Assembly (NCBI GenBank): GCA_017484225.1
Contig: JAFUTN010000008.1
Coordinates: forward strand, 7,440 to 71,439
Source of the DNA: Alphaproteobacteria bacterium
GTDB lineage: Bacteria; Pseudomonadota; Alphaproteobacteria; RF32; CAG-239
Length of the DNA stretch: 64,000 bases
Reading direction: 5' to 3'
Of the stretch, positions 1 to 64,000 are shown one piece after another. The notes under the pieces were generated by a model. That model was not told the origin of the DNA. It was given only the letters and a program-made list of their open reading frames with translations, and did not search any database. Both the position numbers and the translations under genes were made by a program. The stretch's first letter is position 1; the number at the start of each line of letters is the position of its first letter.

Positions 1-623
1 TTGTCTATATCTTCGTTGAAAGCGGAAATGCGTACATACAAAATATCGTCATTTTTAATTTCACTCTTCACGGCCTGAACTTTTATTTCATCACGCTTTA
101 AGGTTACATCAAACGGCTTTTCATTAATACGGCGAATCGTTATTTTTACTCTTGTGCCGACCTTTCCGCGCAATTTGCTTACAGCTTCGTTTAAGGTTAA
201 CCCGATAACCGATTCTCCGTCAATATCCGTTATGTAATCGCCGGCTTTAATTCCGGCTTTGCTTGCCGGTGTGTCGTCAATCGGAGAAACAACTTTTACA
301 ACTCCGTTTTCCATGGTTACTTCAATTCCTAAACCGCCGAATTTGCCTTTTGTCTGCTCGTTCATATAGCGAAAATCTTCTTCGGTTAAATAGCTGGAAT
401 GAGGGTCAAGCGAAGTCAACATTCCGTTGATTGCTGCTTCTACAAGCTGTTTATCATTAACTTCTTCAACATAAGATGACTTTGTGCGTTCCATAATCTC
501 ACCAAACAGATTAAGCAACTCGTAGGTATTAATCGGTTCTTCTTTCGGGCTTGGTTTGGCATTGGCACACGCAGTGATTAAGCTGATGATTAATGTGTAT
601 GCAACTAAAGTTTTTTTCAACAT
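1..623 (-). CDS. ctpA: S41 C-terminal processing peptidase CtpA, N-terminal part (gene runs off the window start)
   Basis: My own translation from the ATG at 623 gives MLKKTLVAYTLIISLITACANA (signal peptide), then a PDZ-like GGLGIEV...VSPIDDTPASKAGIKAGDYITDIDGESV. It is absent from the ORF track because it is open at the window edge. Position next to the envC-like gene and gpmI is typical. Confidence 0.85.
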   Translation of the reverse strand, partial: MLKKTLVAYTLIISLITACANAKPSPKEEPINTYELLNLFGEIMERTKSSYVEEVNDKQLVEAAINGMLTSLDPHSSYLTEEDFRYMNEQTKGKFGGLGIEVTMENGVVKVVSPIDDTPASKAGIKAGDYITDIDGESVIGLTLNEAVSKLRGKVGTRVKITIRRINEKPFDVTLKRDEIKVQAVKSEIKNDDILYVRISAFNEDID

Positions 624-644
624 ATTTTATTCCTTATCTATTTT

Positions 645-1901
645 TTATTTGGCAATCCATTCGTTAGGATTAAGCGGGTGATTGTTTTTGCGGATTTCCA
701 TGTGCAATTTTGCGGTGTCGCTTGACGGCATGGTTCCGACCGGCTCTCCGGCTAATAGCATTTGTCCTACCTGAGTATTGTTTTCCTTCATTCCGCTCAG
801 CAGAGATGTGTAGCCGTCACCGTGGTCTAAAATGATTAAGTTATCAAAGTTTTTGAACGGACCGGAGAAAATAACCGTTCCGTCATACGGAGCAATAACT
901 TGGGCCTTTGCCGCCGTTTTAATGTCTATACCGTTTGATTGCACACCTTTGGAAAGTTCTTGGTGAAATGTTGTGATAATCGGGCCTCTGGCCGGACGTG
1001 AAAGTTTGCCTTTTGCTTTGGCAAAATTAACGGATACAGGCTCGGCATCTGCCGAATATTCGTCCATGTCATAACCGGTATCTTTTAACTGATGATTATT
1101 GGCAGTGCGGACTTTTTCAATTTCGCGTTCACGTTCCAAACGACGTTTTTCCGCCAGTTGCTTTGCTTCTTGTTTCTGTTTTTCCAATTTTTCCAATAAA
1201 TCGCGCAAACCGCTTGCCTGACCGGCCAAGGCATCTGCCCGTTTTTTGGCTTCGGCGCTTTGGGTTGAAAGTTTGCCATACATTTCACTTTTTTGTTTAG
1301 ACATTTTTTCCATTTCGGCGCGCTGAGTTTCCAAATTTTTATTTTCTTCTTCCAACTCGGCAAGTTGAGATGCAATCATATCTTTTTGCTCGTTGATATC
1401 GTCTATGCCGGCACGAATAATGCCGGCACGTTTTTCCAGGGCGTGAGCGCTGCCGCGGAGCAATAAACTGCTGCGCATAACTTCAACCGGCGAAAGAGGT
1501 TGAACCAAAATTGCCTCAGACGGACGTAAAGCCAAATTTTCTAAGGCTGCCAATGTTTCAACCAACATTGAGTTTTCGGCAGCAAATTTTTTTTCCGACT
1601 CCGCCAGCTTTTTTTGCAAAGATTGCAATTCTTCTTTGCGGCGGCTGACTTCGTCTTCACCGTTTTGAATTTTTTTTGCGGCAGCTATCATTTTTTTATT
1701 TACTTCAGCTAATTCGCTTTTGATTTTGTTCGCCTGCTGCTGAATTTTTTTGTGTTCTTGCGATACTTTTTGCGCCTCGGCTTCGGCTTTTGCCACATCA
1801 TAAGCCGAAACATTTTGAGCGTTTGCAGCTTTGCACGAATCGCTGATACCGATTGTAAGTGCAAAAACAAAAAACAAAAGTGCGCAAGTAATTTTATTCA
1901 T
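645..1901 (-). CDS. M23 peptidase with a long N-terminal coiled coil (EnvC-like murein hydrolase activator)
   Basis: Signal peptide, a K/E/Q-rich coiled-coil region, and a C-terminal M23/LytM-like segment (GIDI...VIAPYDGTVIFSG...GNLIILDHGDGYTSLL...LHMEIR). Confidence 0.8.
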   Translation of the reverse strand: MNKITCALLFFVFALTIGISDSCKAANAQNVSAYDVAKAEAEAQKVSQEHKKIQQQANKIKSELAEVNKKMIAAAKKIQNGEDEVSRRKEELQSLQKKLAESEKKFAAENSMLVETLAALENLALRPSEAILVQPLSPVEVMRSSLLLRGSAHALEKRAGIIRAGIDDINEQKDMIASQLAELEEENKNLETQRAEMEKMSKQKSEMYGKLSTQSAEAKKRADALAGQASGLRDLLEKLEKQKQEAKQLAEKRRLEREREIEKVRTANNHQLKDTGYDMDEYSADAEPVSVNFAKAKGKLSRPARGPIITTFHQELSKGVQSNGIDIKTAAKAQVIAPYDGTVIFSGPFKNFDNLIILDHGDGYTSLLSGMKENNTQVGQMLLAGEPVGTMPSSDTAKLHMEIRKNNHPLNPNEWIAK

Positions 1902-1913
1902 ATTCCAGTCCGT

Positions 1914-3443
1914 TTATTTTTTCAAAAGCGAAGTTCCGGTCATTTCTTTCGGTTTTTCAATGCCGAGCAAATCCAACAGAGTAGGGGAAATGTCCGCCAA
2001 ACGTCCGTCTTTTAATCCCTTTACATTTTCCGGAGCATTATAAATAACGGCGCGAACTTTGCCGACAGTATGAGCGGTATACGGTTCACCTGTTTTTTCA
2101 TCAATCATTTTTTCCACATTTCCGTGGTCGGCTGTTACCAGTAAAACACCGTCAACTTCTTTAATGGCTTCCATTACGCGCCCTAAAGATTTATCAACGG
2201 CGGCAACGGCTTTCAGTGCGGCACTCATAATACCCGTATGTCCCACCATATCACCGTTGGCAAAATTGCAGATTATGGTATCAAATTTGCGGCTTTTGAT
2301 AGCATCAACCAAGGCATCTGTTACCTCGTAAACACTCATTTCCGGTTTCAAATCATAAGTAGCAACTTTCGGACTGTTAATCAAAATGCGCTCTTCTCCT
2401 TTGAACAGGCGTTCTTCTCCGCCGTTAAAGAAGAATGTAACGTGAGCGTATTTTTCCGTTTCGGCAATGCGAAGCTGCGTTAATCCGTGTTCGGCCACGA
2501 TTTCACCGTAAATATTGGTCAGTTCTTCCGGCGGAAATACGGTGTTCATAAAACGACGGTGGTCGGCAGAATATTCAGTCATACCGTTGCAAGACGAGAA
2601 TTTTATTACCTTGCGACGCTCAAATCCGCTAAATTCCGAATCGCCTAAAGCATACAAAATTTCACGAGCGCGATCGGCTCTGAAGTTTGCCATCATAACG
2701 GCATCACCGTCTGAACAACCCTGATAGGTGCCGATAACACAAGGAACCACAAACTCATCATTGACACCGGCGGCATAAGATGCGTCAATGGCCTCATCAA
2801 CGGTTGCATATCTTTTACCATCGGCACTGACAATATTATTATACGCCAATTCAACTCTGTCCCAGCGTTTGTCACGGTCCATGGCATAAAAACGACCGGA
2901 TAAAGTGGCAACGGAAACATTAGGCATATCTTTAAGCGAATCCGCAAATTCGCGAAGAAATCCCTTCGCAGATGTCGGAGGTGTGTCACGGCCGTCCAAA
3001 AAAGCATGAACATAGGTTTTAATTCCGCTGCGATTAAAGATATCGCACAATGCCGCAATATGCTTTTGGTGCGAGTGAACGCCGCCCGGTGACATCAAAC
3101 CCATTAAATGGCATGATTTTCCGCTCTTTTTCAAGTTATCAATTAAGGAAACAATAACCGGATTTTTTTCCAATGTATGGTTCTTTACGGACTCGTCAAT
3201 TTTTGGTAAGTCTTGCATAACAACGCGTCCGGCACCCAAATTCATGTGTCCTACTTCGGAGTTGCCCATTTGTCCTTCCGGCAAACCGACATCCAGTCCG
3301 GAAGTTTCTACAAAACAATGCGGACAGGTGTTTAAAAGCTCGTGCCAATGAGGAGTTTCTCCCTGTTCTATGGCGTTATCCGCCGTGATGTTTTTTCTAT
3401 AGCCCCAGCCGTCCAAAATAAGCAACATAACCGGTTTTTTCAT
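1914..3443 (-). CDS. gpmI: 2,3-bisphosphoglycerate-independent phosphoglycerate mutase
   Basis: Full-length iPGM motifs: LLILDGWG, GNSEVGHMNLGAGR, GGVHSH, ADHGN. Confidence 0.95.
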   Translation of the reverse strand: MKKPVMLLILDGWGYRKNITADNAIEQGETPHWHELLNTCPHCFVETSGLDVGLPEGQMGNSEVGHMNLGAGRVVMQDLPKIDESVKNHTLEKNPVIVSLIDNLKKSGKSCHLMGLMSPGGVHSHQKHIAALCDIFNRSGIKTYVHAFLDGRDTPPTSAKGFLREFADSLKDMPNVSVATLSGRFYAMDRDKRWDRVELAYNNIVSADGKRYATVDEAIDASYAAGVNDEFVVPCVIGTYQGCSDGDAVMMANFRADRAREILYALGDSEFSGFERRKVIKFSSCNGMTEYSADHRRFMNTVFPPEELTNIYGEIVAEHGLTQLRIAETEKYAHVTFFFNGGEERLFKGEERILINSPKVATYDLKPEMSVYEVTDALVDAIKSRKFDTIICNFANGDMVGHTGIMSAALKAVAAVDKSLGRVMEAIKEVDGVLLVTADHGNVEKMIDEKTGEPYTAHTVGKVRAVIYNAPENVKGLKDGRLADISPTLLDLLGIEKPKEMTGTSLLKK

Positions 3444-3565
3444 TATTTTTCCTTCCTTACTAAAACAAAAGTCCGAATTAATTCTACAACATTATATATA
3501 ATAAAACAAAATTAAAAAGCACTATTTATTATTTTATAAACAGGCTTATTATAAACAAATAAAAG

Positions 3566-3594
3566 TTGACATCAAGTGTTTGTATTCATAAATT
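3566..3594 (+). promoter_or_regulatory. Sigma70-like promoter for the porin gene
   Basis: TTGACA (3566..3571), 17-nt spacer, TAAATT (3589..3594), followed by SD AGAGGTGG before the ATG at 3620. Confidence 0.5.
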
Positions 3595-3619
3595 AATATA
3601 AAGTTTTAGAGGTGGTATA

Positions 3620-4726
3620 ATGAAAAAGTTTTTGTATGTTTTGTTGCCTTTTGCGATTGTTTCTCCGGCCGGTGCCGGCGAGTTTGTGTATGACTATTCC
3701 GCAGTCGGAGGGGCTTTTTACGGTTACAGCGAGTTTTCCAAACACATCAGGCATTATAAACATCATAATACTCCGTCTTATTTAGAAGTTTTCAGCAGTG
3801 CGGGGTATGAATTTGATGCCGATACTTCTTTGATGATTAATGCAGATGCTCAGATTGCCGGAGCTAAAGAGGTTGAAGACTATAATCACGGAGATTGGGG
3901 CGAAAATGTGTATGTAACGCTTCAATCGCACTATGGTGATGTCAGTGTCGGCCAAGTTTATAATGCCGCATATCAAATGGCTGTCGGGGCTCCGTCTGTC
4001 GGATATTTTAAGGCAAACAATTCCCCGATTACCGATTTTTTGGCGAATCCGAATTGGCAGCGCAACAGCAAAGTTACTTCTTATCGCACACTTAATTCAA
4101 CATATTTAAATACTGATGCCGATGCCATGAAAATCAGTTATACAACACCGGAGTTTTACGGCACAAAAGCAGCGTTTTCATATACGCCGGACAGCTATTC
4201 CAAAGCCGGATTATTGAATAAGGACAGTGCTTATGAACATAAATCATCTTATGCCGCCGGATTATATAATCTTTCGGATTTCGGTTATTTTGAGGCGGAA
4301 AGTTCACTGGGTTATGCCTATAATCGCAAAAACAATCAGGAAGTTTCGGCCGGATTGAGTCTGTATCGCAAAGGATGGACACTCGGCGGTTCATATCGTA
4401 AGAGTTTTACTTCCGGCAGTGATTATGCTCTGGCCGGCACAAGTGAAAACGGCTTGCCGGCATATTATGACGGCTTCAGAAAAGGTGATGCTTACAATGT
4501 CGGTTTAAGTTATGAAATAGGACCGTTTAAAACCGGAGTAACTTATTTTGCTTCGGCCGCCGATAAAACTGCCGATAAAAATAAGACGGTAACTTTTGCC
4601 AACCGTTTCGCCTTTAATAAATATGCTGCGGTTTATGCCGCTGCCGCTTGGAGTGAATACAAAAGCGAAATTGAGGGCAAAAATAACGGCACTGCGGTTA
4701 TTTGCGGACTTGAATTTAATATTTAG
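3620..4726 (+). CDS. Outer-membrane beta-barrel porin (family not assigned)
   Basis: Signal peptide ending AGAGE. Alternating aromatic/Gly/Ser/Tyr-rich strands throughout, no hydrophobic helices. Size is typical of a 16-strand porin. Confidence 0.55.
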   Translation: MKKFLYVLLPFAIVSPAGAGEFVYDYSAVGGAFYGYSEFSKHIRHYKHHNTPSYLEVFSSAGYEFDADTSLMINADAQIAGAKEVEDYNHGDWGENVYVTLQSHYGDVSVGQVYNAAYQMAVGAPSVGYFKANNSPITDFLANPNWQRNSKVTSYRTLNSTYLNTDADAMKISYTTPEFYGTKAAFSYTPDSYSKAGLLNKDSAYEHKSSYAAGLYNLSDFGYFEAESSLGYAYNRKNNQEVSAGLSLYRKGWTLGGSYRKSFTSGSDYALAGTSENGLPAYYDGFRKGDAYNVGLSYEIGPFKTGVTYFASAADKTADKNKTVTFANRFAFNKYAAVYAAAAWSEYKSEIEGKNNGTAVICGLEFNI

Positions 4727-4734
4727 GAATTGAG

Positions 4735-5346
4735 ATGGCGAGCATTATCATAAAAACGGTGATTCCTGATTTTTCTGCTGATTTATGTGAACAAATCGGA
4801 AGATATTTGCCGGATTTTTGCTTGGTGACGGAAAATGCTGATGTTGCCGTTACGGATGACTATGGTGAATATATAAATCTGCGGGCGGAAAATCAAAAAA
4901 TGCCGATAATATTTTTGTCTTCCGATGCCAAAATTCCGGAAAATGACTTGTTGTGTGTTGTTTTGCGCAAACCGTTTAAATTAACCGAATTGTTTGATGT
5001 GTTGCGTTCGGTGATAACCAAAATGGATAATACCGAAGCCGGATATTTGCACTTTAACGGATATGAGCTGCGTCCCAGCGTTAAAGAATTGTGGGACGAA
5101 CAGAGTCAAATTGTTGTTAAACTGACGGAAAAAGAGGTTAGTATCTTAAAATATTTGTATAAGGCCGGAGATGAGTTTGTCGGCAAAAATGAACTGCAAA
5201 AAAATGTGTGGCAATACAGCGGTGATGTTTCAACGCACACGATAGAAACTCACATATACAGACTTCGGCAGAAAGTAGAACAAAAATGCAAACGTTGCCT
5301 GATAGTTACAAATAAGGGCGGGTATAAATTACAAACGGAATCTTGA
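4735..5346 (+). CDS. OmpR/PhoB-type winged-helix regulator with a degenerate receiver domain
   Basis: The C-terminus has the trans_reg_C pattern (LTEKEVSILKYL...THTIETHIYRLRQKV...GGYKL). The N-terminal receiver keeps the K-P (LRKPF) and an Asp (VTDDYG) but lacks the acidic pair after beta1. Confidence 0.6.
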   Translation: MASIIIKTVIPDFSADLCEQIGRYLPDFCLVTENADVAVTDDYGEYINLRAENQKMPIIFLSSDAKIPENDLLCVVLRKPFKLTELFDVLRSVITKMDNTEAGYLHFNGYELRPSVKELWDEQSQIVVKLTEKEVSILKYLYKAGDEFVGKNELQKNVWQYSGDVSTHTIETHIYRLRQKVEQKCKRCLIVTNKGGYKLQTES

Positions 5347-5347
5347 T

Positions 5348-6121
5348 ATGCCAAAGTTAAAAACAAAGAAAAAATCCGCCGACGAAATTCGCAAAATCAA
5401 TGTGAAAGCATTGCTTAATGATACATTCTCCTATATAAGGGAAAACCCGCAATTTGTTCTTTGTTTGATTGTGGTTAACATGGTGTTTATGCTGTTTTTT
5501 AAGGCAATCGGAGGAATATCTAACCCATTGAGTATTTTGTGGTGTGCGGCATATTACCTTTTTTGGTGCTGGTTTTATCGTTACTACTACCATTTGAAAC
5601 CATATATTTTCAGTAAAACGGTATTTGGAAGTTTGGCCCCGTCAACAAAAGCTTTAGTGCTTATGGGATTGGTTTTTGCCGTTATTCTTGTGACACCGAT
5701 GGTTCCGTTGTTTGTGGGGTTTAATGATGTGTATCTTAACTACTATGAAAATTACATTTCCGCAGTTGAAAGTTTGTCAACGCAAAATGATATAGAGGCA
5801 TCATTTGCCGACATTGCCATAATATACGGTATTTTTGCGTTACTTTCTCCAATGTTGATATGTAAACCGTATATGGCATGGATTTCTTCATTGCGCGGTC
5901 ACAATGCCTCGTTTCGCAAAGCCGGAGACAAAACAAAAGGAAATTATCTTTCTTTTGCCATTATTTCGGCGTTATTGTTATATCCGGAGGCAGTATGTGA
6001 TAAACTTGATGCTATTTTGGGGGCCGATAAGTGGCTTAGTTATGTTTGCAGCACTTTGATTTTTGCCTACACAAACATTATTTTTGCCAAGATGTATGAC
6101 TTTTTCTATCTCAAACATTAG
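5348..6121 (+). CDS. Polytopic membrane protein, unknown function
   Basis: Several hydrophobic helices and a basic N-terminus. The start is 1 nt after the regulator stop, so the two are probably co-transcribed. Confidence 0.5.
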   Translation: MPKLKTKKKSADEIRKINVKALLNDTFSYIRENPQFVLCLIVVNMVFMLFFKAIGGISNPLSILWCAAYYLFWCWFYRYYYHLKPYIFSKTVFGSLAPSTKALVLMGLVFAVILVTPMVPLFVGFNDVYLNYYENYISAVESLSTQNDIEASFADIAIIYGIFALLSPMLICKPYMAWISSLRGHNASFRKAGDKTKGNYLSFAIISALLLYPEAVCDKLDAILGADKWLSYVCSTLIFAYTNIIFAKMYDFFYLKH

Positions 6122-6140
6122 TTGCTTCTACGAAATAATC

Positions 6141-6169
6141 TTTACAATCTCGGTTAGTTTTGTTACTAT
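6141..6169 (+). promoter_or_regulatory. Sigma70-like promoter of leader L1
   Basis: TTTACA (6141..6146), N17, TACTAT (6164..6169). The same architecture and position recur in the paralogous leaders L2 and L3. Confidence 0.6.
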
Positions 6170-6175
6170 TCCGAC

Positions 6176-6397
6176 AGAGTGAGCTAAAAACTCACTTCAG
6201 GGCGTGACAACCCTTTGCAAAAAATCAGTCGTTATAAAACGACTTTTAATTGTATGCCGATTTCGCATGTTGTTGTGTGCGGATGTCGGTGTTATAAGGC
6301 TTAAAGCACGAAATCGCCGAGCCGTTTTGATTTTTTGCACGGTTTGTCAACATCCGCCCACCATTTTAGGTGGCTTTTTTGTTAACTTTTTTAATTA
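6176..6397 (+). promoter_or_regulatory. Structured 5' leader RNA L1 (candidate attenuator / riboswitch-like element) of LRR paralog 1
   Basis: Aligns end to end with the leader of the 15220..15969 paralog, with compensatory stem changes, a 45-nt near-identical core (6279..6323) and a 3' terminator. The start is estimated from the promoter. Confidence 0.55.
6356..6380 (+). terminator. Intrinsic terminator inside leader L1
   Basis: GCCCACC-ATTTTA-GGTGGC followed by TTTTTT, located about 20-35 nt upstream of the candidate start codons. Confidence 0.55.
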
Positions 6398-7396
6398 ATG
6401 AAAAGGATGTTAAACATGAAATTTTTGCATAATAGTATTGTTGTCAGCTGCAGCTTAATGTTTTGTTTTTCGGTCAGGACAGAGGCAAGTATCATAAGTT
6501 GTATAAACGGAACAGATGCTGACGGAAAAGCCTGCGAATCATGCGGGGAAAATTGTAATTGGACTTTTGATACCGAGAGCGGAAAACTCAATATTTCCGG
6601 AAGCGGAAAAATGAATGATTACAACGGTTATTGGGATAAAGAGAACAAAGTTTATGTGTCAGATACTCCTTGGAGCGAATACAAAAGAAAAATAAAATCT
6701 GTAGACGTCCAAGGCGTAAGTAATATAGGAAATATGGCTTTTTTCGGCTCAAACGGCTCTCTTGAATCGTGTAATATCGCCGACACGGTGACAGATATCG
6801 GTAAAGGTGCTTTTTACTCTGCAAATCTGAAAAATATTGTATTACCGGAGTCTTTAGAAAATTTACGGGAATCTGCATTTGAATATTCCGGTTTGATTTC
6901 TGCAATAGTTCCGGATTCCGTGAAAAATATGGATGGAAGAGTTTTTGCTTATAATAAAGGTCTTGTGTCGGTGGTTATTCCCGACACATTAACCGAGATT
7001 AAACCTTGGGGAACACTCGGATTAGACTATAACAATATACAGATTATCTGTAAAGGAACCGAAAGTTCCTGCGCCCGCTTGGCAAGTAAAGTTGAAGGAC
7101 TCGGTTATAATATGGATAATTTCGTTACGGCAGATGCTCAATATTGCACCGGCAGCTACATATATGACGAAAACGGGTGTCACAAACGCAATGAAAATCA
7201 ATGCAATGATACGGAAAATTATTATTACAACGGAAAGACTTGCGTGTATCGTCCGTCAAGTGGCGAAATTAAATGTGAAAACTCCGGTTTTTATGCCGGT
7301 TACGGGTATTGTTACCGTGTTCGCTACACAATGGAAGAAGCAAACTCGGCAACGAGTGATGATACGGAGAATATGATTGAATGGATTTTTGAATAA
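6398..7396 (+). CDS. Secreted BspA-type leucine-rich-repeat / Cys-rich protein, IEWIFE-tail family, paralog 1
   Basis: Signal peptide. Motif CNWTFDTESGKLNISGSGKM. LRR_5-like repeats (IGNMAF, IGKGAF, VLPESL, IPDT). Cys-rich spacer. Shared tail RYTMEEANSATSDDTENMIEWIFE. The start may be the ATG at 6416, which has a better SD. Confidence 0.8.
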   Translation: MKRMLNMKFLHNSIVVSCSLMFCFSVRTEASIISCINGTDADGKACESCGENCNWTFDTESGKLNISGSGKMNDYNGYWDKENKVYVSDTPWSEYKRKIKSVDVQGVSNIGNMAFFGSNGSLESCNIADTVTDIGKGAFYSANLKNIVLPESLENLRESAFEYSGLISAIVPDSVKNMDGRVFAYNKGLVSVVIPDTLTEIKPWGTLGLDYNNIQIICKGTESSCARLASKVEGLGYNMDNFVTADAQYCTGSYIYDENGCHKRNENQCNDTENYYYNGKTCVYRPSSGEIKCENSGFYAGYGYCYRVRYTMEEANSATSDDTENMIEWIFE

Positions 7397-7407
7397 AGGT
7401 TAAGACT

Positions 7408-7443
7408 AAAAAAAGGCGCTCAAATCAGAGCGTCTTTTTTTTA
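7408..7443. terminator. Bidirectional intrinsic terminator between paralog 1 and pal
   Basis: A-run, GGCGCTC-AAATCA-GAGCGTC, then a T-run, between convergent genes. Confidence 0.8.
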
Positions 7444-7469
7444 TTTTAATTCAAACTAATCTGTTCAAA

Positions 7470-7934
7470 TTATTCAGCAGAACTGATAACCGTAACTGCA
7501 CGGCGGTTTTGAGCCCAAGCTGCTTCATTGCTGCCGAGAACAGCCGGTCTTTCTTTACCGTAAGAAATTGTAGAAATTCTGCTTTCATCAATACCGCGAG
7601 ATACTAAGTATTGTTTAACAGCATTGGCACGGCGTTCACCCAAAGCCAAGTTGTATTCACGAGTACCTCTTTCATCGCAGTAACCTTGAACGATGGCATT
7701 AACATTTTCATGCTTGCTCAACCATTCAACTTGAGTGTCCAAAGCAGCAGTAGCTTCAGCAGAAAGTGCAGAACTGTCAAATGCAAAGAATACTGTATCT
7801 GTTGCGTTTTCAGCAAAGTTACGAGCTAATCTTGATTCGCAATCAGCACCACTGAACAAACCACCGTCAGCACCGAACATAGAGCAGCCTGACAAGCAAA
7901 CAATAGCGCAGAATAAACTTAAAAGTTTTTTCAT
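7470..7934 (-). CDS. pal: Peptidoglycan-associated lipoprotein (OmpA family)
   Basis: Lipobox LSGC. The OmpA-like C-terminal domain contains FAFDSSAL...GYCDERGTREYNLALGERRA. Confidence 0.9.
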   Translation of the reverse strand: MKKLLSLFCAIVCLSGCSMFGADGGLFSGADCESRLARNFAENATDTVFFAFDSSALSAEATAALDTQVEWLSKHENVNAIVQGYCDERGTREYNLALGERRANAVKQYLVSRGIDESRISTISYGKERPAVLGSNEAAWAQNRRAVTVISSAE

Positions 7935-8107
7935 TTTATTTTCTCCATATGGTTTTTATATTTATCGCATTTCTGCGAAAGTTAATTTAATTGCATTACA
8001 ACTAATACAGCATTAACTTAAGAAATATTGGTAAATTTTTCAATAACAAAATTAAAAAAATAACAATAAAGTTGAAAATCTGTGCATTATTTTTATAAAT
8101 TTTAGTT

Positions 8108-9886
8108 TTAATCGGCTTTGCTTATCTCTTTTTTGTATGCCGCATCAACAATGCTTTTTTGCTTTTCGGCATCAAAATCGGCACGAACATTCAGCTGAGG
8201 TGCAACGGCGGAGATAATGTTTTTACTGATAGGAACGGCATTCCAACCGGCGGTGGTATAGCCGTATGTTTCTTTACTGGCTTTAGGATTATCAATAACC
8301 ACCAGCAGAGCATAACGCGGGGCCGAAGCCGGAAAACCGGAAATAAATGTAGACATACTTTTTTTGTGGTTGTATCGTCCGTTTTCCAGTTTATCGGCTG
8401 TTCCGGTTTTTCCGATAACTTGGTATCCTTCTACGTTGGCGCGTTTTCCGGTTCCGCGCACAACTACAGCTCTGAGGAAAGTGCGCATGGATTCGGATGT
8501 TTGTTCGGAAACGACTCGTTTGGCTTTGTGTTTTGTGTCATGTAAAAGTGTCGGTTGTCGGTATAATCCACCGTTGATGATAGATGAAAAAGCGGTGATA
8601 ATGTGCAAAGGTGTGGAATTGATGCCGTATCCGTAACTGATTGTTGCCATGGAAACATCTCCCCAACGCTTTTCACTCAAAAAGTGCGGACGTGCGATTT
8701 CCGGCAATTCAAATTCCGAAAGAGCTTTATCCATATTTATGCTTTGTAAAAATTGACGCTGGAATTTTTTCCCCACCCGCAAAATTTCTAATGTGGAGCC
8801 GATATTTGACGATTCCACCAAAATATCTTCCGGTGTTAAAAGGCCGTGTGAACCGTGCGGATCGGTTATTTTTTTGCGTCCGACAACAATGGCGTGCGAA
8901 GTGTCAAATCTGTCTGTAGGCTTTACTTTCCCGCTTTCAAGACTTAACGCGGTGTTAAACACTTTGAATACCGAACCGGCCTCATAAACACCTTTGGTGG
9001 CAAAATTAAACATCTCTCTTTCGCCTATCTTGTCATTTTTGTTAGGGTCATAGTCGGGAACGGAAGCTAATGCCAAAATTTGTCCGGTATTTACATCCAT
9101 TAAAATAGCAGCTGCTCCGTCGGCATGAAATTGTTCAACTCCGGCAATCAATTCGTCGCGAATTGTGTTTTGCACACCTAAATCAAGCGAAAGCTGCACG
9201 GATTTTGAAGAAGTTGTCAGGCGCTCATTCATAAATTTCTCAAAACCGGAAACACCGTTGTTGTCTACGTCCGTATTTCCCAGCACATGTGCGAAAAGAT
9301 TGTGATGCGGATAAACCCGCTTTTCGCAATTTTCAAATTCCAACCACGGAATTCCCAAGGCGTTTACCTGTGATTGCTGTGCCGGCGAGAGATTCCGCTT
9401 CAAATAAACAAAGGCTCTTTTGCGACTAAGTTTTTCTAAAAATTCTTCATAAGTTTTATCCGGAAAAATAGCTGCTAACTTCTCGGCAGTATCTTCAGGA
9501 TTGCGAATCTTCTTCGCATTGGCAAATAAGTGAACCGTAGGAAGAGATGTGGCAATTATTTCACCGTTACGGTCAAGAATATCAGCGCGTTTTACCGGAT
9601 TTTTCAGCTTAATAAACTCATCAACACCAAGATTATTGTCGGCAATAGCCGTATCTATATTGATGCCGTTACCTAAACAAACACAAATTACGCGGCATGC
9701 TAAAATACAAAAAATCACAAAAAAACAGCAAATTGTGAAAATTGTGCGGCTGCGGCATGTTAAAACATTATCACTTTCCGTGGTGTAGTTTTTCTGCGAC
9801 ATTATACCGCGGGATATTTTGATTTCCTGTCCCGGCAAATAAAACCTGTCATGGTTATTTTTAGAAAAACTAACTTTGAAACCCAT
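8108..9886 (-). CDS. ftsI: Peptidoglycan D,D-transpeptidase FtsI (PBP3)
   Basis: N-terminal TM helix and transpeptidase motifs SVFK and KTGT. Sits directly after ftsL in the dcw order. Confidence 0.9.
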   Translation of the reverse strand: MGFKVSFSKNNHDRFYLPGQEIKISRGIMSQKNYTTESDNVLTCRSRTIFTICCFFVIFCILACRVICVCLGNGINIDTAIADNNLGVDEFIKLKNPVKRADILDRNGEIIATSLPTVHLFANAKKIRNPEDTAEKLAAIFPDKTYEEFLEKLSRKRAFVYLKRNLSPAQQSQVNALGIPWLEFENCEKRVYPHHNLFAHVLGNTDVDNNGVSGFEKFMNERLTTSSKSVQLSLDLGVQNTIRDELIAGVEQFHADGAAAILMDVNTGQILALASVPDYDPNKNDKIGEREMFNFATKGVYEAGSVFKVFNTALSLESGKVKPTDRFDTSHAIVVGRKKITDPHGSHGLLTPEDILVESSNIGSTLEILRVGKKFQRQFLQSINMDKALSEFELPEIARPHFLSEKRWGDVSMATISYGYGINSTPLHIITAFSSIINGGLYRQPTLLHDTKHKAKRVVSEQTSESMRTFLRAVVVRGTGKRANVEGYQVIGKTGTADKLENGRYNHKKSMSTFISGFPASAPRYALLVVIDNPKASKETYGYTTAGWNAVPISKNIISAVAPQLNVRADFDAEKQKSIVDAAYKKEISKAD

Positions 9887-9887
9887 T

Positions 9888-10256
9888 TTATTTTCTCTTC
9901 ACTTCTGCCTTAACCAAAGTCGTTAATTTCTTTTTGTCTGATATAACTTTTGCAGTTTCATCATTTTCTTCATAGTTGAAGTGTAGCGCGGAATAGTTAA
10001 TAATTTGTTCAGGTTTTGCCGTATCAAGCGATAATTGGTCCATTGCCAGCTTGCGTAAGCGCTCCGGCGTGTTGTGGTAGCTCCACTCTGCTTTCAGAAC
10101 GTGAATGCTGTGAATGTCTTTTTGGATATTGTCATTAATGGTGACCAAACGGCGCTCCAAAACCTGGACTCTGTTTTTCAAAATTGAGGAGCCTAAAGCT
10201 ACAAAAAGTGTGAGTGTTAACCACAAAACAACCATTGCCGTTTTTATGTTTCCCAT
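9888..10256 (-). CDS. ftsL: Cell division protein FtsL-like
   Basis: Small bitopic protein (one TM helix plus a coiled region) located between rsmH and ftsI. Confidence 0.7.
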   Translation of the reverse strand: MGNIKTAMVVLWLTLTLFVALGSSILKNRVQVLERRLVTINDNIQKDIHSIHVLKAEWSYHNTPERLRKLAMDQLSLDTAKPEQIINYSALHFNYEENDETAKVISDKKKLTTLVKAEVKRK

Positions 10257-10260
10257 ATTT

Positions 10261-11190
10261 TTATCCTTTCACCGCGTATCTCAGTTTAGCCGAGTGAGCG
10301 CGGAAATTTTTGTTACATTCTTCTTTTGTCGGAATTATGACTTTTGAAATTTCACAAAACAGTTTTTTCTCTGCCTGAGGTTTTGTTTCCGCAGAAATCT
10401 CCGCATATTTGGAAACTCGTTCCCTTTTGTTACTGTTTTCTTTAAAAAACAGCTTAACGATTCTGTCTTCCAACGAATGAAAATCTACAACAACCAGACG
10501 TCCGCCGGATTTCAAGCGTAAACTTGCCGCTTTTAACCCTTTTTCCAATTCACCCAGTTCATCATTAACGGCTATCCGTAAGGCCTGAAATGTGCGGGTT
10601 GCCGGATTTAATTCCCCGAATTTAGGACTGCATATATCATAAATGATGTCGGCTAACTCTGTGGTGGTTTCTATTTCTTTTTGTTGGCGATATTCTACGA
10701 TTTTGCGGGCGATAACACGTGATTTACGCTCTTCTCCGTAGTTGTAAATTAAATCCGCCAAATCGTTTTCGCTATAGGTGTTGACAATATCTTTAGCAGA
10801 AATTCCATCGCAGGACATACGCATATCCAGTTTTGCTTCTTTGGAAAAAGAAAACCCGCGTTCCGCATTGTCTATTTGCATTGAAGACACGCCGATATCA
10901 AATACGGCTCCGTCAATTTCTTCCGAGATTATATCGGCGAAATTACCGAAACATCCGGCTCTGAATTCAAAACGCCACGGATATTTTGCCGCCAGTTCTT
11001 CAGCACGTTGACGAACCGTAGGATCTCTGTCTATGGCTATTACCTTGCAATCGGCCGATTTTAGGATTGCTTCACTGTAGCCGCCGTTGCCGAAGGTGGA
11101 ATCTACATACAGTCCGCCGTCATGGGGCTGAAGATATTGCAATACTTCATCAAGCATAACCGGAATATGTTTAACAGACTGTTGTTCCAT
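10261..11190 (-). CDS. rsmH: 16S rRNA m4C1402 methyltransferase RsmH
   Basis: HIPVMLDEVL and DSTFGNGGYS motifs. I trimmed the ORF to the internal ATG at 11190 (MEQQSVKH), which overlaps the mraZ stop by 1 nt (TAATG). Confidence 0.9.
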   Translation of the reverse strand: MEQQSVKHIPVMLDEVLQYLQPHDGGLYVDSTFGNGGYSEAILKSADCKVIAIDRDPTVRQRAEELAAKYPWRFEFRAGCFGNFADIISEEIDGAVFDIGVSSMQIDNAERGFSFSKEAKLDMRMSCDGISAKDIVNTYSENDLADLIYNYGEERKSRVIARKIVEYRQQKEIETTTELADIIYDICSPKFGELNPATRTFQALRIAVNDELGELEKGLKAASLRLKSGGRLVVVDFHSLEDRIVKLFFKENSNKRERVSKYAEISAETKPQAEKKLFCEISKVIIPTKEECNKNFRAHSAKLRYAVKG

Positions 11191-11657
11191 TAATTTTCCT
11201 CTTTCTCTCTTTTTAAAACCGGACGGTTTTGCATTACTTCGGCGCGAATCCGTTGTTCTTCTTTTTCCCAATTTTCCGGACTCCAAATTTGAAATTTGCG
11301 TCCTTTGCCGACAAATACCGCAGTATCGGTTATTCCGGCGTGTTTAAGCAATTTTTCGCTTAAGAGAATCCTTCCCGTGCTGTCAAAGGTGAAGCGGCGG
11401 GCATCACCGAATATCAGGTTAGTTAAATTGTCTTGTGTTTCGGAAAAAAAGTCTGTCGCATCTTCTATTTGTGTGGCAAGCTTATCCAATAAATCTTCCA
11501 AACATCCCTCAATACAAGGGGAGGTGAGACTGCGATAACAAACAATTTCCGTTGATAATTCTTTAACCATGGCGCGGTAATCTGACGGCAAGGAAACGCG
11601 CCCTTTGGCGTCTACCTTGTTTATGATGGTATCCATAAAGAGAAACACTTTTCTCAT
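11190..11657 (-). CDS. mraZ: Transcriptional regulator MraZ
   Basis: Two SpoVT/AbrB-like halves (DAKGRVSLP ... DSTGRILL). First gene of the dcw cluster. Confidence 0.9.
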   Translation of the reverse strand: MRKVFLFMDTIINKVDAKGRVSLPSDYRAMVKELSTEIVCYRSLTSPCIEGCLEDLLDKLATQIEDATDFFSETQDNLTNLIFGDARRFTFDSTGRILLSEKLLKHAGITDTAVFVGKGRKFQIWSPENWEKEEQRIRAEVMQNRPVLKREKEEN

Positions 11658-11695
11658 TGCCAGATTCCTTTAATCGGGTTAACTCACATACTAAA

Positions 11696-11731
11696 TGGTA
11701 TAACATGGTATTTTGTGGGATTCAATGGTAT
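11696..11731 (+). promoter_or_regulatory. Four direct repeats TGG(T/G)AT at an exact 10-bp period (candidate MraZ operator)
   Basis: TGGTAT 11696, TGGTAT 11706, TGGGAT 11716, TGGTAT 11726. They lie 39-74 nt upstream of the mraZ start codon. Confidence 0.5.
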
Positions 11732-11868
11732 TTTTTAGTGTTTCATTAACTGTTCGCCATTTGTTCTGCTTAAAAAAATAAATAGACAAGTAAAATCAAT
11801 AACTTATCGTGCAAAAAAAATTGTGGAAAAATTTTTGCGTAAGGAACTGACCGTTAAATAAGCACAAC

Positions 11869-11899
11869 AAAAAAGCACCGAAAGTTACCTAAGCGGTGC
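11869..11899 (-). terminator. Intrinsic terminator after engB
   Basis: Read on the minus strand: GCACCG-loop-CGGTGC followed by TTTTTT. Confidence 0.7.
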
Positions 11900-11917
11900 A
11901 AACAGTGATGAATAAAA

Positions 11918-12562
11918 TCAAAAAAAGTTACTGAAAATTGAACAGATTTCTGCCTGCAACATTTCCAAACCGGAGCGCTTTTCCGAGCTGGTTGCGAGCA
12001 AATCATTCATTGCCGCCGCATGTTTTTTTATTTCCGCAACGGTTGACTGTATTACCTTCTCTAACTCGGCAGAGTTTATTTTATCGGTTTTAGTCAGAAC
12101 AATTTGATACGGGACTGCCGCTGTATCCAACATTTTCATTATTTCCAAATCTTCTTTTTTTATTCCGTGCCGCGAATCTATCAAAACAAAGACACGGCGC
12201 AGATTCGGACGACCGCGCAAATAGGCTTTGAGAACAGCCTGCCATTTTTTAACCAGTTGCTCCGGAGCTTTTGCGTAGCCGTATCCCGGCAAGTCAACAA
12301 TGTATATTTGATTATCAAAATCAAAGAAATTTAATTGTTGAGTGCGCCCCGGAGTTCCGGAGGTTTTAGCTAATTTTTTTTGCCTGAAAAGGGCATTTAT
12401 CAGGCTGGATTTCCCAACATTGGAACGTCCGGCAAAGGCAATTTCATCTCGGTCTGCTTCCGGCAGTTGATGCAAATCGGCAACGCTGATAACAAAATCG
12501 CAACGGTGTGAGAATTGTTCTGCGGCTCGGTTTAGCTGTTCGGTTGTGTATTTTTCGCTCAT
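11918..12562 (-). CDS. engB: Ribosome biogenesis GTPase YihA/EngB
   Basis: G1 motif GRSNVGKSSLINAL, DLPGYG, TKTDK. Overlaps the yidC stop by 4 nt. Confidence 0.9.
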   Translation of the reverse strand: MSEKYTTEQLNRAAEQFSHRCDFVISVADLHQLPEADRDEIAFAGRSNVGKSSLINALFRQKKLAKTSGTPGRTQQLNFFDFDNQIYIVDLPGYGYAKAPEQLVKKWQAVLKAYLRGRPNLRRVFVLIDSRHGIKKEDLEIMKMLDTAAVPYQIVLTKTDKINSAELEKVIQSTVAEIKKHAAAMNDLLATSSEKRSGLEMLQAEICSIFSNFF

Positions 12563-14271
12563 TTAACCCCGTTTTTGTGCATAATTGCTTTTTGTTGAAT
12601 GATAGATAAAATATTGCTCAGAGTCCAGTAAATAACCAATCCGGAAGCAAAATGCGCAAACATAAGCGTGAAAATTATCGGCATGAGTGCAAACATTCTG
12701 GCTTGGTCTTTATTGGCAGGAGCCGGATTTAATTTTTGTTGCAGATACATTGTTAAGCCGTAAATGATTGGCCATACACCTATATCAAGAGCGGACGGAA
12801 CATAAATATGAGCCCAAGTTGAAATAGTGAGCGGGTCCGGAGCCGATAAGTCTTTTATCCAGCCGATAAACGGTGCATGACGGATTTCTATGGCAATGTT
12901 TAATACCTTATACAACGAAAAGAAAATCGGTATTTGAATAAACATCGGCAGACAACCGGAGGCCGGATTAACCTTTTCTTTGCGATAAAGTTCCATGGTT
13001 GCTTGTTGCAGAGCCATTTTGTTATCTTTGTATATTTGCTGCAAAGCCATAACTTTCGGCTGAATTTTTTTCATTTTAGACATGCTGTCAAACGATTTGT
13101 TGGCAATCGGGAACATCAATAAACGCAAAATCGCCGCAAAAACAATGATGGCCCATCCCATGTTGCCGATTAAATGATACAAAAAGTCTAAAATATAGAA
13201 AAACGGCTTAGTTAAAAAGTAATACCAACCGAAATCAACTGCCAAATCAAATTTATTAATTTTTTCGGCATATTTATCCAGCAATTTGATTTCTTTGGCA
13301 CCGGCAAACATTGCCGACGATATTTCTTTTGTTTCTCCGGCTGCAACGGTTAAGTTTTTACCTTTAAAATCCAACTGATAAATATTTTTGCGCACATTGC
13401 GAACATTTATGTCATACAGTGTTCCCGGATTGAATATAAAAGCCCCGAACCAATATTTATCGGTTAAGGATACCCATCCGTCCGTATCTTCAAACTTTTG
13501 GAAATTTTTATCTTCGGGCATTTGCTCGCCGACTTTGTATTGCTTATCAAACTTTTTTTCGTGCAAGTCACTGAAGTTATATTCTTTCAAATCTCCGTCA
13601 ATAATACCGGTAAACCCTTGGTGAACAATGCTTCTTCCTTCTTTTTGCACATCAAAATGTTTGCTCATAAGACCATACGGAATCAGTGTTACTTCTTTGC
13701 CGGTGTTGTTGGTTACGTGTTGTGTGATGTTGAATAAATAATTTTTATCAAGGGAAATTTGCATATCAAAAATGAGGCCCTCTCCATTGTCCCATGTCAA
13801 TACAACCGGAGAATCCGGCGTTAATTCGGTGCTGTTTGTCTGCCATAGTGTATTTGAATTTGGCAATTTTAATGAATTGTCGGCAGAAAGCCAGCCGTAT
13901 TCGGCATAAAAAGCGGATTCCGTTTTTGCCGGAGCAAATAATTCTACCAACGGACTGTCTTGGGCTATTGTCTGCTTGTATTTTGAAAGTAAAATATCAT
14001 CAAAGCGGGCACCTTTCAGGCGGATGGAACCGCTGATATCGGAGTTTTTAAGAGGAATACGGACATCTTGCAGCACAATTTCGTCTTTGAGAGCAAATTG
14101 TTCTTCACCGTTTTCAATTATAACCGCATCTTGTTCTTCTTGAGTAATTTGAGCTTCAAAATCAGGTTCGGTTTGCTGCGGTTGATTTATCGGGAAAAAA
14201 TAGTTAATGCCGGTAACAGCTATAGCCGACAAAACAATGGCAATACAAAAACTCTTAAAATCATCTTTCAT
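12559..14271 (-). CDS. yidC: Membrane protein insertase YidC
   Basis: Large periplasmic domain plus the conserved C-terminal 5-TM core (GWAIIVFAAILRLLMFP...). Position is downstream of yidD. Confidence 0.95.
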   Translation of the reverse strand: MKDDFKSFCIAIVLSAIAVTGINYFFPINQPQQTEPDFEAQITQEEQDAVIIENGEEQFALKDEIVLQDVRIPLKNSDISGSIRLKGARFDDILLSKYKQTIAQDSPLVELFAPAKTESAFYAEYGWLSADNSLKLPNSNTLWQTNSTELTPDSPVVLTWDNGEGLIFDMQISLDKNYLFNITQHVTNNTGKEVTLIPYGLMSKHFDVQKEGRSIVHQGFTGIIDGDLKEYNFSDLHEKKFDKQYKVGEQMPEDKNFQKFEDTDGWVSLTDKYWFGAFIFNPGTLYDINVRNVRKNIYQLDFKGKNLTVAAGETKEISSAMFAGAKEIKLLDKYAEKINKFDLAVDFGWYYFLTKPFFYILDFLYHLIGNMGWAIIVFAAILRLLMFPIANKSFDSMSKMKKIQPKVMALQQIYKDNKMALQQATMELYRKEKVNPASGCLPMFIQIPIFFSLYKVLNIAIEIRHAPFIGWIKDLSAPDPLTISTWAHIYVPSALDIGVWPIIYGLTMYLQQKLNPAPANKDQARMFALMPIIFTLMFAHFASGLVIYWTLSNILSIIQQKAIMHKNGVK

Positions 14272-14336
14272 TTAATAAACTCCCAAACAAAATTTATTCA
14301 TTCATAAAGCATAAGTTTGCTAAAAGCAACTTTTTA

Positions 14337-14573
14337 TCACAACTTATGCTTTTTTTCTTTTTTCAAAGGGACGGGGTCATATCCGCTTTTTCCCCACGGA
14401 TGACAGCGCAAAATCCGTTTCACTCCCAAATATACTCCTTTGATAATGCCGTGAGTTGTTATGGCTTGAGCCATATATTGAGAACAGGTCGGACGGAACC
14501 TGCATACCCCCGGAAAAAACGGTGAGATAAAAAGTTGATAAAGCCTAATCAGCAACAGCAGAAATTTTTTCAT
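14337..14573 (-). CDS. yidD: Membrane protein insertion efficiency factor YidD
   Basis: [10 protein letters not shown] motif, 78 aa, located between rnpA and yidC. Confidence 0.9.
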
Positions 14574-14946
14574 CTTCCGAACATTTTTCCAATGAACGCT
14601 GCTTGAAAATTTTGTTAATCTTTCGCAAAGCCCAAATTACACTTTTGCGAAGTTCTTCGTAGGAGCAGTCTATGGTGGAGTATCTTCCGATTAAAACATA
14701 ATCAACCCCGTTTACGGTATATTTTTCGGCGACTTCACGCATAACGGCACGCATTCTGCGCTTAACAAAATTGCGAATATGTGCTTTGCCGATTTTTTTT
14801 GTTGCGGTAAAACCGATACGGGCAGGAGATACGGGGACAGAATCGTTTAAAGCCGCCTGAATAACCACATTATGAGTAACCATGGATATATCCTTGGCGG
14901 CTTTTAAAAAATACTTTCTCTTTTTTAAGACAGTAAATTTGCCCAT
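14545..14946 (-). CDS. rnpA: RNase P protein component
   Basis: Small basic protein ([21 protein letters not shown]) immediately downstream of rpmH. Confidence 0.85.
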
Positions 14947-14958
14947 GAGAAAACGCTT

Positions 14959-15093
14959 TTAAGCAGAAAGTCTTTTACGTCCTCTTGCTCTGCGGGCAGC
15001 TAACACTTTGCGTCCGCTTGCGGTAGCCATACGTGTTCTGAAACCGTGGCGACGGGTGCGAACCAATTTACTAGGTTGATAAGTTCTTTTCAT
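14959..15093 (-). CDS. rpmH: 50S ribosomal protein L34
   Basis: My own translation: [44 protein letters not shown]. It is too short to appear in the ORF track. Confidence 0.95.
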
Positions 15094-15169
15094 TTTTAAA
15101 ATCTCCGGTTAGTTATTAGTTATTTAAAACTTGCATTGAAGAGCAAGTTCTCGGTTATTTTCGCTACTC

Positions 15170-15197
15170 TTTATAACAGATAATTTTCGGATGTCAA
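15170..15197 (-). promoter_or_regulatory. Sigma70-like promoter for rpmH-rnpA-yidD-yidC
   Basis: Minus strand: TTGACA (15197..15192), N16, TATAAA (15175..15170). Confidence 0.45.
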
Positions 15198-15219
15198 TAA
15201 AAAGATTTTGCGTTAGTTT

Positions 15220-15927
15220 TTACTCAAAAATCCACTCAATCATGTTTTCGTTATCGTTACTGGTTGCCGCATCCGCTTCCGGTAAAGTGTAACGTGTGCG
15301 CATGCAAAACCCATAATATGAAGTGTATTCTGCATAACAACTACTTATGCAACCAACTCCCGCTTGCACGAATTTTTCTCCGCAATTTCCGCAGTCTCCG
15401 GTTTTTCGGCAGTTTGATAATTTTGAAGCAACAAAAGTATCTCTATTACTGGCTGCAATCGTATCCGGACCATAGATAATACCATCCGGAATACCGACAT
15501 ATTCAAGCTTTGCTGTTTCCCCGAAAGCGATACCGCCTATTTCCTGCACATTAGGTAAATCAATACTTTTAAGGGAACGTGCGGCAAAAAATGCAGCATC
15601 ACCGACACGGGTTATATTTTCCGTTCCCGTTATATCTTGCAATCTGGAGGCATCTTTAAAAGTTCTGGCTCCAATACTGGTAACATTCCCTTCAATAACG
15701 GCATGGACAATGTTTTTGCTTACCCATGGTGCTGTAGATGATACACCGCCATCTAAATAATCGTAATCAGCCATTTCGCCACTACCGGAGATGGTTAAAG
15801 TCTTACTTGTCTCATCATAAACGCATTTTACGTTTTCTCCATAATTTCCGTTTGCATCTTGTTTTCCGCAATTCCATGTTTCGGCTTTTACTTTATCTAA
15901 AGCAGACAGTAAAACCAGAAAAACCAA
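15220..15927 (-). CDS. BspA-type LRR / Cys-rich protein, IEWIFE-tail family, paralog 2. The signal peptide is interrupted by an in-frame TAG, so this may be a pseudogene.
   Basis: LTISGSGEMADYDY, repeats IGARTF/VGDAAF/IGGIAF, tail RYTLPEADAATSNDNENMIEWIFE. The tracked ORF starts at a TTG. In the same frame upstream lies ATGAAAAGGATG... (15969), homologous to the paralog 1 start, then TAG at 15931..15933. Confidence 0.7.
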   Translation of the reverse strand: MVFLVLLSALDKVKAETWNCGKQDANGNYGENVKCVYDETSKTLTISGSGEMADYDYLDGGVSSTAPWVSKNIVHAVIEGNVTSIGARTFKDASRLQDITGTENITRVGDAAFFAARSLKSIDLPNVQEIGGIAFGETAKLEYVGIPDGIIYGPDTIAASNRDTFVASKLSNCRKTGDCGNCGEKFVQAGVGCISSCYAEYTSYYGFCMRTRYTLPEADAATSNDNENMIEWIFE

Positions 15928-15969
15928 GCTCTAGAATCTTAAATGTATCATTTCAAACATCCTTTTCAT

Positions 15970-16183
15970 TAAAATTAAACCAATAAAAAATCCCGTTCAA
16001 AAACGGGCGGATGTTAGTAAACCACAATTAAGCAAATGGCTCGGCGATTTCGTGCTAAAGCCTTATAACACCGACATCCGCTCAACAAAATGAACGAATT
16101 ATCGGTTAAAACCTATAATCGCATAAACTGCGATGCTTAATTGAAGGGTTACTACGCCCTGAAGTGTGTTTTTTCACACTCTA
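15970..16183 (-). promoter_or_regulatory. Structured 5' leader RNA L2 of LRR paralog 2
   Basis: Homologous to L1 over its whole length, including the 44-nt core at 16081..16038. Stems are conserved through compensatory or wholesale stem replacement. Confidence 0.55.
15984..16007 (-). terminator. Intrinsic terminator inside leader L2
   Basis: Minus strand: CCCGTT-TTTG-AACGGG, then A and TTTTTT. Confidence 0.55.
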
Positions 16184-16189
16184 CGGACG

Positions 16190-16218
16190 ATTCTAACAAA
16201 TGCAAATAGGATTGTAAA
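16190..16218 (-). promoter_or_regulatory. Sigma70-like promoter of leader L2
   Basis: Minus strand: TTTACA (16218..16213), N17, TAGAAT (16195..16190). Confidence 0.6.
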
Positions 16219-16235
16219 GGATTAATTTGTTTGGT

Positions 16236-16269
16236 AAAAAAATGGTGTCCGCCTTAGGAGGGGGACACC
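16236..16269 (-). terminator. Intrinsic terminator after the GC-rich lipoprotein gene
   Basis: Minus strand: GGTGTCC-CCCTCCTAAGGC-GGACACC, then A and TTTTTTT. Confidence 0.8.
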
Positions 16270-16278
16270 GAAAATTTG

Positions 16279-16980
16279 TTAATACTTGAGCGGGAATTCT
16301 CCGACAGGAGCATCCGGCTTGCACTTTTTCATAAACAGTTTCAATACTTTTGTCGTCGTCGCCGGCGAGTAATCGGCATTGTCCTGATCAATCAGAGACC
16401 ACTCATTTCCCTTGCAGAGCAAAACATCATACTTCTTGTCGCTCTGCTTGTTGATGATGTAGATACGGTCATACTTTGCCTCAATTAAGTAATTGTAGTC
16501 AAAGTCATACATTCCATAGGCATTCAGCCCCTTGAAGACAATCTTGTCACCCAGCAGATAAATTTCCGCAAACGGACCGAAAATGTAGCCTTTTTCAGGC
16601 ACATAGAGAATCGGCTTGTCAGATTCGTTGGTCAGCCAAACGACATCTCCTTCCGTCCTGATAGACTTGAAGGATGATTCAAAGCGCAGACGGTCACCGT
16701 TAATCTTGTAGAGATCAAATGTGCCGTCATCACGAAACGCCAGAATCAGGCCGGCCTCGCCGACAAACTCAGCACTGGTGTAGACAAAGTCTTCAGCTGC
16801 ACGGAACTTGCCGTCCTCGCCCTTAATCTGCAGGGTAACACCCGGAGTTCCGTCGGGCAGTGCTTCACTGAAAGTGTAAACGTCACCTGCTACCGGTGTT
16901 GCTTCCGGAGTCTTGTTGCCACAACTTGCCATGGTCACAGCTATCGCCACAACCAGACATACATAAATAATCTTTTTCAT
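16279..16980 (-). CDS. Lipoprotein of unknown function, compositionally foreign (GC-rich)
   Basis: Lipobox TMASCGN. Codon choice (CTG, GGC, GCC, ACC, CGT) clearly differs from the neighbouring genes. It has its own promoter and terminator. Confidence 0.7.
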   Translation of the reverse strand: MKKIIYVCLVVAIAVTMASCGNKTPEATPVAGDVYTFSEALPDGTPGVTLQIKGEDGKFRAAEDFVYTSAEFVGEAGLILAFRDDGTFDLYKINGDRLRFESSFKSIRTEGDVVWLTNESDKPILYVPEKGYIFGPFAEIYLLGDKIVFKGLNAYGMYDFDYNYLIEAKYDRIYIINKQSDKKYDVLLCKGNEWSLIDQDNADYSPATTTKVLKLFMKKCKPDAPVGEFPLKY

Positions 16981-17029
16981 GTGGAAAAAATTTAAGTTAA
17001 TAAATAAATAATATCAATCACACCCATAA

Positions 17030-17058
17030 TTTATAGTCCTTTGGGCTGAATTTGTCAA
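17030..17058 (-). promoter_or_regulatory. Sigma70-like promoter for the GC-rich lipoprotein gene
   Basis: Minus strand: TTGACA (17058..17053), N17, TATAAA (17035..17030). Confidence 0.5.
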
Positions 17059-17160
17059 ATATTTTTTGTCAAAAATGAAAAATATTTTAACAACAGATGC
17101 AAAAAATGCTTGATTCTTTGCAAAGTTTATAATATTTGTAAGTAGCTTTTGAAAAAGTGT

Positions 17161-17247
17161 GCGGCCATGGCGGAATTGGTAGACGCGTAACGTTGAGGTC
17201 GTTATGAATGTATGTTCGTGGAAGTTCAAGTCTTCTTGGCCGCACCA
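17161..17247 (+). tRNA. tRNA-Leu (anticodon GAG), type II with a long variable arm, CCA encoded
   Basis: Acceptor GCGGCCA/TGGCCGC; D arm GCG-GAATTGGTAGA-CGC; anticodon stem TAACG/CGTTA with loop TTGAGGT; T arm GGAAG-TTCAAGT-CTTCT; then ACCA. Confidence 0.9.
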
Positions 17248-17290
17248 AAACTTTTCTTTGAGGTAAAGCAAGTCAAAAGGAGAGCTTAAG

Positions 17291-18244
17291 ATGCTGAAAA
17301 TTTATAAAACTCAAGATGACGGCTCGTTGCTTAAGCTCAAAAAATCTCATCTCATCTCTCAAGCGTGGTTCAGTGTTATTAATCCTTCGGCAGAGGAAAT
17401 TAATAAGGTTTCGTCGTTATTAAAGGTTGACTCCGATATTTTGCGTAATTCTTTGGATGCCGACGAGCGTTCCAGAGTAGAACTTGAGGACGGTATTTTT
17501 TCCGTAATTGTTAATTTACCTTTGTTGGATGAAGACGGAAATTTTGATACTTTGCCTTGCGGAATGGTTTTTTCGGAACGGAATTTTCTGACTATTTGTT
17601 CGCGTGATAACCGTATTTTGGGTTCGTTTAACAAAAATTCGGCAAAAACTTTTGATACTCGTGAACGCACAAAATTTTTGCTCAATATCTTGTATAAAAT
17701 TACGCAGTTTTATTTGCGGTATTTGGCGATAATTAATCGCAAAACGGAGCATATTGAAGACCAATTAAGGCAAACAACGAATAATCAGGAGCTTTTTCAA
17801 CTGATAGATATTCAAAAATCATTGGTTTATTTTACAACGGCGTTGCGTGATAATCATTTGGTTTTGGAAAAAATTTTGCGAATGGTTAAATCTCCGGCAA
17901 CTTCAAAAATTTTGGCTTTTACCGAAGATGATGTGGACTTGCTTGAAGATGTGATTGTGGAAAACAAACAGGCTATTGAAATGGTGGATATGCATCGCTC
18001 AATTTTGGAAGGAATGATGGATGGCTTTGCCTCAATCATTAACAACAACGTTAATTTGGTTATGAAGTTTTTGGCGGCTATCACGATTGTTTTATCAATT
18101 CCGACCATGTTAGCCAGTTTTTGGGGGATGAACGTTGCCGTTCCGGCTGCGGGACTGGAATTCGGCTTTTGGATTGTGATTGCGCTTTCGGCTTTGGCTA
18201 CGCTGATGGTTATCATATACTTCCGTAAAAAAGGAATGTTCTGA
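17291..18244 (+). CDS. corA: Magnesium/cobalt transporter CorA
   Basis: C-terminal 2-TM region with the WGMN signature (ASFWGMNV). Confidence 0.9.
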   Translation: MLKIYKTQDDGSLLKLKKSHLISQAWFSVINPSAEEINKVSSLLKVDSDILRNSLDADERSRVELEDGIFSVIVNLPLLDEDGNFDTLPCGMVFSERNFLTICSRDNRILGSFNKNSAKTFDTRERTKFLLNILYKITQFYLRYLAIINRKTEHIEDQLRQTTNNQELFQLIDIQKSLVYFTTALRDNHLVLEKILRMVKSPATSKILAFTEDDVDLLEDVIVENKQAIEMVDMHRSILEGMMDGFASIINNNVNLVMKFLAAITIVLSIPTMLASFWGMNVAVPAAGLEFGFWIVIALSALATLMVIIYFRKKGMF

Positions 18245-18270
18245 CAAAAAAATGTAGAAATATTAAAAAT

Positions 18271-18293
18271 ACGGCTTTATTTGCCGTTTTTTT
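18271..18293 (+). terminator. Intrinsic terminator after corA
   Basis: ACGGC-TTTATTT-GCCGT followed by TTTTTT. Confidence 0.7.
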
Positions 18294-18314
18294 AGTATAT
18301 AATAAGCACCGATT

Positions 18315-18803
18315 GTGTTTTTTCGGAGAAAAAAGTTGCTATTGAGTTTTGTGGTTATAGTTTTAGTTTTTTTGCTGGATCAGGGCAGTAAATATGCCGT
18401 TGATGTGTTAGTTAATTCTCCGATTGAAGTAACGAGTTTTTTCAGAATTGTTAAGGTTTGGAATACCGGTGTCAGTTTTTCTATGTTTAACGATTACGGA
18501 AGTATCGGAAGATATGCACTGATAATTTTTGCATTGGCTGTTGTTTTGTTTTTGCTGCATTGGATGTGGCGCGAAAAGAATACGGCTAAAAGAATTTGTT
18601 TGGCAATGATTGTCGGCGGTGCATTGGGAAATGTTGCCGATCGTGCTTATGTCGGTGCGGTGATGGATTTTTTGGATTTTCATTATCGGGATTTGCATTG
18701 GCCGGCATTTAATGTTGCCGATACCTTTATTTGTTTAGGTGCTTTTTTATTGATATATCTTGAAGTTTTTTACAAAAAAAAGAAAGGATTGAAAAATGCT
18801 TAA
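18315..18803 (+). CDS. lspA: Lipoprotein signal peptidase II
   Basis: Four TM helices with the conserved GGALGNVADR and FNVAD motifs. Confidence 0.9.
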   Translation: MFFRRKKLLLSFVVIVLVFLLDQGSKYAVDVLVNSPIEVTSFFRIVKVWNTGVSFSMFNDYGSIGRYALIIFALAVVLFLLHWMWREKNTAKRICLAMIVGGALGNVADRAYVGAVMDFLDFHYRDLHWPAFNVADTFICLGAFLLIYLEVFYKKKKGLKNA

Positions 18804-19011
18804 TTTGAAAAAAATTTGTTTGATTGGTGTTGCTGCTATGTTAACCGTCGGTTTGAGCAGTTGTGGCTGGACCAAGAAAAAATTGGGTTTAACCAGAGAA
18901 GGACCGGATGAAACAAAAGTTATGGTAAATGAACCGCTGATTTTGCCTCCGGAATACAGTGTTCGTCCTAAAAATTTGGAAGTAAACGAGGAAGAAGAGG
19001 AAAATTGGTAG
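18796..19011 (+). CDS. Small lipoprotein, DUF3035-like (possibly BamF-type)
   Basis: Lipobox LSSCGW and a P/E-rich tail. It overlaps the lspA stop and precedes the M16 pair. The family name is recalled from memory and not verified. Confidence 0.45.
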   Translation: MLNLKKICLIGVAAMLTVGLSSCGWTKKKLGLTREGPDETKVMVNEPLILPPEYSVRPKNLEVNEEEEENW

Positions 19012-19012
19012 T

Positions 19013-20338
19013 ATGAAAAAACTGCTGTTTCTTTCGGCTTTCGTTTGTTCGTTTTATTCATCCGTTTTGCGCGCCGAGTTGTTTAAGGCGGAAGAATTCT
19101 TTTTAAGTAACGGTCTTCATGTTGTAATAGTGGAAAATCATAAAGCGCCGCTGGTTAAGCAAATGCTTGTTTACAAAGTGGGTGCGGTTGATAATCTTTC
19201 CGGAAAAGCCGGCGGCGCTCATTTGCTGGAGCATTTAATGTTTCGCGGCACGTCAAAAGTTAAAGACGGCGAGTTTAATCGCATAATGAAGGATAACGGT
19301 GCAGTCAGCAATGCTTTTACAAGCTATGATATTACGGCTTATCATCAGTTTGCGGATGTGAGCCGTTTAGAAGTTTTAATGGCAATGGAAGCGGACCGAA
19401 TGCAAAATTTAAATTTTGATGAAAAGGCTTATGAAGCCGAACAAAAAATTGTTTTGCAAGAACGTAAACAGGTGGTTGAAAATAATCCGGCATCAGCATA
19501 TTCGGAACGTTTGCGCCGTGTGATGTATAATGATTCGCCCTACGGTTGGCCGATTACCGGAACTGAAGATGAAATAAGAGATTTGTCCTTTGCCGACGCT
19601 ATGGAATTTTACGGTAATTTTTATGCTCCGAATAATGCAATATTGGTTTTGTCAGGTGATATTACCAGAGCGGAAACGCAAGATTTGGTGGAAAAATATT
19701 ACGGCGAAATTCCGGCGAAAAAAATTATTCGTAAACCGGCGAAAACAGTGGATGAAATCTTTTCGGCAAAATTGAAAATGGCATTACCGAATATCAGCTC
19801 AATTACTTTTAACAGGGGATATATGCTGCCGAATTTTCATAATGTAAAGGGTAACGGATACGCATACATTGTTTTGAGTGAGTATTTGGGCGGAGGAAAA
19901 ACATCTGAGTTGTATAAAGAATTGGTTCGTGACAAAAAACTGGCAGTCAGCATTTCTGCCGGATATTCTCGTTTGTTGCGTTCAAACAGTGTGTTTTCCG
20001 TTTCTGCGTCTATGCCGCAAGGAGCTGATACAGAGTTGTTTATTCAAAATCTTGATGAGGCATTGCAGCAGGCAATCAAGTCTTTTGACAATAAAATGCT
20101 TGAAAAAGTGAAAAAGAAAATGCTCGCCGATTTGGTGTATGCAAAAGACAATCCGGCAGATGCCGCAGATTTGCTCGGGTATCTTTTGGGAGTCGGGTTT
20201 GATTTGTCGGAAGTGCAGAGTTATGAAGAAAAAATTATGCAGGTTACCGTAGATGACGTAAAAGCAGCATACAATGAAGTGTTCAAAAATGCCGCAGTTG
20301 TTGAAGGAATACTATTGCCGGAGGAAACTGAAAAATGA
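19013..20338 (+). CDS. M16 family zinc peptidase (active subunit)
   Basis: HxxEH motif HLLEHLMFRGT and a signal peptide. Confidence 0.85.
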   Translation: MKKLLFLSAFVCSFYSSVLRAELFKAEEFFLSNGLHVVIVENHKAPLVKQMLVYKVGAVDNLSGKAGGAHLLEHLMFRGTSKVKDGEFNRIMKDNGAVSNAFTSYDITAYHQFADVSRLEVLMAMEADRMQNLNFDEKAYEAEQKIVLQERKQVVENNPASAYSERLRRVMYNDSPYGWPITGTEDEIRDLSFADAMEFYGNFYAPNNAILVLSGDITRAETQDLVEKYYGEIPAKKIIRKPAKTVDEIFSAKLKMALPNISSITFNRGYMLPNFHNVKGNGYAYIVLSEYLGGGKTSELYKELVRDKKLAVSISAGYSRLLRSNSVFSVSASMPQGADTELFIQNLDEALQQAIKSFDNKMLEKVKKKMLADLVYAKDNPADAADLLGYLLGVGFDLSEVQSYEEKIMQVTVDDVKAAYNEVFKNAAVVEGILLPEETEK

Positions 20339-21741
20339 GACTTTATCGCCGAAAAAAAGGATTTTTCTACTACTTTTCCAGATTGCTACGCTTGAGTGTT
20401 GCGGCAGTTGTTTGTTGGTATGCGGCAGAAACTTTGCTTGAGAAGAAAATTAATACCGAAAAAATTTATCAGGAATCGGCATTTAAAAATAAAAAGATGA
20501 ACGTTCAGGTTAAAGAAATTGAATACAAAAATCTGAAGGCTTATTTGTTTGAAGAACACAGTAATCCCATTATTGCCGTTGATTTTTTGTTTCGGCATAC
20601 CGGATATGCTTATGACAAAAAAGGTAAGTTCGGACTTGCATTGTTGACGGCAAAAATGCTTACCAACGGTGCCGGTGAGTATGATGAAACACAATTTGCT
20701 TCCGTTTTGGAAGAAAACGGAATTAAAATGGGCTTTGATGTAAATGTTGATGATTTCGGCGGCAGTTTGGTTACTACCACGGCGAATGCTGATATGGCAG
20801 TGAATTTGTTGAGAAAAGTGTTGTATGAGCCGAAACCGAGCGAAGATTCTTTATCTCTTCTTAAAGATAAGGCATTGCTGGCATTGCAGCGTCAAAAAGA
20901 CCATCCGCAAGGGGAATTGAATCTGTTATATCAAGAAAAAATTTATCAGGAACATCCGTATTCTCGTAATCCGTTAGGGGAAGCTGAAGATATAAAACGC
21001 ATAACAATCGGTGATATTGAACAGTTTATTGCGGATAATCTGACATCCGACCGTTTGATTGTGGCCATTGCCGGTGATGTTAATGAAAACGAAGCGGTTG
21101 AAATGCTTAAAAATATGTTTGCGGATTTGCCGGAACAAGGTTTACGGCAATCTTTGGAAAAATTTGAAGTGAAAAATGACGGTAATATCGTTAATGCCGA
21201 GCGCAAAATGCCGCAAAGTATTGCTAAAATTGCTGCAAACGGAGTATATCGTGATGATAAAAATTTTTATCCGCTGTATATGGCAAATTATATTTTCGGC
21301 GAATCCGGTTTAACGTCCCGTTTGTCAAAAAATATACGTGAAGAAAAAGGTTTGACCTATGGGGTATATACATACCTGACAATAAAGGATTCCGCAGCTT
21401 TGATAGAGGGCGGTTATTCCGTGGCTCCGGAGCATGCAAAACAAGCGGCCGATTTATTTAAGGCAGAGTGGGTGAAAATGGGCGAAAACGGTGTTACCGA
21501 GGATGAACTGCGCCAAGCAAAAAATTCGCTGATAGCCTCTATTAATTTGCGCTATGCAGATATTGATGCTGTTGCATCTGTTTTGTTGTCAATGCAAAAA
21601 TTTAATTTGGGATTGGATTTTTTGCAGAAAAGAAATGAATATATTGAGAATGTTACGTTAAACGAAGTTAACAATGCGGCAAAAATTTATTACGGTTCTT
21701 TGCCTGATTTTGTGACAATCGGTTCAAGTGAGGAGAAATAA
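20335..21741 (+). CDS. M16 family peptidase-like protein (non-catalytic partner)
   Basis: M16 fold-like sequence without HxxEH. There is a 4-nt overlap with the upstream M16 gene. Confidence 0.75.
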   Translation: MRLYRRKKGFFYYFSRLLRLSVAAVVCWYAAETLLEKKINTEKIYQESAFKNKKMNVQVKEIEYKNLKAYLFEEHSNPIIAVDFLFRHTGYAYDKKGKFGLALLTAKMLTNGAGEYDETQFASVLEENGIKMGFDVNVDDFGGSLVTTTANADMAVNLLRKVLYEPKPSEDSLSLLKDKALLALQRQKDHPQGELNLLYQEKIYQEHPYSRNPLGEAEDIKRITIGDIEQFIADNLTSDRLIVAIAGDVNENEAVEMLKNMFADLPEQGLRQSLEKFEVKNDGNIVNAERKMPQSIAKIAANGVYRDDKNFYPLYMANYIFGESGLTSRLSKNIREEKGLTYGVYTYLTIKDSAALIEGGYSVAPEHAKQAADLFKAEWVKMGENGVTEDELRQAKNSLIASINLRYADIDAVASVLLSMQKFNLGLDFLQKRNEYIENVTLNEVNNAAKIYYGSLPDFVTIGSSEEK

Positions 21742-21745
21742 GATA

Positions 21746-23386
21746 ATGTTCGGAAGTCGTAAAAATAAAGCATGGAATGAACTTGAAAAACTTTACAAAA
21801 AGTATGAACAGGAGCAAATGAAGGATTTGTTTGCCAACGATAAAAAAAGGGCGGAAAAGTATTCCGTCTCTTTGGAAAATATGTTGGTTGATTATTCCAA
21901 AAACAGAATTAATGATGATATTATGAAAGCATTGTTTGCTTTAGCTGATGAATGTAAACTGCACGAAAAAATTGAAGATATGTTCAGCGGTAAAAAAATT
22001 AATAAAACCGAGAACAGAGCTGTTTTGCACACGGCTCTGCGTAATATCCAAAATACACCTGTTTATGTTAACGGGCGTGATGTGATGCCGCAAATTAATG
22101 CCGTTCTGCAAAAAATGCGAGATTTTTCCGAAGCGGTGCGTTTAGGAAAATTTACCGGCCATACCGGTAAAAAGTTGACCAACATTGTTAATATCGGTAT
22201 CGGCGGTTCCGACTTGGGGCCGTTTATGGCAACCGAAGCTCTTAAATCATATTGGGCAAAGGATATCAAATGCTACTTTATTTCCAATATTGACGGAACA
22301 GCTTGCGCCGAAGTTCTGAATCATTTGAATCCGGAAGAAACATTGTTTATTGTTGCCTCCAAAACATTTACAACCATAGAAACTTTGACAAATGCAAAAA
22401 CCTGCCGTAAATGGTTGGTTGATGCGTTGGGCGAACATGCGGTAGCAAAACATTTTATTGCCCTTTCCACCAACAAGGAGGAGGTTGAAAAGTTTGGCAT
22501 AAATCCGGATAATATGTTTGAATTTTGGGATTTTGTCGGCGGCAGATATTCAATGTGGTCTGCCATTGGTATGATTATCTGCATAGCCATCGGTTTTGAT
22601 AATTTTGAAAAAATGCTTGCCGGTGCAAACGCTATGGACAGACATTTTCGCTATACCGATTTTGAGCATAATATACCTGTGATATTGGCCCTTATCGGAT
22701 TGTGGTATAACAACTTTTACAACGTTCACCGTTACTGCGTTATTCCTTATGATCAGTATTTGAAGTATTTGCCTAATTATTTGCAGCAACTTGATATGGA
22801 AAGCAACGGAAAATCCATAACTTTAGATAATAAAAAAGTAAATTGTGCAACGGGGCCGGTTTTGTTCGGCGGTGCGGGAACTGATGTTCAACATTCGTTT
22901 TTCCAACTTTTGCATCAGGGCACGGAGTTTGTGCCGGCAGACTTTGTGATTCCGGCAATTTCACATAACGAAATAGGAAATCATCACCTTATTTTGATGG
23001 CAAATATTTTAGCACAAAGCGAAGCGTTGATGAAAGGTAAAACGGTAGAAGAAAGTGCCGAGGAACTTAAAAAATCCGGAAAATCGGATGAGGAAATTGA
23101 AAAATTGAAATATTATAAGAGCTTCAGCGGTAATCGTCCGTCCAACACCATTATATTGCGCAAAATTGACCCTTACACATTAGGTATGCTGGTGGCAATG
23201 TATGAACATAAGGTTTATGTTCAGGGGGTTATTTGGAATATTAATTCATTTGACCAATTCGGGGTTGAGTTGGGTAAAAAACTGGCTCTGAATATATTGC
23301 CGGAATTGGAAGGACGAGCAGCCGTTGCCGAACATGATTGTTCAACAAAATTGCTGATTAACCACATTAACAAAATCAGAAAATAA
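21746..23386 (+). CDS. pgi: Glucose-6-phosphate isomerase
   Basis: Long-type PGI motifs (GIGGSDLGP, FIVASKTFTT, DQFGVELGK). Trimmed to the ATG at 21746 (MFGSRKNKAW). Confidence 0.95.
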   Translation: MFGSRKNKAWNELEKLYKKYEQEQMKDLFANDKKRAEKYSVSLENMLVDYSKNRINDDIMKALFALADECKLHEKIEDMFSGKKINKTENRAVLHTALRNIQNTPVYVNGRDVMPQINAVLQKMRDFSEAVRLGKFTGHTGKKLTNIVNIGIGGSDLGPFMATEALKSYWAKDIKCYFISNIDGTACAEVLNHLNPEETLFIVASKTFTTIETLTNAKTCRKWLVDALGEHAVAKHFIALSTNKEEVEKFGINPDNMFEFWDFVGGRYSMWSAIGMIICIAIGFDNFEKMLAGANAMDRHFRYTDFEHNIPVILALIGLWYNNFYNVHRYCVIPYDQYLKYLPNYLQQLDMESNGKSITLDNKKVNCATGPVLFGGAGTDVQHSFFQLLHQGTEFVPADFVIPAISHNEIGNHHLILMANILAQSEALMKGKTVEESAEELKKSGKSDEEIEKLKYYKSFSGNRPSNTIILRKIDPYTLGMLVAMYEHKVYVQGVIWNINSFDQFGVELGKKLALNILPELEGRAAVAEHDCSTKLLINHINKIRK

Positions 23387-23397
23387 GGATAAAATAA

Positions 23398-25236
23398 ATG
23401 CCGATACGCGTCCTGCCTTCAAATTTAGTTAACCAAATTGCCGCCGGTGAAGTTATTGAACGACCGGCTTCGGTGCTTAAGGAGCTGGTAGAAAATGCGT
23501 TGGATGCCGGTGCTACCAAAATAGAGGTAAATATAACCGGCGGCGGAAAAAATTTGTTGAGTGTTACCGACAACGGCAAAGGTATTGATAAAGATGAATT
23601 GCCGCTTGCGGTGGAACGCCATGCAACTTCTAAATTGCCGGAAGACGATTTGTTTGAAATTAATTTTCTCGGCTTTCGCGGTGAGGCCTTGCCATCTATC
23701 GCTTCAGTTGCCAAATTGACGATTGTTTCCCGCAAACCGGAAAGTGAAAATGCGTGGCAGATTCAGGTAAACGGCGGTGAAAAAGGAGATGTTGAACCGG
23801 CTTCCGGAACATTCGGGACGAGAGTTGAGGTTCGCGACTTGTTTTATACCACACCGGCGAGATTAAAATTTATGAAAAGCGAAGCAGCGGAAACGGCGCA
23901 ATGTGCCGATATGCTGAGCAGAATTGCTTTGGCTAATCCGGAAGTTTCGTTTTATATGTATGCCGACGGAAAGAAAAAAACAGCACTGAATGCGGGGCAG
24001 GGGGAATTGCTTGATATGCGCATACAGCGCGTTATTGATGTGTTGGGTAAGGATTTTGCCGCGAACAATTTACCGATAATTGCCGAAAATGAATTTTGCA
24101 GCATCAGCGGTTATGTTGGGGTGCCGACTTATAACAAAGCAAATTCTTTATCGGAATTTTTGTTTGTGAACAATCGTCCGGTGCGCGATAAATTGATTTT
24201 GGGTGCCATAAAAGGAGCCTATCAGGATGTTATAACTTCCGGTCGTTATCCGGTTTGTGCGATATTCATTAATGTAAATCCGCGATATGTTGATGTTAAT
24301 GTTCATCCGACAAAGGCAGAAGTTCGTTTTTATGATAACGGAGCAATCCGCAGTATGATTGTCGGAGCCATTCGTTCTGCGCTTAATGCCGGAAGCCGAA
24401 AAAGTGTGGAAAACGGCGGATTGGAACATTTGTTGGAAGACAGCTTGCCTCACTGGCAGTTGCAGATAGGCGAAACGGAAACCATAAAAATGAAAAATGA
24501 AGAAATCAATGAGCCGACACGAGATTTCAGGATTTCTCCGATATATAAAAAAACTTATTCTTCTTCGGATATGCAACGCATAATGCCGGAATTGAAAGAT
24601 GATTATTCCGTAAAAGCGGCTGAAGAACCTTCAGAAAAAACCGTTGACGAAGTCGGGTATTTGGGATTGGCAAAGGCGCAGTTTAACAATACATATATTA
24701 TTTCGCAAACACCGGATAGCATTGTTATTGTGGACCAACATGCTGCCCATGAGCGCATTACCATGGAAAAAATGAAAGCAGCTATGAGTAAAAATGAAAG
24801 AATGCCGGCTCAAATGCTTTTAATTCCGGAGGTTGTTGATTTGACTTTAACGGAAAAAACGGCAATTTTGGATAATGCCGAAGAGCTTATAAAGCTTGGA
24901 TTAGCGGTTGAAGAGTTTGGTTCTACGGCAGTATTGGTGAGAGAAACGCCGGCACTTTTGGGTGAAACGGATGTCAAAAAGTTGGTAACGGATTTGGCGC
25001 AAGAAATTGCCGAATGGGGAGGGCAATATTCTCTGAATGACAAAATACACCATATATGCGCTACAATAGCATGTCACGGTTCGGTGCGAGCCGGACGTTC
25101 TTTGAATGTGGAAGAAATGAATTATCTGCTGCGTGAAATGGAACGAACCGAACACTCCGGACAATGCAATCACGGCCGTCCGACGTATGTGAAAATCAGG
25201 ATTGAGGACATAGAAAAATTGTTTGAGCGCCGCTGA
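23398..25236 (+). CDS. mutL: DNA mismatch repair protein MutL
   Basis: GHKL ATPase N-terminus (IAAGEVIERPASVLKELVENALDAG) and a C-terminal dimerisation domain containing QHAAHER. Confidence 0.95.
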   Translation: MPIRVLPSNLVNQIAAGEVIERPASVLKELVENALDAGATKIEVNITGGGKNLLSVTDNGKGIDKDELPLAVERHATSKLPEDDLFEINFLGFRGEALPSIASVAKLTIVSRKPESENAWQIQVNGGEKGDVEPASGTFGTRVEVRDLFYTTPARLKFMKSEAAETAQCADMLSRIALANPEVSFYMYADGKKKTALNAGQGELLDMRIQRVIDVLGKDFAANNLPIIAENEFCSISGYVGVPTYNKANSLSEFLFVNNRPVRDKLILGAIKGAYQDVITSGRYPVCAIFINVNPRYVDVNVHPTKAEVRFYDNGAIRSMIVGAIRSALNAGSRKSVENGGLEHLLEDSLPHWQLQIGETETIKMKNEEINEPTRDFRISPIYKKTYSSSDMQRIMPELKDDYSVKAAEEPSEKTVDEVGYLGLAKAQFNNTYIISQTPDSIVIVDQHAAHERITMEKMKAAMSKNERMPAQMLLIPEVVDLTLTEKTAILDNAEELIKLGLAVEEFGSTAVLVRETPALLGETDVKKLVTDLAQEIAEWGGQYSLNDKIHHICATIACHGSVRAGRSLNVEEMNYLLREMERTEHSGQCNHGRPTYVKIRIEDIEKLFERR

Positions 25237-25238
25237 TT

Positions 25239-26558
25239 TTATTCTAAGTAGTTTTCTATTTTATCAAGCATTTTTTGAGCTTTGGCTTGGAGATTTTTGT
25301 TTTTTAGCTCCATATAAATATTTTTTGCCGATGAAAAGTAATTTTTTGCTTCGCTCATAAACGTCTCATCATTATTTTTTTTGCCGAGAACATAAAAAAT
25401 TTCGCCTATTTTTTCCTGTATTTGCGCCCATTCCAGCGGATATTTATTTAAAACAAAAGATTTTTGCTGGTTTTTATAGGCATTGATTGCCATCAGCATT
25501 ATTTCGTTGCTGGAAATATTTGTGCCCAGCAAAGTAAGGTAGTATCCGAGAAGCCCCTCAATATGAAACCATGATTGCGGAAATTGAGCCAATGAATAAA
25601 TTTTTTCGGCTTCGCGCAGTTGTGATGTTGCATCACGCAGAGCTTGCAAATCTGATGTATGTTTCCAATATTCAAAATACAGCAACGCTAAGTGATATGA
25701 AATCAGAGAATAGTCGTAAGGATAGTTTTTTGTAATTAATTTTTGTGCCTGATTATAATTATGAATGGCAATTTTTAAGCAACTTTCTATATTTGCGGTG
25801 TCGCAGCCGAGTGCTTTTTCAAATAACAAGCCGATATTTGAATATATGCAGCCGTAATAAATAGGTAAGCGCATATATTGCTTGTTTTTCAGGGCATCAT
25901 TAAACAGTTGATGTATTATTTTGATGTCGTCAGCGGTGATTTTCTCGGATACACAGGACAAATATACTTTTCCGAGCATATTCATTATATAGGGAATAAA
26001 TTCTTTAGACAGGCTTTTAGGGGAATCATCTTTAGCCAAAAAGGAAACAATTTCTTTCAGCAATTCATTTCTGTGTTTTTTTTGCGAGTTGGTTATCGGA
26101 GTAATGGATGATAAAATACATCCCTTAATCAGCATTTGCAACGACGGAGGAATTTCACTCTGAGAACCGAAATAACTTAAAGGAATGAATAAACTGTTAA
26201 GCAAAGAAAAAACATCGGGATTGGGAATTTTGTATTGTGAAGATGTTTGAAAATTAAGACGAATCTTGCCGTCTTCTTCATATCCCCAGATGATTATATC
26301 CGAGCGACATTTTTCCAGTATACGGTTTCCCTTGTCTATAAAGTCAAAGAAATTACGTCCCTGCATATTCAAAAATGTTTTAGAAAATTTTTCATTTAAG
26401 AACAAAACTTCAAAAATATCATTTTTTTGCAATAAATCGGCAAATTTTTTTCCGCAATTTAAGCCGCTGCTGTCTTCAAAGTCAACCACCGTAACTCTGA
26501 ACAGACCGCCTAAATCCTGCTTGTTATGCGAATTTTTGAAATTTTGCAGAAAATCCAT
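25239..26558 (-). CDS. Hypothetical protein: unknown N-terminal alpha/beta domain plus C-terminal TPR-like repeats
   Basis: Repeated TPR-like units (KNYPYDYSLISYHLALLY, AQFPQSWFHIEGLLGYYL, NKYPLEWAQIQEKIGEIF). No signal peptide. Very AT-rich. Confidence 0.5.
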   Translation of the reverse strand: MDFLQNFKNSHNKQDLGGLFRVTVVDFEDSSGLNCGKKFADLLQKNDIFEVLFLNEKFSKTFLNMQGRNFFDFIDKGNRILEKCRSDIIIWGYEEDGKIRLNFQTSSQYKIPNPDVFSLLNSLFIPLSYFGSQSEIPPSLQMLIKGCILSSITPITNSQKKHRNELLKEIVSFLAKDDSPKSLSKEFIPYIMNMLGKVYLSCVSEKITADDIKIIHQLFNDALKNKQYMRLPIYYGCIYSNIGLLFEKALGCDTANIESCLKIAIHNYNQAQKLITKNYPYDYSLISYHLALLYFEYWKHTSDLQALRDATSQLREAEKIYSLAQFPQSWFHIEGLLGYYLTLLGTNISSNEIMLMAINAYKNQQKSFVLNKYPLEWAQIQEKIGEIFYVLGKKNNDETFMSEAKNYFSSAKNIYMELKNKNLQAKAQKMLDKIENYLE

Positions 26559-26562
26559 CAGT

Positions 26563-27639
26563 TTATTTATCCTTTTTTTCGGTTATTTTGTTAATGTTAT
26601 CTTTTGCTTCGTTTATGCTTTGCTTAATGTTGTTAAAAAATTCCTTATTTATGTCGTGAATAGATTGTTTTCCCGTTGAATATATATTGTCAACCGAGCC
26701 GTTGAGCCAAAAAATAATCAGGAAAGAAACTATAATCAGGGAGTATTGGTTAATTGAAAACAGTTGAAACCATCCCAAGAACAGGCAAACACCGCACACC
26801 TTGGCAATGTTTTTTGAAAGAATCGGTAACGGAACATTATTTGCCGCCTTGTAGTAATGGGAATTTTCTTCCAATAAACCGCTTTTGGTGATAAATACTC
26901 TTTTCCATGCCGCACGCAGTAACTCGGTCCAAAAAATAACGGTAAATACTACGCAAGAAGGAAAACTTATTTCTCCGCTGTCTAAAATAAACAGATTGGA
27001 AATCAAAAAAGCAATAACAGAGCAATCAGCACGGCTTAAGCCTATCTTAACTTCGTTAGCGTTGGTGATTAAATAAGAAGACAATATTCCTATCAGTAAG
27101 GCTGCACAAATAGCCAAATAAACCGGAGCAGCTCCCAAAACACCCAATATGGATAAACCAATCATCATGGCTATTGACGGAATTACGGTAGTATGCACAA
27201 CAGCATTTATTGCATGATAGTAGCAACAGAATACAGAAAAGAAGATAGTCAGCGCAATCTTAAACAACCAAATATTGGTATTAAACGGAACGGATTCCGG
27301 AGTAAGCGGATGCAACACCACGCAACCGGCAACACATAGTGTTGTGATAATATTTGCCGGCAAGGTGTTTAAGGTTGTTTGCGCAAAATAAACCGTGCAA
27401 GCCAGAAAAAGCGGCACAACAACATTTTGTATGCCGATATCATTGATAAAATCATTTTGCGGAACAATGAAGTATCCGCCGATTGCCCCAATGGCATAAA
27501 TGAAAAAAATTGAAAAAGAAGCGGCGTGATACGGTTTTATTTCCAATGTTCTGGTATATTTATCGGCTATGGGAGCATAAAGAAAAAACATCCCGAAAAA
27601 GCCCAACAGCATAAATAAAGAAATATAAAGCAATTCCAT
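26563..27639 (-). CDS. Polytopic membrane protein (about 10 TM) with a charged C-terminal tail, unknown function
   Basis: Hydrophobic helices throughout. Sits 4 nt upstream of the TPR-like gene on the same strand. Confidence 0.5.
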   Translation of the reverse strand: MELLYISLFMLLGFFGMFFLYAPIADKYTRTLEIKPYHAASFSIFFIYAIGAIGGYFIVPQNDFINDIGIQNVVVPLFLACTVYFAQTTLNTLPANIITTLCVAGCVVLHPLTPESVPFNTNIWLFKIALTIFFSVFCCYYHAINAVVHTTVIPSIAMMIGLSILGVLGAAPVYLAICAALLIGILSSYLITNANEVKIGLSRADCSVIAFLISNLFILDSGEISFPSCVVFTVIFWTELLRAAWKRVFITKSGLLEENSHYYKAANNVPLPILSKNIAKVCGVCLFLGWFQLFSINQYSLIIVSFLIIFWLNGSVDNIYSTGKQSIHDINKEFFNNIKQSINEAKDNINKITEKKDK

Positions 27640-27687
27640 GACCGAATCCTTTCGTTTTAAAGTTGAGTAATTATAGAATATAATAAG

Positions 27688-28977
27688 TTAATATATTCTT
27701 TGCATCAGTGAAATAAAAAATCCATCCATCCCGCCGCGTTTTTTTTCGTAAAAAGGCATAGTTCTGACAGTGCCGTTTTCCATAATCGGATTATTTTCCC
27801 AACTGCCGTATTGAGATATTGTTTTTGCGGATATCGGCACGATTTTATATTCGGAATGATTTTCCAAAAAAGTTTGGATTTGCCATTCGCCCTCAAATCG
27901 TGAAAGTGAGCAAACGCAATATAATAAAAATCCGCCTTTTTTGACCGCTTCGGCTGCAGAATGCAGCAGTTCTTTTTGCAACAGAGATTGTGCCTTCACG
28001 TCGGCTTGACTTTTGATATGAATAATTTCGGGATGGCGGCGCAAAGTTCCGGTAGCCGAGCATGGTGCATCAAGTAAAACGACGTCAAATTCTTTGGTGT
28101 TGTGCCGCAAAAAATTTTGTGCATCAGCATTGATAATGTTTACGTTATCGTTAAATCCGAGACGTTTCATATTTTCTTCAAGAGTATTCAGTCGGTTTTC
28201 GGAAATATCAAGCGCGGTAACGTCAGCTCCGGCAGCTAAGAGTTGTGCGGTTTTTCCTCCCGGTGCGGCACATAAATCAACAACCGATTTGTTTTTTATC
28301 TCTCCGAGAGTTTGCACGGCTAAACTTGCGGATACGTCTTGTATCCACCATTCTCCCGGCAAATATCCTTCAAGTGTTTCAATTTTTTCCGGAAATTGAA
28401 GGCGTATGCTCCCATTCGGCATTATTTCACCGTGCAATTTTTTGCTCCATTCCGACGGAATACCTTTGATGCTTAAATCTGTCGGGGGAATATCGGTGAG
28501 TGTATCGGAAAGAGCCTGAATTTCTGCTGCGGAATAAGCACTTTCTGTCAAGAGCAATAAAAAATCATCAGGCAATTTGGATGTTTTTTGTAAAAATGTT
28601 TTTTCCGCTTCTGCATTTGCCGAAATTTTTCGCAATACGGCGTTTGCCATGCCGGCCAGAAAACTGTCTGTTTTTAGGCGAATATTCTTAACCGTTTCAT
28701 TAATAACGGCATAAGGAGCTGTGTTCATACATAAAATCTCGTTAATTGCCAACAGCAACAAATATTCGGCGCAAATATGTTTATGCGGAATTTTTTTGCG
28801 AACATACTTTGCCATAATTTTTTTTAAGGCAACAAGATTACGCAAAGAACTTAACACGAGGGCATTAACAAATGCCCGGTGTTCTTCCGGTATTTGTGCT
28901 TTCATGGCACTGAAAAATACCTTTTCTTCTAAAATTGTTTTAACAATTTCAGCGCTGATTATTCGCGGATTGTGCAT
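27688..28977 (-). CDS. rsmB: 16S rRNA m5C967 methyltransferase RsmB/Sun
   Basis: NusB-like N-terminus and SAM-MTase motifs DLCAAPGGKT and DAPCSATG. Confidence 0.85.
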   Translation of the reverse strand: MHNPRIISAEIVKTILEEKVFFSAMKAQIPEEHRAFVNALVLSSLRNLVALKKIMAKYVRKKIPHKHICAEYLLLLAINEILCMNTAPYAVINETVKNIRLKTDSFLAGMANAVLRKISANAEAEKTFLQKTSKLPDDFLLLLTESAYSAAEIQALSDTLTDIPPTDLSIKGIPSEWSKKLHGEIMPNGSIRLQFPEKIETLEGYLPGEWWIQDVSASLAVQTLGEIKNKSVVDLCAAPGGKTAQLLAAGADVTALDISENRLNTLEENMKRLGFNDNVNIINADAQNFLRHNTKEFDVVLLDAPCSATGTLRRHPEIIHIKSQADVKAQSLLQKELLHSAAEAVKKGGFLLYCVCSLSRFEGEWQIQTFLENHSEYKIVPISAKTISQYGSWENNPIMENGTVRTMPFYEKKRGGMDGFFISLMQRIY

Positions 28978-31900
28978 TTTTATCCTTAAATTTATAGTCG
29001 GTTATGGTTTGGATTAAAATATACATCAAAGGAATCAAAACCAAACCGGAAAAAGTTCCTATAATCATGCCTGTGAATACCGGAACACCAACGGCAACAC
29101 GGCTTCCTGCCGAAGCACCGGTTGCCCATACCAATGGTGCCACGCCTAAAATAAAGGTAAAGGCAGTCATTAAAACAGCACGGAAACGTTCGCGTGTTCC
29201 ATACAGTGCCGCCTGCATGATTGAGTGACCTTGCGTATGGGCATCACGAGCAAATTCTACAATCAAAATGGCATTTTTGGCGGCAAGTCCTACCAGCAAT
29301 ACCAAGCCTAATTGAGCATAAATACTTAATGACATTTTGGTTATAAACAAGCCGATTAAAGCTCCAAGCATTGCCGCGGTAACCGAAAGCATAACCGAAA
29401 GAGGAATCATCCAGCTTTCGTATTGTGCTACCATGAATAAATATGCGAATAAAATAGCAAAGGCAATAATGTAGAAAATTTGTCCTTGGTTATTTTTTTC
29501 TTGCAAGCTTGAACCGGACCAAGCATAAGTATAGCCTTTCGGCAAGGTTTTAATCGCCAAATCTTCCAATGCCTGCATGGCTTCGCCTGAACTGAATCCC
29601 GGAGCGGCCAAAGCATTAACGGTTGCGCTCGGATACTGATTGTAGCGTTCAATACCGCGCGGTAAAAGCACAGTGCTGATTTTTATCAGACTGCCTAAAG
29701 GAACCATGGCTCCTTTAGAGCTTGAAACATAAATATTGTTTAAGCTATCTAAATCACGGCGATATTTCCAATCTGCCTGAATTTTAACTTTGTTAACCTG
29801 TGTGCCGATATTAATGTCACTGATATAGCTTGAACCGACGTATGTTTGCAAAGCCGAATAAATTGAGCCTACGGCCACACCCAAACTTTCCGCCTTTTCA
29901 CGGTCAATTTCAATGTAGGCGTGCGGAGTTTTGGCATTATAAGTTGAGTAGGCCAACATAATTTGCGGCAATCCGAAGGCTTGCATCGTAAAAGCATTAA
30001 TAACTTTTTCCAATTCTCGCGGATCTGTGTTTTCTACCGATTGGATTTTCATATCCATGGCATTGGTTGCGCCAAGTCCGGGAAGTGCCGGCAATTCAAA
30101 CATCGTGATTTTGGCTTCGGAAAATGTATCGGTAATTGCCGAAAGTTCGTTTTTCACGGTGGTAGAATAAAGTTTCGGGTCTTTACGCTCTTTCCAATTT
30201 TTGAGAGCTAAAACGCCGAAACCGACATTTTCACCTTGTCCGGCCATAATACTGAAACCGTCCAAGTTCATAACCGACTTAACTGCAGGGTGATCTTTGG
30301 TTGCTTCCAGAATCTTTTTGTTTACTGCTTTGGTTCGCACGTTTGAAGCACCTTCCGGCAGTTGAACGTTAATCATTATCACACCCTGATCCTCATCCGG
30401 TAAAAATGAAGTGGCCGTAAATTTTAAGAAGAAAGCATTGGCAAGCAACAGTGCGCCTAAAATAAAGACAATTACCGCTATTTTGCGTCCCAAATATCCG
30501 ACAGCAACCAAATATTTGTTGGTAGCACCTTTGATAAAGCGGTTAAAGGCACCCAAAAATCCTTTATCGCTCGGCTGAAACGGACGTAAAAACGTTGCTG
30601 AAAGTGCCGGAGAAAGTGTTAATGCGTTGATGGAAGAAAATGTTACGGCAAACGAAATGGCAATCGCAAATTGCTGATAAATTTTACCGGTAATTCCGCC
30701 CATAAAAGCAATCGGCACAAAAATTGCCAACAACACCAGAGTTGTTGCGACAACCGCCGAAGAAACCTGTTCCATCGCTTTGGTTGCCGCCTGCTTTGAA
30801 TTTAAGTTTTCGCTTTGCATCAAGAATAATGTGCGCTCAACCACCACAATAGCATCATCAACCACCAAACCGATGGCTAATACCAATCCGAACAGGGTTA
30901 AGATGTTTAAGTTGAAACCCAGAGCTTTCATCACGGCAAAGGTTGCTAAAATAGATACCGGAATAGCAATGGACGGCACCAAGGTTGCACGCCAGTCCTG
31001 CAAAAAGACATAGCACACAATAACAACCAAAATAAATGTCAAAAAGAGTGTGAAAAAAACTTCTTCTATTGAGGCTAAAATAAAATCGGTAGTATCAACG
31101 AAAATTTTTACCTCAAAATCTTCCGGATAAAAACGCTCAAGTTTTTGTAATTCGGCACGCACTGCCTTCATGGCATTAACGGCATTAGCTCCGGATGATT
31201 TGTTGATAATCATTGCTACAGACGGTCTGCCGTCAACCGTAGAATTGAATAAATAGCTTTCCGAACCGAGTTCAACGCGGGCAATATCTTTAAGGCGAAC
31301 CAACCCGCCTTCTTCGGCCGTGCGCACAATAATGTTTTCAAAATCTTTCGGATCGTTCAAGCGGCCTTGAGTTTCCAAAGAATATACCAAAACCTGATTT
31401 CCGTCTCCCGGAGCCGAACCCACCGAACCGAGCGAAGGTTGCACGTTTTGACTTTGAATAGCTGCTTTTATTGTAGAAATCGGGATATTTAAGGCTGTAA
31501 CCTTATCGGCATCAATCCATACGCGCATTGATGTGGCCGCACCCAAAACATTTACTTCGCCGACACCGTAAGCACGACCTAAAGAAACTTTGATGTTGTT
31601 TTCAACATAGTTGTTCAAAAAATTGCTGTCATAAGTTCCGTTTGGAGAGGTAACCTGCATAAATGCCAAAATATCAGATGAACGGCGACGCACGGTTACA
31701 CCGATATCCTGCACCTCTTTCGGCAAAGTTGCCACAACTTGCTGAATACGGTTTTGCACTTTTACTTGGTCCAAATCCGGATCGGTTCCGGTTTCAAAAA
31801 CCACCGAAAGCTGATATGCACCTGAATTATAAGATGAAGAGGACATATAAAGCATGTTTTCAATACCGTTGATGGCTTTTTCAAGCGGAATACCGACATT

Positions 31901-32080
31901 GTTGGCAACTGTTTCCGCACTGGCACCCGGATATTGAGTCTGAACCATGATTTCCGGCGGAGCAATTTCCGGATACATTCCGATAGGCATACTGATAACC
32001 GAAACTACGCCGGCAAGCGCCATAACAATGGCAATCACTACCGCAAAACGAGGTCTGTCAATAAAAAACTTTGAAAACAT
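28949..32080 (-). CDS. RND (HAE1) multidrug efflux pump, AcrB-like
   Basis: 1043 aa, 12-TM RND architecture, typical start MFSKFFIDRPRFAVVIAIVM. Confidence 0.95.
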   Translation of the reverse strand: MFSKFFIDRPRFAVVIAIVMALAGVVSVISMPIGMYPEIAPPEIMVQTQYPGASAETVANNVGIPLEKAINGIENMLYMSSSSYNSGAYQLSVVFETGTDPDLDQVKVQNRIQQVVATLPKEVQDIGVTVRRRSSDILAFMQVTSPNGTYDSNFLNNYVENNIKVSLGRAYGVGEVNVLGAATSMRVWIDADKVTALNIPISTIKAAIQSQNVQPSLGSVGSAPGDGNQVLVYSLETQGRLNDPKDFENIIVRTAEEGGLVRLKDIARVELGSESYLFNSTVDGRPSVAMIINKSSGANAVNAMKAVRAELQKLERFYPEDFEVKIFVDTTDFILASIEEVFFTLFLTFILVVIVCYVFLQDWRATLVPSIAIPVSILATFAVMKALGFNLNILTLFGLVLAIGLVVDDAIVVVERTLFLMQSENLNSKQAATKAMEQVSSAVVATTLVLLAIFVPIAFMGGITGKIYQQFAIAISFAVTFSSINALTLSPALSATFLRPFQPSDKGFLGAFNRFIKGATNKYLVAVGYLGRKIAVIVFILGALLLANAFFLKFTATSFLPDEDQGVIMINVQLPEGASNVRTKAVNKKILEATKDHPAVKSVMNLDGFSIMAGQGENVGFGVLALKNWKERKDPKLYSTTVKNELSAITDTFSEAKITMFELPALPGLGATNAMDMKIQSVENTDPRELEKVINAFTMQAFGLPQIMLAYSTYNAKTPHAYIEIDREKAESLGVAVGSIYSALQTYVGSSYISDINIGTQVNKVKIQADWKYRRDLDSLNNIYVSSSKGAMVPLGSLIKISTVLLPRGIERYNQYPSATVNALAAPGFSSGEAMQALEDLAIKTLPKGYTYAWSGSSLQEKNNQGQIFYIIAFAILFAYLFMVAQYESWMIPLSVMLSVTAAMLGALIGLFITKMSLSIYAQLGLVLLVGLAAKNAILIVEFARDAHTQGHSIMQAALYGTRERFRAVLMTAFTFILGVAPLVWATGASAGSRVAVGVPVFTGMIIGTFSGLVLIPLMYILIQTITDYKFKDKNAQSANNQR

Positions 32081-32101
32081 TTTTTTGTCCTTTGCTTTAT
32101 T

Positions 32102-33271
32102 TTATTTAATTATGTCTACTTTAACCGGAGAATTGTTTTGGATTTTTACGTTACCCTGAACTATAACAATTTCATTTTCGCTTAAGCCGGAAAGCACAGC
32201 CTGTTGGGTTTCGTTAACAACATTACCGAGTTCAACTCTGCGCTGTTCCGCCGTTCCGTGAATTTCGGTAGCGGTGCTTTTTTCTTTATTAACTTTAACT
32301 ACGTATACAAAAGCACCTTGTCCGTCATAATTAATTGCCGTTTGAGCAATAGTTACGGCCTTTTTGGTTTTACCGGTGATGATTGCCGTCTGCACATAAT
32401 TGCCCGGAACAAGCAATCCGGTTTCATTGTCTACATCAACATAAACCGAAACGGTTGCAGTGGCGGGATTTACTTTGTTATCAATGAAAATATTGACAAT
32501 TTCTTCATCCAGTGTTTTTGATGTCGGAAGTGTTATGCGCGCAGTTAAGTTTTCCGGACTGTAATTTGCTTCGGCAACTTCAACCGCTTCTTTATCAGTC
32601 AGTGAAAAAGAAATTCTCATCGGATTAACCTGCACAATTTTGGCCAGAGGTTGGCTTGAAGCCACTACATAGTTGCCTACTGTAACCAAGGCTTTGCCGA
32701 TTTTTCCCGTAATCGGAGCTTTAACTTTTGTATAATCCAAATCAAGGGTGGCAACATCTAGTCCGGCTTTTGCTTCTTCAACAGCAGCTTTGGCTTGCAA
32801 ATAAGCACTTTCAGCCATATCAAAAGTTGCTTTGGAGGCAAATTTCTGGTCGCTCAATTTCTGTTGACGGTTGTAATCTCGTTCAGCTTTAACAAGGTTG
32901 GCATTTGCGCTGTCAAGTTGAGCTTTTGCCAAATCATAGGCTGCCTGATATTTGTCCGATTCAATTTCAAACAGAACATCTCCGGCATTTACCAAACTTC
33001 CTTCTTTAAACAAAACTTTTTCAACCGTTCCGGTTACTTTAGGCAAAAGGCTGACATCATTTATTGCCTCAACATACGAAATTTTGTTATTGGTTTGCGT
33101 AATATCATTTATGGCTGTTTTTTGCGCCAAAACATACACTTCTCCCCCCATCGGAAAACCTGACCCGCTTGGTGAGAATCTGCCTTTTAAATACCATCCG
33201 GCGGACATGCACACCAAAACAATGGCAATTTTTATACTTATCGTTTTCAAATCGGGATAACTAATTTTCAT
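32102..33271 (-). CDS. RND efflux periplasmic adaptor (MFP), AcrA-like
   Basis: Biotinyl-lipoyl-like and hairpin segments (VTGTVEKVLFKEGSLVNAGDVLFEIE ... APITGKIG). Immediately upstream of the RND pump. Confidence 0.9.
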   Translation of the reverse strand: MKISYPDLKTISIKIAIVLVCMSAGWYLKGRFSPSGSGFPMGGEVYVLAQKTAINDITQTNNKISYVEAINDVSLLPKVTGTVEKVLFKEGSLVNAGDVLFEIESDKYQAAYDLAKAQLDSANANLVKAERDYNRQQKLSDQKFASKATFDMAESAYLQAKAAVEEAKAGLDVATLDLDYTKVKAPITGKIGKALVTVGNYVVASSQPLAKIVQVNPMRISFSLTDKEAVEVAEANYSPENLTARITLPTSKTLDEEIVNIFIDNKVNPATATVSVYVDVDNETGLLVPGNYVQTAIITGKTKKAVTIAQTAINYDGQGAFVYVVKVNKEKSTATEIHGTAEQRRVELGNVVNETQQAVLSGLSENEIVIVQGNVKIQNNSPVKVDIIK

Positions 33272-33908
33272 CTGTTTTACCTTTCTCTTTTATTCCGTCA
33301 TAAATTAAACTAAAGCCTTTTTTTATTACCGTATCAAAATCCACATCAGCGCGCTTGGTTAAAAAAGCCTCCAGTGCGCCGCCATACATTGTTATCAAAA
33401 TTTCATTAATTAATTTGATGTCAACGTCTTTGCGGATTTCGCCTTTTTTTTGCAATACTTCTAAACAATGATAGTAAAGATTACGTGAATATTTTTTTGT
33501 TTCTTCAATTAACGGGCTTATTTTGGTTAAAATGGCTTCGCTCCATTCCATCTGGCAACTTACAAAAAACACAAATTTATATACCTTTTCGTCTTTTTGA
33601 ATCAGTTTGCTGTTGCGCAATACAAATGCCGTAAGGTCGTCAAAGGTCAAATTTTCATCCGAAGGCAATGTTTGCGCCTGTTTTTCCAAAAATTCGCGCA
33701 CATAGCGATTGATGAGAGCGGCAACAATATCCGGTTTGTTGCGGAAATACCAATAAACGGCTCCTTTGGTCAGGTTTATCCGCTTGGCAATTTCATCAAA
33801 AGTTGTTTTTGAATACCCTTTTTCAAAAAACAAATTCATCGCAGAAATCAAAATATTTTCTTTTGTTATTTCTGCATCTTCTTTAGTTCTGCGCATATTT
33901 TTTTCCAC
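33261..33908 (-). CDS. TetR family transcriptional regulator
   Basis: N-terminal HTH (FFEKGYSKTTFDEIAKRINLTKGAVYWYFRNK). First gene of the efflux operon. Confidence 0.9.
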   Translation of the reverse strand: MEKNMRRTKEDAEITKENILISAMNLFFEKGYSKTTFDEIAKRINLTKGAVYWYFRNKPDIVAALINRYVREFLEKQAQTLPSDENLTFDDLTAFVLRNSKLIQKDEKVYKFVFFVSCQMEWSEAILTKISPLIEETKKYSRNLYYHCLEVLQKKGEIRKDVDIKLINEILITMYGGALEAFLTKRADVDFDTVIKKGFSLIYDGIKEKGKTDEN

Positions 33909-33915
33909 AAATATT

Positions 33916-33935
33916 TATACCAAAGAGTATGTATA
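33916..33935. promoter_or_regulatory. Candidate TetR operator, site 1
   Basis: TATACCAAAGAGTATGTATA, an imperfect inverted repeat. It shares TATAC-N7-GTATGTATA with site 2. Confidence 0.4.
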
Positions 33936-33966
33936 AAGCAAAATAAAAACAGTGCAAGTATTTTTT

Positions 33967-33986
33967 TATACATTCGGGTATGTATA
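33967..33986. promoter_or_regulatory. Candidate TetR operator, site 2
   Basis: TATACATTCGGGTATGTATA: inverted repeat TATACAT-N6-ATGTATA. Confidence 0.4.
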
Positions 33987-33988
33987 TT

Positions 33989-35020
33989 TTATTTTTTTGC
34001 CCAAGACGGAAGCACTTTGTTGTTTTGCTGAGCAGCTTCGGTATTTTTAGCCGCCGAATCAGCTGCCGGAGGTGTTGATTTTGTGTTATCTTTGACCAGA
34101 GCTTCGTCATTTTGCGGCTTTTTCTGCAAAGGTGTAATTTTTCGGCCGATTGCTTCTCCGCCGTCTTCGTTTGAACCGTCAAAGTCTTCAGGGTCTAATA
34201 CCGACAACGAATTTACATATAAATTTGACAATGTTTCCAGCTTTTCCATGTTATACAGCTGCAAGCATTTTGACTTTGTGGTTTTGTTTGCACCCCAGCC
34301 TTTTTTATAGGCAAACAGTGTTAAAGTGCACATACGGTTTCGGTAGGCAATCCAACTGTCAAACATATCACGATAGTTACCGTTTGCCAAATCAGGTCCG
34401 TTGTTCCATTTTTGCGTGAATTCTGAAGTATAAAAAGAGTTATATAAGTCTTTAATATCTTTCATTGAGCGTTTTAATTCTTCGTCAATGCACTTGTTTT
34501 CATCCGGTTTTTCTTTTTTCATGCAGGCGGTGTATTCGTCATCATGATTGTCTATAATGATGTAGTCTAAATCTTTTTGATTGCCGTTTTCATCATTAGG
34601 ATTACTATTGAGCATTTTAGCTACTTTCCCAAGGTAGTCGCGGTGATGCATGGCATAATACAAATTGCATGAAAGTTCTTCATCTTGCCAAGATCCGGTA
34701 TAGCGCGTGGCTACGTTAGTTAATGAACACAAACGATTGCGAAATGCAGTCCACATGGAATACATATCGCTCATAAAAGCTACTTTATCGGCGGATATTT
34801 CCGGAGAAGCGTTAAGATTAGGATTGTTTAAAATCTGCTTATATATCGTCTTAACGTCATTTAATACGCGTTTTGTTTCTTCCCTGATGCACCTGTCACG
34901 GTCATCAGTTATTTTTTTGCACTGCTCAAATTCTTCGTCGTCGTCATAAAAAGGCATAGACGCCAGAGAGTTAAAAGAAAAACATAAGCACATAAAGACG
35001 ATAAATAATCCTTTTTTCAT
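33989..35020 (-). CDS. Secreted protein with two DUF1311 (LprI-like) domains and a low-complexity tail
   Basis: Signal peptide. The pattern C..C...E....L...Y......W..(F/Y)RN(R)(L/M)C occurs twice (WTAFRNRLCSL, WIAYRNRMCTL). Confidence 0.6.
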   Translation of the reverse strand: MKKGLFIVFMCLCFSFNSLASMPFYDDDEEFEQCKKITDDRDRCIREETKRVLNDVKTIYKQILNNPNLNASPEISADKVAFMSDMYSMWTAFRNRLCSLTNVATRYTGSWQDEELSCNLYYAMHHRDYLGKVAKMLNSNPNDENGNQKDLDYIIIDNHDDEYTACMKKEKPDENKCIDEELKRSMKDIKDLYNSFYTSEFTQKWNNGPDLANGNYRDMFDSWIAYRNRMCTLTLFAYKKGWGANKTTKSKCLQLYNMEKLETLSNLYVNSLSVLDPEDFDGSNEDGGEAIGRKITPLQKKPQNDEALVKDNTKSTPPAADSAAKNTEAAQQNNKVLPSWAKK

Positions 35021-35089
35021 AAAAAAATTCCTCCTTGTGGAAACATTTTTTTTCAGTCTATATCAAAAAAAATCAAAACTCAACACAAA

Positions 35090-35839
35090 CTATAAAACAG
35101 ATGAAAAATCATCTCCCATTCTCAATATTTTTTCGGCCTTTTCGGTATATTTATCTCCGTCGTGAACAAAAAACGGGGGAAGTATTTTGCAAGGTGATTT
35201 AGAATCTTTTTGCACGGATATAATAATTCGCTTTGCCGATTCATTTTGTTTTGTGTATATGGGCAAAACTTCCATATTTCCGGCTTTTCCGTGGAAAAAG
35301 GTGCAAATTTCGGGCAAGGCTTCTGTGCGGTTAACCATAAATATTCTGCCGAAAGGCTTGGTCATTTTTAAGCAGAACTGCAGCCATTGCGTGAGAGAAA
35401 ATTCATTCATATTGTGAGCGGCTGCTTTGCTTTTGTTCGGTGACGGCATATCGTGGTCGCTATACGGAGGGTTGGATATAACAATATCGTAACTGCAGGG
35501 ATGCAGAATTTTAGATGTTTGTTTGTCTGTGATGTCGGCGTTAATGTAGTTGAGGCCGGAAAAATTATTTTGCAGTGCGCTCATATTTGCCAATTTACAT
35601 AGTTCGGTTTGCAACTCAACACCGGTAATAAAAACATTGTTATTTTGCAAACGAGAGGCTAAGCAAAGGGAAATTGCGCCGGTTCCGGAGCCGACATCAA
35701 GTATTTTGGCATTTTGTGTGTTGTTGCAGACCATAGCGGCAAGCATCACGGCATCACTTGAAGCCCGATATCCGTCAATCGGTTGAAAAATAATGATTTT
35801 TTTGTTTAAAAGGTAATCTTCAGTGTAATTTTTCGGCAT
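35090..35839 (-). CDS. N6-adenine methyltransferase, TrmN6/YfiC-like (tRNA m6A37)
   Basis: IFQPIDGYRASSDAVMLAA, SAM motif ILDVGSGTGAI, catalytic NPPY (ISNPPYS). Confidence 0.7.
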   Translation of the reverse strand: MPKNYTEDYLLNKKIIIFQPIDGYRASSDAVMLAAMVCNNTQNAKILDVGSGTGAISLCLASRLQNNNVFITGVELQTELCKLANMSALQNNFSGLNYINADITDKQTSKILHPCSYDIVISNPPYSDHDMPSPNKSKAAAHNMNEFSLTQWLQFCLKMTKPFGRIFMVNRTEALPEICTFFHGKAGNMEVLPIYTKQNESAKRIIISVQKDSKSPCKILPPFFVHDGDKYTEKAEKILRMGDDFSSVL

Positions 35840-35852
35840 CCCTCAATTCCTC

Positions 35853-35886
35853 AAAATAAAAAACTCAGGACGATTATATCCTGAGT
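35853..35886 (-). terminator. Intrinsic terminator after the ferredoxin gene
   Basis: Minus strand: ACTCAGGA-TATAATCG-TCCTGAGT followed by a T-run. Confidence 0.75.
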
Positions 35887-35910
35887 TTTCAACAAATTCA
35901 ACCAAAGTGA

Positions 35911-36150
35911 TTAATCATTTGCATTCGGGCAAACTTTTGCTTGTTCAGCGTTGAATTTAACCCATTTTTCATCAGCTTCCGCATCATTGCAAATAGCACC
36001 TTGCGGGCATTCGGAAATGCAAACACCGCAATCAATACAAGTATCCGGATCAACAACCATTTGGGTGTCGCATACGTGGAAAGCACTAACCGGACAAACG
36101 CTGGCGCAAGTTCCGCATTTAATGCAAGAATCATTAACAACTGAAGGCAT
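35911..36150 (-). CDS. 2x[4Fe-4S] ferredoxin
   Basis: CIKCGTCASVCP and CIDCGVCISECP cluster motifs, 79 aa. Confidence 0.9.
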   Translation of the reverse strand: MPSVVNDSCIKCGTCASVCPVSAFHVCDTQMVVDPDTCIDCGVCISECPQGAICNDAEADEKWVKFNAEQAKVCPNAND

Positions 36151-36249
36151 ATTAAATCTCCTCTAAAATTAACATCAGTAAGAAAGTAATCTAATCAATT
36201 TGCATAAAAAATCAAGCTTTTTATAAGTCTTATGCAATAGTTTTGTTTT

Positions 36250-36471
36250 TTAATCTTTATGGCGGAAGGTGATTCGTCCTTTGGTTAAGTCATAAGGTGT
36301 CATTTCAATATCAACCGTATCACCAACCATCACACGAATGCGAAATTTACGCATTTTGCCGGCAGTATGTGCCAAAATTTCAACGCCGTTTTCTAAACGA
36401 ACGCGAAACATGGCGTTTGGCAATTTTTCAATTACTTCGCCGCTTAATTCCAACAATTCTTCTTTACTCAT
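36250..36471 (-). CDS. infA: Translation initiation factor IF-1
   Basis: 73 aa S1-like protein: [13 protein letters not shown]...[33 protein letters not shown]. Confidence 0.95.
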
Positions 36472-36575
36472 AAAAACCTCAATTCAATTATTCTGAACAG
36501 TGGTATAAACGCAAATCGCTTAATTTGCAAGATATTTTTTAATTAAAGATAATTTTTGGGCCATAAGCGGCTTAA

Positions 36576-37430
36576 TTATTCAAAAATCCACTCAATCGTG
36601 TTTTCGTTATCGTTGCTTGTGGCTTCATCTGCTTCCGGTATGGTATAGCGAATACGGTTGCACCAACCGCCGGAATTTCTGCAGGTATCACAACATTTGC
36701 GCTTGCTTACATCCGGTTCGCGGACACAATCGGCTCCGTTCCAAAAGTGACTTACGGAAGAATTGCATTGAATATCTGTCGCTTTTTCAACTTTAACATC
36801 CGGCATACACACACGTTCATACATATTTGGGTCACATGTTCCGCCGGCAGCGGTGCTGACGAATCTTTTTATTTTATCTCGGCAAATCGTAACATCTCCC
36901 AAACAACGGAAAATCTCAATTTTATTGCTTCTGTCGTTAAAAGCATCAATGTGCCAATCTTGGATGTTACTTTGGTCAGAAATAATAATTTCTTTTGTTG
37001 CTCCGTGTGTCCGAAAAGCATCTTGCCCTACGTAAGTAACCGTTTCGGGAATATAGACGGATACAAAAGAATCGGTATCAAAGGCTCTGTCTTGTATTGT
37101 GGTGACAGAACTTCCTATATTGATGTCTCTGATTTTTTTGTAGTCTCGGAAAAGTGCATAACTTACGTTGTTAACTCCCTGTATATCCACGGAAGTGATT
37201 TTGTTTTTATAGTCTTTCCATGGTTGGTTTTCCGTCCAAATATTATTATTAACGGTAACATACTTATCTATATTTCCGCTTCCGCTGATACTGAGTTTTC
37301 CTTGTGAATCCACACTCCATAAACACGTTCCGGCCGAATTGCATGTTCCGCTGTCTGCAATATCGGCCCGAGCGATATCGGTAGAATATGAAAACAACAA
37401 TACTATCCCGAACACTAACATTTTTCTCAT
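36576..37430 (-). CDS. Secreted BspA-type LRR / Cys-rich protein, IEWIFE-tail family, paralog 3
   Basis: Trimmed to the ATG at 37430 (MRKMLVFGIVLLF, SD GGAG), because the longer ORF runs through the leader terminator. CLWSVDSQGKLSISGSGN, Cys-rich spacer, tail RYTIPEADEATSNDNENTIEWIFE. Confidence 0.8.
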   Translation of the reverse strand: MRKMLVFGIVLLFSYSTDIARADIADSGTCNSAGTCLWSVDSQGKLSISGSGNIDKYVTVNNNIWTENQPWKDYKNKITSVDIQGVNNVSYALFRDYKKIRDINIGSSVTTIQDRAFDTDSFVSVYIPETVTYVGQDAFRTHGATKEIIISDQSNIQDWHIDAFNDRSNKIEIFRCLGDVTICRDKIKRFVSTAAGGTCDPNMYERVCMPDVKVEKATDIQCNSSVSHFWNGADCVREPDVSKRKCCDTCRNSGGWCNRIRYTIPEADEATSNDNENTIEWIFE

Positions 37431-37688
37431 AATTTTTCTCCACTTTAGTAAATAAAAAAGCCACCGGTTAGGGTGGTCGGGGAGTTGACAAATCATGTTC
37501 AGCATAATGACTATTACGGCCTTTAGCATAACAATGCTTGAACATACGCCGTAATCTCCCCGTCCGAATACGGGGATTTAAAACCAAAAAAGCACCCTGA
37601 AGGGATACCGTTTTGGTATCGCTGAACAAAGAGCCTGTCACAGCCCCGAACCTCTCGGTTCTTCGGATGAAATAAAATTTATCCATCC
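37431..37688 (-). promoter_or_regulatory. Structured 5' leader RNA L3 of LRR paralog 3
   Basis: Shares with L1/L2/L4 the 5' module (hairpin running into TTCGGGGCTGTGACAGGCTCTTTG) and the C-rich box plus terminator at the 3' end. Confidence 0.5.
37454..37476 (-). terminator. Short intrinsic terminator inside leader L3
   Basis: Minus strand: CCACC-CTAACC-GGTGG, then C and TTTTTT. Confidence 0.45.
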
Positions 37689-37694
37689 GCAACA

Positions 37695-37723
37695 AGGTTA
37701 TCACGGAGTATTTGTTTTGTAAA
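37695..37723 (-). promoter_or_regulatory. Sigma70-like promoter of leader L3
   Basis: Minus strand: TTTACA (37723..37718), N17, TAACCT (37700..37695). Confidence 0.5.
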
Positions 37724-37737
37724 GCATAATCCGGAAA

Positions 37738-39957
37738 TTACTTAAAGAATTTATTGTTTTTCGGAAAACCGAACGGAACAAGTTTGCCGATTTGCGCACG
37801 GTGTCCGAGCCATGTTATCAATTCTTTTTCGTTGCCGATACCGCCGGAACGACTGTATGAAAAGCCTTCTTCGCCTTTGAAAATTTGAATATCGGAAATA
37901 TTGCCGTCTTTGTATTTTTGCAACAAGACTCCGTGTCCGCGTGCCATGGTTGGGATTTCTTCGGCCTTAAACACAAGCAACTTACGGTTTTCTCCGACAA
38001 TGGCAACATAATCGCCGGTCATCGGTAAACAAAATACAACATTTTCATTTTCGGCCACGTTCATAATTTTGCGTCCGTTACGAGTTTGTGCCAAAATGTG
38101 ATTTTCATCAACGATAAATCCGTATCCCTTGTCGGAGGCAATCAGATATTGCAGTTCTTTGTTGTATACAAACATTGAAGCAATTTGATCATTGTTGGCC
38201 AAATCAATCATCAGGCGCAAAGGTTGACCGAAACCGCGTCCGCTCGGTATTTCGCTGGCACTGATACTGAAAAATTTGCCTTTGTTGTCTAACAAAACGA
38301 TTTTGTCGGTAGTTTGTGCATGAATTGCGAACAACAAACGATCGTCATCCTTAAATTTGAATTCGTCATTTAAGTCGGCATATCCTTTTAAGCAGCGTAT
38401 CCAGCCTTTTTCCGAAAGAATAACGGTTATCGGTTCCTTTTCTATCATTGCTTCCATCGGAACTTCAATATCTGTCGGAGCTTCGGCAAATTCAGTGCGT
38501 CTTTTCCCCAAGGCTGTTTTTTTGCCGAATTTTTCTTTTGTGGCCTTTATTTCATTTGAAATTGCCAACCAGCGCTTTTGTTCGTCATTAACCAAAACTT
38601 CCAATTCGGCTTTTTCTGCCAGCAACTCATCATGTTCGTTTTTGATTTCGGCTTCATCCAAACGGCGCAAATTTCGGAGTTTCATATTTAAAATGGCTTC
38701 TGCCTGATTCTCGGTTAAGTTGAAGCGTTGCATTAAAGCAGACTTAGGTTCATCTTCTTCTCTGATGATTCTGATTATTTCATCTAAATTGAGGTAGGCT
38801 GCTAAATAGCCCTCCAAAATTTCCAAGCGAGCGGAAATCTTTGCCAAGCGATAATTTGTTTTGCGCAACAATACGGAGTTGCGGTGAACAAGATAGTCGT
38901 GCAGAACCTCTTTTATGCTCATAACGCGGGGAACTCCGTCCAAATCCAAAACATTCATGTTCATGTTGAACCTTGTTTCCATATCGGTTTGACGGTATAG
39001 CTGTTCCATCAGCATGGCAGCATCAACCGTGCGGTTTTTCGGCTCCAAAACAATACGGACATCTTGGGCGGATTCATCTCTGATATCATTTAAGAAAGGT
39101 AATTTTTTATTGAGCAAAAGTTCGGCTATTTTTTCAATCAGCTTTGATTTAATAACCTGATACGGAATTTCGGTTACCACAATTTGATACTGTCCGTGTC
39201 CCAAATCTTCCGTTATCCACTTGGCACGAACACGAAAACTTCCTTTGCCTTGAGTGTAGTTATTTAATATGGTATTAAAGTCGTCAACAATCACACCTCC
39301 GGTAGGAAAATCCGGACCTTTTATTTTGCGCACCAGAGGTTCGTTGTCGCAATCGGGATTTTCAATCAAATAAAGCAGGGCATCACTGATTTCGCTCAAA
39401 TTGTGCGGAGGAATGTTTGTTGCCATACCGACGGCAATTCCCATTGAACCGTTGCAAAGCAAATTGGGAACCATTGCCGGCATTACTACCGGTTCGCTGT
39501 CTTCTCCGTCATAAGTGTCGGCAAAATCAACAGCGTCATCATTCAATCCTTCCATCAGGCTCATGGCAAATTCGGTTAATCTTGCTTCGGTATAACGCAT
39601 GGCGGCAGCGCCGTCACCGTCTATGTTTCCGAAATTTCCCTGTCCGTCAACCAACGGATAGCGCACTGAAAAATCTTGCGCCAGACGCACCATTGCTCCA
39701 TAAACGGCAGAATCGCCGTGCGGATGGTATTTACCGATAACATCACCGACAACGCGGGCGCATTTTTTGAAGCCGTTTTTCGGATCCAAGTGCAGTTGAC
39801 GCATGGCATAAAGCAAACGACGATGCACCGGTTTTAAACCGTCTCTGACATCCGGTAATGAGCGGGAAACGATTGTTGACATGGCATACGACAAATATCG
39901 TTTACTTAACTCTTCTCCTAATTGCACATCTTTTATTTTTGCGTTTTCTTCAGCCAT
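37738..39957 (-). CDS. parC: DNA topoisomerase IV subunit A
   Basis: GyrA/ParC N-terminus ([29 protein letters not shown]). The 739-aa length fits ParC rather than GyrA. Confidence 0.8.
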
Positions 39958-39975
39958 TTGATACCTGTTTTTTTA

Positions 39976-40710
39976 TTAAGATACCTTGCGGTATAATGTA
40001 TTGATTTGCAGCAAATTAGCACGCTTTTGCGGTAATTGCAAGTTATGATTATTCAAAAAATTTTTGCTCAAAAAACTGCCTGTAAGCTTTAATAAATCGG
40101 CAACTTCTGCCGTTGTAGGCATATAGTTTTTATCCACAATATAATGCGGGTAGGCAAACAATTTTTCTTTGTAAGGCGCGCCGATTTCGGCACAAACCGC
40201 ACGTCCGGTTTTGGGGGATATATACTGCAAATCCGTAGTTTTTCCGGTTACTGCGCAAGAATAAATATCCAGCCCGACACCCAAATATTCCAGCAGATAA
40301 AATTCAAAAAATGAATAGTAAACCAGCCAGTTTGAATGTGATATGCCGGAAAAAAAGTCGTTGGTTGCCGTATATAATTTCCCCAAGTTGTCATTTTCGG
40401 GAACACAAATGTCCAAGAGTGTGCATACGGACGAAAGAGCTTCGGTTTTGGCTGTGTCCAGCATAAAGTCAACTGCGTGTGACTTGAGCAATTCCACACC
40501 TTTAAGCGTGAGCATATTTTCTTCTATGCGGGCATAAGCGTTGAAAGAAATATAATTCCCGAGCTGGTAAATTCCCAAATTTTTTTTACTTTTTGCTCCG
40601 TTTACGTAGGCCGTGATTTTTCCGCGTTGAGGGCATATCAACGTAATAATCAGCGACTTTTCGCCGTGATTGCGCAGTTTGATTATATATCCTTCGGAGC
40701 TGAATTGCAT
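39976..40710 (-). CDS. recO: DNA repair protein RecO
   Basis: 244 aa with an OB-fold-like N-terminus (EGYIIKLRNHGEKSLIITL). Size and context are typical, but the sequence is divergent. Confidence 0.65.
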   Translation of the reverse strand: MQFSSEGYIIKLRNHGEKSLIITLICPQRGKITAYVNGAKSKKNLGIYQLGNYISFNAYARIEENMLTLKGVELLKSHAVDFMLDTAKTEALSSVCTLLDICVPENDNLGKLYTATNDFFSGISHSNWLVYYSFFEFYLLEYLGVGLDIYSCAVTGKTTDLQYISPKTGRAVCAEIGAPYKEKLFAYPHYIVDKNYMPTTAEVADLLKLTGSFLSKNFLNNHNLQLPQKRANLLQINTLYRKVS

Positions 40711-40713
40711 GGC

Positions 40714-41559
40714 TTAATACTCGTGAATAATACTTTTGTTTACTTTATCAAAAGCCATTAATTCCGCAATAACTCTTTCCATATCGGCGAGGGCTATTGA
40801 ATTTGGGCCGTCTGATAAGGCTTTGTCCGGATTTTCGTGTGTTTCAATAAATACGGCGGCAACTCCGACAGCTACGGCGGCACGAGCCAAAACCGGAGCA
40901 AATTCGCGTTTTCCGCCGGTAGAGCCTCCAAGCCCTCCCGGTTGCTGAACCGAATGAGTTGCATCAAAAATCAGCGGATATCCGCAGTCTTTTGCCATTT
41001 GCGGAAATGCGCGCATATCTGTCACTAACGTGTTATATCCGAAACTTGTTCCGCGCTCGGTGATACAAATATTGTTATTGCCGGAATCTTCAACTTTTTT
41101 CACAATATTTTTAACATCCCACGGAGCTAAAAATTGACCTTTTTTAATATTGACAACTTTGCCGGTTTTGGCTGCAGCCACAACCAAATCGGTTTGTCGG
41201 CACAAAAATGCCGGAATTTGCAATACATCAACGTAGTTTGCAACAATCGGGCATTGTTCCCGTTCATGAATATCCGTTAAAAGAGGCAAATCCGGATACA
41301 ATTTCCGTAATTCTTCAAAAGTGCGCATACCTTCTTCCAAGCCGACACCTCTGGCACCATTGATTGATGTGCGGTTTGCTTTATCAAAAGAAGCTTTGAA
41401 AATGTAGTTTATGCCAAGCTTTTTGGTAATTTCAACCATTTTTCCGGCAATAAAGATTGCATGCTGGCGGCTTTCTATTTGGCAAGGCCCCGCAATTACG
41501 GCAAGCGGCAACTTGTTACCTATTTTAACTTTTCTGATTTGAATTTCTTTTTGTTCCAT
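40714..41559 (-). CDS. kdsA: 3-deoxy-8-phosphooctulonate (KDO8P) synthase
   Basis: Full-length KdsA: LAVIAGPCQIES, FKASFDKANR, FDATHSVQQPGG. Confidence 0.95.
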   Translation of the reverse strand: MEQKEIQIRKVKIGNKLPLAVIAGPCQIESRQHAIFIAGKMVEITKKLGINYIFKASFDKANRTSINGARGVGLEEGMRTFEELRKLYPDLPLLTDIHEREQCPIVANYVDVLQIPAFLCRQTDLVVAAAKTGKVVNIKKGQFLAPWDVKNIVKKVEDSGNNNICITERGTSFGYNTLVTDMRAFPQMAKDCGYPLIFDATHSVQQPGGLGGSTGGKREFAPVLARAAVAVGVAAVFIETHENPDKALSDGPNSIALADMERVIAELMAFDKVNKSIIHEY

Positions 41560-41571
41560 AACATTAATCCT

Positions 41572-42141
41572 TTATAACTTAAATTGAAAACGGCTGAAAA
41601 TAAACAATACATTGCCGTCATTTTTTATTCCCGGAACGTAGGCGGCTTGTAAATTGAAACCGCGGTATCCGACACCGATAAGCGGCAACGGGAGCGGAAG
41701 CGGGATATAATGGTATTCATGACGTTGAGTTAATCCCAAAGCGTAACCGACACCGGCACGCCATTGATCTTCACTGCCGGCAGTCCAATTCCATTGGCGG
41801 GCATAACCGAAATATGTTTCAAGATACGAATTAGAATCCTTAAACCCCATGGCATACAGTCCGGACCAATTATTATCGCTGTCAAAATGTGAAATTCCCA
41901 AACCTAAACCCCATGCGTGTTCGTTATAACGGTTAAGATGCTCCCTATCATAAGTTAAACGATTATGCCAAGCATGGAACGGCACATAAATATCATAGTC
42001 GTGTTCTTGATACATCTGCGAAATATCATTATGCAAAAAATCTATTCCGCGATTAAATTTTTCACTCCACGTTCCCGCTTTGGCGTGATTGAAAAAGATA
42101 GTCGTGAATAACAGAAGCATAAAGAATATTTTCTTTAACAT
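41572..42141 (-). CDS. pagP: Lipid A palmitoyltransferase PagP
   Basis: Clear match to E. coli PagP blocks recalled from memory: YDIYVPFHAWHNRLTYD..NRYNEHAWGLGLG, GLYAMGFKDS, YIPLPLPLPL, NGNVLFIFSRFQF. Trimmed to the ATG at 42141. Confidence 0.85.
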   Translation of the reverse strand: MLKKIFFMLLLFTTIFFNHAKAGTWSEKFNRGIDFLHNDISQMYQEHDYDIYVPFHAWHNRLTYDREHLNRYNEHAWGLGLGISHFDSDNNWSGLYAMGFKDSNSYLETYFGYARQWNWTAGSEDQWRAGVGYALGLTQRHEYHYIPLPLPLPLIGVGYRGFNLQAAYVPGIKNDGNVLFIFSRFQFKL

Positions 42142-42142
42142 T

Positions 42143-42823
42143 TTATTTTTCCTTTTTTCCTTCTTCAGGAGCAACTATGCCGCACGATATCACATATTTA
42201 ATGCCTTCTTCAACACTCATGTTCAACTTAATCACATCCGAACGCGGAACAAAAATCAAAAATCCTGATGTCGGGTTAGGGGTTGTCGGTACAAATACGC
42301 TGATTGTGTCGGTTTTATTTTTCTTTTGAATTTCTCCTCCGGTTTTGTCTTGGCTGACAAAAGCTAAAGTCCATAATCCTTTTCTCGGATATTCAATCAA
42401 CACAACCTCGCTGAATGAACGCTTTTTTTGCGACAAAAATGTTTCAAAAATTTGTTTTATCAGAGAATAAATGCTGGAAATAATCGGCATCCGGCGAATA
42501 ATTTTTTCGCCCAGACGAACAAAAAATTTTCCGACAAATCCGGTTGTAAACATTCCGATAAAGGTTAAAACAACTATTAACAGAATTAAGCCTAATCCGG
42601 GAACCGCATAAGGAACAAAATCTCCGATTTTCCACTGTTGCGGAATAAGTTTGCTGGTTGAAGCGTTAATCCATACCAACAAGCGGTATGACATATAAAC
42701 GGTGATGGCTACCGGAGCCGCCACAATAATGCCGGTCAGAAAATAGTTTTTCAGTCTTTTAAAAACACTCGGTTTTTCCGTCTTGGCAATATTTTTTACT
42801 TTATGTTTTCTTTTTTTACTCAT
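42143..42823 (-). CDS. DUF502 family membrane protein
   Basis: Basic N-terminus, two TM helices, and conserved PTTPNPTSGFL-type and VEEGIKYVISCG blocks. Confidence 0.7.
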   Translation of the reverse strand: MSKKRKHKVKNIAKTEKPSVFKRLKNYFLTGIIVAAPVAITVYMSYRLLVWINASTSKLIPQQWKIGDFVPYAVPGLGLILLIVVLTFIGMFTTGFVGKFFVRLGEKIIRRMPIISSIYSLIKQIFETFLSQKKRSFSEVVLIEYPRKGLWTLAFVSQDKTGGEIQKKNKTDTISVFVPTTPNPTSGFLIFVPRSDVIKLNMSVEEGIKYVISCGIVAPEEGKKEK

Positions 42824-42825
42824 GA

Positions 42826-44598
42826 TTATTTCCTCATCAAATCTTCAATGATAATTTGCACGTTCTCGCGCCCCATCCAGTTATCGGATTTTATTTTGCC
42901 GACAATATCAAAAATTTCTCCCTTATTATTCAGAATTGCCGAACCTATTTGATTATCGGCGCAGTTAAAACATATTGCTTTAATTTTTCCGCCTCTTTGT
43001 GAAGACACATTGCACTTAACGTGTCCGTTGCCGATTATTTGCGGATAATTCAATATTACATTTTTAATCAAAATTTTCGGCTCCGGATTTCCGGCGCCGT
43101 AAGGCTCCAAAATTTCTAGATTTTTACATAAATCAGTGTTTACGGCACTCAAGTTCAGCGCACAGTCTATATTGATTATCGGTGTTATTTTTTCTTTGCC
43201 GAGTTTGGATATGACGTATTCGCCGACAAATTTTTTGAATTCCGGTATTTGTTCTTCCGTCAACGAAAATCCGGCCGCCATCATGTGTCCTCCGCCGCCG
43301 GTAATCAGGCCTTGTTCTTTAGCCGACATAATTAAAGCCCCTAAGTCTATCCCGTCTACCGAGCGAGCCGAGCCTTTCACTTCATCATTTTCTACAGACA
43401 TCACAAATGCCGGAACATTATAGCGTTCACGCAATTTGCCGGCGGCAATACCGATAACTCCCTGATGCCAATCATGTCCGTAAACAAAAGCTATCGGATA
43501 TTCTTGCGGCTCTTTTTCCAACTGTTCTATGGCTTGCAAAACAACATAATCTTCAATGTCTTTTCTTTGCGTATTGTAAGCATTAAATTTTTCTGCCAGA
43601 GATTTTGCTTCGCTTTCGCTTTCCGTGCATAGTAAAATATTTTCCAAATCGGCATTACCGACACGGCCGCACGCATTAATACGCGGGCCCAACACATATC
43701 CAAGATGATACGAACTCGGAGCAGAAGTAACGCCGGAAATCATCATCAGATTTTTTAACCCGACATTATTCAGCTGAGCCATCACTTTCAGCCCTTGTTT
43801 AACATAAGCGCGGTTTAATCCCAACAACGGAACAACGTCGCAAACGGTTCCTAAAGCCACCAAGTCCAGTAATTGCATTAAATCGGGTTCGTTGCCGTTT
43901 GCAAAAATCCCGCTGGTGCGGAGTTTCCGGTTCAGGGCAACCAAAAACATGAAGCCTACACCCACTGCCGACATAAATTCCAAATATTTGTAAGGATTGT
44001 CTTCATCAACACGTTTTGGGTTAACTACGGCATAAACTTTAGGCAATATATTTTCTGCCTCGTGGTGATCTATGATAATGATGTCAAACCCGTTTTCGGA
44101 AGCTCGGTTTAATACGTCAAAAGCGGTTGTTCCGCAGTCAATGGTGATAACAAGTTCGGCATTTTCTTTTTGAAATTCGGCAAATGCCAAATCGCTCGGA
44201 CCGTATCCCTCTTCGCGGCTTGGGATATGCACGGCCGGAATAACGCCGAGTGCGCCGAAATATCTTTTGAGAATGGATGTTGAAGTGGCTCCGTCAACAT
44301 CATAGTCGCCGATAATGGCGATTTTTTGTTTTTTAATAATTGCTTTGGCAACTCGGTTGACAGCTTTTTCCATATCTTTCAAAACGAACGGCTCCGGCAT
44401 TAAATTGCGCAATTTCGGGTTAATGAAATTTTCTACCTCATCATAACGAATCTTACGGTTGCATATAATTTGCGATAAGTATTCGGGCAAACCGAATCCG
44501 TCGGCAATTCGTGAAACTTCAGCTTCATCAGCAGACATCAAATTCCATAAATTTTCACCGACAGATTTATTTTCCATATTTTTTGTTTCCGTTTCCAT
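42826..44598 (-). CDS. recJ: Single-stranded-DNA-specific exonuclease RecJ
   Basis: DHH motifs (IIGDYDVDGATS, ITIDCG, IIIDHH) and a DHHA1 GGGGH-like motif. Trimmed to the ATG at 44598 (METETKN). Confidence 0.9.
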   Translation of the reverse strand: METETKNMENKSVGENLWNLMSADEAEVSRIADGFGLPEYLSQIICNRKIRYDEVENFINPKLRNLMPEPFVLKDMEKAVNRVAKAIIKKQKIAIIGDYDVDGATSTSILKRYFGALGVIPAVHIPSREEGYGPSDLAFAEFQKENAELVITIDCGTTAFDVLNRASENGFDIIIIDHHEAENILPKVYAVVNPKRVDEDNPYKYLEFMSAVGVGFMFLVALNRKLRTSGIFANGNEPDLMQLLDLVALGTVCDVVPLLGLNRAYVKQGLKVMAQLNNVGLKNLMMISGVTSAPSSYHLGYVLGPRINACGRVGNADLENILLCTESESEAKSLAEKFNAYNTQRKDIEDYVVLQAIEQLEKEPQEYPIAFVYGHDWHQGVIGIAAGKLRERYNVPAFVMSVENDEVKGSARSVDGIDLGALIMSAKEQGLITGGGGHMMAAGFSLTEEQIPEFKKFVGEYVISKLGKEKITPIINIDCALNLSAVNTDLCKNLEILEPYGAGNPEPKILIKNVILNYPQIIGNGHVKCNVSSQRGGKIKAICFNCADNQIGSAILNNKGEIFDIVGKIKSDNWMGRENVQIIIEDLMRK

Positions 44599-44706
44599 AA
44601 ATTTGCATTTTAACGGAACAATAATAACAAACAAGTATTAAAATTTCTTTGCTAACAATATTAATAAAAAACTTGCAATCGGTTAGTATTGTGGTAGCAT
44701 TATAGC

Positions 44707-45273
44707 GTGTTTTTCAAAAATAAATCAGGGAGAAAGACCGTGCGTTTATTAAAAGTATTTGCATTTATGCTGTTGGTGGCCGTTTCGGCGTGTTCTAAAG
44801 AGGAAACGAGTTCCGAACAAGCTAAAAATTTGGAAGTTTTGAGTATATATTCCGAGCAGGACGGAAAATTGATTCGCAGTTACGGAGTTGAAGTTGCCGA
44901 TACCCGAGAGACTTTGTATAAGGGGTTGATGGGGCGTGTTTCGTTGGCAGAAGATTCCGGTATGATTTTTGATGTAAATTTGGTGCCGGCAGATGTGGAT
45001 GTTGCCATGTGGATGAAAGATACTCCGGTTGCTCTTGATATGTTGTTTATTGATGCAAATGCCAAAATTTATTACATCAAAGAAAATGCCGTTCCTTATT
45101 CAACCGAATCCATTATGGCTCCGGCGCGTCCGCGTGCAGTATTGGAAGTTAATGCCGGACAGGTTAAAAAATACGGAATCAGTGTAGGTGATAAGGTGGA
45201 ACACCGTATGCTGAAAAATTTGTTGTTGGAAGACGAAACGGTTGCAGAGCAGGCATCTGAAACAGCCAAATAA
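44707..45273 (+). CDS. DUF192 family protein (probable lipoprotein)
   Basis: Lipobox VSACS and DUF192 blocks (GLMGR..L.EDSGMIFD, MWMKDTPVALDMLFID). Confidence 0.7.
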   Translation: MFFKNKSGRKTVRLLKVFAFMLLVAVSACSKEETSSEQAKNLEVLSIYSEQDGKLIRSYGVEVADTRETLYKGLMGRVSLAEDSGMIFDVNLVPADVDVAMWMKDTPVALDMLFIDANAKIYYIKENAVPYSTESIMAPARPRAVLEVNAGQVKKYGISVGDKVEHRMLKNLLLEDETVAEQASETAK

Positions 45274-45293
45274 GGCAGAATGATATTTTGTAA

Positions 45294-45327
45294 TCAAAAA
45301 AAACTCCGAAAAATCGGAGTTTTTTTG
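45294..45327. terminator. Bidirectional intrinsic terminator
   Basis: A-run, ACTCCGA-AAAA-TCGGAGT, T-run, between convergent genes. Confidence 0.8.
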
Positions 45328-45339
45328 GTTGTGAATAGT

Positions 45340-45549
45340 TTAATCGGCAATACTGCGGTTCATTGATTCCCACGCTGCTTTAGCTGCTTGACGCTTTTCC
45401 ATTTCAGTCATAGGTTTTTCACCATTTTCAATACGCGACTTGTTAGCATATTCTGCTGCATTTCTGGCAACTTGTTCTTGTGAAACCGGTTCAACCTTAC
45501 CCATGGTTTTGTTCATTGCTTCAGCATTTGTTTGTTTTGTATAAGCCAT
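45340..45549 (-). CDS. Small hydrophilic protein (69 aa), unknown function
   Basis: Good SD (AAGGAAAcagaatATG). Own promoter TTAACA-N17-TATAAA upstream and a terminator downstream. Confidence 0.55.
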   Translation of the reverse strand: MAYTKQTNAEAMNKTMGKVEPVSQEQVARNAAEYANKSRIENGEKPMTEMEKRQAAKAAWESMNRSIAD

Positions 45550-45621
45550 ATTCTGTTTCCTTGTATAAAATTAATCTGTTTATCTTTATAACACATAAAA
45601 TTATTTTTGTTAATATTGTTT

Positions 45622-45650
45622 AAAAAAAAGAACCCCGACGGATGTCGGGG
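45622..45650 (-). terminator. Intrinsic terminator of the GC-rich small transcription unit
   Basis: Minus strand: CCCCGAC-ATCC-GTCGGGG, then TTC and TTTTTTTT. Confidence 0.75.
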
Positions 45651-45679
45651 TAGAGAATGGTGGCGATTGGATGGCAACA

Positions 45680-45961
45680 TCAGCATGCCATGTAGCGATC
45701 TCCCATGATTGGTTTTCGCTGGAGATCACCACTGTGCTGAGCACTGGTGTAGCAACGCTTGCTGGTGCCATAGCCATTGTTTTCCATTGTTGTCAGAGCT
45801 TCTATGCGAAGACGCTCCTGTGCTTCTTCACGGGTGTAGCCGACTTTTACCAGTCGCATTATTTCCAGCGCGTTTGTTGCAGCTACTGACTCCAACATGT
45901 TGTTGTGAATGGCTCTCCCAAACTCTAATGCCTTTTTACGGCCTTCAACATAATTCTCCAT
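45680..45961 (-). CDS. Hypothetical 93-aa protein in a GC-rich, compositionally foreign segment
   Basis: The ORF has foreign codon usage (CTG, GGC, ACC, CGT) and is bracketed by a consensus promoter and a terminator. There is no obvious SD, so coding status is uncertain. Confidence 0.4.
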   Translation of the reverse strand: MENYVEGRKKALEFGRAIHNNMLESVAATNALEIMRLVKVGYTREEAQERLRIEALTTMENNGYGTSKRCYTSAQHSGDLQRKPIMGDRYMAC

Positions 45962-45997
45962 AAACTTAAAAAATTAAATGTTAAACTTATGTCTAAA

Positions 45998-46026
45998 CTT
46001 ATAACATATTGTCCAACTTTTGTCAA
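45998..46026 (-). promoter_or_regulatory. Near-consensus sigma70 promoter of the GC-rich unit
   Basis: Minus strand: TTGACA (46026..46021), N17, TATAAG (46003..45998). Confidence 0.55.
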
Positions 46027-46108
46027 TAGGAAAAATAAAAAAATATTGTATTTATGTGCGGTATTGTTTACAATCGTCACTGAATTTAACAATAAAGGAT
46101 AAGCAAAT

Positions 46109-46951
46109 ATGACAGAAAGTCCTAAAAAGCTGGGAATTATTGCCGGCGGCGGGGTATTGCCGCAAATTCTGATTGACCATTGTCTGAATACAAAACGAGA
46201 TTTTTTTGTGTTGGCTGTTGAAGGAAATGCCGATAAAGCATTGTTTTCACCGGCAATCCCGCATAAATGGATACGAATCGGGCAAGCCGGAACCGGTTTT
46301 AAGCTGTTTCATGATGAAAATGTGGCAGAAGTTGTGATGATTGGCACTATTCGCCGTCCGAGCTTGGCGGATTTGGTGCCGGATTTGCGCACGGCGGCGT
46401 TTTTTGCGCGAATCGGTATGAAATCGCTTGGTGATGACGGAATATTGCGCGCACTTATCAAAGAAATAGAATCCGAAAATATGCGTGTTTTGGGAATCCA
46501 TGAAGTATTGCCTGATTTGCTGGTAAAAGAGGGACTGCTCACAAAGCATAAGCCGGATAAGCAGGCCGAAGCAGATATTGCCCGCGGCATAGAGGTTGGA
46601 TTGGCGTTGGGAAAACTTGATGTCGGACAGTCGGTAATTGTGCAGCAAGGTTTGGTCTTAGGGGTTGAAGGCATAGAAGGAACCGATGAACTGATTAAAC
46701 GCTGCGGCACATATAAGCGCAAAGGCGACGGCGGCGTTTTGGTTAAGTTGCGCAAAGTTCAGCAGGATATGCGTATTGATTTGCCGACAATCGGCACGTC
46801 CACGGTGGAAAATCTGCATCAAGCCGGAATGAAAGGAATCGCCGTTCATGCCGGAAATGCTTTGATTGTTGATGAACCTGCGGTGATTGAATTGGCAGAT
46901 AAATACAAAATGTTTATTAAGGGAATTGTTCCGGAGGTGATGAGCAAATGA
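46109..46951 (+). CDS. lpxI: UDP-2,3-diacylglucosamine pyrophosphatase LpxI (DUF1009)
   Basis: LGIIAGGGVLPQ N-terminus, DVGQSVIVQQG..LGVEGIEGTDELI block, directly upstream of lpxB. Confidence 0.85.
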   Translation: MTESPKKLGIIAGGGVLPQILIDHCLNTKRDFFVLAVEGNADKALFSPAIPHKWIRIGQAGTGFKLFHDENVAEVVMIGTIRRPSLADLVPDLRTAAFFARIGMKSLGDDGILRALIKEIESENMRVLGIHEVLPDLLVKEGLLTKHKPDKQAEADIARGIEVGLALGKLDVGQSVIVQQGLVLGVEGIEGTDELIKRCGTYKRKGDGGVLVKLRKVQQDMRIDLPTIGTSTVENLHQAGMKGIAVHAGNALIVDEPAVIELADKYKMFIKGIVPEVMSK

Positions 46952-48096
46952 AGTATTATCTGATTGCCGGAGAACCGTCCGGAGATGCTCTGGGAGCAAA
47001 GCTGATGGAGGCACTGCGGCGCAAAGATAAAAAAGCACGATTTTTCGGTGTCGGCGGAGATAATATGCAGGCCGAAGGTTTAAATTCTTTGTTTGATATC
47101 AAAGATTTGGCGGTAATGGGACTTGCCGAAGTTATACCGAGTATTCCGAAAGTTTTGCGCCGAATCCGTGAAACGGTTGCCGACATAATTAAACAGCAGC
47201 CTGATGTGGTTGTAACTATTGACAGTTGGAGTTTTTGTGTCCGAATCCATAAAAAATTAAGAAAATTGAAACTCGGTATCCCGCAAGTTCATTATGTGGC
47301 ACCGCAAGTTTGGGCATGGAAGAAAAAACGCGCCTATACCATGCACAAATACATTGACCACCTGCTGACTTTGTTTCCGCAAGAGCCGAAATATTTTACT
47401 CCGCACAATCTGGAGGCAACGTTTGTCGGACATCCGGTGATTGAAAGCGATATTGTCAGCCAAAAGGAGAGTGATTTCAAAAAAAGGCATCATGTTTCGG
47501 CGAATAAAAAAATTATCCTGATTTTGCCGGGGTCAAGAAAAAATGAGGTTGAACGATTGTTGCCCGATTTTTTGGATACGGCAAAAATTTTGCAGAGCAA
47601 ACATGATGATTTGCAATTTGTTGTCCCTACGGTCAGCACGGTGGCGGCTTCGGTTAAACAAAAAATAGAAGAATCCGGATTGCAAATGTTGGTAGTGGAA
47701 GGTGCCGAAGAACGGCATGGTGCGTTTAAGGCAGCAGATGCCGCAATGGCAGCCTCGGGAACAGTGGCACTGGAATTGGCGATTGTCGGAGTTCCGCATA
47801 TTATTGCATATAAGGTGCCGAAATTAACCGAATGGGTGGCTCGTCACTTTATCCATATTCAGTTTGTTAATTTGAGCAATATTCTGCTGGGGCGGGAAAT
47901 TGTGCCGGAATTGCTGCAGAATGATTGCAATCCGGAAAATATAGTGTTCTATATGGAGCAATTTTTGCAGCATAACGGAATTTATGCCAAACAAAACGAG
48001 GGATTTGCCAAAGTTCGGAAAATATTGGGAATGGGGGAGCAAACTCCGAGTGATAATGCGGCAAAAACCATTATTGATGTAATTAAAAAAAGATGA
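46948..48096 (+). CDS. lpxB: Lipid-A-disaccharide synthase
   Basis: IAGEPSGDALGAKLM N-terminus, PGSRKNEV, ASGTVALELA. Confidence 0.95.
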   Translation: MKYYLIAGEPSGDALGAKLMEALRRKDKKARFFGVGGDNMQAEGLNSLFDIKDLAVMGLAEVIPSIPKVLRRIRETVADIIKQQPDVVVTIDSWSFCVRIHKKLRKLKLGIPQVHYVAPQVWAWKKKRAYTMHKYIDHLLTLFPQEPKYFTPHNLEATFVGHPVIESDIVSQKESDFKKRHHVSANKKIILILPGSRKNEVERLLPDFLDTAKILQSKHDDLQFVVPTVSTVAASVKQKIEESGLQMLVVEGAEERHGAFKAADAAMAASGTVALELAIVGVPHIIAYKVPKLTEWVARHFIHIQFVNLSNILLGREIVPELLQNDCNPENIVFYMEQFLQHNGIYAKQNEGFAKVRKILGMGEQTPSDNAAKTIIDVIKKR

Positions 48097-50126
48097 TTGA
48101 AAAAATAAAATATCAGCTGTGGAAATTCGGACGGGCAATAAGTGAAAATCTGTCATCGGAACAAAACAGGACGATTGTTTTGGTGCCGGTTTTGTTTGCA
48201 ATCGGGATAGGCATATATTTCGGGTTTGATAACGAGCCGAATTATTGGGTTACTCTCGGATTGTTTGAGGCTTTCCTCGTTTTATTCTTTTTGTTCCGAT
48301 ACAAAGAAAATTTGCACTGGATTTTTATCGGAATTTTAATCATCTTTGCCGGTTTTATTGATGCCCAGATGCAGTCTGTTTATCAAAATAAAAAAGTAGA
48401 AAAAATTGCCGAGACTTCAACATATTTAAAAGGAGAAATTAGCGAATTTTCTCTCAGCACAAAGGGAAAAGTTCGTATTTTGTTGGATAAGGCCGCAGAT
48501 TTTGATAAACCGCTGAACGGCAAATTCCGTATTACGACAATAGCAAAAAACAAGCAGTTTGAAATAGGCGATTGTGTGGAAATGGCGGCAACGATTTTTC
48601 CGGCTTCATTGCCGGCGGTGAAAAACGGGTATCGCCTTGACCGGAAATATTTTTTTGAAGGACTAAGCGCAATCGGCTACGCTAAAAGTGAAATATTTAA
48701 AATATCTTGTGAAAATAAGAGCAGTCTTGCGGCAAAAAGCAAAATTAATTCGGTTCGTCAAAATATTGTGGAGTATGTCAATAAAATGATGCCGGCAGAT
48801 GCGGCCGGTGTGGTAAATGCCGTGTTGGTAGGAGAAAAAACATATATTCCGCAAAAAATAAGTGATAATTACCGCAATTCCGGATTAGCGCACTTTTTGT
48901 CCGTTTCGGGATTGCATTTGGGAACAATTTCTTTGTTGGTGTTTTTTGTTGTTCGTTTTTTGGCGGCGCTGTTTCCCAAGTTTACCGTTATGTATGATAC
49001 CAAAAAATTTGCTGCCGTTGCCGCAATTATTTTCAGTTTTATTTATTTGCTGATTTCCGGCAGGGCAGTTCCGGCCGAACGGGCTTTTATTATGACAGCG
49101 GTGGTATTTATCGGAATTATATATGAAAGGCAGGCAATTTCAATGCGGATGTTGAGTATTGCCGCTTTAGTTGTTTTGGTTTTGCAACCGTATGCTTTGG
49201 TTTCGGTCAGTTTTCAGATGTCTTTTGCGGCAGTAACGGCATTAATTGCTTTTTATGAAAAGTATGCCGGAAAAATTGCGGCAATCAGTGCGCGAAGTTC
49301 TGTTTTCGGCAAGTGCGTTTTGTATTTGGCCGGTATTGTGATTTGCGATTTTGTTGCCAGTGTGGCAACAGCTCCTTTTGCTTTATATCATTTTCATAAA
49401 ACCGCGCTCTATACCGGAATTACCAATTTATTATCCGGCCCGATAATAGCATTTTTTCTGATGCCGGTTATTTTGCTGAGTTTGGTATTGTTACCATTCG
49501 GAATTGGTTTTTATCCGCTTAAACTTTTGGAAAAAGGAGTTGAAGTCTTAAACTTTATCACAGCAAAAATATCATCACTTCCGCACAGTGTGTTGTGTGT
49601 AGACTCATTGAATTTTTGGGGGCTTGTGCTGATTGTTGCCGGCGGTTTGTGGATTTGTATCTGGCAGCAAAAATGGCGTCGGTGGGGAATTTTGCCGATA
49701 ATAATCGGAGTTGTTACAATGTTTTTCCATACTGAGCCGGATATGGTTGTGGCTTATGGCGGGCAAGGAATTACGGCTCGTGACAATAATGGAAAAATGA
49801 TTGAACTTCCCTTGGCAAAAACAGACGGATGGACACGGAAAATATGGCAGGAAAATTTGCAAATGATTGTTCCGTCCGGTCAGCAAAAAAAGCAATTAAA
49901 GGAAATTTGTTCAGGTAGAACTGAGAATAAAAATTGGATAGATTTGCAGTGTGATGCGGAAAAATGCACATATAAAAATGCGGTAGAGTTAAGAAAAAAC
50001 GGAGAAATATTGCTTGATGGCAAAATTCTGGATGTAAAAAAAGGAGCATATATTTACCTTGAGAACGGGAAACATCACTTTGAACCGCTGATTAACGGAA
50101 GCGGAAAAAGAATTTGGGAAAATTAG
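48093..50126 (+). CDS. comEC: ComEC/Rec2 family competence membrane protein
   Basis: Polytopic with the competence-domain block NSGLAHFLSVSGLHLG. ATGA overlap with lpxB. Confidence 0.85.
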   Translation: MIEKIKYQLWKFGRAISENLSSEQNRTIVLVPVLFAIGIGIYFGFDNEPNYWVTLGLFEAFLVLFFLFRYKENLHWIFIGILIIFAGFIDAQMQSVYQNKKVEKIAETSTYLKGEISEFSLSTKGKVRILLDKAADFDKPLNGKFRITTIAKNKQFEIGDCVEMAATIFPASLPAVKNGYRLDRKYFFEGLSAIGYAKSEIFKISCENKSSLAAKSKINSVRQNIVEYVNKMMPADAAGVVNAVLVGEKTYIPQKISDNYRNSGLAHFLSVSGLHLGTISLLVFFVVRFLAALFPKFTVMYDTKKFAAVAAIIFSFIYLLISGRAVPAERAFIMTAVVFIGIIYERQAISMRMLSIAALVVLVLQPYALVSVSFQMSFAAVTALIAFYEKYAGKIAAISARSSVFGKCVLYLAGIVICDFVASVATAPFALYHFHKTALYTGITNLLSGPIIAFFLMPVILLSLVLLPFGIGFYPLKLLEKGVEVLNFITAKISSLPHSVLCVDSLNFWGLVLIVAGGLWICIWQQKWRRWGILPIIIGVVTMFFHTEPDMVVAYGGQGITARDNNGKMIELPLAKTDGWTRKIWQENLQMIVPSGQQKKQLKEICSGRTENKNWIDLQCDAEKCTYKNAVELRKNGEILLDGKILDVKKGAYIYLENGKHHFEPLINGSGKRIWEN

Positions 50127-50174
50127 TCAGATTATCAGCAACACTCCGGCAGTGAGTATCAAATAAAGCAAAAT

Positions 50175-50222
50175 AAAAAAGCACCGAGAAATCGGTGCAA
50201 TACAAAAATGGAGCGGATGAGG
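50175..50222 (-). repeat. Direct repeat copy 1: terminator hairpin plus the last 14 nt of tRNA-Gly
   Basis: 48 nt, identical to 50353..50400 except for one position (A/G at 50202 vs 50380). Contains GCACCG-N6-CGGTGC and TGGAGCGGATGAGG. Confidence 0.9.
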
Positions 50223-50347
50223 GCGCGAACGAGAGAGCAGATACAAATTATCTGCGAACAGTGAGCGGTGCCGAGTTTCCGCAAGCATAAACGCGGGAGC
50301 GTGAAAAGCGCGCGGAGAAAACTCAAACCGGTATTCACCTCATCCAC
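50209..50347 (-). ncRNA. Candidate 139-nt tRNA-like RNA: tRNA-Gly-type acceptor stem and UCCA end, with a GC-rich unrelated core
   Basis: The 5' GTGGATGAGG pairs with the 3' CCTCATCCGC, followed by TCCA. There are internal hairpins (GCAGAT/ATCTGC; GAGTTT/AAACTC) and an intrinsic terminator. No D, anticodon or T arm could be drawn. Confidence 0.35.
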
Positions 50348-50352
50348 AAATA

Positions 50353-50400
50353 AAAAAAGCACCGAGAAATCGGTGCAATGCAAAAATGGAGCGGATGAGG
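50353..50400 (-). repeat. Direct repeat copy 2: terminator of tRNA-Gly plus the tRNA 3' end
   Basis: See copy 1. The repeat period is 178 nt. Confidence 0.9.
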
Positions 50401-50460
50401 GGAATTGAACCCCCGTTATAAGCTTGGGAAGCTTCTATTCTACCATTGAATTACATCCGC
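50387..50460 (-). tRNA. tRNA-Gly (anticodon CCC), CCA encoded
   Basis: Minus strand: GCGGATG TA ATTC-AATGGTAGA-ATAG; anticodon loop TTCCCAA; T arm GGGGG-TTCAATT-CCCCT; CATCCGC TCCA. Confidence 0.9.
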
Positions 50461-50562
50461 AAGTGCCATTACCGGATATATATACCGTTATTCTGTTTTA
50501 GGCAAGAATTTTTTTTGTATCCACAAATACACTTCTGCAATAAAAGTGGAACTAAAAAATAC

Positions 50563-50589
50563 TTGACATTCGCGCGGGGGGGGTAATGT
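50563..50589 (+). promoter_or_regulatory. Candidate promoter with a G8 tract in the spacer
   Basis: TTGACA (50563..50568), spacer TTCGCGC + GGGGGGGG (G8 at 50576..50583), TAATGT (50584..50589). The spacer is currently 15 nt. Confidence 0.45.
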
Positions 50590-50697
50590 AACTTTAGAAA
50601 TAATTTTTAGTTGTATACGCACATCACAATTTTTGATTGAGATTATGATGAGGGTTGCAATGCAGTGTTACTTGCAGTGTTAATCATTGGAAAACAG

Positions 50698-51636
50698 ATG
50701 AAAAGAGACCTTATATCCGTTGTTATCCCTGTGTATGGTGATAAAAAGCTGGTAAAAATATTATACGAAAAACTGGTGTCAGTGTTTTCGCGTATGCCGG
50801 TAGATTATGAAATTATAGAAGTATGTGACGCTTGTCCGTATGGTTCGGCTGACGAAATAAGAAAGTTGGCCAAAAAGGATAAGAGAGTTAAATTTATTAA
50901 TTTAAGCCGTAATTTTGGTCAGCACTTGGCAATTAAAGCCGGATTGGATTATGCCTCGGGAGATTATACCGTAGTAATGGATTGTGATTTGCAGGATAAT
51001 CCGGAAGATATTGTCCGCTTGTATAAAAAAATAAAGACAACAAAAGTTGATGTGGTGTTTGGTGAAAGAGAAAAAAGAGAAGATAGTTTTTTCAAAAAGA
51101 TATGTTCTAAGGCGGCACAATATTTGATTTACGGTTTGAGCGATTTTAGTCACTGTGATGCACGTGACCTGAGTAATTTATCCATTTTTTCAAAGAATGT
51201 ATTGAATGTTTTGAAAGAAGATACTGAGCCGTATTTTGTTTTCACCTACATAATACTGAGTTCGGGATTTGAGGCTGATTATATAACAATTTCGCAGGAA
51301 CAAAGGATGCTCGGTAAAAGCGGGTATAATTTTTTCAAAGGTGCTCGTCTTTTTTGTGAGGCATTAACGAGTAACTCTAATAAGCCGTTGATTTTTGCCG
51401 GAATGTGTTCCTTTTTAATGTTTGTTTTTTGCGGATTGTTTATTTTGAAACTGTTGTTTGATTATTTTGTTTTCGGGCAACGTTTGTTGGGGTGGACAAG
51501 TATTATGATTTCCATATTTTTTATTGCCGCATTGTTGTTTGCATATTTGGGCATATTGGGCGTTTATATCGGACAAATCTTCAAAATGTCACAAGGACGA
51601 AAAATTTATATGATAAAGGAAAAAGCAAATCTATGA
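50698..51636 (+). CDS. GT2 polyprenyl-phosphate glycosyltransferase (ArnC/GtrB/DPM1-like)
   Basis: ISVVIPVYG, DCDLQDNPEDI and two C-terminal TM helices. Trimmed to the ATG at 50698 (MKRDLISVV). Confidence 0.85.
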   Translation: MKRDLISVVIPVYGDKKLVKILYEKLVSVFSRMPVDYEIIEVCDACPYGSADEIRKLAKKDKRVKFINLSRNFGQHLAIKAGLDYASGDYTVVMDCDLQDNPEDIVRLYKKIKTTKVDVVFGEREKREDSFFKKICSKAAQYLIYGLSDFSHCDARDLSNLSIFSKNVLNVLKEDTEPYFVFTYIILSSGFEADYITISQEQRMLGKSGYNFFKGARLFCEALTSNSNKPLIFAGMCSFLMFVFCGLFILKLLFDYFVFGQRLLGWTSIMISIFFIAALLFAYLGILGVYIGQIFKMSQGRKIYMIKEKANL

Positions 51637-52019
51637 TTCAGGTTGGGTACTTATATTTGTTTTTGACCATTATAACAAGTGTCGCCTCGCAGATTATCGT
51701 CAAATGGCGAGTTTCCGGATTTGTGGTTGGTTTGCTGCCTATACCTGAAGGCGTAGTCGGTAAGATTTTGTTCTTATTTAAGGTTGTTTTTGATCCGTTT
51801 ATTTTTCTCGCACTTTGTCTGACTTTTATTTCCGGCTTGTGTTGGATGGCGACCATGGCAAAATTTGATATTAGCTATGCTTATCCTTTTACAATGTTAG
51901 GGTTTGTTGCCGTGCTTTTATTTTCGGCACTTTTGTTCGGTGAAGTTTTTAATGTGTATAAAATAATCGGTTGCGGATTGATTGTGCTCGGTGTTTTGGT
52001 AGTGAGCAAGGGAATGTGA
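51633..52019 (+). CDS. Small 4-TM DMT/SMR-like protein (ArnE/ArnF-like candidate flippase subunit)
   Basis: ATGA overlap with the GT2 stop. 128 aa. SVASQIIVKW and ISYAYPFTMLGFV...GCGLIVLGVLVV resemble ArnE as I recall it. Confidence 0.6.
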   Translation: MIQVGYLYLFLTIITSVASQIIVKWRVSGFVVGLLPIPEGVVGKILFLFKVVFDPFIFLALCLTFISGLCWMATMAKFDISYAYPFTMLGFVAVLLFSALLFGEVFNVYKIIGCGLIVLGVLVVSKGM

Positions 52020-52020
52020 A

Positions 52021-52743
52021 GTGGAAAACAAAGAGATAAAAAAAGTCGCTATACTGCAGTCAAATTATATTCCGTGGAAAGGATATTTTGATATTATTGA
52101 CCAAGTAGATGATTTTATATTTTTTGATAATATGCAGTATACAAAAAATGATTGGCGAAACCGTAATAAAATAAAAACAAAAAGAGGCGCTTTATGGCTT
52201 ACAATTCCTTGTGAAACAAAAGGACATATTATTGAAGGACGAAAAATATCGGAAACAAAAATTACAGATAAAAGATGGGCAAAAAAACATTGGAAAAGTA
52301 TTTGCAATGCTTACGCAAAAGCACCGTATTTCAAGGATTACAAAGCATATTTTGAAAAACTATACAAAGAATGTGAAAGTGAAGATTATTTGTGTCAGGT
52401 CAATTACAAATTTATTATTGCAATTCTGAAGTTGTTAAATATTAAAACCAAATTGCATTATGACAGAGATTATGAATTGATAGACGGTAAAACGGAGAGA
52501 TTAATTGATATGTTGCAAAAGGTTGGAGCCACACATTATTTATCCGGCCCGTCGGCAAAAGATTATATAGACGAAAAATTATTTGAAAAAGCCGGAATAG
52601 AACTATTATGGATGGATTATTCCGGTTATAAAGAATACCCGCAATTATTTCCTCCGTTTGAACATAATGTCAGTATCTTGGATTTAATATTTAATACCGG
52701 AGAAGATGCAATTAAATATATAAGGGAGAAGGATAATGTCTGA
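52021..52743 (+). CDS. WbqC-like family protein
   Basis: N-terminal ILQSNYIPWKGYFDII matches the characteristic WbqC family start (Q.NY.PW.GYFD.I). Confidence 0.7.
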   Translation: MENKEIKKVAILQSNYIPWKGYFDIIDQVDDFIFFDNMQYTKNDWRNRNKIKTKRGALWLTIPCETKGHIIEGRKISETKITDKRWAKKHWKSICNAYAKAPYFKDYKAYFEKLYKECESEDYLCQVNYKFIIAILKLLNIKTKLHYDRDYELIDGKTERLIDMLQKVGATHYLSGPSAKDYIDEKLFEKAGIELLWMDYSGYKEYPQLFPPFEHNVSILDLIFNTGEDAIKYIREKDNV

Positions 52744-53353
52744 TTTGGTAAAATATGCGCATAGGGCAAACATTCTATATGAGGAATTTGAGAAAAAGTA
52801 TAAAGATAATAATGTAGATTTTTTCAGCTGTTATGAGAATAATTTTAAGGATTGCGGTGATTGTGAGACTACATTTGAAGAAACATTTTTAAAAGTGTTA
52901 GGAAAATTGCATATTAAGTCTGATTGGAATTTTATGGATTGTGGGTGCGGATTGGGATTCCCAATGTATTTGGCCTCAAAAAAGTTTAAAAAGGTATATG
53001 GGGTTGAAATTATGCCTGAAATACTTGAAAAGGCAAAAGATAACTTAAATAAAATGAATGTCAAAAATTTTGAAATAATAAATTCAGATATAACGAATGT
53101 TGCTGAAAATATATTGCAAGAAATCAATGTGTTTTATATGTTTAACCCGTTTGTAGGCAATGTTTTTGAAAAATTTATCAGTAACGTCGTAAGGTGTTTG
53201 AATTCTAAAAAACAAAATGAAGTTTGGCTGATTTATGTTAATGCCGTTTGCGAAGACATCATGTTAAAGTATGCAGACGTTTTGCCATTGCAGTTTTGTT
53301 TACACGATTTCAGAAAAATAAATTTTTACCGTTATAAAAATACAGAGAAGTAA
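52736..53353 (+). CDS. Class I SAM-dependent methyltransferase
   Basis: Motif I FMDCGCGLGFP, followed by YGVEI. Confidence 0.7.
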   Translation: MSDLVKYAHRANILYEEFEKKYKDNNVDFFSCYENNFKDCGDCETTFEETFLKVLGKLHIKSDWNFMDCGCGLGFPMYLASKKFKKVYGVEIMPEILEKAKDNLNKMNVKNFEIINSDITNVAENILQEINVFYMFNPFVGNVFEKFISNVVRCLNSKKQNEVWLIYVNAVCEDIMLKYADVLPLQFCLHDFRKINFYRYKNTEK

Positions 53354-53396
53354 GAAATGATAGTAAGCGGGTATAGTAAATAAAGGTTAAAGTCTA

Positions 53397-55160
53397 ATGG
53401 AAAATAATATGATAGCAAAATATTGGAGCTATATGCTCATAGCTTTGTTTTTGGCTGTTTGCGCCGGATATGTTGGGATAAACGGCGAAAATATCGTGAT
53501 TCAAATTTATGATAATTTAAACTCAAATATTGCTTGGCTGAAAATGCTTTCTGACAACAATTTATTTTTTAATTATCATGATAAGGTCCCATTTTTACAC
53601 GGACTTGACCGGATGTATTTGTATTCACCGCTTAAGGCGTATGTATGGCTGTATATGATTTTCCCGACATTTTGGGCGTTTGTTATCGGTTGGTTTTTGA
53701 AAATAATAATATCCGTTGCCGGATTTGTTTATTTAGGTAAGGCATTGAAGGTGGATGCGGATGATTTTAACAAAAACATAATTGCTTTTTGCGGATTTTT
53801 GTATGGTTTGACTCCAACGTTTCCGACCAGTGCATTTTGTTTTGCCTCGTTACCTTTTTTGCTGGGATTCTTAGTGCAGTATTGTAAAACCAAGAAGTTC
53901 AAATATAATTTGTATCTGTTGGCATATCCTATTTTTTCCGATTTTTGCTTTTTCGGAATTTTTGTTATGGGCTACATTGTTTTATTTGTTTTGATTGATT
54001 GGTGGATAAACAAAAAATTTAAGCTATATATGCTGTCTTCACTTGTTTGTTTGACAATAGGGTATGTTATATCGGAGTGGTCGCTGTTTTATGTGATGCT
54101 GTTTGCAGGTGAACCGAGTATCAGAGATGAGATTGCATCACCGATATTTTCTTTTGCCGATTGTGTGAAATATGCTGTATCCGTTTTTATTTACGGACAC
54201 TATCACTCGGCATCAGCCCACACATTTGTGGTGCTTCCCGTTTGTCTTTTATATTGGATTTATTTAATCATTAAAAAACGCACTAAAGTATGGCGTGATT
54301 TTTATTTTTGGATAGTGTTAATGCTATTTGTTAATGCCGCCATGTTTGGATTTAATTATGTTAAACCCGTAAGAGAGGCGTTGGAAGTTTTTGTTCCACC
54401 TCTTAAAGGTTTTGATTTTTCCAGATTTTTGTGGCTGAATGCTTTTTTGTGGTATTTGGCATTTTGCCTTGCTTTGTTGCGCATAAACATAAAATTCAAA
54501 TATATTGCCGATATGAAAATTTGTTTGTGTGTTTATGCCTTTATGGTTCTTGTTTGTGATGATTCTATCTACAATTTTGTGAAATATAACTATGATTATC
54601 AGACTACTAAAAATGAAAGTTTGGCCGTGCGGCAAGGTGTGCGCGGAGGAATAGAATGCTTTGATTATATTGAAACAAATCGCGAAGTTACGTATGCTCA
54701 GTTTTATTCGGAAAAACTTTTTAACCGGATTAAAAAGTCTATAAATTACGATAACGAATGGTCGGTGGCTTACGGGTTTCATCCGGCTGTGTTGCAATAT
54801 AACAATATCAGAACATTAGACGGTATGCTTACGTATTATCCTCTGAGTTATAAAAGAGAGTTTAGAAAAATGATTCGGCCCTTTTTGGAAGAAAATTATG
54901 ACCTCAGGCTTTTTTTTGACACGTGGGGCGGACAGGCGTATGTTTTTTCAAAAGATATACCGTATCAACTTGTAAATACCGATGACACAAAGGAGTCTGA
55001 TTTATTGCTTAATCCGGAAGTGTTTAAACAAATGGGCGGGAAATATATCTTTTCGCGTTTGAAACTGAGTAATGCAGATGAGCTGAAATTGACATTTGTT
55101 GATGTATTCAAAGATAATGAATCTCCGTATACGATTTATGTTTATAAAGCCGGAGATTAG
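53397..55160 (+). CDS. Large polytopic membrane protein (about 11 TM plus a ~190-aa C-terminal soluble domain), unknown family. Candidate GT-C-like transferase.
   Basis: The topology is inferred from hydrophobic stretches up to about residue 390, followed by a hydrophilic C-terminus. Last gene of the low-GC cluster. Confidence 0.5.
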   Translation: MENNMIAKYWSYMLIALFLAVCAGYVGINGENIVIQIYDNLNSNIAWLKMLSDNNLFFNYHDKVPFLHGLDRMYLYSPLKAYVWLYMIFPTFWAFVIGWFLKIIISVAGFVYLGKALKVDADDFNKNIIAFCGFLYGLTPTFPTSAFCFASLPFLLGFLVQYCKTKKFKYNLYLLAYPIFSDFCFFGIFVMGYIVLFVLIDWWINKKFKLYMLSSLVCLTIGYVISEWSLFYVMLFAGEPSIRDEIASPIFSFADCVKYAVSVFIYGHYHSASAHTFVVLPVCLLYWIYLIIKKRTKVWRDFYFWIVLMLFVNAAMFGFNYVKPVREALEVFVPPLKGFDFSRFLWLNAFLWYLAFCLALLRINIKFKYIADMKICLCVYAFMVLVCDDSIYNFVKYNYDYQTTKNESLAVRQGVRGGIECFDYIETNREVTYAQFYSEKLFNRIKKSINYDNEWSVAYGFHPAVLQYNNIRTLDGMLTYYPLSYKREFRKMIRPFLEENYDLRLFFDTWGGQAYVFSKDIPYQLVNTDDTKESDLLLNPEVFKQMGGKYIFSRLKLSNADELKLTFVDVFKDNESPYTIYVYKAGD

Positions 55161-55163
55161 GGA

Positions 55164-55850
55164 TTACAAAGCATCAAGTTTTTGCTGAATCTCTTTTTCA
55201 TTGTCTTCGGTGATATATTCCAAATCTTCCAGAAACCAGTCAATTTCATCATCATTGTCTTGGTGAATCATTTTCTTAAACTTTTCGCGGAAAGAAATCA
55301 ACAAACTGCTTTCGCCGATTTTTAAATCACGCACCAAAATGCGGTCGTTGTTTTTTACAACAGTAAAAATAGTCGGGATACCGCTTTTTTCTTCAACGTT
55401 TTTCGCTGTTTTTTCCGATTTTAAGGTTTGTAATTTTATCAAACAATGAATGTCGGTTGAATTTTTATCCTCTAATATTTTTCCGACGGAAAAATCTATT
55501 GTTCCTTTGGGAATATCTAAAGGATATGATTTGTAGAGGCTGGCAATATAGCGTTTAAACAGCGGAACGTATTTTTCTTTTTGCTCATCTGTCATTGTTT
55601 TCCAGTAGCGTCCCATCACAAATTTTGCCGCGTGTTCCAAATCCACATCATTATATAAGATTAAATCCAATGCCTGATACTTTTCCGCTATATCGCTTTG
55701 CGCCAGAATATCTAAAATTTCTTTGCCTTTGCCCAAAGCCCACTTGTCAGCTTCCTGCTGCGGCACTGTCTCGGCACAAAGACTTCCGGCAAACAGTAAA
55801 CCGAAAAAAAACGCAATAACTTGTAAACAGCATTTTATTTTCATTTGCAA
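55164..55850 (-). CDS. mlaC: Phospholipid-binding periplasmic protein MlaC (Ttg2D family)
   Basis: Signal peptide and the MlaC block AAKFVMGRYWKTMTDEQKEKYVPLFKRYIASLY. Confidence 0.8.
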   Translation of the reverse strand: MQMKIKCCLQVIAFFFGLLFAGSLCAETVPQQEADKWALGKGKEILDILAQSDIAEKYQALDLILYNDVDLEHAAKFVMGRYWKTMTDEQKEKYVPLFKRYIASLYKSYPLDIPKGTIDFSVGKILEDKNSTDIHCLIKLQTLKSEKTAKNVEEKSGIPTIFTVVKNNDRILVRDLKIGESSLLISFREKFKKMIHQDNDDEIDWFLEDLEYITEDNEKEIQQKLDAL

Positions 55851-55907
55851 TCCTCACAAAATCTCATTATATTTTTAATATCACAATAACGTTAATTGGT
55901 CAACAAA

Positions 55908-57020
55908 ATGAAAACAGTTTCTTTTTTTACAGCTTTATTGATTTGTTTCGGTCTTAATGCGGCAAATGCCCAAACATCAGCGTATATTGACGGGTATGCC
56001 TACTCACAACCGCAACAGGCGCAATATTATACTCAGCAGGCAGTCGCATACGCTGCGCCGGCGCAAACTGCGGCAGTGCCGACAACCAAAATATCGGATA
56101 TTGTGTCGCGAGGTGTTTTGCGTTGCGGCAGCGATATGTCGGTTAATACATACGCTCGTTTTGTTGACGGCAAGTGGGAAGGGTTTGATGCTGATTTTTG
56201 CCGCGTGTTGGCGCAAGCTTTGCTCGGAGATTCCGAGAAAATAGAAATGGTTAATGTCGGCACAAATGACGTTGCCGAGGCATTGAACGGAGCTAAAATT
56301 GATATTATGCTCAGTGGTTCTCCGTCTTCTGCCGCGTTGGAGACATCAGGTGAGGCATTGAATGCCGGTGCGCTTTATTATGACTATCAAATGCTGCTGG
56401 CGCGCACGGAAGATCCGAATGATTTGGAAAGTTATCACGGCAAAAAGGTTTGTATGGCCGCCGATTCCGAATATTCTAAAAATTTTGAGGAATATAACAG
56501 CAAATACAATATGGGAATAACGTATTTGACCTTTGCTGATTTTAATGAAGCTAAACGTGCGTTTTTGTTGAAGCGTTGTCAGTTGCTTACGGCCGGAAGC
56601 CTGCTTTTGAAGGGAATTTCCAATTCCGGTGTGAAAAATACTAAAATTTTACCGAATAAAATAGCCATTCATCCGGCGTATGCCTATGTGCAGAAAAATA
56701 ATAATGAACTCCGTCTTGCCGTTAAATGGATTTTGAATGCTCTGTATTTGACGGAAGAATACGACATTAATGCCAAAAACATTAAATTTTATTCCTTTAA
56801 CGACAATATGGAACTCAAAAATCTGATGGGCGAAGATGCAAAACTCTGGAGCAGTTTGAAAGTCCGCCCGCGTTGGTTGGTAGATGCCGTTGCCGCTTTC
56901 GGTAATTATGCCGATATTTATGAACGCAATCTGGGCAAAGATTCGGAATATCAGCTGGAACGTGTTGAAGGAAACTTACTCAAAAACGGCGGCACCATAT
57001 ATCCGATACCGTTTATGTAG
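55908..57020 (+). CDS. Amino-acid ABC transporter substrate-binding protein (AapJ-like)
   Basis: Signal peptide. VSRGVLRCGS...GFDADFCRVLA is typical of family-3 SBPs. Trimmed to the ATG at 55908. Confidence 0.7.
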   Translation: MKTVSFFTALLICFGLNAANAQTSAYIDGYAYSQPQQAQYYTQQAVAYAAPAQTAAVPTTKISDIVSRGVLRCGSDMSVNTYARFVDGKWEGFDADFCRVLAQALLGDSEKIEMVNVGTNDVAEALNGAKIDIMLSGSPSSAALETSGEALNAGALYYDYQMLLARTEDPNDLESYHGKKVCMAADSEYSKNFEEYNSKYNMGITYLTFADFNEAKRAFLLKRCQLLTAGSLLLKGISNSGVKNTKILPNKIAIHPAYAYVQKNNNELRLAVKWILNALYLTEEYDINAKNIKFYSFNDNMELKNLMGEDAKLWSSLKVRPRWLVDAVAAFGNYADIYERNLGKDSEYQLERVEGNLLKNGGTIYPIPFM

Positions 57021-57176
57021 GTATTCAAAAATTTTCGGCCTGTTTGTCGCCGGTTGCCTGCAAATATTTTTCGGTATATAAGTCAGTAAAGATTCCTTTT
57101 AATCCTACGGGATTTACCGAAATGATTTCCGTGTTGGGATAATATTGTTTGGCAAAATATCGGGAGTGTTTTATGA

Positions 57177-57362
57177 TATTGTAATAATAGCGTGTTTGCA
57201 CAGGCCTTAGGTGTTTCGTTGGGAGAATTGACCGGTGAAAAGTGTGAAGAAAAAGAAAAGTTGTCCGAACAGTTACAGAAGATTGTTTCGTTGCTTAAAG
57301 ATGCCGATATGCAAACGTTGAAAATTGTTGAAAAGCTAATACGAGCACTTGTGGAAAAATAG
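57177..57362 (+). pseudogene. Remnant of an XRE-family HTH regulator (only the last HTH helix and C-terminal tail)
   Basis: The frame after the TGA at 57174 reads ...FAQALGVSLGELTGEKCEEKEKLSEQLQKIVSLLKDADMQTLKIVEKLIRALVEK-stop. There is no start codon and no helices 1-4. Confidence 0.4.
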
Positions 57363-57423
57363 ATTGAGTAAAAAAAGTTCTTGATTTAGCGTTTGAAATG
57401 GTTTATATGTTCATCTGGTTGAT

Positions 57424-57499
57424 AGGGGTATAGCTCAGTTGGTAGAGCATCGGTCTCCAAAACCGAGTGTCGAGAGTTCGAATCTTTCTGCCCCTGCCA
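57424..57499 (+). tRNA. tRNA-Trp (anticodon CCA)
   Basis: AGGGGTA TA GCTC-AGTTGGTA-GAGC; anticodon loop CTCCAAA; T arm GAGAG-TTCGAAT-CTTTC; TGCCCCT GCCA. Confidence 0.9.
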
Positions 57500-57511
57500 T
57501 ATTTTACAGAG

Positions 57512-57533
57512 CCTCCTTTTATGGAGGTTTTTT
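57512..57533 (+). terminator. Intrinsic terminator after tRNA-Trp
   Basis: CCTCC-TTTTAT-GGAGG followed by TTTTTT. Confidence 0.65.
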
Positions 57534-57791
57534 GTTTTTGAATGATGCGAAGATTTGAACTTGGTTAGAAAATTTAATGCCAAACGGGAGGTAAAAGGTC
57601 ACGTTCTGCCATGTGTCGGCTAATGAACGCGAAGGAAAAACGGAGCTTCGGCCGCGAAGATAAATCCTTAAAAAGGTTGCCGGTAAAATTTTTTTCACTG
57701 TTGAATAATAACTAAGTCTGTCTGTGTTTTTTTGCTTGACAAAAAAGTGAAAAATTTGCTATTTTAATTTCGTTTTTTTAAGCATTAAGAT

Positions 57792-58622
57792 ATGAAAAAT
57801 TTGCTATTTTTATTCGTCAGCCTGATGCTGATTTGTTGCGGTGCGAACAATAGTAACTCCGCAAGTGAGGACTTCCCGAAATTGGAACCTGATTCAATGC
57901 CTGCCAAAGCAAAGCCTGATACCCCGTTGCAAATAGTGCCGGTCATGACACTTGATGCAGACACGGTGTCTGCCGAAGAAAATGCGGTGGCGACTAAAGT
58001 TGGTGCGATTAAGGCATTTAAGATGGCTCCGGATACGTTCAAAATCTTTAAAAAGGTTGCTTCTAAAGATGTGGTCTTTGACGATTATTCTGTAGAGACA
58101 GATTCGGTTGTAATGTGTGGTGTCGTGTCTCCTTCCGGAAAATATTATGTGCCGGTTAGGTATAATGATGTGCGGCAGATCGGACGCAATCTTTTTGTTG
58201 GTGAGATTAATGTTTGTATAGATGATCCCAAACTTGACATACCAAATTCCGCATCTTTATACCAAGTTGTGTATAACGGAAAGGCTGTCGGCGGGATGTC
58301 TGCCCTTAGCGATATTAAGCCGGTGTATTATCGGGGAAAAGTCGCCGGTTTTTTGAAAACCCTGCATATTGAGGAAGCAGATGAACACTATTTGTTTTTT
58401 ATTGATGTGCGTGGCAAAGGATGGGATATTACCAAAGATATCCGCGGGACGTCTTATCCGAAGTTTGAATATTTCAAGCAGACCGGAAGTGTGTTAACGC
58501 TGTGGGGAGGTGCCAAAAGAGCGGAAGATTTGAAAGCATTTTTTCCGGAAGATCGCTCATTGTATAAGGTTGATTTGAGCAACGGACGCGTATTGGAAAA
58601 TCCGTTTGTTCCTTCAGATTGA
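57792..58622 (+). CDS. Lipoprotein, unknown function
   Basis: Lipobox LICCGA. Promoter TTGACA-N18-TATTTT upstream. Confidence 0.6.
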   Translation: MKNLLFLFVSLMLICCGANNSNSASEDFPKLEPDSMPAKAKPDTPLQIVPVMTLDADTVSAEENAVATKVGAIKAFKMAPDTFKIFKKVASKDVVFDDYSVETDSVVMCGVVSPSGKYYVPVRYNDVRQIGRNLFVGEINVCIDDPKLDIPNSASLYQVVYNGKAVGGMSALSDIKPVYYRGKVAGFLKTLHIEEADEHYLFFIDVRGKGWDITKDIRGTSYPKFEYFKQTGSVLTLWGGAKRAEDLKAFFPEDRSLYKVDLSNGRVLENPFVPSD

Positions 58623-58623
58623 G

Positions 58624-58660
58624 AAAAAGCACTCGGGAGTAATATCCCCGGTGCTTTTTT
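58624..58660. terminator. Bidirectional intrinsic terminator
   Basis: A-run, GCACTCGGG-loop-CCCCGGTGC (one mismatch), T-run, between convergent genes. Confidence 0.7.
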
Positions 58661-58669
58661 AGTTCAAAA

Positions 58670-59674
58670 TTAAGCTTCTTTGCCGTTTTCTTTTATTAAG
58701 AACCATAGAGGTGCATTTTTCACCGGAACAAGAGTTTCGTCTTTTGGCGAAGAACCGCTAATCGGTTCACTGCGGCTTGCGTTGTTTACGGATGGCAGCG
58801 GTAAATCAGGATGTCTGCGTTTTGTTGTCGGGTCATCAATTTCATCATCTTCTTTACGACGGTTGCGCAAATCTCCCATACCGGTAATACCTGCGTGCAG
58901 TTGGTTAACATAAGCCTTAATCGGAGCAGAGAATCCGTTGTCATAACCGGTGATTTTTTCGTTGCTGTTTGTTTCCAGAGTGCGCAAACTTTCTATCACG
59001 TCTGATGACAAGTGTTTGAGAGATTTTGGATTTTCTCCTAAAATATAAGCAAGCGTGTGCATGGTATCTTTGAACAATCCGGCTTGCATTTCGGCTTTTA
59101 TTCCTTCTTTTTCGGCATCAATATCATTCAGCAAATCTTTGTAACAATCGTTCACAATAAAAGCCACCTTGTTATGAATATATTCCGGAACGGTATTACA
59201 TTTTTCTTTTTCCATCTGTTTTTGCAAATTTTCCGAATCCAAAAGAGAGAACATCAAATCCGTGCTTTTGTTATAAATATCAACAACTTCTTTTACTACA
59301 CCGGAAACCGCTCCGATGGCTGCGGCATACAGACCGAGACGCGAAACAATACGTAAGGCATATTCGTGAGCATAGTTGTCGGCATGCGGTTGTTTTTCTA
59401 AGTTTTTGATTTCGCCGCGTTCCATAGCCTTTTTCATTTCGTTGCCTTCGTATAAGATTCTTCCGACTTTGGCGGTTGTGCCGATAATAGGAATTCTTTC
59501 AAAATCTTCATACGAAAATTTTCCGTCGGTGGTGGCAACCATACTGTTCAGGCTGACAAATAAAGTCATTAATTTAACACGGCGGTCAAGGGACAAAACC
59601 GAAGACATTGCTTTTTGAGAATCTAAAGCAAGCTGCTTAACGGTATTTAGGGTTTTATCGGTTTTTTTTCCCAT
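58670..59674 (-). CDS. Hypothetical cytoplasmic or secreted protein, no recognisable domain, with a charged probably disordered C-terminal third
   Basis: Trimmed to the ATG at 59674 (MGKKTDKT, SD GGAG). No signal peptide or TM helix. Confidence 0.5.
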   Translation of the reverse strand: MGKKTDKTLNTVKQLALDSQKAMSSVLSLDRRVKLMTLFVSLNSMVATTDGKFSYEDFERIPIIGTTAKVGRILYEGNEMKKAMERGEIKNLEKQPHADNYAHEYALRIVSRLGLYAAAIGAVSGVVKEVVDIYNKSTDLMFSLLDSENLQKQMEKEKCNTVPEYIHNKVAFIVNDCYKDLLNDIDAEKEGIKAEMQAGLFKDTMHTLAYILGENPKSLKHLSSDVIESLRTLETNSNEKITGYDNGFSAPIKAYVNQLHAGITGMGDLRNRRKEDDEIDDPTTKRRHPDLPLPSVNNASRSEPISGSSPKDETLVPVKNAPLWFLIKENGKEA

Positions 59675-59806
59675 GGTAATCTCCTTTGACTTACTGCCTT
59701 TATTTTGCCATATTTTCGTGACAAAAACAATAAAAAACGGCAAAAAACATTGACATAAGAGGCAACATTTCGGATAATCTGTCGCGAATATCAGAAAGGA
59801 GCTGAA

Positions 59807-60073
59807 ATGAATATAATAGGAGAACTTTTGGGATATGTTGCGGGAATATGCACTGCCGTTGTTTTTTTGCCGCAGACCATTCAGACCATTAAAGAAAAAA
59901 ATGTTGACGGATTGTCGCTTTTGAGCTACGTGATTTATTGCATCGGTATGATTTCTTGGATTTTATACGGGATTTATTTGCATTCGGTGCAGATGATTGT
60001 GTTTAATGCAATTTCCCTGTTTTTTGCCGTAATTGTTTTATATATGATAATTGCGCACAAAAGAAGCAAATAA
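59807..60073 (+). CDS. SemiSWEET (PQ-loop / MtN3) sugar transporter
   Basis: 88 aa, three TM helices, PQ motif (VFLPQTIQ). Promoter TTGACA-N17-GATAAT upstream. Confidence 0.8.
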   Translation: MNIIGELLGYVAGICTAVVFLPQTIQTIKEKNVDGLSLLSYVIYCIGMISWILYGIYLHSVQMIVFNAISLFFAVIVLYMIIAHKRSK

Positions 60074-60162
60074 ATCAAAAGTAATGCTTGACATTTTGCC
60101 GTAAAGTCATTTATATACATCATCATGAAATGTTGCGTAAATTGAATTTATAAGGATTTTAA

Positions 60163-60354
60163 ATGAGTACGAATCCAATACAGTTTTTGAGACAGGTTAA
60201 ACAAGAAGTTAAAAAAGTTACCTGGCCGACAAGAAAGGAAGTTATCCCTACTTGCACAATGGTTATTGCTTTGGTTGCAATCGCTACCGTATTCTTTTTT
60301 GTGGTTGATATGGTGCTCGGTTGGGGTGTAGATAAAATTTTGCAATTAGGTTAG
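60163..60354 (+). CDS. secE: Preprotein translocase subunit SecE
   Basis: FLRQVKQEVKKVTWPTRKEV plus a single TM helix, upstream of nusG. Confidence 0.9.
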   Translation: MSTNPIQFLRQVKQEVKKVTWPTRKEVIPTCTMVIALVAIATVFFFVVDMVLGWGVDKILQLG

Positions 60355-60365
60355 GAGTTTTGGTT

Positions 60366-60896
60366 ATGGCTGCTCGTTGGTATGTTGTTAATGTTTATTC
60401 CGGTTCGGAGAAAAAAGTTGCCGAGTCTATTCGTGAACAGGCAATGCTCAAAAAAATGGATGACAGAATTTTAGAGGTTTTGGTTCCGACCGAAAATGTT
60501 GTTGAAATCCGTAAGGGTGCAAAGGTTAATGCCGAGCGCAAGTTCTTTCCGGGATATATTTTGGTTAAGATGGAAATGTCTGACGAATGTTGGTTGGTTA
60601 TCAAAAACACTCCGCGTGTAAGCGGTTTTTTGGGTAGCCGCAATAAGCCGCAACCGATTAGTGAGGCAGAAGTTCAAAAAATTATGGCTCAAATTACCGA
60701 AGGTATTGAACGTCCGCAAGTTGAAGTCAGCTTTGAAACAGGTGAACAAATTCGTGTTACGGATGGTCCGTTTGCCAGCTTTGTCGGAATTGTTGAAGAT
60801 ATTGATACCGAAAAATCTCGTCTTAAAGTGTCGGTTTCTATTTTCGGCCGCTATACTCCGGTTGAGTTGGAATTTTCGCAAGTAGAAAAGATTTAA
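60366..60896 (+). CDS. nusG: Transcription termination/antitermination protein NusG
   Basis: WYVVNVYSGSEKKV N-terminus and a KOW domain (GEQIRVTDGPFASFVGIVEDID). Trimmed to the ATG at 60366. Confidence 0.95.
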   Translation: MAARWYVVNVYSGSEKKVAESIREQAMLKKMDDRILEVLVPTENVVEIRKGAKVNAERKFFPGYILVKMEMSDECWLVIKNTPRVSGFLGSRNKPQPISEAEVQKIMAQITEGIERPQVEVSFETGEQIRVTDGPFASFVGIVEDIDTEKSRLKVSVSIFGRYTPVELEFSQVEKI

Positions 60897-60922
60897 AAAA
60901 AGTTTTTATCAAACATCCTTGA

Positions 60923-60953
60923 AGAGAACATCATTAAGATGTTCTCTTTTTTT
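60923..60953 (+). terminator. Intrinsic terminator after nusG
   Basis: AGAGAACAT-CATTAAG-ATGTTCTCT followed by TTTTTTT. Confidence 0.8.
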
Positions 60954-60964
60954 GCAATATTTAA

Positions 60965-60992
60965 TTGCAAAACGGATTAAATCTGTTATGAT
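60965..60992 (+). promoter_or_regulatory. Sigma70-like promoter of leader L4
   Basis: TTGCAA (60965..60970), N16, TATGAT (60987..60992). Confidence 0.45.
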
Positions 60993-60999
60993 TGATTCA

Positions 61000-61280
61000 T
61001 GGTGAAAGAAATTTTTACCAAGAACCCGAAAAAGGGGTTCGGAGCTTTGAACGGCTTTTATAGTGAGCTGTATCGTTAATGATACTGTTAAGTCAGTAAG
61101 ATTTGCTGGCATATTCCCTGATTATAGGAAAATCTATGGTCGGGGTGCTTGTGGTGTATGTCTAGGCATAGTAGCTAAAGACCACAGGAGTCATTTCTCA
61201 CTATATGATTGTTCAACTCTCCGACCGTCCTTTTGAGGCGGATTTTTTATTTTTAAAATTTTGCTTTATTGGAGAAAAAG
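61000..61280 (+). promoter_or_regulatory. Structured 5' leader RNA L4 of LRR paralog 4
   Basis: Hairpin GAACCC-GAAAAA-GGGGTTC running into TTCGGAGCTTTGAACGGC (the same 5' module as L3 and L1). C-box CTCCGACC plus terminator at the 3' end. Confidence 0.5.
61225..61248 (+). terminator. Short intrinsic terminator inside leader L4
   Basis: CCGTCC-TTTTGA-GGCGG (one bulge), then A and TTTTTT. Confidence 0.45.
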
Positions 61281-62150
61281 ATGAAAAAAATTGTGCTGAT
61301 GTTGGGGATAGTGTTGTGCTGCAGGGTTGAGTATGTAAAAGCCGCATGTACTGCAAATTCTGATGAATTTGGAAACAAAAAGTGTCTCACATGGAATCCG
61401 GGGGTGGAAAATAATTGCGGCAGAGGTTGCACATATACTTATGAAAACGGAACGGTAAATGTTGTTGCCTCCGGAAGTTCTCCGAAAATTTCCGAAGGAA
61501 TGTTTTCTCCCCTGTATTATGATGGCGGAATGCCGGTAGAAATTGAACATATTGTTGTTGATGGTAATTTTGAAACAATAGGAAAACATGCTTTTGCCGT
61601 GGCTGGGGCAACAATTTCGGGGAAAAACGGCGAGTTGGTGCTGAATAAATCAGGCTGGAATGCATTTGGAAATGAAACAAACGTTTTGCAAGGAGATATT
61701 GTCATATCAGATTCTGCCGGAACTATGGGACATGGTTATTTGGTTAATACGGTTTTGGACGGCACACTCATAATTCCGGAAAATATAACTTTTTCTTCCG
61801 GACCGTTAAGAGATTTGACTGTAACGAAAAACGGAAAAATATATTGTGCCGTAAAAAATTGTGAGGAGAGATTGCTGGAATCTTGTAATTCTCTGCCACA
61901 GGAAAATGCTAATGGTTATGATTTACGTTCCAGATGTAATAATTCAGTTCAAAAAATCATTGATGCCGGAAAGATAGAAGCATTTCCGGATGGATGTATA
62001 CGAATGTCCGGTGTCGGTTGTCAACAATGTGCCAACAAAAATTATGCATTGGAATACGGCACTTGTTACCGCAAACGCTACACTTTACCGGAAGCGGATG
62101 CGGCAACCAGCAACGATAATGAAAACATGATTGAATGGATTTTTGAGTAA
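61281..62150 (+). CDS. Secreted LRR-like / Cys-rich protein, IEWIFE-tail family, paralog 4
   Basis: Trimmed to the ATG at 61281 (MKKIVLMLGIVL, SD GGAGAAAAAG). CTYTYENGTVNVVASGS, Cys-rich spacer, tail RYTLPEADAATSNDNENMIEWIFE. Confidence 0.8.
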   Translation: MKKIVLMLGIVLCCRVEYVKAACTANSDEFGNKKCLTWNPGVENNCGRGCTYTYENGTVNVVASGSSPKISEGMFSPLYYDGGMPVEIEHIVVDGNFETIGKHAFAVAGATISGKNGELVLNKSGWNAFGNETNVLQGDIVISDSAGTMGHGYLVNTVLDGTLIIPENITFSSGPLRDLTVTKNGKIYCAVKNCEERLLESCNSLPQENANGYDLRSRCNNSVQKIIDAGKIEAFPDGCIRMSGVGCQQCANKNYALEYGTCYRKRYTLPEADAATSNDNENMIEWIFE

Positions 62151-62183
62151 TATTGCTTGCTTGGTTTTCGGGTTGATAATGTG

Positions 62184-63116
62184 TTATTTTTCCAACGGAT
62201 GAGCCTTATGGTATTCTTTTTGCATGGTTTGTGTCTGCACGTCGGTATATCTTTGTGTTGTCATTAAAGATGCGTGTCCGAGCAGTTCCTGAATAGAGCG
62301 TAAGTCGGCACCATCGGCCAAAAGCTGAGTGGCAAAAGAATGGCGCAAAGCATGCGGAGTGAAGGTATCCGGCAAACCTAAATACAGGCGGATTTTTTCC
62401 ACCTGCCTTTGCACAACACGTGCGGTTATGCGCTCGCCTCGTGAGCCTAAAAACAGCGGTTCACCGATATTTTGTTTATAAGGGCATTTTTGCAAATATT
62501 CCGCTATGTTTTGCCAGATAATCGGTAACAACGGAACAATTCGCTCTTTATTGCCTTTACCTTTTACGCGCAAAGTTTCACTTTTTTCGTTGATATCGCC
62601 GATATTTAGGGATATTGCCTCGGAAATTCGCAGTCCGCATCCGTATAAAACGGTCAGAATTGCACGGTCACGTAATCCCTGCCATTCGTTTTTTGCCAAA
62701 TTCGGTGCTTCGTCCAAAACACTGAATGAATCGTCAACGTCTAAGGCTTTAGGTAAAACCTTCGGACGCCGCGGAGAAGTTATAACGGTTATGGCCTGAT
62801 TTTTTATGATATTGCTTCTGCTCAACCATTTGAAAAAATTTTTAACGGCGGAGATTTCTCGTCCCAATGATGATTTTTCTACATATTTTGCGGCACGGCG
62901 CGAAGTAAAACGGCGAAAATCGTAGACTTCCAAATTTTGTAAATCGTTCAGGCTTAAAGGTTTTTCGGAAATGGTTTGTAAAAATATGGCCAAATCACGG
63001 GAATAAGCATCTAAAGTATGTTCGGAATACAGCCGCTCTTTTGCAAGCCAATTCTGCCATTGTTTAATGGTTTGTTTGAGTTTTTCATCCGCGTTGAATA
63101 TTATTTCCGACTTCAA
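62184..63116 (-). CDS. Tyrosine recombinase, XerC/XerD family
   Basis: SAM-like N-terminal domain and catalytic residues in the C-terminal blocks (ILTVLYGCGLRISE, HALRHSFATQLL, LGHASLMTTQRYT). Confidence 0.85.
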   Translation of the reverse strand: MKSEIIFNADEKLKQTIKQWQNWLAKERLYSEHTLDAYSRDLAIFLQTISEKPLSLNDLQNLEVYDFRRFTSRRAAKYVEKSSLGREISAVKNFFKWLSRSNIIKNQAITVITSPRRPKVLPKALDVDDSFSVLDEAPNLAKNEWQGLRDRAILTVLYGCGLRISEAISLNIGDINEKSETLRVKGKGNKERIVPLLPIIWQNIAEYLQKCPYKQNIGEPLFLGSRGERITARVVQRQVEKIRLYLGLPDTFTPHALRHSFATQLLADGADLRSIQELLGHASLMTTQRYTDVQTQTMQKEYHKAHPLEK

Positions 63117-63119
63117 CTT

Positions 63120-63644
63120 TTATTTTACAACCTCATTATCATAAATGCCAAATAAAGCACTGCGCGGCATCCAACCTTTTACGGAATCAAATTTAATCAG
63201 GCACATACCGTCTTTGTTCGGACATTTTTCAATTTCGCCAACGGCACCGTCTTCGGCTTTGGCAATGATTTTAGCTCCGTTTTCCGGTTTAGCGTAGATG
63301 TTATTTTCTCCCGGTGTTGTTACTTTTACGAATCGGCGACCGGAAAGCATAGCTTTATGCACCCATGTTTCCGAACCTTCCCAATCACGTATTTTGCGCC
63401 ACAACTCAAATTCGGCAATAATTTCTACCGGCGCACCCTTTTGTTTATATACCCATTCTATCGGATAACGAACACCCGGACCGGAACGCGCATTAATCAG
63501 GCTGGAACGCAAGGACACCATGCGAGGAAGTGCCAAACCTGTTTCGCTTTCGCCGTCATCTGTTTGCGGTTCGGCGGAACACACCGGATTGACACCGCCA
63601 AACATCAGCATAATTGCCGTAAATGTTATAAACAATGCTTTCAT
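63120..63644 (-). CDS. SH3-like domain protein (DUF1058 type)
   Basis: Signal peptide, then LPRMVSLRSSLINARSGPGVRYPIEWVY...WRKIRDWEGSETWVH, typical of the alphaproteobacterial DUF1058 family. Confidence 0.7.
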   Translation of the reverse strand: MKALFITFTAIMLMFGGVNPVCSAEPQTDDGESETGLALPRMVSLRSSLINARSGPGVRYPIEWVYKQKGAPVEIIAEFELWRKIRDWEGSETWVHKAMLSGRRFVKVTTPGENNIYAKPENGAKIIAKAEDGAVGEIEKCPNKDGMCLIKFDSVKGWMPRSALFGIYDNEVVK

Positions 63645-63731
63645 TTTTACTTTCCTTTATATATATTGAGTTTATGATACCGGAGTAATGATAAAAATTT
63701 GGTAAAAATAGCGGAATAAAAGGAGATAAAA

Positions 63732-64000
63732 ATGGATTTGATTGCAACAATAGAAGACTTGATAAAGTTTAGAACTGAAACCGGAAACGAGGCAGAAATT
63801 AAAAAGGCTGCGGAATATATTAAGCAAAAATTTTCCGGAACTTCGGCCAAAGCAGAAATTTTTCAAACCACGGCTTCTCCGGTGATTTTTATCCGCAATA
63901 CCGAAAGTTTGGATTTTGATGCCGTTGTTTTGGGGCATATTGATGTAGTGCCGGCCGCAGATGAAATGTTTGTGCCGAAAACCGAAAACGGAAAAATGTT
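63732..64000 (+). CDS. M20 family metallopeptidase (ArgE/DapE/ACY1-like), N-terminal part; runs off the window end
   Basis: SD AAAGGAG before the ATG at 63732. MDLIATIEDLIKFRTETGNE ... VVLGHIDVVPA matches the M20 metal-binding start. Confidence 0.65.
   Translation, partial: MDLIATIEDLIKFRTETGNEAEIKKAAEYIKQKFSGTSAKAEIFQTTASPVIFIRNTESLDFDAVVLGHIDVVPAADEMFVPKTENGKM

Follow-up and report, generated by a model that had tools for sequence, protein, structure and literature searches.

The closest described systems to the RNA considered here are C4, sRNA-Xcc1 and IsrK. The C4 antisense RNA of phages P1 and P7 belongs to a phage immunity operon (icd/ant-type), and its 5' end is made by RNase P cleavage of a precursor. 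In phage P1 a promoter is followed by segment a1, a short spacer, segment b1, roughly 70-100 nt, and then an outer stem around two hairpins. The second of these hairpins displays b' in its loop, and a' sits in the linker that leads into the outer stem's 3' arm; their complements are the b1 and a1 that the transcript carries further upstream. The phage P1 record annotates a1/b1 as "putative" c4 targets, and a "c4-a1b1" motif of phages P1/P7 is listed (PMC2864571). Further sites in C4 systems, a2 and b2, lie downstream, with b2 over the ribosome-binding site. The sRNA-Xcc1 RNA resides in integrons and genomic islands of Xanthomonadaceae, and we know of no description of it as a leader of surface genes. 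Multiple copies per genome, as in the family described below, are on record for its homologues in another bacterium (PMC12189769). IsrK, from the Salmonella Gifsy-1 prophage (RF01394), is produced from one promoter both as a short terminated RNA and as a read-through mRNA whose 5' part is that same RNA. The long form is the target of the short one, which in alternative structures competes with the copy of itself that the long form carries (PMC4825925).

The stretch of DNA analyzed here (the window, 64,000 nucleotides of contig JAFUTN010000008.1 from an alphaproteobacterium) carries four paralogous genes, each preceded by a leader (L1 to L4). The leaders belong to a family of structured RNAs of ~200-250 nt, apparently without earlier description: a strongly covarying RNA, ~230 nt long, with two swapped loop-to-tail pseudoknots and a conserved alternative fold, absent from Rfam 15. 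The RNA appears to head a cell-surface regulon in uncultured gut and rumen Alphaproteobacteria; these hosts are without genetics, so the family points to how they may control their surface. Each copy is laid out as a transcription unit of its own, running from the promoter through the 5' and 3' modules and an intrinsic terminator to the ribosome-binding site and the gene. The 5' module comprises hairpins P5 and P6, with a1 as the P6 loop and b1 as the strand following P6; in the 3' module an outer stem P1 surrounds P2/P3 and P4, with b' as the P4 loop and a' as the linker after P4. The parts of L1 are as follows.

6141..6169, plus strand: promoter TTTACA-N17-TACTAT with TG before the -10 (from sequence and a consensus scan)
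6177..6197, plus strand: P5 hairpin GAGTGAG-loop-CTCACTT, with a compensatory change in L2
6199..6214, plus strand: P6 hairpin AGGG-CGTGACAA-CCCT, whose loop holds a1 (GTGACAA, 6204-6210)
6216..6227, plus strand: b1 strand TGCAAAAAATCA, directly after P6, complementary to b' at 6328-6339 in 12 perfect pairs
6227..6244, plus strand: P7, a variable hairpin AGTCGTT-ATAA-AACGACT, replaced by hairpins of unrelated sequence in L2 and relatives
6257..6266, plus strand: anti-P1 strand CCGATTTCGC, able to pair with the P1 5' arm and beyond (the alternative fold)
6279..6285, plus strand: P1 5' arm GCGGATG, pairing with 6351-6357, the outer stem in the R1 alignment
6287..6319, plus strand: P2 stem CGGTG/CGCCG, around a loop of 23 nt that L1 and L2 share almost unchanged
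6321..6343, plus strand: P4 hairpin GCCGT/ACGGT, whose loop holds b' (TGATTTTTTGCA, 6328-6339)
6344..6351, plus strand: linker a' TTGTCAAC, pairing with the P6 loop
6204-6210 with 6344-6351, plus strand: helix a1:a'
6351..6357, plus strand: P1 3' arm CATCCGC, which with the preceding AA is complementary to the ribosome-binding region GGATGTT
6358..6380, plus strand: intrinsic terminator CCACC-loop-GGTGG, then CTTTTTT
6403..6418, plus strand: ribosome-binding site AAGGA and ATG (6416) of paralog 1, an LRR_5 secreted protein

The start of paralog 1 in the gene call of public assemblies is likewise 6416. That the P1 arms look like the ribosome-binding site may come from nothing more than a trivial purine/pyrimidine effect. 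The L1 transcript probably starts near 6176, and promoter-like hexamers (read by eye) stand at a similar position in many relatives. Type B members (L3, L4 and their relatives) have a counterpart of P5 in the same place, GAACC-loop-GGTTC. The folding z-scores of L1 and L2 are -5.0 and -6.4, with none of 200 shuffles as good. A 16-codon ORF in L1 (6255-6305) is not conserved, and L2 has no ATG at the corresponding place; a leader-peptide attenuator was rejected on these grounds.

A preliminary description of this DNA had compared L1 with L2, and the elements it listed are all present: the promoters TTTACA-N17-TACTAT and TTTACA-N17-TAGAAT, a first hairpin with a compensatory change (GAGTGAG/CTCACTT in L1, GAGTGTG/CACACTT in L2), a second hairpin of unrelated sequence at the same position (AGTCGTT-ATAA-AACGACT against ATCGCA-GTTTA-TGCGAT), and terminators that each join a hairpin to a T run but have different stems. 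The near-identical 45-nt core it reported is found at exactly two places in the window, where chance would give 0. The pairing proposed between GCGGATG(T) (6279-6286) and (A)CATCCGC (6350-6357) proves to be the family helix P1, and the predicted minimum-energy fold includes the one between GGGCG (6200-6204) and CGCCC (6355-6359). Absent from that structural model were P6 and the two long-range helices that dominate the fold, b1:b' and a1:a'.

Covariance model R1 is based on 26 sequences of type B, all of them related to L3 and L4. Searched against the window, it scores L3 at 112 bits, L4 at 108, L1 at 37.3 (E 3e-7) and L2 at 29.5 (E 3e-5), all full length, and over the rest of the window it finds no further members, lone terminators only. 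All four paralog leaders in the window are therefore one RNA family, since a model made from L3 and L4 relatives recovers L1 and L2 over their full length. The three other leaders map as follows.

15985..16218, minus strand: L2, with the architecture of L1, before paralog 2 (the 29.5-bit match)
16218-16190, minus strand: L2 promoter TTTACA-N17-TAGAAT
16149-16155 and 16134-16143, minus strand: L2 a1 and b1
16075-16081 with 16007-16013, minus strand: L2 P1
16025-16034, 16013-16020 and 15985-16007, minus strand: L2 b', a' and terminator
37454..37723, minus strand: L3, type B, before paralog 3
37648-37661, 37631-37646, 37621-37629, 37496-37503 and 37484-37491, minus strand: L3 P5, P6, b1, b' and a'
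60965..61248, plus strand: L4, type B, before paralog 4
61022-61040, 61042-61057, 61059-61067, 61197-61205 and 61210-61217, plus strand: L4 P5, P6, b1, b' and a'

Using DNA patterns drawn from the RNA, ~70 members have been gathered from metagenome-assembled genomes of rumen and gut Alphaproteobacteria, several copies per genome, and they fall into three subtypes: A (L1, L2), B (L3, L4) and C. Scans of genome and metagenome contigs with the paralog alignment gave no match that tblastn confirmed, a search for extra type A members through close protein homologues returned types B and C only, and one scan of viral contigs with a type B 5'-module pattern gave 0 hits. A literature search with the motif sequences found nothing relevant. 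The downstream genes encode LRR_5 surface proteins, GT2 glycosyltransferases, a sulfatase-family membrane protein and a bundlin-like type IV pilin; the targets are surface genes and the neighboring genes housekeeping ones. In about nine out of ten members with a downstream ORF found, the ORF starts no more than ~45 nt from the end of the modelled element, and promoter, RNA, terminator and ORF are so close together that a second promoter has no room. The earlier proposal of a conserved, structured, promoter-to-terminator leader directly upstream of a gene is borne out by compensatory changes and by strong covariation across ~70 relatives; in view of these covarying relatives, chance or a mere duplication remnant was rejected as an explanation.

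Resolving the fold depended on the alignment used. RNAalifold on a plain MAFFT alignment of all subtypes recovered P1 and the terminator only, and the inner helices emerged only when type B was aligned by itself and the structure drawn by hand. Within type B, P2 covaries at all 8 pairs (97.6% of cells paired) and P3 at 4 of 5, and the covariation score is 0.418, against 0.20 in shuffles (0/500 reach 0.418) and 0.06-0.14 with slid partners. Across 43 sequences the P6 stem and P4 are each 100% paired, with 2 of 4 and 3 of 5 pairs covarying, and the a1:a' pseudoknot is 93.4% paired, with 4 of 6 pairs covarying; together P6, a1:a' and P4 score 0.325 (0.154 shuffled, 0/500; 0.03-0.06 slid). Eight linker variants are each matched by their own P6 loop, and one further member (L197) adds ATCCTA/TAGGAT. 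Because members differ by 1 nt in how helix b is registered against P6, b1:b' was assessed free of alignment, by comparing cognate with non-cognate partners: the median energy is -10.7 kcal/mol for the former and -2.0 for the latter, and, of 57 elements, 95% have their cognate partner in the top 5% when all partners are ranked. The b helix is nearly unique to each copy (54 distinct b1 strands). Covariation thus shows that a1:a' and b1:b' clamp the 5' and 3' modules together. RNA engineering could draw on such naturally orthogonal helices as parts.

A second fold pairs the P1 3' arm with the P6 5' arm and the P1 5' arm with the upstream anti-P1 strand, and it is the one adopted by the minimum-energy structures. 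The pair R3:Y76 of this fold is GC in 23 sequences, AU in 14, GU in 3 and something else in 3, and types A (GGGCG/CGCCC) and C (GGAGG/CTTCC) are consistent with the same pairing, although the covariation may reflect two sub-lineages rather than many independent events. Pairing by anti-P1 has a median of -11.6 kcal/mol in type B (z -2.4) and is weak in L1 and L2 (z -0.7). Since the second fold also covaries, a conformational switch is suggested.

No Rfam family matches any member at threshold, the leaders of the window included, and the preliminary description had likewise found no riboswitch class to fit; there are, however, sub-threshold matches to sRNA-Xcc1 and C4, and the anatomy is that of phage P1 c4. 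The best sub-threshold match to L1 and L2 is sRNA-Xcc1 (RF02221; 27.6 bits and E 0.007 for L1, 23.1 bits for L2, cut-off 53), which covers the full model length with the same helices; the model does not match type B members. Rfam C4 (RF01695) likewise aligns with L1 from end to end of the model but gives 24.8 bits (E 0.013, below its gathering score of 45), and it has no match to L2, L3 or L4. No Rfam IsrK match to L1 or L2 was obtained. In the reverse direction, R1 scores phage P1 c4 at only 3.3 bits (E 1.1, not significant), so that the case for homology to C4 lies in the weak type A matches and in anatomy. That anatomy is shared in several respects. The order of parts from promoter to two-hairpin outer stem is that of phage P1; a' and b' occupy the same linker and last-hairpin loop and have their complements, a1 and b1, in the 5' part of the same RNA; the linker before the 3' arm is of UUGYCAAC type (P1 c4 has CTGTCAAC there); a1/a' is nearly the same (TTGACAG/CTGTCAA in phage P1, TTGACA(A)/TTGTCAA in the family); and a CC(A/G)CC run follows the outer stem in both.

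There are differences too. The family has an outer stem of 6-8 bp against ~17 in C4, a b helix of 9-12 bp against 7-8, a first hairpin expanded to P2/P3 with a conserved internal loop, an intrinsic terminator directly after the fold, and a setting among chromosomal surface-protein genes instead of a phage immunity operon. Nor are downstream a2/b2 sites, with b2 over the ribosome-binding site, found in the family: within 150 nt downstream, cognate and non-cognate energies are -10.6 and -10.3 kcal/mol, and within 1.5 kb eight-base matches number 0.16 (cognate) and 0.15 (non-cognate) per kb. In architecture, and probably by descent as well, the family is related to the c4 antisense RNA of phages P1/P7 (the C4 / sRNA-Xcc1 / IsrK group), though the resemblance to C4 could be convergence. 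The pairing of a1/b1 with a'/b' is the only one of the kind in the family and is strongly selected, which suggests that intramolecular pairing is ancestral and functional in c4-type RNAs.

The promoter-RNA-terminator-ORF layout fits a dual-function RNA of the IsrK type, except that the partner sequence of IsrK lies downstream, in orf45, and that of the family upstream, at a1/b1. Our preferred reading, a tentative one with a little less than an even chance of being right, is that L1-L4 form a c4/IsrK-like family of dual-function leaders that pair with themselves. Most transcripts would stop at the terminator and yield a stable short RNA, while in those that read through the same sequence would serve as 5' UTR to the surface-protein gene. 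The a/b pairing within the molecule and the fold switch might then govern translation or stability of the read-through mRNA, with the P1 arms as mimics of the ribosome-binding site and of the sequence complementary to it; another option is that the fold governs the amount of read-through. As with IsrK, the short RNA might work in trans by competing for a1/b1, and then solely on read-through transcripts made from its own locus. Transcription start, termination efficiency, processing and any action in trans are what we infer from the DNA.

An extension of this c4/IsrK-like reading seems improbable: that each copy holds a private RNA "barcode" (its b1:b' plus a1:a' variant), through which the short RNA feeds back in trans on nascent or read-through transcripts of its own locus only and gives each surface gene an independent, heritable ON/OFF state. 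If true, it would amount to RNA-based, locus-addressed phase variation without DNA rearrangement, covering LRR adhesins, pilins, glycosyltransferases and LPS-modifying enzymes. Between copies within a genome b1 differs at 0.56 and P2 at 0.42 of sites, and as this excess is modest, selection for orthogonal barcodes is not demonstrated.

The preliminary description had read the leader as a cis-acting attenuator or riboswitch-like leader, and an attenuator that senses a ligand or a protein, whose state decides terminator read-through or access to the ribosome-binding site, remains a contender, if an unlikely one. Such a sensor would suit the large conserved tertiary architecture with its conserved internal loops (e.g. 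GUAUGUNCA / AAAG in type B), the two mutually exclusive folds with covariation in both, the terminator directly before the gene, and the coherent set of cell-surface genes downstream. The terminator counts against it. Present in ~94% of 68 members, it begins a median of 1 nt after the P1 3' arm (range 0-4) or overlaps it by 0-2 nt, so the mutually exclusive terminator and antiterminator of a riboswitch are not seen; in the minimum-energy folds the L2 terminator is intact and that of L1 overlaps by at most 2-4 nt. The terminator is free of structural competition from either fold and essentially constitutive with respect to RNA structure, and classical riboswitch attenuation is therefore not supported. 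Unpaired loop and junction nucleotides, the would-be pocket, differ among types A, B and C, unlike those of small-molecule aptamers, which argues against a conserved small-molecule pocket, and no Rfam riboswitch matches the leaders.

It is quite unlikely that the RNA is a stand-alone antisense sRNA of the c4 or sRNA-Xcc1 kind with targets elsewhere in the genome, a1/b1 serving as an aid to folding or processing or as a decoy in cis, and the downstream gene being incidental or co-transcribed. A c4 anatomy that leaves a' and b' exposed, a promoter and a terminator belonging to the RNA itself, and the multi-copy homologues of sRNA-Xcc1 elsewhere (PMC12189769) would all fit. But a same-strand ORF directly downstream is nearly invariable, the 150 nt and 1.5 kb that follow hold no cognate target, and a scan of the window for targets, of little information in itself, gave nothing above background. 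With b' nearly unique to each copy, an sRNA acting on distant genes would also need a private target for every copy.

Processive antitermination in the manner of put or EAR RNA, by which the leader would modify RNA polymerase to pass this and later terminators, is a long shot. A structured RNA does stand immediately before a strong terminator that gene expression must pass, and the targets include polysaccharide and surface genes, as those of the EAR and RfaH regulons do. Many targets nevertheless look like single short genes (the gene after paralog 1 is on the opposite strand), Rfam put and EAR models show no resemblance, and polymerase binding would need no hypervariable b helices.

Finally, a DNA-level switch, in which the a/b segments are inverted repeats for a site-specific invertase and enclose an invertible promoter, is scarcely credible and was rejected on wobble pairs and orientation: inverted repeats do flank ~100-150 bp upstream of surface genes of the phase-variable type, but G-U is common and A-C rare in the helices (in P2, ~25 cells are G-U and 5 are non-pairs), a pattern expected if selection acts on a single RNA strand, the a/b spacers (GCTC and TGAT) are conserved and not complementary, the repeats are hypervariable and so offer no recombinase site, and for the 37 complete 3' modules at genome loci, wherever a 5' module was identified too, it precedes the 3' module on one and the same strand.

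The four leaders of the window represent an RNA family in which the architecture of c4-type antisense RNA returns in a new variant, now serving as a chromosomal leader that pairs with itself ahead of surface genes; its function is inferred. The observation holds up, and there is more of interest in it than the preliminary description showed. The window encodes four paralogs of secreted proteins that have a C-terminal motif in common, three of which match BspA-type LRR_5, and a leader of about 230-290 nt lies upstream of every one (L1 to L4, for paralogs 1 to 4; L1 and L2 are of RNA subtype A, L3 and L4 of subtype B). The features are as follows.

6141-6169, + strand: L1 promoter TTTACA-N17-TACTAT, read in the sequence and also found, with a TG extension, by consensus scan
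6177-6197, + strand: L1 hairpin GAGTGAG/CTCACTT, read in the sequence
6204-6210 and 6344-6351, + strand: L1 segments a1 and a', complementary
6216-6227 and 6328-6339, + strand: L1 segments b1 and b', 12 perfect pairs
6227-6244, + strand: L1 variable hairpin, read in the sequence
From 6279, + strand: L1 45-nt core
6358-6380, + strand: L1 terminator, hairpin and T-run, read in the sequence
3' of the L1 terminator, + strand: AAGGA, then the paralog 1 ATG at 6416, read in the sequence
6416-7396, + strand: paralog 1, secreted protein
15220-15951, - strand: paralog 2, secreted protein
36576-37430, - strand: paralog 3, secreted protein
61281-62150, + strand: paralog 4, secreted protein
7301-7396, 15220-15306, 36576-36669 and 62055-62150: C-terminal motif in the four paralogs, found also at L164, L097, L013 and other loci

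Re-reading both stretches, we find the promoter, hairpins, core and terminator of L1 and L2 exactly as the preliminary description gave them. L2 (16218-15970, - strand) is collinear with L1, its stems being compensatory or unrelated in sequence; the 45-nt core occurs exactly twice in the window (0 expected by chance), and both leaders fold better than all of 200 shuffles (z -5.0 for L1, -6.4 for L2). What that description overlooked is a 5' module with long-range partners. In every member the c4-like 3' module is preceded by two hairpins, P5 and P6, the latter with a 4-bp stem and an 8-nt loop. That loop, called a1, can pair with a', the linker that separates hairpin P4 from the 3' arm of the outer stem P1; likewise b1, the strand directly 3' of P6, can pair with b', the P4 loop. 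The L2 equivalents, quite unlike L1 in sequence, pair in the same way (GTAGTAA/TTACTAAC and CAATTAAGCA/TGCTTAATTG). A 16-codon ORF (MPISHVVVCGCRCYKA) inside L1 at 6255-6305 (+ strand) is probably not meaningful, because L2 has no ATG at that place.

Rfam at gathering thresholds returns only tRNAs from the whole window. Searched by E-value instead, L1 matches two families along their full length but below threshold, sRNA-Xcc1 at 27.6 bits (E 0.007; cut-off 53) and C4 antisense RNA at 24.8 bits (E 0.013; cut-off 45). L2 scores 23.1 bits against sRNA-Xcc1, below the same cut-off of 53, and neither family is matched by L3 or L4. Other MAG contigs have leaders of the same plan ahead of LRR homologues, and a metagenome scan with a 3'-module pattern yielded about 25 distinct relatives, without an Rfam match at or below threshold. 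The family is absent from Rfam 15, and its motif sequences were found in none of the papers searched. A covariance model (R1) built from 26 aligned type B sequences matches, over its full length, L3 (112 bits), L4 (108 bits), L1 (6278-6388; 37.3 bits, E 3e-7) and L2 (29.5 bits, E 3e-5), and finds no further copy in the window. Two members of type C are matched along the whole model as well, at 35.3 and 22.3 bits. A scan of genomes with the 5'-module pattern matched 59 loci. Complete 3' modules number 37, in 33 loci, all from Alphaproteobacteria or "proteobacterium" MAGs of rumen and human gut, and one more is interrupted by a contig end; wherever the 5' module was the pattern match, the 3' module follows 70-130 nt downstream on the same strand. 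Pattern-matched loci from other phyla have no 3'-module match and are therefore taken as chance. Several genomes carry at least five copies. Some metagenome members (L057, L018, L039, L049, L092) have a tRNA gene no more than a few hundred bases away, and L016 adjoins a 6S RNA gene, which may be coincidence or a preference of cassettes for insertion near RNA genes.

The type B alignment supports P1 as the outer stem, P2/P3 as a long hairpin whose internal loop is conserved, the hairpin P4, the linker and the terminator. All eight pairs of P2 covary (97.6% of cells paired), as do four of the five in P3. The overall covariation score is 0.418, where shuffles give 0.20 (none of 500 gets as high as the alignment) and slid controls 0.06-0.14; this bears out the earlier claim of structure kept through sequence change. 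A column test on 43 sequences finds P6 and P4 each 100% paired and pseudoknot a 93.4% paired, with four of its six pairs covarying; the three together score 0.325, against 0.154 in shuffles (0 of 500 as high) and 0.03-0.06 slid. Helix a exists in eight linker variants, each with a matching P6 loop, and L197 supplies one more. Across 57 distinct elements, helix b has a median of -10.7 kcal/mol with cognate partners against -2.0 with non-cognate ones, and the cognate partner is in the best 5% for 95% of them, with 54 distinct b1 strands among the 57. We infer that each hairpin loop pairs with the tail 3' of the other hairpin. The resulting geometry, two H-type pseudoknots that have exchanged their partner strands, would allow P4, P6, a and b to exist together. 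At L141 (5312-5600, - strand), b1 (TATACAATA) is that of L168 and the b' loop (TGTCTTATA) that of L140, from different lineages, and helix b is consequently broken (-1.4 kcal/mol); this locus is either a recombinant or an assembly chimera. The two strands are mismatched in L135 and L057 too.

Minimum-energy predictions give another fold, an extended 5'-3' duplex in which both arms of P1 change partner: its 3' arm is bound by the 5' arm of P6, and its 5' arm by an upstream strand termed anti-P1. The pairing of GGGCG (6200-6204) with CGCCC (6355-6359), offered earlier as an alternative, is part of it. In type B its key pair covaries (GC 23, AU 14, GU 3, other 3; helix 94.8% paired), a signal that may stem from only a few lineages. 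The two strands remain complementary, though different in sequence, in type A (GGGCG/CGCCC) and type C (GGAGG/CTTCC). Type B members form a strong anti-P1 hairpin (median -11.6 kcal/mol, z -2.4), which is weak in L1 and L2. The second fold is thus conserved, and two mutually exclusive pairings under selection point to a conformational switch. The terminator competes with neither fold and is intact in the L2 minimum-energy fold. Over 68 elements, 0-4 nt (median 1) separate the P1 3' arm from the terminator stem, which has a median energy of -10.2 kcal/mol and is followed, in 94%, by at least five T in the next 8 nt.

For about nine in ten members with a downstream ORF found, the start codon lies on the same strand within about 45 nt of the modelled element's end. 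The downstream genes are a cell-surface set, including LRR_5 secreted proteins, GT2 glycosyltransferases, a sulfatase-family membrane protein and bundlin/PilS-type pilin, and some other products resemble lipoproteins by N-terminal sequence alone. In the rumen MAG RGIG4773 (L169, L188, L170, L159, L167), at least five copies, each with a different b helix, precede paralogous type IV bundlin/PilS-like pilin genes. One LRR_5 homologue (L006, L009, L010; gene at 3001/4001/446) has no leader RNA; its neighbours are a divergent HTH_3 gene and smpB. Upstream of it in L009 come an apparent tRNA or tmRNA 3' end, at about 400 nt, and a resolvase gene, at about 2.5 kb. This copy appears to be part of a mobile island and under different regulation.

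The annotated phage P1 genome presents, in order, promoter P1c4, a1 (TTGACAG), b1, c4 (77 nt), a2 and b2, with b' in the loop of the second c4 hairpin, a' (CTGTCAA) in the linker, and a2 and b2 over the icd ribosome-binding site. The a1-b1 ... b'-a' plan is common to the present family, and even the a sequence is the same, whereas a2 and b2 are lacking. The antisense segment pairs with its own 5' module at -20.3 kcal/mol (non-cognate, -11.6); against the 150 nt downstream it reaches only -10.6 cognate versus -10.3 non-cognate, and b1-like eight-base words show no excess in the cognate 1.5 kb downstream (0.16 per kb, against 0.15 in non-cognate sequence). R1 scores phage P1 c4 at only 3.3 bits, and in a scan of viral contigs the type B 5'-module pattern had no match. 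A functional precedent is IsrK, whose short, terminated form targets the read-through isoform of the same RNA in trans, competing with its own sequence (PMC4825925). Xylella genomes are known to carry several sRNA-Xcc1 homologues each (PMC12189769).

The comparisons establish a promoter-to-terminator unit and its helices. They also establish that the RNA has two alternative folds, that it is linked to genes and that it recurs in multiple copies whose b helices are nearly unique. Most transcripts would stop at the terminator, and those that read through would carry the RNA as a 5' UTR, in which the intramolecular a/b clamp and the fold switch would set the translation, stability or amount of the mRNA. 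The P1 3' arm faces the ribosome-binding region with complementary sequence (AACATCC to GGATGTT in L1 and L2, CTCC to GGAG in type B), which is only suggestive of a part in this mechanism. The short RNA could possibly act in trans, on its own locus only. Rival explanations would make the RNA a sensor of a ligand or protein, an unlinked sRNA acting in trans, or a processive antiterminator. A DNA invertase site was rejected because wobble pairs are frequent and a single orientation is seen.

The source of the window is an uncultured alphaproteobacterium. Metagenome assemblies of ENA and Logan contain the paralog 1 protein, as does the NCBI MAG assembly GCA_017484315.1, and protein relatives with a source name are labelled "MAG: Alphaproteobacteria bacterium". 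In paralog 2, an in-frame TAG stands at codon 7 (15933-15931) from the ATG at 15951 (region 15931-15951, - strand) and the long ORF resumes at a TTG (15927), which would make it either a pseudogene or a gene with an unusual start; L2 is nonetheless intact. The C-terminal motif of about 25 residues (...RYTLPEADAATSNDNENMIEWIFE, ...KRIYTIDEANAVAGKVNSVKIRYR, ...RIRYTPAEAAQVLRDDNTNSVTITFKK), found in otherwise diverse secreted proteins and without a Pfam match, may be a sorting or secretion signal. The window also holds a 55-nt direct repeat (50169-50223 and 50347-50401; 95% identity, 178 nt apart), one copy of which overlaps the 3' end of tRNA-Gly(CCC) (50387-50460). Because ARAGORN gives a single intact tRNA at the pair, the second copy looks like a tRNA 3' fragment plus terminator, and the repeat may be the scar of an integration event.

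What the first reader, a model, noticed from the sequence alone, without database searches (positions are those of the whole stretch)
6398..7396. Dispersed four-gene family of secreted BspA-type LRR / Cys-rich proteins with an invariant acidic C-terminal tail ending IEWIFE
Copies lie at 6398..7396(+), 15220..15969(-), 36576..37430(-) and 61281..62150(+). Each has:
- a Sec-type signal peptide;
- an N-terminal motif (C..W/Y..D/N...G.L.ISG.G, weaker in copy 4) plus IG..AF / IP.S leucine-rich repeats;
- a variable Cys-rich spacer;
- the same last ~28 residues: C-x-R-x-RYT(L/I/M)(P/E)EA(D/N)xATS(N/D)DxENxIEWIFE-stop.

The protein bodies differ in length (about 235 to 332 aa) and barely align. The tail, by contrast, is near-identical at protein level while the DNA differs at synonymous sites (for example GAGAATATGATTGAATGGATTTTTGAATAA against GAAAACACGATTGAGTGGATTTTTGAATAA). 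That points to selection on the tail rather than recent gene conversion alone.

The tail is acidic and not hydrophobic, so it does not resemble LPXTG, PEP-CTERM, GlyGly-CTERM or an OMP beta-signal. The N-terminal signal peptide argues against a classical T1SS substrate. I read it as a candidate new C-terminal sorting, secretion or anchoring tag on a variable surface or secreted protein family. Each copy sits alone between housekeeping blocks.
Basis: partly seen in the sequence, partly recalled or inferred. Interest (0 to 1): 0.8.

Follow-up and report, generated by a model that had tools for sequence, protein, structure and literature searches.

The report
Conserved tail on secreted LRR family
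A narrow group of uncultured gut Alphaproteobacteria has expanded a family of exported leucine-rich-repeat proteins that all end in the same ~26-residue peptide, which is uniform within a genome but differs between related genomes, the pattern expected of an address or docking tag read by one shared, still unidentified partner.

Summary
Four ORFs in the window end in R-x-RYT(L/I/M)(P/E)EA(D/N)xATS(N/D)DxEN(M/T)IEWIFE-stop. Conservation stops at the stop codon, and the tail codons are close to saturated at synonymous sites (pN/pS about 0.06-0.13).

A tail profile finds 350 protein clusters among 1.84 billion representatives. In all 150 listed, the match sits at the extreme C-terminus. All identified sources are uncultured gut or rumen Alphaproteobacteria.

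Pfam, NCBIfam, PDB sequences and the literature hold nothing like it.

The tail comes in discrete types: A (IEWIFE), B (VTITFKK) and a rarer IIMTFKVNR. Every multi-copy contig carries one type only. Yet protein bodies of the same orthogroup carry A in one genome and B in another. So the tails change together within a genome, independently of the bodies.

AlphaFold leaves the tail undocked. I read it as a helix-turn-strand docking or sorting peptide bound by one genome-encoded partner. That partner and the pathway are not identified.

Corrections: copy 2 read from 15969 has an in-frame stop, and copy 4 has no Pfam LRR_5 hit.

New: every full-length family gene checked is preceded by a covarying three-way-junction leader RNA with a terminator. 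It resembles C4/sRNA-Xcc1 only below threshold.

The parts
6398..7396 (+). Copy 1: exported BspA-type LRR / Cys-rich protein of 332 aa. Type A tail at 7316..7396.
   Evidence: ORF. Pfam LRR_5 E 2.7e-18. Tail HMM E 3.4e-19. The nearest body relative outside its own species is type B P0122, 53% identity over 294 aa.
15220..15927 (-). Copy 2: 235-aa ORF starting at TTG. Type A tail at 15220..15300. Read from 15969 or 15963, it has an in-frame TAG at 15934..15936, so it may be a pseudogene or have a truncated signal peptide.
   Evidence: Pfam LRR_5 E 8.9e-11. Tail HMM E 4.3e-22.
36576..37430 (-). Copy 3: 284 aa (start MRKM). Type A tail at 36576..36656.
   Evidence: Pfam LRR_5 E 1e-10. In the AF2 model the LRR body has pLDDT about 90 and the tail 51 falling to 34. 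Foldseek best hits are LRR_5 structures 4h09, 4fs7, 6mlx and 4cp6.
61281..62150 (+). Copy 4: 289 aa from ATG 61281 (or 293 aa from TTG 61269). Type A tail at 62070..62150. The body is a divergent family member with no Pfam hit.
   Evidence: It is homologous to LRR_5-bearing members (E 1.5e-16 to 5e-79). AF2 mean pLDDT is 84.5, with a tail helix at 269-277 followed by disorder. Foldseek is only weakly LRR-like. Its orthogroup mixes A and B tails.
6274..6380 (+). Leader RNA of copy 1 (class I). Three-way-junction core at 6274..6362, then a hairpin plus T-run at 6357..6380, 18 nt before the start codon.
   Evidence: Alignments. Consensus fold. R1 hit of 22.4 bits. Rfam sub-threshold matches to sRNA-Xcc1 (27.6 bits) and C4 (24.8 bits). 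Coordinates.
15985..16085 (-). Leader RNA of copy 2 (class I). Core at 16003..16085, hairpin plus T-run at 15985..16007.
   Evidence: 23.4 bits; sRNA-Xcc1, 23.1 bits.
37454..37567 (-). Leader RNA of copy 3 (class II). Core at 37473..37567, hairpin plus T-run at 37454..37476.
   Evidence: (100.4 bits).
61136..61248 (+). Leader RNA of copy 4 (class II). Core at 61136..61228, hairpin plus T-run at 61225..61248.
   Evidence: (90.9 bits).
7408..7442 (+). Intrinsic-terminator-like hairpin plus T-run directly after copy 1, indicating a monocistronic unit.
   Evidence: RNAfold gives -23.3 kcal/mol for the 80 nt downstream of the stop codon. Coordinates.

Best explanation
**What it is**
The tail is a 26-27-residue C-terminal docking or sorting peptide. 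It is attached to a very large, lineage-specific family of Sec-exported, disulfide-rich, mostly BspA-type LRR proteins. The family is found in a narrow clade of uncultured gut and rumen Alphaproteobacteria.

**Anatomy**
- It begins right after the last conserved cysteine and a basic R/K-x-R/K.
- Next comes an N-capped short helix ([YW]-T-P/x-x-E-A...).
- Then an Asp/Asn turn (D-x-N-x-N).
- Then an amphipathic beta-strand (h-x-h-x-F).
- It ends in 1-4 charged or polar residues: E in type A, KK or RK in type B, KVNR in a third type.

**Proposed mechanism (inferred, not shown)**
1. The protein is exported by Sec and folds in the periplasm.
2. The free, flexible tail is bound by one genome-encoded partner, probably by beta-strand augmentation with the helix packing alongside.
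3. The partner could be a receptor, an outer-membrane export component or an anchor. It delivers or tethers all family members in the same way.

**Shown**
- The tail exists and is always C-terminal.
- It is under purifying selection.
- It has no predicted intramolecular docking.
- It has discrete types, one per genome, independent of body phylogeny.

**Inferred**
- That a trans-acting partner exists.
- The binding mode.
- The cellular destination.

**Gene organisation**
Each gene is a separate unit with its own structured leader RNA and terminator.
For: **Always C-terminal**
A tail profile finds 350 clusters at E<=1e-3 and 154 at E<=1e-10 among 1.84e9 representatives. Every one of the 150 listed matches ends at the last residue or within 3 residues of it.

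**Selection acts on the peptide**
pS is 0.55-0.76 against pN 0.035-0.09 among window paralogues. Conservation ends at the stop codon.

**Not an intramolecular element**
- Two AF2 models have confident bodies (pLDDT about 90) but undocked tails (pLDDT 34-58), with only a short helix.
- No body column discriminates tail type (maximum MI 0.39 of 0.98 bit).

**Concerted evolution**
- Multi-copy contigs are pure in tail type.
  - Scanned directly, type A: window 4, L001 2, L003 2, L004 2, L091 3, L093 2, L095 2.
  - Scanned directly, type B: L006 4, L099 4.
  - Inferred from shared contig length: three more pure type B contigs and one more pure type A.
  - P is about 9e-6 under random assignment.
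- Each window copy's nearest body relative outside its own species is type B (39-53% identity), against 25-35% to its own type A paralogues.
- Tail type needs 36 changes on the body tree. Label shuffles give a mean of 50 and a minimum of 39.
- 12 of 24 clusters at >=50% identity mix A and B.
- The orthogroup alignment places the switch right after ...R-Y-T.
- Type A and type B genomes are close relatives: LpxI 83% and LpxB 73% identity.

**Exported proteins**
125 of 158 members have a signal-peptide-like N-terminus, and the median is 12 Cys.

**Nothing known matches the tail**
Against: - No partner, receptor or dedicated secretion gene was found. Neighbours are housekeeping genes and none recurs.
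- The tail rides mainly on one architecture: LRR_5 in 113 of 149 members. It could be a family-specific functional end, for example a ligand- or oligomer-binding peptide, rather than a general sorting signal.
- Purity per genome plus mixed orthogroups could also arise from repeated gene conversion of tails within a genome followed by drift. In that case selection for uniformity would be only implied.
- Low AF2 confidence for a short tail is weak negative evidence.
- Localisation is entirely untested, and the organisms are uncultured.
- The type B purity rests on few genomes: L006, L098 and L099 all come from one assembly, GCA_045602545.1.
Confidence: 0.55

Rival explanations
1. The tail is an integral structural element of each protein, such as a C-terminal cap of the Cys-rich module or a strand that completes its own fold. 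It would be conserved for folding, not for recognition by another molecule.
For: It follows directly after the last nearly invariant cysteine. It is mostly tied to one architecture. The invariant skeleton Y-T..E-A..N..F looks like a small folding motif.
Against: - Both AF2 models leave it undocked at low confidence while the bodies are confident.
- It is far more conserved than any body region.
- About a dozen residues switch together between A and B without any co-varying body column.
- Bodies of one orthogroup tolerate either tail.
Confidence: 0.12
2. The uniformity comes from DNA-level homogenisation: gene conversion, or a recombination or cassette system for antigenic variation, with the 3' end as a conserved recombination flank. 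The peptide itself would have no special role.
For: - All paralogues in a genome share one tail type.
- Tail-only ORFs and a split gene exist (P0003, P0004, P0006).
- P0004 lies next to integrase-bearing islands.
- A spread of the A or B variant among about 30 or more orthogroups probably did involve conversion at some stage.
Against: - Synonymous sites in the tail are close to saturated among paralogues, while amino acids are nearly invariant (pN/pS 0.06-0.13).
- Similarity ends at the stop codon, and there is no conserved 5' flank within the coding region.
- Each copy has its own leader, signal peptide and, for copy 1, a terminator, so these are expressed genes and not silent cassettes.
Confidence: 0.08
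3. The tail's terminal strand is a beta-signal-like element that engages BAM, or pairs with an outer-membrane barrel by strand complementation. This would be a specific version of the partner hypothesis that tethers the LRR protein to the outer membrane. In type B, the C-terminal Lys might instead be cross-linked to peptidoglycan as in Lpp.
For: - The pattern h-x-h-x-F is shared by all tail types.
- Two window OMPs also end with an aromatic residue plus two more residues (porin ...GLEFNI, PagP ...RFQFKL).
- About 60% of the 137 newly listed tails, roughly 87% of the type B ones, end in K. From prior knowledge, Lpp ends in ...YRK.
Against: - Other OMPs on tail-bearing contigs end canonically in an aromatic residue (OprB ...LTLFF, autotransporter ...LRVIW).
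- The tail always carries 1-4 charged or polar residues after the Phe.
- The passengers are soluble solenoids, not barrels.
- Type A has no Lys anywhere in the tail, and some type B variants end in M, L, I or NR. Lys cross-linking therefore cannot be the shared mechanism.
Confidence: 0.15
4. The tail is a C-terminal signal for a one-step or coupling-protein-dependent secretion system, either T1SS or T4SS. A VirB8-like gene occurs near two family genes.
For: A VirB8-domain gene lies between two tail genes in L001-L003. From prior knowledge, T1SS and T4SS signals are C-terminal, and the type A tail is acidic with hydrophobic residues near its end, like Dot/Icm E-block signals.
Against: - N-terminal Sec signal peptides and a median of 12 cysteines argue for periplasmic folding.
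- From prior knowledge, T1SS and T4SS signals are loosely conserved, whereas this tail is nearly invariant.
- Charge is not conserved between types A and B.
- No T1SS or T4SS operon lies next to any copy, and the window has none.
Confidence: 0.05

Closest known systems
BspA-type leucine-rich-repeat surface proteins (Pfam LRR_5, PF13306; e.g. structures 4h09 and 4fs7, T. pallidum TpLRR 6mlx, pneumococcal PcpA 4cp6)
   Same: Copies 1-3 and 113 of 149 family members pass LRR_5. The copy 3 model superposes best on LRR_5 structures. The N-terminal motif C..W..D..G.L.ISG.G.M.DY forms the beta-strands of an N-terminal cap ahead of the Pfam-matched repeats.
   Different: From prior knowledge, known BspA-type proteins are anchored by T9SS CTDs, LPXTG, choline-binding repeats, lipidation or transmembrane segments. 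This family instead has a Cys-rich spacer and a 26-aa hydrophilic tail with no counterpart in Pfam or NCBIfam.
C-terminal protein-sorting signals (LPXTG/sortase, PEP-CTERM/exosortase, GlyGly-CTERM/rhombosortase, T9SS CTD)
   Same: Strictly C-terminal, shared by many paralogues of a genome, lineage-restricted, and attached to exported surface-type proteins.
   Different: There is no hydrophobic transmembrane segment and no basic stop-transfer cluster. The tail is not an 80-aa beta-sandwich. No NCBIfam sorting-signal model matches. No cognate sortase-like gene was identified, and the passenger range is narrow.
Dockerin-cohesin type docking (cellulosomes)
   Same: By analogy: a conserved C-terminal module on many different secreted proteins. 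From prior knowledge, its sequence is species-specific and co-evolves with one receptor. Here all paralogues of a genome share one tail type.
   Different: From prior knowledge, a dockerin is a module of about 70 aa with duplicated Ca-binding loops. This tail is 26 aa with no Pfam Dockerin hit, no cohesin-like partner is known, and the organism is a diderm.
C4 antisense RNA (RF01695) / sRNA-Xcc1 (RF02221): for the leader RNA, not the tail
   Same: - A closing stem with two hairpins, and the signature GCCG..CGGUUUGYCAAC followed by the 3' strand of P1.
- Full-length (1-87/87) matches of three class I leaders to sRNA-Xcc1, and of two of them to C4.
- Multi-copy per genome, as reported for sRNA-Xcc1 homologues in Xylella (PMC12189769).
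- C4 is a proteobacterial and phage antisense RNA (PMC2864571).
   Different: - Scores of 21-28 bits lie well below the gathering scores of 45 and 53.
- Class II leaders give no such hit.
- Here the RNA sits as a leader directly upstream of chromosomal exported-protein genes, not in prophages or integrons.

Membership tests
BspA-type LRR (Pfam LRR_5) | Pfam PF13306 match above the gathering score (27.7 bits) | tested here: met
   Copies 1-3 score 66.5, 42.2 and 42.0 bits. Copy 4 has no hit, so the criterion is not met for that copy. 113 of 149 family members match.
BspA-type LRR (Pfam LRR_5) | LRR_5 solenoid fold | tested here: met
   The copy 3 model best matches 4h09 (E 2e-4, prob 1.0), 4fs7, 6mlx, 4gt6 and 4cp6. 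Copy 4 is inconclusive, with 4fdw at E 0.033 and 4h09 at E 0.1.
LPXTG / PEP-CTERM / GlyGly-CTERM type sorting signals | Signature motif followed by a hydrophobic transmembrane helix and a basic cluster at the C-terminus | tested here: not met
   The last 26 residues are hydrophilic and contain no run of hydrophobic residues. No NCBIfam sorting-signal model matches at E<=1.
T9SS C-terminal domain | A C-terminal beta-sandwich of about 70-100 aa matching the Por_Secre_tail models | tested here: not met
   No Pfam or NCBIfam hit on the C-terminal region. The conserved unit is only about 26 aa and is predicted as a helix followed by a disordered end.
Outer-membrane protein beta-signal | The C-terminal strand of a beta-barrel ending in an aromatic residue as the last residue | tested here: not met
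   The Phe is followed by 1-4 charged or polar residues in every tail type. The bodies are LRR solenoids. Canonical OMP ends are found on other tail-bearing contigs (...LTLFF...LRVIW).
T1SS / T4SS C-terminal secretion signals | Substrate recruited from the cytoplasm, with no cleavable Sec signal peptide | tested here: not met
   Signal-peptide-like N-termini occur in all four copies and in 125 of 158 members, and the median is 12 Cys.
Lpp-type peptidoglycan attachment | A C-terminal lysine as the cross-linked residue | tested here: not met
   The window's type A tails end in E and contain no Lys. Most type B tails do end in K, but variants end in M, L, I or NR.
Dockerin | Pfam Dockerin_1 match with duplicated Ca-binding segments | tested here: not met
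   No Pfam hit on the tail at E<=1. The tail is too short, at 26 aa.
C4 antisense RNA / sRNA-Xcc1 (leader RNA) | Rfam covariance-model score at or above the gathering score (45 and 53 bits) | tested here: not met
   Class I leaders score 21-28 bits and class II leaders give no hit. The architecture is similar, but membership is not established.
C4 antisense RNA / sRNA-Xcc1 (leader RNA) | Antisense pairing of the RNA with a target in the downstream mRNA | tested here: inconclusive
   The best leader-to-initiation-region duplexes are no better than shuffled controls (mean z -0.33 over 19 genes). Other targets were not examined.

The most novel reading that the evidence does not exclude
The tail is the address tag of an undescribed envelope pathway in diderm Alphaproteobacteria. 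That pathway would export or tether folded, disulfide-bonded periplasmic proteins by binding a short hydrophilic C-terminal helix-turn-strand peptide, and its receptor would co-evolve with about a hundred substrates per genome. In addition, the family would be governed gene by gene by C4-like leader RNAs of three classes, allowing selective or mutually exclusive expression of a variable adhesin repertoire.
Probability: 0.2. Interest if true: 0.85.

Novelty: new variant of a known kind. Interest (0 to 1): 0.65.

Why it matters
If the tail is a sorting or docking tag, it defines a new way for diderm bacteria to place folded, Sec-exported proteins at or beyond the outer membrane. It does so in gut and rumen Alphaproteobacteria, a group about which very little is known.

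The family is very large: 350 clusters at 50% identity, and about one gene per 5-16 kb in the tail-bearing stretches examined. It probably dominates the surface or secreted proteome of these organisms and so their interaction with the host or with other microbes.

The two or three mutually exclusive tail types give a built-in genetic handle. The partner should be the gene that is present only in tail-bearing genomes and splits the same way.

The leader RNA adds a second untested element, a structured, covarying, multi-copy cis-RNA.

Tried and rejected
1. **GTDB species-representative genomes, type A family patterns.** Six pattern matches, none confirmed. With LpxB as a neutral anchor, the loci returned from related alphaproteobacterial MAGs, together with more distant bacteria (L011-L090, about 1.3 Mb, LpxB identity 72% and lower), held no tail ORF and no body homologue. 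The positive control recovered 20 known cases.
2. **JGI metagenome contigs.** A type B alignment gave nothing. A validated DNA pattern also gave nothing. The lineage is visible only in ENA and NCBI assemblies.
3. **Tail profile against PDB sequences.** Only chance-level helix matches, E above 0.7.
4. **Literal motif search in the literature.** Only OCR noise. A search on BspA plus Alphaproteobacteria gave nothing relevant.
5. **Co-variation of body columns with tail type.** No signal. The alignment was very gappy, so this is a weak negative.
6. **Recurrent neighbour genes as partner candidates.** None found. The unannotated window ORFs next to the copies are a multi-pass membrane protein and a lipoprotein with no family hit.
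7. **OMP beta-signal resemblance.** Only partial.
8. **Leader P1 3' strand as an anti-Shine-Dalgarno element.** Duplex energies were no better than shuffles.
9. **Rfam at gathering thresholds.** Only three tRNAs in the window.
10. **A remnant copy beside LpxI, where type B contig L006 has a tail gene.** None seen at 45274-46108, by reading the sequence and in the six-frame tail scans.
Full report
**1. Observation**

The four ORFs exist and end in IEWIFE-stop. In the four-way protein alignment, 21 of the 31 invariant columns fall in the last 24 positions (R-x-R-Y-T..E-A..A-T-S-x-D-x-E-N-x-I-E-W-I-F-E). The bodies are 25-35% identical.

At the DNA level, similarity stops exactly at the stop codon, and synonymous differences are scattered through the tail. 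Nei-Gojobori counts over the 23 tail codons give pS 0.55-0.76 and pN 0.035-0.09 among the window paralogues. The peptide, not the DNA, is what is conserved.

A tail HMM over all six-frame ORFs finds these four copies in the window and no others.

Copies 1-3 pass Pfam LRR_5, and copy 4 has no Pfam hit. Copy 4 is nevertheless sequence-homologous to LRR_5-bearing members. Its AF2 model is confident (pLDDT 84.5), but its fold search is only weakly LRR-like. The copy 3 model superposes best on solved BspA-type LRR_5 structures.

One correction concerns copy 2. The intact ORF starts at TTG 15927 and lacks the charged N-region of the signal peptide, so this copy may be a pseudogene.

The gene context is housekeeping throughout: Pal, FtsI, MraW, YidC, RnpA, LspA, PGI, MutL, AcrAB, ParC/GyrA-type topoisomerase, RecO, KdsA, PagP, LpxI, LpxB, ComEC, NusG and a XerC/D-like recombinase. 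The organism is a diderm with LPS and about 40% G+C.

**2. Distribution**

Homologue searches and an exhaustive profile search show that the tail is not confined to this genome. There are 350 clusters (at 50% identity) with E<=1e-3 and 154 with E<=1e-10 among 1.84 billion representatives. In all 150 listed, the match ends at the last residue or within 3 residues of it.

All named sources are uncultured 'Alphaproteobacteria bacterium' MAGs or ruminant, animal and human gut metagenome assemblies.

The clade is narrow:
- With LpxB as a neutral anchor, related gut and rumen alphaproteobacterial MAGs (LpxB identity 72% and lower) showed neither the tail nor the protein family in their flanks (positive control passed).
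- Direct scans of the species-representative genomes and of the JGI contigs found nothing.

Within tail-bearing contigs the density is about one gene per 5-16 kb (window 4 in 64 kb, L006 4 in 21 kb, L099 4 in 21 kb, L091 3 in 21 kb). That suggests on the order of a hundred copies per genome. This figure is an inference, and most of the loci were ascertained through a family member.

Of 149 members, 113 have LRR_5. The rest are mostly Cys-rich or unassigned bodies. 125 of 158 have a signal-peptide-like N-terminus, and the median is 12 cysteines.

**3. Is it known?**

- Pfam and NCBIfam give no hit on the tail for either type, at E<=1.
- A tail profile finds nothing in PDB sequences.
- Literal motif searches of 8 million papers find nothing.
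- The tail has no hydrophobic segment, so it is not an LPXTG, PEP-CTERM or GlyGly-CTERM type signal.
- It is too short, and unmatched, to be a T9SS CTD or a dockerin.
- It is not a canonical OMP beta-signal, because 1-4 charged or polar residues always follow the Phe and the passengers are solenoids.

**4. The key result: discrete tail types that switch in concert**

The tails fall into three types:
- Type A: R-x-RYT[LIM]PEAD[AE]ATS[ND]DNEN[MT]IEWIFE.
- Type B: RIRYTPAEAAxVLKDDNTNEVTITFKK.
- A rarer third type: ...KDTDNEIIMTFKVNR.

A few intermediates exist. The shared skeleton is [YW]-T-(P/x)-x-E-A ... D-x-N ... h-x-h-x-F. Charge is not conserved.

Every contig with two or more copies carries one type only:
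- Scanned directly, type A: window 4, L001 2, L003 2, L004 2, L091 3, L093 2, L095 2.
- Scanned directly, type B: L006 4, L099 4.
- Inferred from shared contig length: three more type B contigs and one more type A.

Random assignment would give this with P of about 9e-6.

The bodies do not follow tail type:
- With the last 32 residues removed, each window copy's nearest relative outside its own species is a type B protein: W1-P0122 53%, W2-P0153 49%, W3-P0009 48%, W4-P0146 39%. Identity to its own type A paralogues is only 25-35%.
- On a body-only tree, tail type needs 36 changes. Label shuffles give a mean of 50 and a minimum of 39.
- Half of the clusters at >=50% identity mix A and B.
- The alignment of copy 4's orthogroup shows bodies aligned up to ...C-x-R-x-R-Y-T and then either tail.
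- Type A and type B genomes are close relatives: LpxI 83%, LpxB 73% and ComEC 54% identity in a syntenic block.

So many paralogue lineages predate the A/B split, and all their tails changed together within each genome lineage. No column outside the tail co-varies with tail type. Two AF2 models leave the tail undocked: a short helix, then an end with pLDDT below 50.

**5. Interpretation**

The simplest reading is that all paralogues of a genome must fit one partner encoded elsewhere in that genome. The tail would then be a docking or sorting peptide.

The anatomy is an N-capped helix, an Asx turn and an amphipathic strand, always at a free C-terminus. That suggests binding by beta-strand augmentation, which is inference.

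Whether the partner exports the proteins, anchors them at the outer membrane or retains them in the periplasm cannot be decided here. No candidate gene recurs next to the copies. Gene conversion probably helped spread a new tail type among paralogues. It cannot explain the present state, however, because synonymous sites have since diverged while the peptide stayed fixed.

The rival readings are weighed in the Rival explanations section. They are an intramolecular cap, a recombination flank, a BAM or OMP strand or Lpp-like Lys linkage, and a T1SS or T4SS signal.

**6. An additional feature found on the way: a structured leader RNA**

All four window copies are preceded by a structured leader of about 85-100 nt followed by a hairpin plus T-run, 15-60 nt before the start codon. 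The same holds for 22 of 22 full-length family genes with upstream DNA in the first loci examined, in both type A and type B genomes. The tail genes of L098 and L099 that have upstream DNA also carry one.

The architecture is a three-way junction:
- a closing stem P1;
- P2 with an inner hairpin;
- P3;
- the conserved UUUGYCAAC.

There are three sequence classes: I (GCGGAUGUC...), II (GGGGAG...) and III (GGAAGG...).

For class II:
- 97.6% of cells pair, against 31-52% in slid controls.
- 9 pairs carry double compensatory changes, including 7 of the 8 pairs in P2.
- 0 of 500 shuffles reach the observed value on four of the five measures, and 23 of 500 do on the count of further pair types.

A covariance model of class II was run over 1.55 Mb:
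- It finds all class II leaders at 91-106 bits, including an untrained one.
- It finds class I and III leaders weakly but at full length.
- It finds nothing in loci L011-L090, which lack the family, and nothing elsewhere in the window.

Weak hits of 19-20 bits also precede a type IV pilin-like gene (L098) and duplicated small ORFs (L006).

Rfam at gathering thresholds finds nothing. In permissive mode, three class I leaders give full-length matches to sRNA-Xcc1 (23-28 bits) and two of them to C4 antisense RNA (21-25 bits). These are well below the gathering scores of 53 and 45, and class II gives none.

C4 is a proteobacterial and phage antisense RNA (PMC2864571). sRNA-Xcc1 homologues are multi-copy and annotated alongside C4 and IsrK (PMC12189769).

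A test of the idea that the 3' strand of P1 sequesters the ribosome-binding site was negative (mean z -0.33). The leader is therefore an attenuator-type leader or a co-transcribed small RNA, and its mechanism is unknown.

**7. Verdict**

Novelty: a new variant of a known kind (C-terminal docking or sorting tags), with no sequence relative among described signals. Interest 0.65.

Noticed in passing
window 6274-6380(+), 15985-16085(-), 37454-37567(-), 61136-61248(+); also upstream of tail genes in L001, L003, L004, L006, L007, L091, L093, L095-L099: Every full-length tail gene checked is preceded by a covarying three-way-junction leader RNA followed by a hairpin plus T-run. There are three sequence classes. 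It is absent from related genomes that lack the family. Class I leaders resemble sRNA-Xcc1 and C4 antisense RNA only below the Rfam thresholds.
   Followed up: partly
It may be a pseudogene, or it may restart at TTG 15927.
   Followed up: yes
window 6200-6213(+), 37632-37646(-); similar motifs about 60-90 nt upstream of leaders in L001, L003, L004, L006, L091, L093 and L095: A further conserved short hairpin or palindrome (AGGG-CGTGACAA-CCCT and variants) lies upstream of the leaders. It could be an operator, a promoter element or part of the transcript.
   Followed up: no
L001 4806-4955, L002 3568-3717, L003 8620-8769; L004 9461-10159: Tail-only ORFs of about 50 aa without a signal peptide occur (P0004). 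In L001 and L002 they are followed by different integrase-bearing islands, which suggests a remnant at an integration hotspot. In L004 a family gene is split into a 160-aa LRR ORF and a 52-aa tail ORF (P0003).
   Followed up: partly
P0206, P0211, P0218, P0254, P0271 (no window coordinates): A third tail variant, ...RYTPAEAAEVLKDTDNEIIMTFKVNR. Intermediates between A and B also exist (P0076 ...AAAATSDGNTNVVTITFKK; P0184 RYTPSEANELTSNDNENMIEWIFE).
   Followed up: partly
L098 7008-7087 upstream of 7139-7825; L006 20998-21082(-) upstream of 20362-21012: Weak leader-like hits (19-20 bits) precede a type IV pilin-like gene (prepilin-type N-terminus G|RSMIEMLGVLAIIGIL) and tandemly duplicated small ORFs (MKFKKYDDITPSNRT...). 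The leader regulon may therefore extend beyond the tail family.
   Followed up: partly
window 45274-46108 compared with L006 9690-11269: In the type B relative, a tail gene (P0020) sits next to LpxI. At the syntenic place in the window there is no tail gene in about 830 bp. The family's loci therefore turn over between close relatives.
   Followed up: partly
L093/L094 3255-6659(-): A 1134-aa gene product carries both LptF/LptG and LptD Pfam families, which would be an unusual fusion if the gene call is right.
   Followed up: no
window 17161-17244(+), 50390-50460(-), 57424-57496(+): Three tRNA genes are the only Rfam matches at gathering thresholds in the window.
   Followed up: no

Follow-up and report, generated by a model that had tools for sequence, protein, structure and literature searches.

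Introduction

Among described bacterial RNAs, the closest counterparts of the leader considered here are the Brt RNAs (Brt1 to Brt9) of Bartonella henselae, which are encoded upstream of the trp genes (PMC5387305; PMC8070961). Transcripts of these loci are ~200 nt long and abundant, and read-through into trp is low (PMC5387305); deletion of the 3′ stem-loop of Brt1 results in higher trp1 transcription (PMC8070961). A gfp reporter placed behind brt1 becomes brighter as heme drops, according to a review (PMC8070961), and a role in trans has been proposed for these RNAs as well (PMC5387305, PMC8070961). Another counterpart is sRNA-Xcc1 (RF02221), which was detected as an 88-nt RNA on Northern blots (PMC2996969) and is located upstream of symE in integron cassettes of Xanthomonas (bioRxiv 10.1101/2025.06.18.660453). 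A literature search for a leader of the kind described below returned nothing beyond Brt and Xcc1. Further parallels are provided by the c4 antisense RNA (RF01695) of phages P1 and P7 and by the classical transcription attenuators. In the c4 system, from the immI region of P1, an upstream a1/b1 segment of the same transcript complements parts of the folded domain.

Here we analyse one leader, L3, within a window of 64,000 nt (the whole stretch of DNA that was studied) from an alphaproteobacterial genome of 1.48 Mb and 39% G+C. L3 is probably the transcribed 5′ leader of a gene for a secreted LRR protein, extends over ~240 nt between a TGn-type promoter and a U-tract, and belongs to a family of leaders with two alternative folds.

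Organization of the L3 locus

All sequence features listed in the initial annotation of this locus could be read directly on the minus strand. Together with the features added by the present analysis, they are given below, with fold I and fold II denoting the two alternative structures that are discussed in the following sections.

37695..37723, minus strand: promoter, with the −35 box TTTACA (37723..37718), a 17-nt spacer and TAACCT (37700..37695)
37703..37702, minus strand: TG of the TGn extended −10
37664..37689, minus strand: P0, 5′-terminal hairpin CGGAUGGA...UUUCAUCCG
37648..37661, minus strand: P1, hairpin GAACC-GAGA-GGUUC with a GNRA loop, running into GGGGCTGTGACAGGCTCTTTG (also given as GGGGCTGTGACAGGCTC)
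37652..37644, minus strand: G-box segment as originally drawn, GGTTCGGGG
37647..37644, minus strand: G-box, GGGG
37621..37647, minus strand: G-box and 5′ strand of the long-range helix P2, CUGUGACAGGCUCUUUGUUCAGC
37585..37620, minus strand: P3, variable hairpin region
37556..37576, minus strand: P4, local hairpin (TCCCCG/CGGGGA, 37576..37557)
37576..37571, minus strand: P4a, UCCCCG
37565..37556, minus strand: P4b, GGACGGGGAG, the partner-switching strand
37512..37555, minus strand: P5 domain, with an 8-bp helix AUUACGGC/GCCGUAAU, the internal loop GUAUGUUCA / CUAAAG and a variable tip, P5a
37485..37511, minus strand: 3′ strand of P2; in fold II, hairpin 2 and the linker UUGUCAA
37511..37507 with 37496..37492, minus strand: hairpin 2, GUCAU paired with AUGAU, in fold II only
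37475..37484, minus strand: C-box CUCCCCGA and the first CC of the terminator, with the G-box or P4b as partner
37482..37475, minus strand: C-box segment as originally drawn, CCCCGACC
37454..37476, minus strand: weak intrinsic terminator CCACC-CUAACC-GGUGG-C-U6 (reported by the terminator scan as 37476..37461)
36576..37441, minus strand: RBS GGAG (37441..37438) and LRR-protein gene
37430 (ATG) to 36576 (stop), minus strand: LRR-protein gene, encoding a secreted, Cys-rich, BspA-type protein of 284 aa with the C-terminus IEWIFE

The −35 box and the TGnTAnnnT block line up in 27 paralogous copies of the leader; a scan for consensus sigma-70 promoters did not detect that of L3, in which the −10 matches at 3/6 positions and is too weak for such a search. 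Three structural elements had been missed previously, namely, P0, the P5 domain and the terminator-like character of P3. P0, which is present in the minimum-free-energy fold, is variable in sequence, and the paralogues also form a hairpin at this position, with a sequence unlike that of L3. P3 differs in both sequence and length among genera and, in L3, takes the form GGUAUCC-CUUCA-GGGUGCU followed by U6 (terminator scan, 37609..37591). The internal loop of P5, GUAUGUUCA / CUAAAG, is invariant. The counterpart in leader L1 of the P1-region sequence of L3 is located at 6191..6217.

At the 3′ end of the leader, a stem of 5 bp, 4 of them G–C, encloses a 6-nt loop and is separated by one C from U6. 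This element qualifies as an intrinsic terminator, albeit a weak one, with 5 bp versus the 7–10 bp found in the terminators of neighbouring genes. The U-tract is 24 nt from the start codon, and the paralogue alignment contains no conserved promoter for the gene, either between the U-tract and the RBS or in the 3′ end of the leader. As the interval from the U-tract to the RBS is too short to accommodate a gene promoter, the gene must rely on read-through, and the leader constitutes its 5′ UTR in any case. The paralogue alignments and GGAG at 37441..37438 assign the gene start to ATG 37430, in line with the earlier suspicion that the open reading frame extending to 37529 was too long. The encoded protein matches the Pfam family LRR_5 with E = 1e-10.

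Copy number and spread of the leader family

The genome encodes ~100 LRR-protein paralogues. Searches with nhmmer recovered ~58 leaders of type A (L1/L2-like) and 35–39 of type B (L3/L4-like), 27 of the latter being full-length, which corresponds to ~85 full leaders (27 type B and 58 type A) plus some truncated ones, or ~85–95 copies per genome overall. In this genome, every leader copy is followed by a paralogous gene for a secreted LRR protein, and the leader-plus-gene units, ~100 per genome, are interspersed among core operons. P4b and the C-box are near-invariant over ~95 copies. A single regulatory class over ~100 secreted-protein genes represents a large share of a 1.5-Mb genome, and knowledge of the trigger of these leaders would explain how these uncultured inhabitants of gut and rumen put their repertoire of surface proteins to use.

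To describe the family, a covariance model, denoted R1, was trained on all 27 full-length type B leaders of this genome, L3 included. As one of the training sequences, L3 matches R1 with 205.4 bits (E = 1e-54; model positions 1–218). The initial annotation had described a 5′ module common to L3, L1 and L2; the latter two leaders indeed match R1 end to end, at 38–46 bits, which indicates that types A and B are homologous. Matches to R1, the E-values of which are rough, were identified in 41 of the 50 genomes of the genus and, at full length, in 110 of the 119 genomes of the taxonomic family (17 of 19 genera), as well as in 15 of 139 other alphaproteobacterial families sampled; the matches across the taxonomic family serve as a check of the model that is independent of its training set. 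A short conserved pattern further retrieved members from Rhizobium, Shinella, Methylobacterium, sphingomonads, Rhodobacterales, Rickettsiales MAGs and Acidobacteriaceae; these distant members are full-length matches to R1, with scores of 40–146 bits. With blastn, a copy from Rhizobium yields relatives on 386 plasmids, the majority being conjugative plasmids of Agrobacterium and Rhizobium. Across the family, the downstream genes are heterogeneous and encode LRR proteins, lipoproteins, XRE and AraC regulators and small membrane proteins.

Rfam 15 includes no family for either these leaders or their distant members. Within the window, three tRNAs alone exceeded the gathering thresholds, with no riboswitch aptamer among the matches, and the L3 region yielded a single chance-level match, to STnc100 (E = 0.19). 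A phage origin of the leaders was considered and rejected, given 2 weak matches in 50,697 phage records. Judging from these comparisons, the leaders appear to represent a large RNA family, uncatalogued in Rfam, that includes the Brt RNAs of Bartonella.

Fold I and its covariation support

The region of L3 from the promoter to the U-tract folds with −94.6 kcal/mol (z = −7.4), and none of 200 shuffled sequences folds as well. The RNAalifold consensus of an unfitted MAFFT alignment of the 27 type B paralogues, hereafter fold I, comprises P1, the long-range helix P2 with the G-box:C-box pairing at its outer end, the variable P3, P4, the 8-bp P5 and the terminator, and 34 of its 51 pairs are compensatory in this unfitted alignment. 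In a broader alignment of 65 distinct sequences from ~60 genomes and 17 genera, which was fitted to fold I (as were alignments A3, A5 and A7), 98.1% of the cells are paired, 43 of the 51 pairs are compensatory and the covariation score is 0.57, versus 0.21 for shuffles and <=0.10 for slid controls; the covariation comes mostly from paralogues and relatives, which are mutually non-independent.

P1 is 100% paired, with 5/5 pairs compensatory across genera, and P4 is likewise 100% paired, with compensatory changes in 4/5 pairs. The segments of P2 are 98–99% paired (12/15 pairs compensatory), the terminator stem is 98.8% paired (4/5 pairs compensatory), and 8 of the 9 pairs of P5 are compensatory. 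G·U pairs number 303 versus 21 A·C pairs, and this excess indicates that the structure belongs to the sense-strand RNA.

The pairing between the G-box and the C-box that had been proposed for L3 is recovered here as part of a strongly covarying long-range helix, of ~20 bp in three segments versus 8 bp in the original version. The variable pair of the G-box:C-box helix alternates between A:U and G:C, with A·C in 8–10 sequences. The extension of this pairing through GGTTC:GACC is less well supported: it would have to open the covarying P1, and these outer GGUUC:GACC pairs are the least conserved of the G-box:C-box pairing (~87% paired).

Fold II and the switch between folds

The 3′ arm of P4 had been suggested as a second partner of the C-box, and the alignments bear this out in the form of a conserved P4b:C-box helix of 10–12 bp. 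P4b, moreover, turns out to be a stronger partner of the C-box than the G-box. UGGUCGGGGAG and CUCCCCGACCA are reverse complements of each other in nearly all copies; the P4b:C-box duplex amounts to −14 to −22 kcal/mol in each copy, with matched pairs outdoing mismatched ones. The helix is 95.8% paired, 5 of its 11 pairs are compensatory and 0/500 shuffles are as good. In several lineages, P4a, P4b and the C-box co-vary as a set and the G-box is unchanged. The variants are listed below in the order P4a/P4b/C-box.

CCCAG/CUGGG/CCCAG: copies L058, L113, L114 and L127
UUUUCU/GGGAAG/CUUCCC: copy L110
UCCCCAC/GGUGGGGAG/CUCCCCGCC: sister copies in this genome, a one-nucleotide deletion class
UCCCGGAAU/AUUCCGGGAG/CUCCCGGAAU: Bartonella Brt

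Hairpin 2, the other element specific to fold II, has compensatory changes in 4/5 pairs in the broad alignment fitted to fold I, and is present both in the fold constrained to contain P4b:C-box and in the Rfam consensus of Xcc1. Hairpin 2 draws on nucleotides that fold I commits to P2, which makes the folds mutually exclusive. Covariance analysis had been put forward in the initial annotation as a check on the alternative pairings; run on the L3 family, it reveals compensatory changes in both folds, and, as judged from the alignments, both are under selection. Alternative folds that are each backed by covariation are rare outside known riboswitches.

When isolated, the 3′ half of L3 adopts an Xcc1-like fold, with CGGGGAG:CUCCCCG closing the domain as an outer helix around two hairpins, followed by ACC (37474..37472). 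Within the full leader, nested fold II lies 13–17 kcal/mol (more broadly, ~10–17 kcal/mol) above fold I in energy and does not occur in the equilibrium ensemble, in which the mean P(terminator) is 0.88; the formation of fold II therefore requires a factor or a kinetic route. The P4b:C-box helix of L3 consists of 7 bp, an A·A mismatch (37563/37477) and 2 further bp, and its overlap with the terminator is 2 nt. In the thermodynamic model, this helix and the terminator of L3 coexist, with P(terminator) of 0.99, whereas the corresponding value for L4 in the fold II context is 0.10; across the copies modelled, fold II brings P(terminator) below 0.5 in 11 of 66. Because of the A·A mismatch, fold II of L3 is coupled to the terminator only weakly. 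Thus, the idea of a switchable antiterminator is supported with respect to one C-box having two partners, but antitermination by L3 itself does not follow from the model, where helix and terminator coexist. The antiterminator reading is plausible for the family, and is not carried by the modelled folds of L3.

Two other arrangements were rejected. A partner swap in fold II that brings the G-box onto P4a would leave 31 of the 52 sequences with A·C mismatches, and the notion that two identical helices serve as sites for a dimeric protein conflicts with the G-box not tracking P4b/C-box in the CAG/CUG and GCC variants.

Proposed mechanism and alternative explanations

We consider it somewhat better than an even bet that L3-type leaders are two-fold switches in which fold I is the default, off state and fold II favours read-through or translation. 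In the default state, the 5′ half would be joined to the 3′ half by P2, with the G-box paired to the C-box and P4a to P4b; the terminator hairpin would thereby be left free, such that most transcripts would stop at ~240 nt and the gene would be off. In fold II, the 3′ half would fold alone into a three-way shape similar to that of sRNA-Xcc1, with P4b:C-box enclosing P5 and hairpin 2. In most members, this would sequester the C-box along with 3–4 nt of the 5′ arm of the terminator and so permit read-through. In some distant members, a Shine-Dalgarno sequence (GGGGAG or GGAGG) directly follows the C-box instead of a terminator, and in distant members fold II would remove the anti-Shine-Dalgarno function of the C-box and permit translation. 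By inference, fold II represents the ‘on’ state, and the balance between the folds is shifted by a signal; a ligand, a protein, processing or folding kinetics could each do so. The search of this genome for trans factors found no CsrA, one GGDEF protein and one NusG. Leader-peptide attenuation was also considered and rejected: the open reading frame that starts at an invariant AUG is variable in end and frame, with its stop codon upstream of the C-box in 59 of 87 copies.

Three other explanations can be weighed against this two-fold leader. It is unlikely, in our estimate, that L3 functions mainly as a stand-alone or dual-function sRNA, as proposed for Brt1 and sRNA-Xcc1, with constitutive termination and either action in trans or processing to an Xcc1/c4-like RNA of ~90 nt; the gene would then be fed by leaky read-through and the folds would serve maturation or target pairing. 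Such a role would fit the presence of a dedicated promoter and terminator, the Xcc1-like shape of the isolated 3′ half and the modelled persistence of the L3 terminator in fold II, as well as the precedents of Brt, which is among the most abundant transcripts and has a proposed role in trans (PMC5387305, PMC8070961), and of sRNA-Xcc1, seen as an 88-nt RNA on Northern blots (PMC2996969). The near-invariance of P4b and the C-box over ~95 copies would also make cross-talk between copies possible. However, there is no space for a separate gene promoter, and replacement of the terminator by a Shine-Dalgarno sequence in distant members is a signature of cis-regulation. Nor does the variable strand display copy-specific complementarity to the downstream 130 nt: putative c4-like target sites at the downstream RBS score −10.61 kcal/mol for matched versus −10.60 kcal/mol for mismatched pairs (p = 0.48), and c4-like antisense action on the leader's own mRNA was rejected on these grounds.

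Quite unlikely, to our mind, is a metabolite-sensing riboswitch, in which the internal loop of P5 and the junctions would bind a ligand that stabilizes one of the folds. The invariant unpaired GUAUGUUCA and CUAAAG within covarying helices are consistent with such a role, and the combination of a conserved core with alternative platforms, terminator or Shine-Dalgarno sequestration, is in keeping with a riboswitch. Each genome contains many leaders, located before surface genes, a pattern shared with some second-messenger riboswitches. Low heme is reported to raise gfp expression behind brt1 (PMC8070961), but this is indirect evidence, taken from a review; furthermore, no riboswitch in Rfam matches the leader, and the heterogeneous downstream genes offer no metabolic clue. 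Finally, we regard as very improbable an element that acts as DNA, serving a mobile gene cassette as its recombination site or single-strand promoter; the helices would then be structures of single-stranded DNA. Such an element would account for the scattering of ~100 leader-plus-gene units among core operons, for two close relatives in which the 1.5 kb downstream of parC contains no leader, for the abundance of homologues on conjugative plasmids and for the location of sRNA-Xcc1 in integron cassettes (bioRxiv 10.1101/2025.06.18.660453). Against it stand the strand-specific pairing (303 G·U versus 21 A·C), the promoter, U-tract terminator and RBS in register on the sense strand, and the Brt homologues, which are abundant RNAs (PMC5387305). 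The site downstream of parC in the relatives was also assessed as an exact empty site and rejected, as synteny differs there, with pheA in its place; consequently, the borders of a cassette are not definable.

Comparison with known systems

The two-fold leader that we favour shares with the classical attenuators a series of four segments that can pair in overlapping ways, namely, P4a, P4b, the C-box with the 5′ arm of the terminator, and the 3′ arm of the terminator. The set is placed immediately 5′ of the RBS, as in terminator/antiterminator/anti-antiterminator leaders. Unlike the classical attenuators, the leader has neither a conserved leader peptide nor an Rfam aptamer match, its antiterminator helix overlaps the terminator by 2–4 nt alone, and the long-range helix P2 competes as well.

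The c4 antisense RNA has an architecture of 87 positions similar to that of the leader. The c4 model gives 15 sub-threshold matches, all at the same place in type A leaders (the best 29.5 bits, versus a gathering score of 45), and no match to L3. c4 is phage-borne, whereas the leader has no phage association. The resemblance to sRNA-Xcc1 extends to individual parts. In the Xcc1 consensus, GGCCGGGGG/CCCCCGGCC forms the outer helix, within which lie two hairpins, and ACC forms the 3′ tail; these elements correspond to the parts of fold II, that is, P4b:C-box, P5, hairpin 2 and ACC. The Xcc1 model matches 53 leader copies of this genome, all at full length and in the same relative place, with 15–36 bits (35.6 bits at most), and the 3′ half of distant members with 24–28 bits, all of these scores being below the gathering score of 53 bits; L3 itself yields no match at E <= 10. 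Like the leader, Xcc1 precedes a co-oriented gene (bioRxiv 10.1101/2025.06.18.660453). It differs in lacking the ~110-nt 5′ half that makes fold I in the leader, in its occurrence in beta- and gamma-proteobacteria and in its gene context.

The most instructive comparison is that with Brt. Using a sequence derived from the published Northern probe (PMC5387305, supplement), we located 117 Brt loci in Bartonella. R1 matches 10 of the Brt copies tested, on the trp strand, with 19–29 bits and rough E-values of 9e-7 to 5e-4, and each of these 10 copies adjoins the probe-derived sequence. Brt and L3 are both multi-copy, highly structured alphaproteobacterial RNAs with a promoter of their own, directly 5′ of a promoterless paralogous gene, and they appear to share the G-box, P2, P4 and P5 loop motifs and a P4b:C-box complement that, in Brt, is a perfect 10 bp. 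There are also differences. Sequence similarity is remote, Brt has been reported as genus-specific and is absent from Rfam, and there are 9 Brt copies versus ~85–95 leader copies per genome here. Brt precedes a trp gene for an XRE-type helix-turn-helix protein and L3 the gene for a secreted LRR_5 protein. The 3′ stem-loop of Brt, a hairpin without a U-tract, attenuates transcription; L3 has a canonical U-tract terminator, recognized at the level of sequence. The plasmids of Rhizobium may bridge this gap: they carry an R1-type RNA ~45 nt upstream of an XRE regulator that is 35% identical (E = 5e-23) to the Bartonella Trp that follows Brt, which suggests that the plasmid members are intermediates between L3-type leaders and Brt.

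Given the R1 matches to Brt and the attenuation experiments on Brt, L3 would be a distant relative of an RNA with experimentally shown attenuation, through a link that is sub-threshold and positionally consistent. A broader proposal, which we put forward as an unlikely speculation, is that L3-type leaders, Brt, the Rhizobiales plasmid modules and, distantly, sRNA-Xcc1 and c4 constitute one ancient superfamily of ligand-responsive two-state switches, with ~90 copies per genome here and a heme-related or host-derived signal; if so, the whole secreted surface-protein repertoire of gut and rumen Alphaproteobacteria would be under a single signal. Collectively, these comparisons link Brt, an unannotated RNA found on hundreds of plasmids of Agrobacterium and Rhizobium and, more distantly, sRNA-Xcc1 and c4 to one family, so that cultivable laboratory alphaproteobacteria could settle the mechanism for all members.

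Second hairpin and possible translational variants of the leader

Within the genome studied here, the Xcc1 and c4 RNA models of Rfam match the type A leaders better than the type B leaders. L3, a type B leader of the latter kind, contains a second terminator-like element:

37591..37609 of the window, minus strand: hairpin GGTATCC-CTTCA-GGGTGCT followed by T6

The A-run and U-run flanking this hairpin can also pair with each other; the element is found in most type B copies of the genome and is not conserved in other genera. In distant members of the family (L132, L141, L142, L131 and the plasmid-borne L265, positions 3660..3690), the terminator is missing; in its place a Shine-Dalgarno motif, which reads GGGGAG, AGGAG or GGAGG, comes within 8-14 nt of the C-box and precedes a start codon. 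With this arrangement, the switch may act on translation in these members.

Genomic setting and downstream genes

L4, another type B leader, lies directly downstream of the sole nusG gene of the genome:

60360..60896 of the window, plus strand: nusG
60960..61250 of the window, plus strand: leader L4, ahead of its LRR gene

This cassette occupies the place where rplK-rplA would normally be expected after nusG. The adjacency of nusG and L4 is probably coincidental. Two related metagenome-assembled genomes, L070 (JAUNIW010000020.1) and L071 (JAZNJJ010000028.1), encode ParC proteins 86-87% identical to the one here, yet the 1.5 kb that follow parC contain no leader in either of them. In L070, parC is followed by pheA, which in our genome resides on a different contig. 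Because the relatives have no leader near parC and pheA is placed differently, we infer that the L3 cassette is a lineage-specific insertion or rearrangement.

The secreted LRR/Cys-rich protein has ~100 paralogues in this 1.48-Mb genome, all with an invariant C-terminal IEWIFE tail. Small proteins of 80-103 aa, sharing the motif AY.Y..DKRH.(L/P)T, are encoded after four distant leaders (L135, L143, L134 and L142).

Plasmid-borne members and relationship to Brt RNAs

Hundreds of Rhizobiales plasmids carry an unannotated ~195-nt RNA of the L3 family, often with the gene for an XRE regulator, a homologue of Trp from Bartonella, just downstream; pAtCFBP7129b carries two copies of the RNA. Examples from Rhizobium and Agrobacterium plasmids are:

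L267, 2501..2693: family RNA
L268, 2499..2691: family RNA
L265, 2475..2663 and 3500..3697: family RNAs

In Bartonella doshiae, Brt, the multi-copy attenuator RNA found upstream of trp genes, carries the following 3' element:

L275, 2655..2700, minus strand: Brt 3' hairpin GCGAG-GGCG-CUCGC

No U-tract follows this hairpin in L275; it is succeeded by ACCCGGUCGGGGGGAA, which contains the trp Shine-Dalgarno sequence. The published view of Brt RNAs as Bartonella-specific appears outdated.
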